From IMG/VR virus record IMGVR_UViG_3300030688_000011: a stretch of DNA of 20,000 nt; one strand, written 5' to 3'. The notes under the pieces were generated by a model, which saw only the letters and a program-made list of their open reading frames with translations, searched no databases and was not told where the DNA came from. Positions 1 to 20,000 of this stretch are shown one piece after another; position 1 is the stretch's first letter, and the number at the start of each line of letters is the position of its first letter. The stretch comes from an uncultured virus (IMG/VR IMGVR_UViG_3300030688_000011). Its lineage: Duplodnaviria; Heunggongvirae; Uroviricota; Caudoviricetes. The translations under genes and the position numbers were made by a program.

Positions 1-325
1 TGATGGTGTTCGCAATGTCGGTGGTGTCGAAGTTGGTCTTCGTGAAAAGCTTCTGGTAAAAGTCTTCGGCCTCAGCGGAGGATACTGGTGCCGCTCCACC
101 CACGAAGGAAGAGAGTGTGGACGCACCAGCAGGAGGAGGCGTGTAGGCCGCAGGAGCGAACGCGGGGGCAGTGCCAGCGGCAGATGAGCCGAAGGAGAAG
201 GGGGATACAGCAGCAGCGGCGACCGGAGCCGGGGCTACAGGGACAGGAGTGGGGGCAGAGGGGTCGTCTTCAACCACCATGCTCTTGAGGGAGTCGAATA
301 GGCTGTGGTGTTTCTGGTCGCTCAT
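1..325 (-). CDS. Hypothetical protein, partial (runs off window start); Pro/Ala-rich linker after an N-terminal MSDQKHHSLFDSLKSMVVEDD segment
   Basis: Hand translation from ATG at 325: MSDQKHHSLFDSLKSMVVEDDPSAPTPVPVAPAP...EAEDFYQKLFTKTNFDTTDIANTI, open to the window edge. ATGA overlap with the stop of the upstream gene (322-324). Absent from the ORF track because it has no stop in the window. Confidence 0.85.
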   Translation of the reverse strand, partial: MSDQKHHSLFDSLKSMVVEDDPSAPTPVPVAPAPVAAAAVSPFSFGSSAAGTAPAFAPAAYTPPPAGASTLSSFVGGAAPVSSAEAEDFYQKLFTKTNFDTTDIANTI

Positions 326-615
326 ATGTTCCTTTCAATCGGGTGTATGTTGTCGGAGTTGATTCGGATGTTCATGTCAAAAACGCCGGGAGCCCCCAAG
401 TACATGTACGGGCCGAAGACACGCATGAACTCCCAGCCACTGAAGCGGGAGTAGCCTTCTTCATCCACAGGCAATTGTACAGGAGTGAGATTCTTCCTCG
501 CAATCTCAGGCAACGCTTCACGCCATGCGTGAGCATCAGCAAGGTACACAGACCTACCGAGTTCGGTAAGCTTGACCCACACTGAGTTGTTGATGTTGAA
601 AGACAGCAAGCTCAT
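322..615 (-). CDS. Conserved-looking phage hypothetical protein (97 aa)
   Basis: MSLLSFNINNSVWVKLTELG...DEEGYSRFSGWEFMRVFG resembles a common small phage protein family. ATG 615 is preferred over the track's start at 663 because 616-663 is AT-rich, intergenic-like sequence with a promoter-like motif. Confidence 0.8.
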   Translation of the reverse strand: MSLLSFNINNSVWVKLTELGRSVYLADAHAWREALPEIARKNLTPVQLPVDEEGYSRFSGWEFMRVFGPYMYLGAPGVFDMNIRINSDNIHPIERNI

Positions 616-634
616 GTCCCGTAGTATACGGGAC
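616..634 (-). promoter_or_regulatory. 8-bp hairpin abutting the ATG, containing a promoter-like ATACTA hexamer 6 nt before the ATG
   Basis: Plus strand GTCCCGTA-GTA-TACGGGAC; minus strand ATACTA(627-622)-CGGGAC-ATG. Confidence 0.5.
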
Positions 635-672
635 GAATTTAGTTTTGGGAAACTATTTTTCAAGTAAAAATT

Positions 673-1699
673 TTATTCAAAAACGTAAGCGAGAGTGTGT
701 ACGTCCTCGTCTACTATTTCGAAGTTCTGAAGCTCTGCGGTGTGAGACACCACTCCAGAATTTTGCAGGTACTCGAACGCAGGGATGAAGGTCTCTAGGA
801 TTGCAAACACCTTCATGCTTGGGAGTAGAATGGAAACTTCTTCAGTGTAGGGCGGTTGAATGTTGCATGAAGTATACAACAGCAAACTACGTAAGTGCTG
901 CGGCTGAGTAGTTAGGTACGACAGAGTTACTTTTACGAATCCACTTTTCGCAGCCGCTAGTTCAGGCTTCACTGCGGGAGCAATGGGTCGAGCATCAGAG
1001 ACTGTGGTCTTGATACTAGAGTCCAAGGAACTCCTCCACAATCTTGGATAACTTCAATGACGTTTGCTTAGGCACAGGTGCCCCCGGTGTTACAGGTGCA
1101 GCATTTGCGGCTGGTTGAGCGGGTGCCGGTGCTGTAGGTTCAGGCTGAGCCCCAACAGGGTGTGGGTGCTCTGTCGCTTCCTCGTTCCTACGTACCTTAC
1201 GGTTGATTCCCACTTTTAGCTTGTTGCTCTTGTCTGTGAAATACTTGTCGATGTAACTTTCAGACTGTGCGACTGCAATCTCTCCCATGTCGCTAGTCCT
1301 GATCGTATCATCATTGCTCAAAGAGTCCGAGTCCGAGAATAATGAATTACGTGTACCCTCTCCATCCCCCTCTTGATATACAAACCGGAGGTCACGCAGA
1401 GGGTAGCCGCTGCCATTGAGCATGTCGATAACATCAGGGGAGACAAGGAGGTATACACCAATCTCAGTTACTTGAACATCCCCATCTTCTAGAGTCGAGT
1501 TGCCATGGTCGTCCATCGAAGGCTCATCATACTTGATGATGGCACCACGGGCCACTTCTAGGACGTTAGGGTTAGTGACAATACCATAGAGCCATATGTC
1601 GAGCCCGTCGATGCTATCGACCACTCTGTCCAGAATGTCGAGCCCATCGCGTAGCTTATCTATATCGTTGTTGTATAGCTCTGAATATTCACTTGCCAT
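673..1699 (-). pseudogene. Hypothetical protein (~341 aa) apparently split by one extra base near 1024 (track ORFs 1016..1699 and 673..1041)
   Basis: TTC CTT [G] GAC TCT AGT ATC AAG joins ...KIVEEFL to DSSIKTTVSDARPIAPAVKP..., continuing the Pro/Ala-rich linker. The downstream ORF has only a weak overlapping TTG start. Confidence 0.6.
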
Positions 1700-1787
1700 G
1701 TTGTGCCTCTACTCAAGAGGACTAATATCATTAAATTCATGTACCAGTGGCTCAGGCGGTTCAATTTGTCAATTTTTGGTAATTTAT

Positions 1788-1886
1788 ACACCTCCTACCC
1801 GGATAGCGAACCACTCCCCGCATCTAGCAGCCTATAAAACGGAGGGGGTCACTAACCCAGCGTAGTCACGTCCGGGTAGGAAGTAT
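1788..1886 (-). ncRNA. Candidate 99-nt structured small RNA of unknown family
   Basis: 16-bp closing stem AUACUUCCUACCCGGA / UCCGGGUAGGAGGUGU with 2 G-U pairs that are valid only on the minus strand, plus internal stems. The 5' end falls exactly 6 nt after a GTAATA motif (1898-1893). Lies in an intergenic gap. Confidence 0.6.
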
Positions 1887-1922
1887 GTTCTATATTACTG
1901 ATTCTTTCGGTTTTTATTTGAA

Positions 1923-2375
1923 CTATCGGGTAGGGGGTGCCATGGGGTATTCCAGCAACGGGTACCATGGTGTGCCGTCACGAAGGTACACTACGTGAGG
2001 ACGCAGGTCTGGTGTGTCGATGTGAGGGCACATGAAGTTTCTCTCTACACTCACGGCCACATCCTTGGTGTCGTAGCGTACCGGCCGCCGCTTGAGGAAC
2101 CACACGGGAGCGTACTTCTCTTTGAGGTACTCCCATGGGGTCGCTGGGTACTTATAGAGTTGTGTCTTGGTCTTGTCGGTCTTGTGGATGTTCGCAAGAA
2201 AGCTGGAGAAGATGTAATCGACATGCTCCGCCGTGTCGTACGGGAGGTACGGTGTAACCGTTAGATTCCGTGCCACCATTGGATACCTGTTGCGTATCCG
2301 TTCAACAACGGACACACGCAGGGTGTCGATTACAATCTCATCTACAGCTATCGAGTTGTTGAAACTACTTGACAC
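1923..2375 (-). CDS. Phage hypothetical protein (150 aa)
   Basis: GTG start overlapping the upstream stop. YPATPWEYLKEKYAPVWFLKRRPV resembles a recurrent phage hypothetical family. Confidence 0.8.
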   Translation of the reverse strand: MSSSFNNSIAVDEIVIDTLRVSVVERIRNRYPMVARNLTVTPYLPYDTAEHVDYIFSSFLANIHKTDKTKTQLYKYPATPWEYLKEKYAPVWFLKRRPVRYDTKDVAVSVERNFMCPHIDTPDLRPHVVYLRDGTPWYPLLEYPMAPPTR

Positions 2376-3399
2376 CGGCGACCGCCAAGTACATGACTGC
2401 TCCCATGAGCCCGATACCGATAGCGATTAGACCCCACGTGACGAACTTATCGCTGAAGAAGGGCTCGTCCTCGTCGGTTGGTACGGGAGCGGTGAGAGGC
2501 CGAGAAGCTGGGGGCATGTCCGAGGTAGTTACCTCACCAGAGAGAACGGGGTTGACCGACGGAGTACCCGGCCAGATGGTACCCCTAACTTCAGACTCCG
2601 ACATTCCATCAGCCACAAGCTGGTGGAACAGTTCAGTCTTCTCGGTCTCGTTCATGTCGTCCAGCACCTTGTCGCACATGTCGCTGACAAGCCCGTCGTC
2701 AAGGGTGGGGGCGCTAATCGCTGCCTGAACCAGTTCACAAGCATGACGACCGGCATCTACATCATCCGGGTCACCGTCGTCATCCGGGGAGTCATACTTG
2801 TTGATGCGGCCCGTGCCAACCTTCTCGAACGCCCAAGCCTTCGGCGGGTCTGCGGTCAACAGGCTACTAAGATGCGACAACGGGTGCCAGTGTGCGAGAG
2901 CCACCTTCGCCGTGGTCGTCTTAGCCAGAGGCGGAGCCACAGCAGGGATTGCACCTACAGTGTAACCCCCAACACTCAGCACGTCACCACGCAGCAACAC
3001 GCCAAGCTGGTCTGCGGACAGGTCACCAACGAGGGGACGCTGAACCGGAGCAGGGACAGGTGGGGTGATAGGCTGAACCGGAGCAGGGACAGTACGCAGC
3101 TTGAGGTTATTCTCCAACGTGGCCATCTGAGTAGGAGTGAGCACTTCCGCACTACTGTACGGGAGCGTTCCCAAATTCTCAGGGTAGCGGGTGGCACTCA
3201 GGATAACGATGTCACGGAACGCCCGGCTCCTGATGTAATCCTTGGCCTTATCTGAGGTCGTAGTCCGATAGAAGGTGGTGTATACAGGCATCCTGCCGCC
3301 CATGGGGGTGACTGCATAGTCTTGCAGTTCGACATGAACGACCTTGTAGCGGTACGTGCGAACGCGAGGCTTGCTGAGGGTGGAGGGGGAGATTGTCAT
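2365..3399 (-). CDS. Hypothetical protein with Pro-rich linkers and a C-terminal transmembrane anchor (344 aa)
   Basis: Long ORF with upstream AAGGAAG; C-terminal hydrophobic segment FVTWGLIAIGIGLMGAVMYLAVAG. Confidence 0.85.
   Translation of the reverse strand: MTISPSTLSKPRVRTYRYKVVHVELQDYAVTPMGGRMPVYTTFYRTTTSDKAKDYIRSRAFRDIVILSATRYPENLGTLPYSSAEVLTPTQMATLENNLKLRTVPAPVQPITPPVPAPVQRPLVGDLSADQLGVLLRGDVLSVGGYTVGAIPAVAPPLAKTTTAKVALAHWHPLSHLSSLLTADPPKAWAFEKVGTGRINKYDSPDDDGDPDDVDAGRHACELVQAAISAPTLDDGLVSDMCDKVLDDMNETEKTELFHQLVADGMSESEVRGTIWPGTPSVNPVLSGEVTTSDMPPASRPLTAPVPTDEDEPFFSDKFVTWGLIAIGIGLMGAVMYLAVAGVK
3039..3092. repeat. 21-nt direct repeat, period 33, encoding VPAPVQ twice
   Basis: GCTGAACCGGAGCAGGGACAG at 3039-3059 and 3072-3092. 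Confidence 0.9.
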
Positions 3400-3555
3400 G
3401 GTGTCAGAGTCTTCCTTCTAGTGCGGGTTAGGTATGCCTGACGCATTTGTTCTTTGCCGGTTTTCTTCCCTAGCGGCTTCCTCGGCGTCAATCCGAGGCT
3501 TCCGTTCCTTGCAACGTTCATCGAACGCTGCCAGCTTTTCATCGAGAGATTCCAT
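3396..3555 (-). CDS. Small charged or coiled-coil protein: 45 aa as read (stop 3418), or 52 aa if one extra base near 3456 is removed
   Basis: MESLDEKLAAFDERCKERKPRIDAEEAAREENR... starts directly after the dCMP deaminase stop. The +1 frame gives KEQMRQAYLTRTRRKTLTP, ending in an ATGA overlap with the next gene. Confidence 0.65.
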
Positions 3556-4023
3556 CTACTTCTCCTCTACCAAGCTTCTCCAAGGGATACCTGCTTCTTC
3601 GAACATCGTCTTGGAGATTGAGATTGAGTTCAACCACCGTTGTACACGAGGGTCGTTCAAGTCCGGCTCAAAGCCTACAATCTCTTTGATACCGCTCTGA
3701 ATGGCAAGTTTAGCACACTCATTGCAGATAGGGGGGAAGGAAAAACTGGGGTACACGTACAAGGTTGCCCCACGTGCCAGCAGTCCGGCCTTCTGTATCG
3801 CGTTTACTTCGGCGTGTACCACGAGCTTGTACTTCAGTTCGCGGTCTTCGTAGCGTTCAGGAGAGTCCACAACCCCGCGAGGGAATCCGTTATAGCCAAG
3901 GAACTCCTGATGCTGTTCCCAATTAACCAGCACGGCTCCGACCTTTGTTGAAGGGTCGTGAGACCAGTTTGTAGCCACATACTTGGCTAATCCCAAGTAT
4001 TTCCTGTCCCATCGTTCCGTCAT
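3556..4023 (-). CDS. dCMP deaminase (T4 cd / ComEB-like)
   Basis: SHDPSTKVGAV, GYNGFPRG, zinc-binding HAEVNAI and PICNECAK motifs. Confidence 0.95.
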   Translation of the reverse strand: MTERWDRKYLGLAKYVATNWSHDPSTKVGAVLVNWEQHQEFLGYNGFPRGVVDSPERYEDRELKYKLVVHAEVNAIQKAGLLARGATLYVYPSFSFPPICNECAKLAIQSGIKEIVGFEPDLNDPRVQRWLNSISISKTMFEEAGIPWRSLVEEK

Positions 4024-4420
4024 AATCTTCCTTTCAACTGCTTAACCTTGTCAACAATAGCTTGACGTTGCTTCAAAGTATCGGTACCTAACCTTTTTCC
4101 TCCCGTAGTTATAGTGGATTGAAAATCTAGCAAGGACTGCGCTTGTTGTTGCTTTTCAATCAAATCGGGAGCAGCCTAGTACATGCATTCTCGGCATCTC
4201 GACTAACAACTACCCATCGGTAAGTGGGTCGCCAACACTTTTTTCGTTTTCTGATATTCTTTGTGTACGAGCCCCCGAATGCTTCTTTCAGGGTACGAAT
4301 AACAGGAGAAAAGGTGGTTTCGCACGCTACCATAATTTTCTTGTTACGTATCGTAGTACCCACAAAAGTGAAACAACCCTCACCATCTAAATAACCAGCT
4401 AGATACTCCATTGAAACCAT
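4020..4420 (-). pseudogene. Free-standing single-motif LAGLIDADG homing endonuclease with a 1-nt deletion near 4165
   Basis: YLAGYLDGEG motif and YRWVV. After CTG CTC CCG AT the -1 frame continues LIEKQQQAQSLLDFQ...RQAIVDKVKQLKGRL, the family-typical LLPYL..K..QA tail. Its TGA (4020-4022) overlaps the ATG of the deaminase. The gene is AT-richer than its flanks. Confidence 0.88.
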
Positions 4421-5350
4421 CTACACTGCCACCGTGAAGTCCGGGTGATTCGGCTGGAAGTCAGTCACGTACTCCTTGGGCAGGAAGTGCCGGTAGGACT
4501 TCCATCCAATGTACTTGGCGTAACGCTGCCCGTCACCCATCGCCTGACACACATGCTCAAACGGGGAGGCATGAAGGGGCGTGTGGAAGCGGAGACGGTC
4601 GTGCAGCTTGACATCCTCACCAAAGTCACGAGTGCCTTCCTGCGTGAGGTAAGAAGTACGGGCACAGCGGCCTGTAGAAATCTCAACCATCTTCTCGGCA
4701 ACGTAGGGGGTCTTCTCCGGGTTGAAGAAGTTTCGGGTCATTTCGGGGTGGAGTGATAGAGCCCACTTCACCAACTCATCCTTCTCCTCCGGCTTGATGT
4801 AAGGCGTGTGCCATTCACCCGGCTTGAGCACGGTCGGCGTGGATTCGTAGTATGCCTTCTGTGCCATGTATGCAATCTTCTGCATGTGAGGTTCTGCGTC
4901 TGGGTGGCAGCGCAGAGCGAAGAAGTTAGACCAAGCCCCAGCATCCCCTGTAGTGCAATTAGTCGTCCACATCCACGGCTCAAGTAAGCGATTTGGAATT
5001 TGTTTATGGAGATTCAAGCCCCCTGCATCGGCCATCTGAGATGCTATACGAACCGCCTCATCACGTGCTTCAAGCCACAGGACGACAGCTTGTTCCCGAT
5101 GGCTACCTTCAAGCTCAACGGAGGCTACCATCCCAGCCTGATTTTTACCCCAGTAGATAGGGACAAAGGGAGCATCAATGATGTTCTTTACCATTTTTGC
5201 GAAGGGGATAGCTCGACTACTGGATGTGTTACGCGCAAACATCGCATGGGTATTCCACTCAGCCAAGATGATGCGAGGGAAAGTGACCTGCACTGTGGTC
5301 AGTCGTTGACCATTACAGATTGAATCTTTGAGTATCTTAGCTTCAAACAC
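4421..5350 (-). CDS. thyX: Flavin-dependent thymidylate synthase, phage-type ThyX/Thy1
   Basis: FPRIILAEWNTHAMFARNTSSSRAIP, WGKNQAGM, LHKQIPNRLLEPW, NFFALRCHPDAEP, STGRCARTSY and HASPFEH, all typical of the long phage ThyX family; adjacent to dCMP deaminase. Confidence 0.9.
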   Translation of the reverse strand: MFEAKILKDSICNGQRLTTVQVTFPRIILAEWNTHAMFARNTSSSRAIPFAKMVKNIIDAPFVPIYWGKNQAGMVASVELEGSHREQAVVLWLEARDEAVRIASQMADAGGLNLHKQIPNRLLEPWMWTTNCTTGDAGAWSNFFALRCHPDAEPHMQKIAYMAQKAYYESTPTVLKPGEWHTPYIKPEEKDELVKWALSLHPEMTRNFFNPEKTPYVAEKMVEISTGRCARTSYLTQEGTRDFGEDVKLHDRLRFHTPLHASPFEHVCQAMGDGQRYAKYIGWKSYRHFLPKEYVTDFQPNHPDFTVAV

Positions 5351-5352
5351 TG

Positions 5353-5652
5353 TTAAAACTCCTGTACGGTAACGTTGTAGTTGACGACAATCAACTTGAT
5401 CGTTGGGTCGTTGAGCTTCTTGCGAAGTTCATCCAGTGTTGCCGGAGGAATGTCTGGTGCTGTGACGAGCAAGGGGCTGTAGCCCACAATGAGGTTCTGT
5501 ACGCTGACAGGATAGTTCACAACCGTGGGGATTCTCACGTCGTCAAGGGATGAGGCACAGAGTCCCTCCAGAACGGTAAGCTCGTCTGGAGGGATGTCCG
5601 GGGCGCAGACTAAAGTGACCCGCCTAGCCACGACCAACTCGTACTCCGCCAT
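5353..5652 (-). CDS. Hypothetical protein made of two ~47-aa internal repeats
   Basis: LVCAPDIPPDEL...VVNYPVSVQ and LVTAPDIPPATL...VVNYNVTVQ; TAATG coupling to the upstream gene. Confidence 0.85.
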   Translation of the reverse strand: MAEYELVVARRVTLVCAPDIPPDELTVLEGLCASSLDDVRIPTVVNYPVSVQNLIVGYSPLLVTAPDIPPATLDELRKKLNDPTIKLIVVNYNVTVQEF

Positions 5653-5915
5653 TAGCGAACCACGATGGTGGAACCGGTGCGACCATTCGCGGTCTGCCAG
5701 TTGATGAAGTTCTTCTTCTGGAGATTGCGGAGGGCACGGGCGACTGCGTGACGGCTCAAACCACCCTGCAAGTCCTCAGCGATTTCGGTGGTGGTGACAT
5801 CGCTGACGGTGTTTCCGCCGTTGGCCTTGGTCGCGACGGCGACCATGACTGCGAACTCGTTGATGGTGAGGTTACCGTTGGTGAACTGCGAGATAAGGTT
5901 GTTGCTGTTGCTCAT
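5652..5915 (-). CDS. Winged helix-turn-helix DNA-binding protein
   Basis: TTTEIAEDLQGGLSRHAVARALRNLQKKNFI followed by a beta-wing; strong AAGGAGA RBS. Confidence 0.85.
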   Translation of the reverse strand: MSNSNNLISQFTNGNLTINEFAVMVAVATKANGGNTVSDVTTTEIAEDLQGGLSRHAVARALRNLQKKNFINWQTANGRTGSTIVVR

Positions 5916-5936
5916 ATATTCTCCTTCAAACGTAGA

Positions 5937-6177
5937 CTACTGTTGTGTACTACCTGAGACTGTAATACTAGGTTTTTGGATTGGGGTGTGATTTTTTATG
6001 TAATCGTTACCCCACTTTGAAGTAAGCATCCGCTCCATGAAGCGAAGTCCGGTCTCTTCAACCTTACGGTTCATGGCCCACACGAACCTCCGGTACTCTT
6101 GGTTGATGTGGTTCCTTTGAGTTCATGTGACCCTTCCAGTCCCATGACACGAATCCGAACTTTACTGTTTTGTCCAC
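5937..6177 (-). pseudogene. Small hypothetical protein apparently interrupted by one extra base near 6114
   Basis: GTG directly after the upstream TAA gives MDKTVKFGFVSWDWKGHMNSK. The +1 frame gives NHINQEYRRFVWAMNRKVEETGLRFMERMLTSKWGND...; frame 0 stops at 6064. Confidence 0.5.
5963..5968 (-). promoter_or_regulatory. GTATTA promoter-like motif upstream of the wHTH gene
   Basis: Matches the recurring motif; preceded by A-tracts. Confidence 0.45.
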
Positions 6178-6639
6178 TTAGAACTCCTTGCCGAGACGGT
6201 ACACTCCCGGTGCGCTGTGGATAGGGCAGTTGCCGTCACCATCAGTGTCCCTGTCGCAGCAACGCTCAGGCACACACTTAGATACTACGAGGGGAGCGAG
6301 TTTTACCATCTCGTTCCTGACAATTGCTTCCTTGATGTAGTCCCACGTCTCCCTGCTGAACTTACCATCGGGCAGGTCACAGCCACGAGTCCAGTCTTCA
6401 CCGGGAAGCTGAGACGTACATGAGGCGATGCACCCTAAGTACGTGGGAGTGGCCCTGATGCTGTAGCGATGGGATTCCGTGCAGAAGATGTAGCTGACGA
6501 AGTTCGCGTGATTATCAGCGTCGGGGCTGATGTCCAGTCCTTCACGAACCTTGCGAATGTAGAGGTCGAGCTTGGAATAAGGAACGATTTCCTTGAACCA
6601 CTCGACAAGTTCTGAGCGAAAGCTTTGCTGCTGTTCCAT
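6178..6639 (-). CDS. Phage hypothetical protein (153 aa) with a C-terminal Cys/His and DxDxDG mini-motif
   Basis: GGAGG RBS before ATG 6639 (MEQQQSF...); YLGCIAS...PGEDWTRGCDLPDG; tail CCDRDTDGDGNCPIH. Confidence 0.85.
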   Translation of the reverse strand: MEQQQSFRSELVEWFKEIVPYSKLDLYIRKVREGLDISPDADNHANFVSYIFCTESHRYSIRATPTYLGCIASCTSQLPGEDWTRGCDLPDGKFSRETWDYIKEAIVRNEMVKLAPLVVSKCVPERCCDRDTDGDGNCPIHSAPGVYRLGKEF

Positions 6640-6682
6640 AAATCCTCCGGGAACTTTACTTGTCATTTTCAATTGTAGGAAG

Positions 6683-6910
6683 CTAGAGGTACTCTTCAAA
6701 CTCCGCTAGTGTTAAATACCGGATTTCGTTGTGACTCAACGCCAGTTTTAATTTGGTCGAGTAGATTTCGAAGTGGAGTCGGGGCTCTGTCTTTATCCAA
6801 TCCTGATTCAGGCCGAGCATCTCCCCGAACTCACGAAGCTCCCCCTCTGTGTCCGCAATGATGCGACTATGCATCCGAACGTCGAAGAGTGGTTCGTGGA
6901 TGTATACCAT
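6683..6910 (-). CDS. DUF4031-like small protein
   Basis: MVYI...IIADTEGELREFGEMLGL...W...HFEI follows the DUF4031 pattern (VYVD...ADT..EL..FA..IGL...W...HYDL); TAATG coupling. Confidence 0.65.
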   Translation of the reverse strand: MVYIHEPLFDVRMHSRIIADTEGELREFGEMLGLNQDWIKTEPRLHFEIYSTKLKLALSHNEIRYLTLAEFEEYL

Positions 6911-7344
6911 TAGTAGTTCTCGGTGATGGTGAAGGATGAGGCACGTTCGCCCTTGGTGAAGGCCAAGGCCATAGGTATGAGCCAGCGGACATTGGGGATA
7001 ATGTTATCCTTCCAAAGTTCTAGCTCACTTATATACCAAACAACAATCTCCTCATCGGTCACACTCACTACCTTGTCGTAGTCAGCGGAGATGGCGAAGA
7101 ATACATTGAGTTGGAAGTCCCCTGCATGGCTATTCAGCGTAGCGTACTGTCGCCACGTAGTAATCTCGACGCCAGTCTCCTCACGGAACTCACGCACCAT
7201 GGCTTGGTCAGGCGTCTCGCCTTCTTCAATCTTGCCGCCGACGCCATTGTGCTTACCAGCTTGCCAGCCGGGACGACGCTTCTCAATGAGGACAACGTGT
7301 TCTAGTCTAGGGTCAAACAGGAATCCAAGTACGTATTTGGTCAT
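6910..7344 (-). CDS. Nudix hydrolase (MutT-like, 144 aa)
   Basis: Complete Nudix box GGKIEEGETPDQAMVREFREETGV. Start ATG 7344 (MTKYVLGFLF) is preferred because the track's extension runs into a terminator hairpin. Confidence 0.93.
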   Translation of the reverse strand: MTKYVLGFLFDPRLEHVVLIEKRRPGWQAGKHNGVGGKIEEGETPDQAMVREFREETGVEITTWRQYATLNSHAGDFQLNVFFAISADYDKVVSVTDEEIVVWYISELELWKDNIIPNVRWLIPMALAFTKGERASSFTITENY

Positions 7345-7350
7345 ACGCAC

Positions 7351-7356
7351 TAATAC
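7351..7356 (-). promoter_or_regulatory. GTATTA motif 6 nt before the Nudix ATG (leaderless candidate)
   Basis: GTATTA-GTGCGT-ATG with no SD, immediately downstream of a terminator hairpin. Confidence 0.6.
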
Positions 7357-7387
7357 CAAACCCCCGACCATTTGGTGGTCGGGGGTT
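7357..7387. terminator. Intrinsic terminator-like hairpin, possibly bidirectional
   Basis: 12-bp perfect inverted repeat AACCCCCGACCA-TTTGG-TGGTCGGGGGTT, starting ~10 nt after the stop at 7398. Confidence 0.75.
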
Positions 7388-7397
7388 CAGGTTTTAT

Positions 7398-7632
7398 TCA
7401 CATGGTAATACTTGAGCCGAAGATGACGTGACCCTCGGGATGTGCCGGACAAGAGATATGCGTATGGCTACCGGGCGGTACCCACAACAGCATCGGCTTG
7501 TTCAACACACATTGTGACTCACGCCACGGGTCACGGTAAACTACAGGACATCCGGGATGCGGACACTTCAGGCTGAGTCTGCCAAGTGCCCGACCCAATG
7601 CGGTCGTAGAAACGATTGATACCGTAGTTCAC
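7398..7632 (-). pseudogene. Small Cys/His-rich protein (~77 aa) apparently interrupted by one extra base near 7569
   Basis: GTGA overlap with the upstream stop gives MNYGINRFYDRIGSGTWQTQP. The +1 frame gives KCPHPGCPVVYRDPW...ISCPAHPEGHVIFGSSITM (track ORF 7398..7598 with a TTG start). Confidence 0.6.
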
Positions 7633-8567
7633 AGGAGCACCAGCGAGGTTCCGCACTGAGAGCAGAACTTGTTGGTGGCCTTGTTGACGCGACCGCAGGT
7701 CGTGCAGGTCGGCTTGATTTCAACCGTGACCGGACGAACCACAGGCTGGTTTCCTACCTTACCCACCAGCTTGAGTACAAGCGTGTGAGAAGCATCCTCA
7801 GTCGGGAACCAATCACCCCAGCCGAACTTCTGGCGGGACTCGCTACCGGCTACCGTGATGCCGTTCTCGTTCTGCGGAGCAGCGGAGGTCTCTACCGAGT
7901 CGAAGCTGCGGAAGGCACCAAGCCGGGTGGGGGCTGGAGCAGGACGGCCCTTCATCGCTGCACTGCGAGTGAGCAAAGCCCTCATTCCCTTGGAGGAGAA
8001 GGACGGACGCGGCGTAGGAGCGGAGGACTGCGTGAACGCCATCTTGGGAGTCGAAGCATCGCTGACGTTGTAGCAGGAAGCCGAGCCTACCGAAGTGGTG
8101 TTGATGTTGAGAGGGCTCTGTCCACCCTTAAAGTTAGGAGTACCCTGACCACCGTAACTGACATCGCCGTTGCTGTTCCAGATGGTATAGCTGGGGATGT
8201 AGTTCTGAGGCTGAGGAGCTTCGAACTTGTATTCGATGTTGATGAGACCGTCTTCGGCACCGATGCCACGGAAGTTTTCAATCTGGCCGGTGCGTTCAAT
8301 GAACTTGAACTTGTTGCCCTTTTCCATGTCGCCGTTCTTGATGAACCGCTCCAATTCAAGGCTCCCCTTGGCGGGGACAATGAGCCACACGTTTTCGGTT
8401 GCGTCCTGTCCATCGACAGATACACGCACGAGGGCACGAACCGTACTCAGGTTCTTGAGGTAAATGCTGTACTCTGCCCCGAACGGGACGGCCACAGTTT
8501 CTTTGTCTTCGCGAAGGATTTTGCCGCCGATTTTGATCGTGGCTACGAGGTTATTCTGATACACCAT
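7629..8567 (-). CDS. Conserved large-phage protein: N-terminal beta-rich domain, low-complexity linker, C-terminal zinc ribbon
   Basis: PFGAEYSIYLKNL...VSVDG...LERF...KFKFIERT; C-terminal CTTCG...NKFCSQCGT; AAGGAGA RBS. Confidence 0.88.
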   Translation of the reverse strand: MVYQNNLVATIKIGGKILREDKETVAVPFGAEYSIYLKNLSTVRALVRVSVDGQDATENVWLIVPAKGSLELERFIKNGDMEKGNKFKFIERTGQIENFRGIGAEDGLINIEYKFEAPQPQNYIPSYTIWNSNGDVSYGGQGTPNFKGGQSPLNINTTSVGSASCYNVSDASTPKMAFTQSSAPTPRPSFSSKGMRALLTRSAAMKGRPAPAPTRLGAFRSFDSVETSAAPQNENGITVAGSESRQKFGWGDWFPTEDASHTLVLKLVGKVGNQPVVRPVTVEIKPTCTTCGRVNKATNKFCSQCGTSLVLL

Positions 8568-8645
8568 AGTTCTCCTTGTTATAGGTCACCGACTAAGACC
8601 TTGAATTTGCTTAAAGTCGGTTGGATTACTGCTACTGTATAATAC
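8568..8645 (-). promoter_or_regulatory. GTATTA promoter (8645-8640) and a structured 5' leader with overlapping pairings
   Basis: TGGTATTAT; ACCGACT(8621-8615) / AGTCGGT(8594-8588) and AGGTC(8601-8597) / GACCT(8587-8583) just upstream of the SD. Confidence 0.55.
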
Positions 8646-8675
8646 CACGAAATTGGAAAACCGGTGAATATTATT

Positions 8676-8894
8676 TTAGAAGATGCTCTCGACCAGCGTG
8701 CTCAGGGGCATGAGACTGGTGTCAGCACAGCCGGGGCACACAACAGAACTGTTGGTTATGACATCGCAGGATGCACAGATGTAGGCATCACGCAGGGGGA
8801 TGTGAACAGTCTGGCCTAGCCCCAAACTTTGCGTGGGCTTCTTACCTGTGGTTACTTCCTCTGCTAACTTATAGATTTCCAATGACTCGCTCAC
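8676..8894 (-). CDS. Small zinc-ribbon protein
   Basis: CASC...CPGC; GGAGG RBS before GTG. Confidence 0.85.
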   Translation of the reverse strand: MSESLEIYKLAEEVTTGKKPTQSLGLGQTVHIPLRDAYICASCDVITNSSVVCPGCADTSLMPLSTLVESIF

Positions 8895-8918
8895 TTGTTT
8901 CCTCCAGTTGGTACACTA

Positions 8919-9341
8919 TCACAGATTGATTTTCTTTGCCTTCATCTTCGCGAGGAAACTTTGCAGTATAGTATTTGCAGCGTTAACCTCGCGGTTAGCT
9001 TCCGAGATTCTCTGATTGGCTTCATTCAACAGTTTCTGCATCTCCGCTATCTTCTGGTTGGCTTCAGCCAGCTTCTGTTCGCACGCCGGGTCGGACACAG
9101 GTTCAGGTATCTCGTGAGTACCCGGCTCTCCTGTGACCATGGGCAATTCGTTCAAGACGAACTCGTAGTAGTTCCGCTCGTCCTTGGTACGCTCCTCACT
9201 GTAGAACTTCTTGACGAGGGCCTCGTCCGTGACTACGCCGATGGGAGCCTCATTGTTGTGACCATTACGGTCTTTGTCCCGCATCATGAGGACGTACACT
9301 ACCTGACCAGCCTTCTTGAGATACTTGGCGGAGAACTTCAT
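8919..9341 (-). CDS. Hypothetical protein with C-terminal coiled coil
   Basis: Heptad-like repeats EANQKI / EANQRI / EANREV; ATGA overlap with the upstream gene. Confidence 0.85.
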   Translation of the reverse strand: MKFSAKYLKKAGQVVYVLMMRDKDRNGHNNEAPIGVVTDEALVKKFYSEERTKDERNYYEFVLNELPMVTGEPGTHEIPEPVSDPACEQKLAEANQKIAEMQKLLNEANQRISEANREVNAANTILQSFLAKMKAKKINL

Positions 9342-9805
9342 GCCCGTTCCTCCAGAATCTTGTGGAGGTCTGTAATCATGGTGTCGAGGTCATGGTAGAT
9401 GGGCACGTTGAAGTGCTCAGCGTATATCTGAAGGTTGGCCTCTCGGTAGAAGCCTGTCTCAACACACAATATGGTGTCCTTGGTGGTACCCCACGCCCCA
9501 AACTCAAACATGGTTACCGGAGCTTTACTTTCCGCTGTAAAGCATACAACCATAAGGTCGCAAACTTCCATACCTTTTATTTCCCACAGTACCTGACCTC
9601 GAAACGGCTCACAGGTAGCACACTGCTCCCATGTTTCATCCCAATCCTCACGTTTAGGGGATAGGATGGTGACATTAATGTCTTGTAGACCGGCTATTAC
9701 CTCAGAATGCCAATCACGTGCATGACCTTGGTCGATGCTCCCCGCAAGAAACAAGGAGAAATCTAAAGTGTCAAATGGACTGGGGGATTTGATTACTGTT
9801 GCCAT
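9338..9805 (-). CDS. Nucleoside 2-deoxyribosyltransferase-like protein (Nuc_deoxyri_tr2-type)
   Basis: LFLAGSI...DW, SPKREDWD, QVLWE and APVTMFEFG with the catalytic-type Glu; GGAGG RBS. Confidence 0.85.
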   Translation of the reverse strand: MATVIKSPSPFDTLDFSLFLAGSIDQGHARDWHSEVIAGLQDINVTILSPKREDWDETWEQCATCEPFRGQVLWEIKGMEVCDLMVVCFTAESKAPVTMFEFGAWGTTKDTILCVETGFYREANLQIYAEHFNVPIYHDLDTMITDLHKILEERA

Positions 9806-9871
9806 TTGCCCTCCTTCTGGCCTTGCCGTTTACTTTGATAAAAGCGTACACCCCACTAATCGTGTCTAACA

Positions 9872-9896
9872 TAAAACCCCTCTATAAGAGAGGGGT
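9872..9896 (-). terminator. Intrinsic terminator overlapping the HD-GYP stop
   Basis: ACCCCTCT-CTTAT-AGAGGGGT followed by TTTAT on the minus strand. Confidence 0.65.
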
Positions 9897-10790
9897 ATAG
9901 TCTGAGCTTTCAGGCTCATCATTGTTTTCAGGCTCATCAATGTAGACCCGACCGTTCTTCTTCGTTCTGTACCGCAGCCGCAGCATGTGCTCTGCCTCCG
10001 GCTTTGAGATTTCACCACGCTCAAACATCCCCGATACTTTCTCTCGGGAGTGGACATAGTCGTTGGTGTCCTCCCAGTTTCCAAGGTACATATCCCTAAA
10101 ATTTGCTTCTTTGTTGGATAAATTGGCTGCGACCCGCCACTCTATTTCAGAGTAGTCCAAGTGGTACCAAGGGTTGAAGTTGAAGACACCCGCCTCCTCA
10201 AGCTTGAGAATAAGAGCCTCGCAGTCATGATTGTCCCGGATGAAAATATCCCGCATCGTGAGTTCTTCGCCCCAGTGCTTGTCGTTTTTGCGGGTCGTGA
10301 TGGCGTCGTAATAGTCAGCCAGAGCAAGCAACCGGGCGGCGGAGTCGATGATACCCCGCTTGAGTTCCAAGTGAACAGGGAGGGCGGGAAGTTCTTTAGG
10401 GTAGGGGTGCTTCCCGTACTGGTGATGCCGGACGATGATGTGTGCCGAGAAGTCAAAGACTTGCTGGAGCATACGCCAGCCATACATCACATGGTCTTCC
10501 ATGACCGCGTAGTCAGCCGCATCAAACGCTTCTGTCTTGCTGAGCAGTTCGGGAGGGATGAGGGCCTTGCCTACGTCGTGGAGGAGACCGGCCCACAACA
10601 TCATCTTGGGGGTCACGTTGGGGATGTCGGCGACGACCGCTATCTTGGAAGCCAGACCACCAACACGAATCACGTGATGGTAAGTAGCTTCATGACGGTT
10701 CCGAAGAACCGTGAGATAGTGCCAGATGCGTTCGTGGTATTCCTTGGCGATACCAACTTCGTTCAGCAGCCGGTTGACTATCTCTTCCAT
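9882..10790 (-). CDS. HD-GYP-like phosphohydrolase with a ~95-aa C-terminal extension
   Basis: TYHHVIRV, AGLLHDVGK, EDHVMYG, RHHQYGKHPYP (a variant of HHE..DG.GYP) and LADYYDAIT. Confidence 0.88.
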   Translation of the reverse strand: MEEIVNRLLNEVGIAKEYHERIWHYLTVLRNRHEATYHHVIRVGGLASKIAVVADIPNVTPKMMLWAGLLHDVGKALIPPELLSKTEAFDAADYAVMEDHVMYGWRMLQQVFDFSAHIIVRHHQYGKHPYPKELPALPVHLELKRGIIDSAARLLALADYYDAITTRKNDKHWGEELTMRDIFIRDNHDCEALILKLEEAGVFNFNPWYHLDYSEIEWRVAANLSNKEANFRDMYLGNWEDTNDYVHSREKVSGMFERGEISKPEAEHMLRLRYRTKKNGRVYIDEPENNDEPESSDYTPLL

Positions 10791-10799
10791 AGGTTGCTC

Positions 10800-11450
10800 C
10801 TAACCGCAGGTACAGACTAGCAGATGACGTTCCCTGTTGTCATCTTCGATAATAGATTTTCTCACTTCACAGTCAGGAGCCGGATGTAGCCTTAGAATGT
10901 TGGCAGTAATGATAGATTCCATGTGACCTTTACGCTCCGCTTGATGACCAAAGGAACCATCATACGGGTACTGTCTCAGCCACTTTTTGCAGGAGTTGAA
11001 GGTCAGCTTGGCCGGGTTGACAATCGGGCGACACAATGCGACGTACCCCAAAATCTTGTCCATGTCTCCGAGCGACGGATTGAAGTATGAGTAGCCCAGC
11101 CCCATGTACTGGATAAAGCTCACCACAATGCTGGTTGACCGGCTAATACCGGCAGCACAGTGTATAAAGATTGTCATCTTACGTTCCCAGCAATCCTTCA
11201 GGAAAGCCATACACATGGCGAACTGGTCAGCACGAATCTCATGACCGTCCGGGAAGGGAACCTTGAGGTAGAGGATGGCCGGGTCACGGGCGTAGAGGTC
11301 TTCGGTGGACACATCGAGCACAGCGTTGATGCCGTGGGGGTTCACGCCTTGTGCAAGGAGAGCCGCGTCGTATACATTACCGAGAAACAGCTTGGGTCCG
11401 TTCTCAACATCCAGAATCTTAGCCGCCTGATACTTTGTGAACCACTCCAT
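10800..11450 (-). CDS. Dual-specificity / protein-tyrosine phosphatase-family protein (may extend upstream to 11801)
   Basis: LFLGN, general-acid PFPDG, catalytic HCAAGISRS (CX5R) and RPIVNP. Confidence 0.92.
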   Translation of the reverse strand: MEWFTKYQAAKILDVENGPKLFLGNVYDAALLAQGVNPHGINAVLDVSTEDLYARDPAILYLKVPFPDGHEIRADQFAMCMAFLKDCWERKMTIFIHCAAGISRSTSIVVSFIQYMGLGYSYFNPSLGDMDKILGYVALCRPIVNPAKLTFNSCKKWLRQYPYDGSFGHQAERKGHMESIITANILRLHPAPDCEVRKSIIEDDNRERHLLVCTCG

Positions 11451-11528
11451 TGCGGTCTTCTCTTCTTCGTCCTCTTGGATACCAGTGACCCTAGCGCCCG
11501 ACTTTTGAATCTGGTACCCGGAGTTTCA

Positions 11529-11801
11529 TCAATTGATTCTCTTATGCTTCCAATTTGTAGCTTCTTCCACCGGGACACACCCGGTGGATTCAAGCAGCCA
11601 CGGCAGGTTGGTTCTTGGGACAACTTTGGCTTCTCCCTCATCGAGAAACACAGCGACCAGAGAGGGGTCAAGGACACCATTCTCATCTGCCACAGGGATT
11701 ACACGTACCAACTGAGGTTCCCCGTCATCACTTATCCTAATATACAGCTTGGAATCCAGCAACTTCGCTGGAAACTCTTCCTCTTCCTCTTCTCCAAACA
11801 T
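11529..11801 (-). CDS. Hypothetical acidic protein; in frame with, and possibly the N-terminal part of, the phosphatase
   Basis: TAA-ATG coupling to the upstream gene. Separated from the phosphatase frame only by TGA TGA (11526-11531). Confidence 0.75.
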   Translation of the reverse strand: MFGEEEEEEFPAKLLDSKLYIRISDDGEPQLVRVIPVADENGVLDPSLVAVFLDEGEAKVVPRTNLPWLLESTGCVPVEEATNWKHKRIN

Positions 11802-12281
11802 TTAGTACCCCCGGAGTTGGCGGAGACGCAAGAGCGTGTCCGCGTTACTGGGGGTGACACCATCAAGAAATACATCCTTGGCAACGTAGGCCAGCTTGGA
11901 TTTCATTCCCTTACGAATGTCGTCAGAGGCAATCTTGAGCACAAGGTTCTTGGTCGCAGAAACCCCTGTGGTTCGAGAGAACTCCCGCCAGTTGTACAGC
12001 TTCTTGTTGCAGAGAGCGATTGTAGCATCCCCAATCAAGTGGCTGTCCAGCGTGATTGACAACTCAAGAGAGGCCGTCGCTCTTTCGGACGCTTGCAGGT
12101 CGGGGACGTAGAGCTTGAATTTCCTATTTTGATGGCGTTTTATCGCCACCTGTTCCTGTTTGGAGTTGCCCCAACTCACTTCAATGAGAACCTCTGGGGT
12201 GATGTTCACCAAGGAGGACTCAAGGTCTAGTATGGATGGGCAAGCTACAGATAGTTCCTTACTGACTACAATCTCAACCAT
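11802..12281 (-). CDS. Hypothetical protein (159 aa), leaderless candidate
   Basis: ORF in operon context; GTATCT-ATAGGT-ATG upstream. Confidence 0.8.
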   Translation of the reverse strand: MVEIVVSKELSVACPSILDLESSLVNITPEVLIEVSWGNSKQEQVAIKRHQNRKFKLYVPDLQASERATASLELSITLDSHLIGDATIALCNKKLYNWREFSRTTGVSATKNLVLKIASDDIRKGMKSKLAYVAKDVFLDGVTPSNADTLLRLRQLRGY

Positions 12282-12299
12282 ACCTATAGATACTGTAAT

Positions 12300-12908
12300 C
12301 TACCAATTCTGTTCCTTGCCTTTGTTGTGCCAGAGACGGGCAGACAGGATGTCGGCACAATGGCACAGAGCCGCCATTTCCCCCATCATTCGCTCCTTGT
12401 TGGAATAATCGTGCTCACCCTCAACGTACTCCAGAGCGTTCCACTGAGTCCGGGACAGGGCAATCTCGTTCTGTTGAATGAGATTCTTGCGGAAGTTTCT
12501 CCGGTCTTCCTTGGTACGCCATGTGGGGCCGAACTCCGCCTTGAATGGCTTCTCGATGTCATGCAGGAACATGACCATCATGGCGTCTTTCAGTGTGAAG
12601 GGCAACCTACGAGGGGAAGAAGAGTACAACCATCGGAGTATATTTAGACTCTCAACAATATGGTGGGTGTACCCCCCAATCCAAGCTTGATGATTATGGC
12701 TACTACCTAATGCACTCGTGAATAACGTGGAGTATGTTTCGTACATTTCTTGAAGAGGGCGGCTCGATACTAATTCAAATAGCTCCTTTAAGCTTAGGTA
12801 GTCTACCCCCTTAACTATCACCCCCCGTTTCAAGCATTCAAGCTGGAGTTCAAGGGTCGTGAGACGCTCGTACTTGTGACCTCGTTCATCAACCGCTCTC
12901 ATTCCCAT
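12300..12908 (-). CDS. HD-domain hydrolase (YhaM/Cbf1-like HD subfamily)
   Basis: GSSHNHQAWIGGYTHHIVE, FLHDIEK and CHCADILSAR. Start ATG 12908 follows the upstream TAA. Confidence 0.85.
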   Translation of the reverse strand: MGMRAVDERGHKYERLTTLELQLECLKRGVIVKGVDYLSLKELFELVSSRPLQEMYETYSTLFTSALGSSHNHQAWIGGYTHHIVESLNILRWLYSSSPRRLPFTLKDAMMVMFLHDIEKPFKAEFGPTWRTKEDRRNFRKNLIQQNEIALSRTQWNALEYVEGEHDYSNKERMMGEMAALCHCADILSARLWHNKGKEQNW

Positions 12909-12909
12909 T

Positions 12910-13374
12910 TTAGAAACAACCTCTCCGGGTATTGTGCAGAGCCCTCGATGCAATGTTCGTGAAGGCTTCTACCAACTGAAGATAGGTCTCGTCATCGAGA
13001 CGTTCGCCGTTAGCTATCTTCATCATGTTGTCGATGATGGGCTCCCATTTCTCGTCGGACTGGAAGTTCCTTACAAAGGCAAACATGTCATACCTATAGA
13101 ACTGCAAAGCGTGGAAATTCTTTCCACTGACATGCGGAGTGTGTTCGTTCTTCTTGAGGCACAGTTCAAACGTGAGAGCTAGTTCACCGAACCGCTCCCT
13201 CGTCTTCATGTCGAAGGGGAATATAAGCAACTGACCGGGAAAGAGCTTCCCTCCGTTACCATCTCCCGTTTCGTCGGCCCCACCATTTTCTACAGTGAGG
13301 TAAAGGTGCTTGGACAGAATCTGCGTTTCACAGGCTAGGCCCAGCCAGTCGAACATACTGCTCGTACCAAACAT
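12910..13374 (-). CDS. Hypothetical protein (154 aa)
   Basis: TGATG coupling; protein-like composition. Confidence 0.82.
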   Translation of the reverse strand: MFGTSSMFDWLGLACETQILSKHLYLTVENGGADETGDGNGGKLFPGQLLIFPFDMKTRERFGELALTFELCLKKNEHTPHVSGKNFHALQFYRYDMFAFVRNFQSDEKWEPIIDNMMKIANGERLDDETYLQLVEAFTNIASRALHNTRRGCF

Positions 13375-14927
13375 CAGATAATGTCCTCGTCGTCCAAAAT
13401 CAGTTTCTTGCGGGGAGTGGCCGGGGCCTGAGTTGCAAGCGGCTCCGGGGTGTTGACGATGCTCTCAAGGTCTTCAACGATTTGAGCACCTTCAGGGAGT
13501 ACCAGACGGGGAGTGGGTACCGGGTCGGGAACATCTTCAATGAGGAGTTCCTTGGTGGTGTCCGACTCTTCCCAGTTCGCTTCGTACTCGATAGTGACCG
13601 ATTCGGTGGGCTCGTTAACGAACCTAGCCTCCATCTCAGCATCCAGATGAATCGTTCCAGCCTCACACACATGCTCAGCCGGAAGAGCCACCGGTTCCCC
13701 CGTGGGCTCCTGCGGTTCAACGATGAGGGTCTTGGGTTCAGACTCAGCGAGTTCCTTCATACGTTCCGCCGTCCACTGAATCTCTTCCTTGGACACATCG
13801 TCCGGTACCGTGATGACAGAGGGCTTACGAACCCACGTTGGTGCGTCCTCCAACTCCGTCAACTTCTCGATGATGGCCTCGCCGCCGCCCTCATCCACAA
13901 TCGGAGTGATAGGCTTGGGGTCGCCGGTCTTGACGAACGTTCCCTTGATAGGTGTCACCGTACCGTCAGCGTTGATGACCACGGGCGTGGAGTCCTCCCC
14001 ATTGAGAGCAGCTTCAAGCTCTTCCAAGGACAACAGCTTGGCCCTCTTGTAAACGCCTTCAGCACCACCATGACCATTGGGGCACGTGTCGCCGGAGGGA
14101 GTGTTGAACTGCTTCTCACCACACTTCGAGCAGTAGGTATCGCAAGGCTTCTTGACGTAGCTCTCGTTGGCGGCGACACGAGATTCCTTCGTGTGCTGGC
14201 TCACGTAGCTAGGAATCTCGTCGGTGTCCTCTTCAAGAGGGGTGCGCTTCACCAAACCACCAGCGTCATCGTCCAAGCCGATGGCACCATTCGACTGAAT
14301 GGAGTTCCACATCGCGTTCACTTGGTCTTTGCCGAGAGCGTACTTGTCGGCCTGAGCCACCTTGCGTTGCTTGATTTCAACTTCCAGAATTTTCAACTCA
14401 GAGATGAGCGAAGGGGCGAGGTAGTCCAGCCTGTCCATGAGGTTAGAGAACTCAGAGTTCGCCATCTCCTTGATGTGGGCCGGGGTCAGCTTCAGGTCGG
14501 GAGGAAGTGTACCCCCATGGATAGCGACGGGGACGGCGAGAGCGTAGAAGGCACCGAACTGGGCACGCTGCGACTTCATCAGGTCAACGGCGTTCAGCAG
14601 TCGGGACTTCAACTTGATTACACGACGCAGAGTACGGTCGTGGTCATCGTTTATCTGACCAAGAGCGAACAGCAGTTGGCGTTGATACGCACCCTCTTGC
14701 CCTGATGGGATGTCCATCTGCAATTCGAGCGTGGGAAGGTTGGCAATCTCAGCCTTGATACGCTTGCCCATGTCATCGTAGTCAATGAGGATACCGTCCG
14801 ATTCACGCGACAGTTCATCGCGAAGTTTCAGGACTTGCTCTAGTATGGGCGTGTCTGACAACAGATGAGCCGCAGTGAAGAGGTTCAGGTTGTCAGTGGG
14901 GGTGAGGCTATTGTTGTCCGTTGTCAT
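13374..14927 (-). CDS. Large hypothetical protein: helical N-terminal half, central C3H zinc finger, acidic Pro-rich C-terminal half
   Basis: 517-aa ORF; CSKCGEKQFNTPSGDTCPNGH; E/P/D-rich tail ending LILDDEDII. Confidence 0.9.
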   Translation of the reverse strand: MTTDNNSLTPTDNLNLFTAAHLLSDTPILEQVLKLRDELSRESDGILIDYDDMGKRIKAEIANLPTLELQMDIPSGQEGAYQRQLLFALGQINDDHDRTLRRVIKLKSRLLNAVDLMKSQRAQFGAFYALAVPVAIHGGTLPPDLKLTPAHIKEMANSEFSNLMDRLDYLAPSLISELKILEVEIKQRKVAQADKYALGKDQVNAMWNSIQSNGAIGLDDDAGGLVKRTPLEEDTDEIPSYVSQHTKESRVAANESYVKKPCDTYCSKCGEKQFNTPSGDTCPNGHGGAEGVYKRAKLLSLEELEAALNGEDSTPVVINADGTVTPIKGTFVKTGDPKPITPIVDEGGGEAIIEKLTELEDAPTWVRKPSVITVPDDVSKEEIQWTAERMKELAESEPKTLIVEPQEPTGEPVALPAEHVCEAGTIHLDAEMEARFVNEPTESVTIEYEANWEESDTTKELLIEDVPDPVPTPRLVLPEGAQIVEDLESIVNTPEPLATQAPATPRKKLILDDEDII

Positions 14928-15237
14928 CAGTCGTCTCAGTCTTCTCAGGTTTCAAAAATTTACGCACTTTGTCGATGCGTATGGTTGCAGCGTTCAGGGT
15001 TTCCTTGAACTCGGTGCCACCGATGACTCCGGTGCCGAATCTCGCTGCCAGTAAGGTCTTCCACGCTGCGAGGTACAAGTCCAACCCATCCGACATAACA
15101 TCGCCGAGTTCATCTATGGTGGTAGTCTCCGGGTACTTCGATTGGACACTGGCGAAGGACTTAGTGCCTCTACCGAAGTCCTGCTCGAACCCGAACTCTA
15201 CACTGACTGTGACTCCTGTAATCTCAGGCTTGCTCAT
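14908..15237 (-). CDS. Hypothetical protein (109 aa), leaderless candidate
   Basis: Start MSKPEITGV at 15237, preceded by GTATTA-GTAACC. The track's longer start overlaps the upstream gene. Confidence 0.82.
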   Translation of the reverse strand: MSKPEITGVTVSVEFGFEQDFGRGTKSFASVQSKYPETTTIDELGDVMSDGLDLYLAAWKTLLAARFGTGVIGGTEFKETLNAATIRIDKVRKFLKPEKTETTDDNGQQ

Positions 15238-15253
15238 GGTTACTAATACCCGC

Positions 15254-15757
15254 TTACAGGAGAATGAAGTCGAAGAGAACGTCGGGGTGCTCACGCATCA
15301 ACTTGGACTGTACTGCATAGATGGTCTCTCTCCACGCCTTGGAGTTCTCCACCGTTGAACCCGCTGATTGGACGGTGGTAACACGCACCACCATCTCGAC
15401 CTCGCTCCGCACTTCCTTGATGCCTTCCATCTCTTCGAGAGCCCAGTAGGCTGCACGACAGGCATGGCCGAGGTTGCTGATGTGAGCATCGGCCTGATTC
15501 TTGGTGATGAAACCAGTGCAGGGGCATCCGGCGTTGCCGCACATGTCTTCGGCGTGCTCACACTGATAGTGGTTGCAGCCGACGAACCCACAGCACTCGT
15601 ACCCCGGCCAGCAGTCGATGCAGTAGTCTACCCTCTCGCCGTTCTCGTCCGGGCCTCCGTAACCGAAGTACAGGTACGAGCCGCACGTGTAACAGCCCCA
15701 GCCCATCCGCTTACGCAGACCTTTGGGCACCAGACATAGCCAATTCCAATTACTCAT
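15254..15757 (-). CDS. Cys-rich hypothetical protein (167 aa, 13 Cys)
   Basis: CYTC, CIDC, ECC, CNH...CEH and CPC motifs; overlaps the upstream stop. Confidence 0.8.
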   Translation of the reverse strand: MSNWNWLCLVPKGLRKRMGWGCYTCGSYLYFGYGGPDENGERVDYCIDCWPGYECCGFVGCNHYQCEHAEDMCGNAGCPCTGFITKNQADAHISNLGHACRAAYWALEEMEGIKEVRSEVEMVVRVTTVQSAGSTVENSKAWRETIYAVQSKLMREHPDVLFDFILL

Positions 15758-15941
15758 TTGGGTCTACCCATTCATCGGGGAAGTTGGGGTTCTCTTTACG
15801 CCATCGCTCTTCCTGCTCAGGGGTCAGGTGTTGGCAGCAGTCAAGGCAGTGGGGGTCTTTCATCATACCCTCGCAGCCGCAGGGGTCATAGATGCCACAC
15901 TGACAGTATTCGGTGCAGCTACAGTTCGCGTCCTTCAACAT
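15750..15941 (-). CDS. Small Cys-rich protein (63 aa, 9 Cys)
   Basis: MLKDANCSCTEYCQCGIYDPCGCEGMMKDPHCLDCCQH...; TAATG coupling at 15941. Confidence 0.78.
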   Translation of the reverse strand: MLKDANCSCTEYCQCGIYDPCGCEGMMKDPHCLDCCQHLTPEQEERWRKENPNFPDEWVDPNE

Positions 15942-16096
15942 TACTTCATCGCTCCGTCGTAAATTTCCTGAGCCAGCTTGAGGCAGGGACACGCAGAAGA
16001 GTGGCGGTTATTCTTGACTTGGCACTGCTTACCCTCTTCCTTCCGGTCGCGTCGTGCTTCGTCTACACACTTCTGAAAAATCTTAGTCCGGCCCAT
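15941..16096 (-). CDS. Small hypothetical protein (51 aa), below the ORF-track cutoff
   Basis: MGRTKIFQKCVDEARRDRKEEGKQCQVKNNRHSSACPCLKLAQEIYDGAMK; fills the gap and couples by TAATG to the next gene. Confidence 0.75.
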   Translation of the reverse strand: MGRTKIFQKCVDEARRDRKEEGKQCQVKNNRHSSACPCLKLAQEIYDGAMK

Positions 16097-16103
16097 CTTC
16101 ACA

Positions 16104-16281
16104 CTACCACCAACCTTTGAAGTCCGCTACGGCCATCCAGTACCCAGTGAGAATGAAAACCGTTGAGACGACGGCCCACTCGAAACGACGACCCTTTTCT
16201 CTTATGAGACACGTGGCGATTACACTGCCGATGGTCATTCCTACGGTGTTCGCTAACAACCGTCCAACAGATGTCTACCAT
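16104..16281 (-). pseudogene. Small two-helix membrane protein (~58 aa) apparently interrupted by one extra base near 16269
   Basis: AAGGGAG RBS, then ATG GTA GAC ATC [T] GTT GGA... gives MVDIVGRLLANTVGMTIGSVIATCLIREKGRRFEWAVVSTVFILTGYWMAVADFKGWW. The frame-0 product in the track is not protein-like. Confidence 0.6.
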
Positions 16282-16362
16282 GAAGCTCCCTTAGAGTAGT
16301 TCGATTTCGCGACCACCCCACTTACTTGTGTCGAGTGTTGCCTTCTTATTAGTACCGGCTTT

Positions 16363-16923
16363 TTACCCCTTGCTTCCCCTCTTTATTCGGGGGATGCTGA
16401 AGCCTGATGGACTCTCGATAAAGCTGGGGCGGGACAGCCTATAAGGGCGAAGTAGTGGGCCTATAGTCAGCATTTCATCGTAAGAGTAAAAACTACCTTT
16501 GATTCGATTGCACTCCCAGCAAGATACCACACAGTTGTCTAGTGTATACCCTCTGTCATTATCCTTACGGTCTAAGTGATGTCCACTGGTGTTAGCCCTG
16601 TATCGTTTTCGAGGTAGCCATAGTATGGGGGCAGAGCAGTATGTACATTCTTCCTTTTGTGTAAAGGTCAGGAACTCCTCATAGGTTAGCTCCACAGGAT
16701 GCTGGCCTTGCTTTTTGATGCGGTTATAAGTGTGCTCATAGGGTCGTAGCCGCTCACTCCAAAACTTTGTATTAGCACACCCTCGGCACCTTCCGGGGGT
16801 GTTGTTAACTTTTAGATAGCTTTGACGGCGGGTTATTTCACACCCACAGGTTTCACACAAGAATACATACTCTACATTGTGCTTTCGCTTTACTTTGCGA
16901 ATAGCTGAAGTTGACGGTATCAT
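16363..16923 (-). CDS. Free-standing HNH-family (putative homing) endonuclease with N-terminal zinc ribbon
   Basis: CETC...CRGC; LTYEEF...CTYC...HLDRKDNDRGYTLDNCVVSCWECNRIKG; ATGA overlap with the helicase stop; AT-richer than most of the window. Confidence 0.88.
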   Translation of the reverse strand: MIPSTSAIRKVKRKHNVEYVFLCETCGCEITRRQSYLKVNNTPGRCRGCANTKFWSERLRPYEHTYNRIKKQGQHPVELTYEEFLTFTQKEECTYCSAPILWLPRKRYRANTSGHHLDRKDNDRGYTLDNCVVSCWECNRIKGSFYSYDEMLTIGPLLRPYRLSRPSFIESPSGFSIPRIKRGSKG

Positions 16924-18815
16924 AAAAAATCCTCGCTGGAGGGTCGGAATAGTTCCCCCCTAATGTACTTCCCCATATTCAATTTTTTGCAATGGGCCTT
17001 AAGCAGTGAAGCAAAGTCGCTGTCCTCCGACTCCATCCCGGAATCTAAATCTACAAGAAGACTATTCGACAGGAGTCCTGTCGTATGCGATTGACCCAGA
17101 ATCTTTTCGAATACCCCTTTTTTTCCTTTTAGGGTGTCTAACACATATTCGTCTATTGTACCCTTAGCAACGAGTACGTGTAGCGTACACATACTATGAG
17201 GGGATGCCATTCTCACCATCCTACCTACCAATTGAACCATGTCCCCAAATGACCATGGCAGGTCTATACAAACCATGTGAGCAGCCTGTTGAAGGTTGAT
17301 ACCTTCAATGCCAGCGGAGTTGATAACTATCAGGTCGTGGTCTGAGCTACCTTGGAACAGCCGCTTGTTGTTGTTCCGCTGGGACTCGTTCTCGTTGCCA
17401 GTGATGCGAAGGAACTTACGGTCAGTAAAATGTCCATCCTTAGTGAGCTTCTCCAACCGGTCAATGTGCATTTTATATTTTGAAAATACAATAACCTTCT
17501 CCCCAAGTAAATCCCCATCCAAAAGGTCAAGGAGTGCCTCTTCCTTGGGGCTCAGCCTCGTTGTGTAGAATTCCTTGAGATTGGCAGGGTCGAGCAGTCC
17601 GGGGTGATTGGCGACAAGCTGCTGAACACTCATCATAGTCATCAGGTTATCGGGGTCACGTTCCCGCTCGTACATATCCCCCTGCACTTTAACAAGAGCC
17701 GGTGGCAGCACGAATACCCCACTCTGGATATCGTCCAGCAGGTCAATTTGTTGGTCGCTCAAGTCAAGTGGATGATACATGGTGGTTAGTTGCGGCAGCG
17801 GTTCCTTCACCTGTCGCTGGGAGCGGCCAAGGAAGAAGGGTCGGATACCCGATTTGAACTTGGTAATGTTCTGGTAGCCCACCAGTATCATCTTCTTGCG
17901 TCCGCCCCCAATATATTGGGGTCTCATGATACAAAACTCTTCCACGAACTCAGGCATGTAGCCGAACGGGCAAATACCCAACGCCGTGGCGATGGCGTAA
18001 AATTCATTTAAACAATTTTTCATGACCGTAGCGGTGAGTCCCCATACCTTGTCGGCAGAGCGGGATAGACCAAATACTAGGTTTCTATTCGCAGTTCCCA
18101 CCCCCTTGAATTTTTGACATTCGTCAAACACAAGTATCAATCGGTCTTTATTTTCCTTGAAAACCTTAGAGTAGAATCTCATCTCCGCTGTGGTCTTCTC
18201 TTTTCCATTGACAGGGTTGCCCTCATCATCGAAGCGTCCCTCAATCTTCTTCCGAGTACCCTTGATGGAGTCATATTTTACAATCAGCACATCCTTTTTA
18301 GACCCGTGGAGAAAGTCCGTCATCTGAGCGAATCGGGCATCAGATGATTTCAACCTCCGATACCTATCCTTCATCACGAAGGGGCGTAGGTGGCTGAACC
18401 GCATGAACTCGTCGGCCCACTGCATCGTCGTACTCTTAGTTGTAACAATAACAACTTTAGTATCAGGGTTACGTTCCTTGAGCCAGCAAGCAGCCGCGAT
18501 TACAGTTAGGCTTTTACCTAACCCAACCCCATCTCCATTTATGTACTTAGGCATCCGAGTCAGATGATGAATCTGGACTTTTTGATACTCCCTCAAGATA
18601 AGGGGCTCGTCAGTATCACACTTTTTAACCACATCCCATATAGTCTTACGAAGTAAACTAGGCCACTTGAAGGGGATGGGGTTGTGGATTACTCCCGCGT
18701 CGTCTCGTTGAATATCCCACTTACGCAGTAAGAAGAGCTTCTCCAGTGTAGCTGGGTCAATCCCCTTACTATTCGTGTAGGGTGTCACCAGCGGACATTC
18801 GAGAAGCTCTTCCAT
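16920..18815 (-). CDS. SNF2-related superfamily 2 helicase/ATPase
   Basis: LREYQ, GDGVGLGKS (I), QWADEF (Ia), FDECQKFK (II), LTAT (III), VIVFS (IV), AGIEGINLQ (V), DLPWS and QLVGRMVR (VI). Confidence 0.95.
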   Translation of the reverse strand: MEELLECPLVTPYTNSKGIDPATLEKLFLLRKWDIQRDDAGVIHNPIPFKWPSLLRKTIWDVVKKCDTDEPLILREYQKVQIHHLTRMPKYINGDGVGLGKSLTVIAAACWLKERNPDTKVVIVTTKSTTMQWADEFMRFSHLRPFVMKDRYRRLKSSDARFAQMTDFLHGSKKDVLIVKYDSIKGTRKKIEGRFDDEGNPVNGKEKTTAEMRFYSKVFKENKDRLILVFDECQKFKGVGTANRNLVFGLSRSADKVWGLTATVMKNCLNEFYAIATALGICPFGYMPEFVEEFCIMRPQYIGGGRKKMILVGYQNITKFKSGIRPFFLGRSQRQVKEPLPQLTTMYHPLDLSDQQIDLLDDIQSGVFVLPPALVKVQGDMYERERDPDNLMTMMSVQQLVANHPGLLDPANLKEFYTTRLSPKEEALLDLLDGDLLGEKVIVFSKYKMHIDRLEKLTKDGHFTDRKFLRITGNENESQRNNNKRLFQGSSDHDLIVINSAGIEGINLQQAAHMVCIDLPWSFGDMVQLVGRMVRMASPHSMCTLHVLVAKGTIDEYVLDTLKGKKGVFEKILGQSHTTGLLSNSLLVDLDSGMESEDSDFASLLKAHCKKLNMGKYIRGELFRPSSEDFL

Positions 18816-18821
18816 TCAGTC

Positions 18822-18827
18822 TAATAC
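18822..18827 (-). promoter_or_regulatory. GTATTA motif 6 nt before the helicase ATG (leaderless candidate)
   Basis: GTATTA-GACTGA-ATG in a 15-nt intergenic gap with no SD. Confidence 0.6.
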
Positions 18828-18830
18828 TGC

Positions 18831-19226
18831 CTATTCCTCGTAGAGGTCAAGGGCAACAGCCACATCGACCACATCTCTTCCATCGAGGGCTGGCAAGATT
18901 TATATGGAACCATCTGTGAGTTGCTTGAAATTAGACCGGGTGACTATATCGAGCATCCACTCCTGAGGCTCCAGCAAAAGCTGAGTGGATAGGTTGACAC
19001 AGTAGAACAACACACCCGAACCATTACCTCCAATGGTGGTATAAGCCCACTGAAAGAAGAGCACGGGAGACACATCAAGTTCAAGGTCGGAGACATACGT
19101 GGGAGAGAAGAGGTCGAACTTTACATCCTCCCCACTCGTCCAACGGGCTGCGGGGAAGTTGTCATGAACAAGTTCACCAGTGGCAATCTGCTCTAGTCGG
19201 GTAGGGAAGATGAGTCTGTCCTGCAT
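18831..19226 (-). pseudogene. Hypothetical protein; 108 aa as read, ~131 aa if the in-frame TAA at 18900-18902 is a point change
   Basis: After ...LTDGSI* the same frame continues ILPALDGRDVVDVAVALDLYEE* to 18831, exactly filling the gap to the helicase promoter. AAGGAG RBS. Confidence 0.65.
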
Positions 19227-19289
19227 CGCACACGCTCCTTACCTAAAGGAGACCCGTAGTCACACAACCATATGTAGCACAGTTCTGTG

Positions 19290-19496
19290 TTATGCTCTCA
19301 GCTTCAGAGCCTCTTCAACGAGTGAGATGTAGATGTCATCTAAGTTGTCGATGCCAAAGTGCTCTTCACTGAATCCCTTCTGTCGAAGGAGATTGCGAAC
19401 GCTCATGCCCCACATGAAGTGATCCTGTTGGCTAACAGTCTCCTACAGCTTCTTACACTCATCGAGTGTTTCTATCAGGTAACGCTTCTCAGTCAT
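19290..19496 (-). pseudogene. Small hypothetical protein (68 codons, DUF6794-like HF.WGM.VRN motif) with an in-frame TAG at 19443-19445
   Basis: MTEKRYLIETLDECKKL*ETVSQQDHFMWGMSVRNLLRQKGFSEEHFGIDNLDDIYISLVEEALKLRA; missing from the ORF track. Confidence 0.7.
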
Positions 19497-19504
19497 GAAA
19501 CTCT

Positions 19505-19735
19505 TTAGTCTTCGTAGCCGAAGGCTTCGGGGTGCGTGTCCTCGAAGGACTCGTCGTAGCCCCCGGCACGACGGCGTTTGCGGCGACCTTCAACGACGTG
19601 TCCGTCGTCGCCAACTTCGAGTTCCCGGAGGGTCTCTTCGTCTTCGTCCTCTTCGTCATCCTCTTCATCTTCGCCTTCGTACTCGTCGTCTTCGTAGATG
19701 TCGATGTCGTCGTCTTCTTCGTCGTCGTAAAACAT
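19505..19735 (-). CDS. Extremely acidic small protein (38 of 76 residues D/E) with an RRKRRR patch
   Basis: Direct translation; GTAATA motif at 19766-19761 and a purine-rich leader. Confidence 0.85.
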   Translation of the reverse strand: MFYDDEEDDDIDIYEDDEYEGEDEEDDEEDEDEETLRELEVGDDGHVVEGRRKRRRAGGYDESFEDTHPEAFGYED

Positions 19736-19807
19736 TTAGCCTTGTCCCCTTGATGTAGGATATTACCTACAAGTGGGGTACTTAGTTAGAAAATTTTTCC
19801 ACCTTTG

Positions 19808-20000
19808 CTACCGTTGGTACTTAGCAGAGGATAAAACGTCCATGGATGAGAATAAACCGGACACCGTAGTCAGTTCCCACTTCTTGTGGGGGTCACTGCG
19901 AACCTCAATAACGAAGGTGTCATCAATGGGGAACCGGCCAAGCTGAGGGTCTTCAATAACGACCTCACGTTCACCCCGTGGCATACCTGCCACCATCTTG
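19808..20000 (-). CDS. Hypothetical protein, probably 5'-truncated by the window end
   Basis: Frame is open to the window edge; protein-like sequence. Confidence 0.7.
   Translation of the reverse strand, partial: KMVAGMPRGEREVVIEDPQLGRFPIDDTFVIEVRSDPHKKWELTTVSGLFSSMDVLSSAKYQR

Follow-up and report, generated by a model that had tools for sequence, protein, structure and literature searches.

The window, by which we mean the whole 20,000-nt stretch analyzed here, corresponds to bases 20701–40700 of a 139,754-base virus record whose completeness is estimated at 44%. Proteins of the window recur as identical copies on contigs of up to 431,749 bases, and the phage was therefore deduced to be a giant phage. 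Almost all long open reading frames (ORFs) lie on the minus strand, and the genes in the neighborhood encode a dCMP deaminase, a ThyX-type thymidylate synthase, an HD-domain protein, a dual-specificity phosphatase, an HNH endonuclease and an SNF2 helicase. The element described below occupies a 223-nt gap between two minus-strand genes (Table 1). For the 150-aa protein encoded upstream, no Pfam or NCBIfam family was found, and the sole family-type match was a weak one to a PHROG of unknown function (E 1.3e-4). This protein shares 54% identity over 127 aa with the C-terminal part of the product of L090:1158-2120, L090 being a related locus, and its gene is the counterpart of the gene that lies one position further upstream there. 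The 227-aa protein encoded downstream gave no match in Pfam, PHROG or NCBIfam, and its AF2 model (pLDDT 74) matched no PDB fold at E up to 0.001. The spacer in front of its gene is conserved in locus L094, which has no element at this place.

Table 1. Coordinates of the element, its parts and the flanking features in the window
Feature	Position	Strand	Basis or remark
Downstream gene, 227 aa	1016..1699	-	ORF list; family of 14 proteins
Spacer between element and 227-aa gene, 88 nt	1700..1787	-	contains TAGAGG ribosome-binding site
Whole structured RNA, 99 nt (P1, P2, three-way junction with P3 and P4)	1788..1886	-	MFE fold; covariance models R1/R2 match at 1786-1888; covarying homologues
P1 3' arm, 16 nt	1788..1803	-	pairs with 5' arm; GGAGG at 1795-1791
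P2 3' strand, GUGGUUCGC	1806..1814	-	MFE fold, covariation, pair counts in homologues
Junction A between P4 and P2, within invariant G-A-G	1815	-	invariant in 5/5 aligned sequences
P4, longer hairpin with variable tip	1816..1844	-	base CUCCGU/GCGGGG; 21/24 cells pair in homologues; 4/6 pairs change on both sides
P3, short hairpin with conserved UAGUG(A) loop	1846..1858	-	loop motif and varying stem in homologues
P2 5' strand, GUGACUAC	1862..1869	-	pairs with 1806-1814, U1810 bulged; 26/32 cells pair in homologues
Bulged C between P1 and P2, within conserved ..GACG..	1870	-	found in window, L090 and L093
P1 5' arm, 16 nt	1871..1886	-	16/16 positions pair with 1788-1803, 2 G-U
GTAATAT box, -10-like	1892..1898	-	one mismatch from phage GTATTAT box
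Remnant of NYN-fold gene 3' end, ~30 nt	1893..1922	-	aligns with last ~11 codons of L090:2172-2726 and L093:1513-2055
Upstream gene, 150 aa	1923..2375	-	ORF list; without known family

The minus strand of the element folds with a minimum free energy (MFE) of -51.2 kcal/mol (z -4.61), and none of 200 shuffled sequences folded as well. For the plus strand, the corresponding values were -34.7 kcal/mol and z -2.02, with 8 of 200 shuffles folding as well. When 110-nt windows were tiled over all 55 intergenic gaps of the 139.7-kb record, the element had the lowest MFE and the sixth-best z-score. The fold begins with P1 (16 bp), continues past a bulged C into P2 (8 bp with one bulged U) and opens into a three-way junction that carries P3 and P4. 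The two G-U pairs of P1 are U1885-G1789 and U1882-G1792. The terminal stem of 16 bp that had been proposed from the sequence (1886-1871 with 1788-1803) is present as described.

No known RNA family could be assigned to the element, as had been suspected. The scan of the 20-kb window against Rfam 15 (4227 families, among them those of tRNA, SRP RNA, hammerhead, pRNA, Y RNA and 6S) at gathering thresholds returned no match, and with E up to 10 nothing in 1690-1930 matched within the element; the sole match at this level, to Ysr209 at 1897-1922, falls outside it and reached 13.4 bits where the threshold is 59. ARAGORN found neither tRNA nor tmRNA in the window, the 17 tRNA genes of the 139.7-kb record all lying elsewhere. 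The GenBank phage collection contained no DNA match to 1500-2300, and tblastn of GenBank phages with the 227-aa protein and with the NYN-fold protein introduced below gave no match. In the portion of the literature available to a full-text search, nothing on such an RNA was found.

Searches of viral contigs with each flanking protein singly gave no relatives. The 227-aa protein has 13 homologues in a large protein collection, and the alignment of these retrieved 10 metagenome loci, of which three duplicate the window exactly. In L090, where the 227-aa protein is 43% identical, the element has a clear homologue; the core of this homologue is ~77% identical to that of the window, and the sequence of its basal stem is wholly different yet still pairs. 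A covariance model built from these two sequences (R1) found L093 with 26.3 bits and E 3.5e-5 (filters off), as well as L102/L103, which are identical to each other, and L107 with 14.5-14.8 bits, in each case directly after a gene for an NYN-fold protein. In L104, the same architecture lies at the same place; this element was recognised by position and fold only and received no score from the second model, R2, at E up to 1. Homologues were thus found in five distinct giant-phage loci besides the window, giving six members (window, L090, L093, L102/L103, L104 and L107).

With R2, the L107 genome scored 80.6 bits and the L103 genome 68.7 bits, both being in the training set of the model. Two complete genomes, of 455,708 and 463,033 bases, contain exactly one copy apiece, and R2 found nothing else in 1.49 Mb of other phage loci. 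The 80 ThyX loci of other phages that served as background contained no covariance-model matches. The element family was concluded to belong to a clade of uncultivated giant phages with genomes of 300-460 kb.

Several candidates from outside this clade were discarded. Two high-GC phage loci, L002 and L003, share 10-nt arms and came from the palindromic-arm pattern; their interiors do not align, R1 gave at most 14.5 bits through P1 alone, and R2 gave no match at E up to 1. They were taken to represent an unrelated element with a chance arm match, of which about one would be expected by a rough estimate. The core pattern CTACGNTGGGTT..GTGACCCC had no matches in viral contigs and three in genome contigs, which have nothing else in common and no covariance-model match and were rejected as chance. 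A subfamily pattern recovered only L102, L103 and L107 again.

All six loci fold independently into the P1-P2-junction-P3/P4 shape. The length of P1 varies from 13 to 24 bp in the homologues, and in some members P2 is reached across an internal loop. MAFFT alone gave no structural alignment of the six elements. The alignment used for the pair counts (A9) was based on the covariance model and comprised five sequences, L104 being left out. In A9, 93.8% of 145 cells form standard pairs, a proportion inflated by the fitting of A9 to the model; with the partner strand shifted by 1-3 columns, only 38-48% remained paired. Changes on both sides were found in 23 of the 31 pairs, and none of 500 shuffles reached the observed value on any of five measures. 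For P1, 53 of 64 cells pair in the homologues, with many changes on both sides. The covariation was considered credible despite the small number of related sequences (five) and the fitted alignment, because the folds were obtained independently and the P1 sequences are completely different.

The same alignment was used to examine the interior of the fold. The original prediction had placed a side hairpin (UGACU/GGUUA) and a long irregular arm inside the terminal stem. Its CUCCG/CGGGG helix was retained as the base of P4, together with the terminal stem, while the middle part as drawn was not confirmed. Both the side hairpin and the arm GUGACC/GGUUCGC can form in the window, but only 12 of 20 and 9 of 24 cells, respectively, pair in the four A9 homologues, compared with 26 of 32 for P2, which is favored in this comparison by the fitting of A9 to its model. 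Three single-stranded features are conserved: the P3 loop, the G-A-G where P4 meets P2, and a GC(N)A before the P1 3' arm. The P3 loop motif UAGUG(A) was observed in the window, L093, L102 and L107 and is replaced by UGUGA in L090, and the P3 stem beneath it occurs as GGGU/ACCC, GGAG/CUCC, GGC/GCC or GGG/CCC. Complementarity between the P3 and P4 loops, inspected by eye in the six sequences, amounted to matches of only 3-4 nt at inconsistent places, and a kissing-loop interaction was dropped for this inconsistency. A K-turn reading of the CCUAAAG/AUGCAA internal loop, also considered by eye, was dropped as inconsistent as well. Taken together, we regard it as very probable that the element is a real, conserved RNA structure of a new family.

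In all five distinct loci of the closer clade, the element directly follows a gene of 175-190 aa whose product has an NYN fold. In L090 (gene at 2172-2726) and L093 (gene at 1513-2055), where the protein has 180-184 aa, the element starts 6-8 nt past the stop codon. The gene family comprises 131 members, which are found on contigs as long as 463 kb and show 54-75% identity among the 120 matches listed; an alignment of 36 members was used to retrieve 14 viral loci. No Pfam family was detected for the protein. The fold was assigned from an AF2 model (pLDDT 93.9), for which Foldseek returned VPA0982 (2qip; E 5e-5, TM 0.59/0.66) and the NYN domains of MARF1 (E 1e-4 to 4e-4). The invariant residues of the family include Glu, His, Ser and Lys, which, judging from the sequences, appear to replace the canonical acidic residues of NYN proteins. 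In the distant loci L105, L106 and L108-L115, the NYN-fold gene is 42-48% identical, and the 227-aa homologue comes directly next without an intervening element. The gene downstream of the element varies between loci, and in the relatives the 227-aa gene is not the immediate neighbor of the element, other genes lying in between.

The window departs from this arrangement. Neither a single-protein search nor a profile search detected the NYN-fold gene in the 139.7-kb record, which represents ~44% of the genome, and a relocated copy may still lie in the remaining ~56%. The ~30 nt immediately upstream of the element align with the last codons of the lost gene, from which it was deduced that a deletion took away the gene but spared the element. 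The flanking proteins are 43-54% identical to those of L090, the RNA core is ~77% identical, and every helix is intact. Since the helices were maintained while the flanking proteins diverged and the gene was lost, the element is inferred to be under selection without its usual neighbor. These data support the view that it is an autonomous module, kept although the gene that usually precedes it was lost. As the window copy outlived the deletion, its function was further deduced to be independent of that neighbor in cis.

The explanation that we prefer, tentatively and at a confidence just short of even, is that the element founds a new family of Y-shaped RNAs of ~100 nt that are co-transcribed with their neighbors and probably processed at the long stem. 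The RNA would be made within a same-strand polycistronic transcript and not from a strong promoter of its own. Co-transcription is supported by the neighboring genes, which are all on the same strand, by the absence of a consensus promoter upstream, and by the absence of a U-tract after P1. Enzymes of the RNase III type cleave long double-stranded helices, and P1 (16 bp) together with P2 (8 bp), interrupted by single-nucleotide bulges, provides the ~20 bp of near-continuous double-stranded RNA that such an enzyme would require. By analogy, the RNA may be excised or bounded at its long double-stranded base by an enzyme of this type, and the conserved junction and P3 loop may be recognised by a protein. 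The element might then act as a stable released RNA or as an intercistronic processing or stability element. The NYN-fold protein is the obvious candidate for a partner because the element immediately follows its gene in the relatives; for the phage of the window, such a partnership is contradicted unless a copy of the gene lies in the ~56% of the genome outside the record.

Of the alternatives, an independent small-RNA gene is possible, if rather unlikely. Transcription would start at about A1886 from the GTAATAT box and yield a free RNA of ~100 nt acting in trans, as a decoy, an anti-defence RNA or the partner in an RNA-protein complex. The question turns on the promoter. The promoters of this phage consist of an A/T-rich UP element, a TGTTCAAA-like -35 element, a spacer of 16-17 nt, a GTATACT or GTATTAT box, six nucleotides (N6) and the +1 position. 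At leaderless genes, the GTATACT/GTATTAT box and N6 are in many cases followed by ATG. The rule by which a GTAATA word and N6 had been used to predict the +1 position stands for these leaderless genes. The exact word GTAATA occurs only 10 times on the minus strand in the 139.7 kb, the other nine occurrences having no ATG at N6. The assignment of A1886 as exactly this +1 had to be relaxed. A1886 is the sixth base after TAATAT (1897-1892), so that the spacing is right within 1 nt; the intervening 5 nt were counted as agreeing with the expected 6-7 nt.

The box itself is only one base off the GTATTAT box of the phage, and in the window, L090 and L093 a word of the AGTAATA type is separated by 4-6 nt from the base that opens P1, the gap being 4-5 nt in L090 and 5 nt in L093; such a distance would suit a start site. 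In L104, the word lies before the outer helix. The presence of a -10-like box with start-compatible spacing in these four loci counts against co-transcription. In L090, a reasonable -35 element was seen by eye 16 nt from the box, and within their own loci the equivalent sites of L102, L107 and L090 rank 1st, 5th and 15th. The ~30 nt upstream of the element that survived the deletion are ~80% like L090 (by eye), and even distant phages devoid of the element have a similar word where the NYN-fold gene stops.

The quantitative evidence points the other way. A promoter matrix was built from 16 sites, and 17 positions of the record exceed 20 bits with it. On the full matrix, the window box scored -42 bits (rank 30,059 of 139,695 positions), and the equivalent sites in the relatives scored -2 to -25 bits; an earlier matrix of 10 sites, applied to the -10 part alone, placed the window box at rank 116 of 139,695. 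The only good -35 word of the window, TTCAAA, is 19 nt from the box instead of the consensus 16-17 nt. Elsewhere in L090 and L093, consensus promoters reach 21-24 bits. Furthermore, the box overlaps other features in the relatives. The NYN-fold gene of L090 and L093 ends on it with its stop codon, in L104 and L107 it lies inside a coding region, and the extended P1 of L102 and L107 includes it as a paired segment. No terminator follows the element. The claim that the RNA has its own promoter was therefore not upheld, only a -10-like GTAATAT box being present at a site far below the 17 clear promoters, and a weak internal promoter at the element is possible. The nearest clear consensus promoter upstream on the same strand is at position 8645 of the window, and read-through transcription is therefore the simpler assumption.

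That the element acts purely in cis was judged unlikely. It would then be an intercistronic mRNA element, a site for an RNase III-type enzyme and/or a protective hairpin, which sets the stability and translation of the flanking cistrons and has no role as a free RNA. Its location between same-strand genes and the near-continuous helix of 20 or more bp formed by P1 and P2 agree with this, as does the short distance, a few to ~16 nt, between the end of P1 and the Shine-Dalgarno sequence of the next gene in L102, L107 and L104. In L104 and L107, the upstream ORF enters P1 and stops at the UAA of the internal loop, an arrangement that would allow translational coupling. However, a generic processing hairpin needs neither a conserved three-way junction nor a conserved UAGUG(A) loop that persists while its stems vary, and both flanking genes differ between the window and the relatives while the architecture is unchanged.

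A DNA-level inverted repeat (a site of protein binding, recombination or replication) or an intrinsic terminator was deemed highly improbable. A long inverted repeat is present, and for some loci the antisense fold, too, is better than those of shuffled sequences. Among the helix cells other than Watson-Crick, however, 20 are G-U and 4 are A-C, as would be anticipated for an RNA copied from the gene strand rather than for a DNA repeat. The pairing is conserved and the arm sequences are not. In four of the six loci, the sense fold exceeds the antisense fold in stability by 11-17 kcal/mol. L107 shows a slight advantage of the antisense fold (-58.4 vs -55.1), and in L104 the strands are equal; these two loci count against our preferred explanation. 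The view that the structure exists at the RNA level on the minus strand was upheld by the z-score of the minus-strand fold, the covariation and the preponderance of G-U over A-C. As to a terminator, none of the six loci has a U-tract after P1, though classical hairpin-plus-U terminators occur elsewhere in the record. The sole terminator-like call was the inner P3 hairpin, and this single call is at chance level (shuffles, 0.6 +/- 0.8).

There is equally little chance that the element is a leader or riboswitch-like regulator that sequesters GGAGG for the 227-aa gene, a role also suggested by the original prediction: although GGAGG is contained in the P1 3' arm and the element lies upstream of this gene in the window, no start codon stands at a usable distance after GGAGG, the gene has its own TAGAGG ribosome-binding site and a start 88 nt beyond the element that are conserved in L094 without the element, other genes intervene in the relatives, and P1, with its 16-24 bp, is too stable to act as a switch. 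The start candidates near GGAGG were an overlapping GTG (43-aa ORF) and, by eye, an AUU that opens a frame of 4 codons. In the relatives, the Shine-Dalgarno sequence of the next gene is outside the stem.

The preferred reading, a co-transcribed and probably processed RNA, can be compared with several known systems. The R0.3-R1.3 sites of T7 early mRNA and the lambda N-leader are processing sites for RNase III, the T7 sites being simple hairpins. The element resembles them in its intercistronic position in a same-strand phage operon, its irregular double helix of about two turns, the lack of a terminator tail and, in some members, an internal loop; it differs from the T7 sites in having a three-way junction, two further hairpins and a conserved loop motif. 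The pRNA of phi29, with its ~100-120 nt, resembles the element in size, in the long helix that the two ends of the RNA form, and in a three-way junction bearing two hairpins. Against a relationship with pRNA, the element had no Rfam match at E up to 10 though the pRNA model was among those scanned, and it occurs in unrelated giant phages and has no link to packaging genes; by eye, the loops showed only the short, inconsistently placed matches described above.

Regnase-1, an NYN/PIN-like RNase, targets stem-loops in 3' UTRs, including that of its own mRNA, and a conserved RNA structure immediately 3' of an NYN-fold gene recalls this arrangement. The differences are the invariant Glu, His, Ser and Lys residues of the phage family and the persistence of the element in the window without the gene. 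HK022 put is a promoter-proximal, cis-acting antitermination RNA. The element is likewise a compact multi-hairpin RNA after a promoter-like box and ahead of variable genes; its promoter, unlike that of put, is weak or absent by the phage consensus, and there is no similarity in sequence or architecture. In being intergenic, supported by covariation and located in metagenomic phage DNA, the element resembles the Weinberg/Breaker-type motifs, as far as the accessible part of that work describes them, but it is not among the 4227 families of Rfam 15. Motifs with comparable covariation support are found regularly. The element represents a new RNA family; only proof of a role in trans together with the NYN-fold protein would make it a new kind of system.

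Such a role is conceivable, though on the unlikely side. The element would then found a new class of phage RNAs that act in trans, stable Y-shaped molecules excised from an operon transcript, which during infection partner or control a non-canonical nuclease of the NYN fold or an RNA-handling protein of the host, possibly as a decoy, an inhibitor or a specificity subunit. If true, this would explain why the junction and the UAGUG(A) loop are conserved despite drifting helices and why the element survived the loss of the gene.

Knowledge of giant uncultivated phages comes largely from their proteins, and descriptions of their non-coding RNAs are very scarce. The promoter consensus and the leaderless mRNAs identified here are an aid to the annotation of the remainder of this phage's genome and may narrow down the host. 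The element adds a compact RNA, present once per genome and tied to a conserved pair, the NYN-fold protein and the 227-aa protein. It is small enough for synthesis, probing and direct tests of cleavage and binding, and it offers a handle on the RNA processing or RNA-protein biology of giant phages.

The phage uses a sharply defined promoter consensus, consisting of an A/T-rich upstream element, a TGTTCAAA-like −35 box, a stretch of 16-17 nt, and GTATACT or GTATTAT. Seventeen sites scoring >20 bits were found across the full 139.7-kb record (G000). Often the GTATACT/GTATTAT box precedes an ATG by N6, which makes the gene leaderless, and the true start of the ORF listed as 322-663 is probably a leaderless ATG at 615.

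Coordinates of the features discussed
Feature	Location	Strand	Remark
Promoter-consensus sites	window 629-613, 8645, 5968	(-)	further sites G000-wide
Other folded intergenic stretches	G000:C1 135170-135279, 118762-118921, 94844-94953, 15401-15510	gene strand	outside window
HNH/endonuclease VII-like gene	window 16363-16923	(-)	immediately downstream of SNF2 helicase gene
227-aa gene	window 1016-1699	(-)	downstream of the element
Region upstream of 227-aa gene	window 1700-1787	(-)	88 nt
NYN-fold gene	L090:2172-2726, L093:1513-2055		family A6
Multi-hairpin element	L002:1490-1600, L003:303-420		two related high-GC phages

Elsewhere in the record, four intergenic stretches gave fold z-scores of −5 to −5.9 and may represent further structured RNAs or terminators. 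The HNH/endonuclease VII-like gene overlaps the end of the SNF2 helicase gene.

A distinct, very stable multi-hairpin element was observed in loci L002 and L003 (fold z-scores of −6.1 and −6.7), with a terminator on one side and a RecB/Cas4-like exonuclease gene on the other. The only part it has in common with P1 of the window is the 10-nt arm words. A sub-threshold match to mraW in L002 lies on the strand opposite to this element.

The region immediately upstream of the 227-aa gene was strongly conserved with L094, a locus without the element at this place, and the (A/G)TAGAGG ribosome-binding site region was kept throughout the protein family. In this family, the N-terminal part (~165 aa) forms a folded domain, a linker rich in Pro and Ala follows, and the C terminus bears a conserved tail, PKQTSLK...IVExFLG. 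A fold search of the PDB with the 227-aa protein gave no match. The gene is a conserved neighbor of the NYN-fold gene, including in distant phages.

The product of the latter, a protein of 175-190 aa that is highly conserved among giant phages (131 members), gave no match in a Pfam search but has a NYN-nuclease fold. His, Glu, and Asn appear at positions that are usually Asp in NYN enzymes. In two relative giant-phage loci, L104 (2015-2050) and L107 (2025-2065), the 3′ end of the NYN-fold ORF overlaps the 5′ arm of P1. Its stop codon in both is the UAA of the internal loop, whose sequence CCUAAA(G/U) is conserved, so a ribosome translating this ORF must unwind the element.
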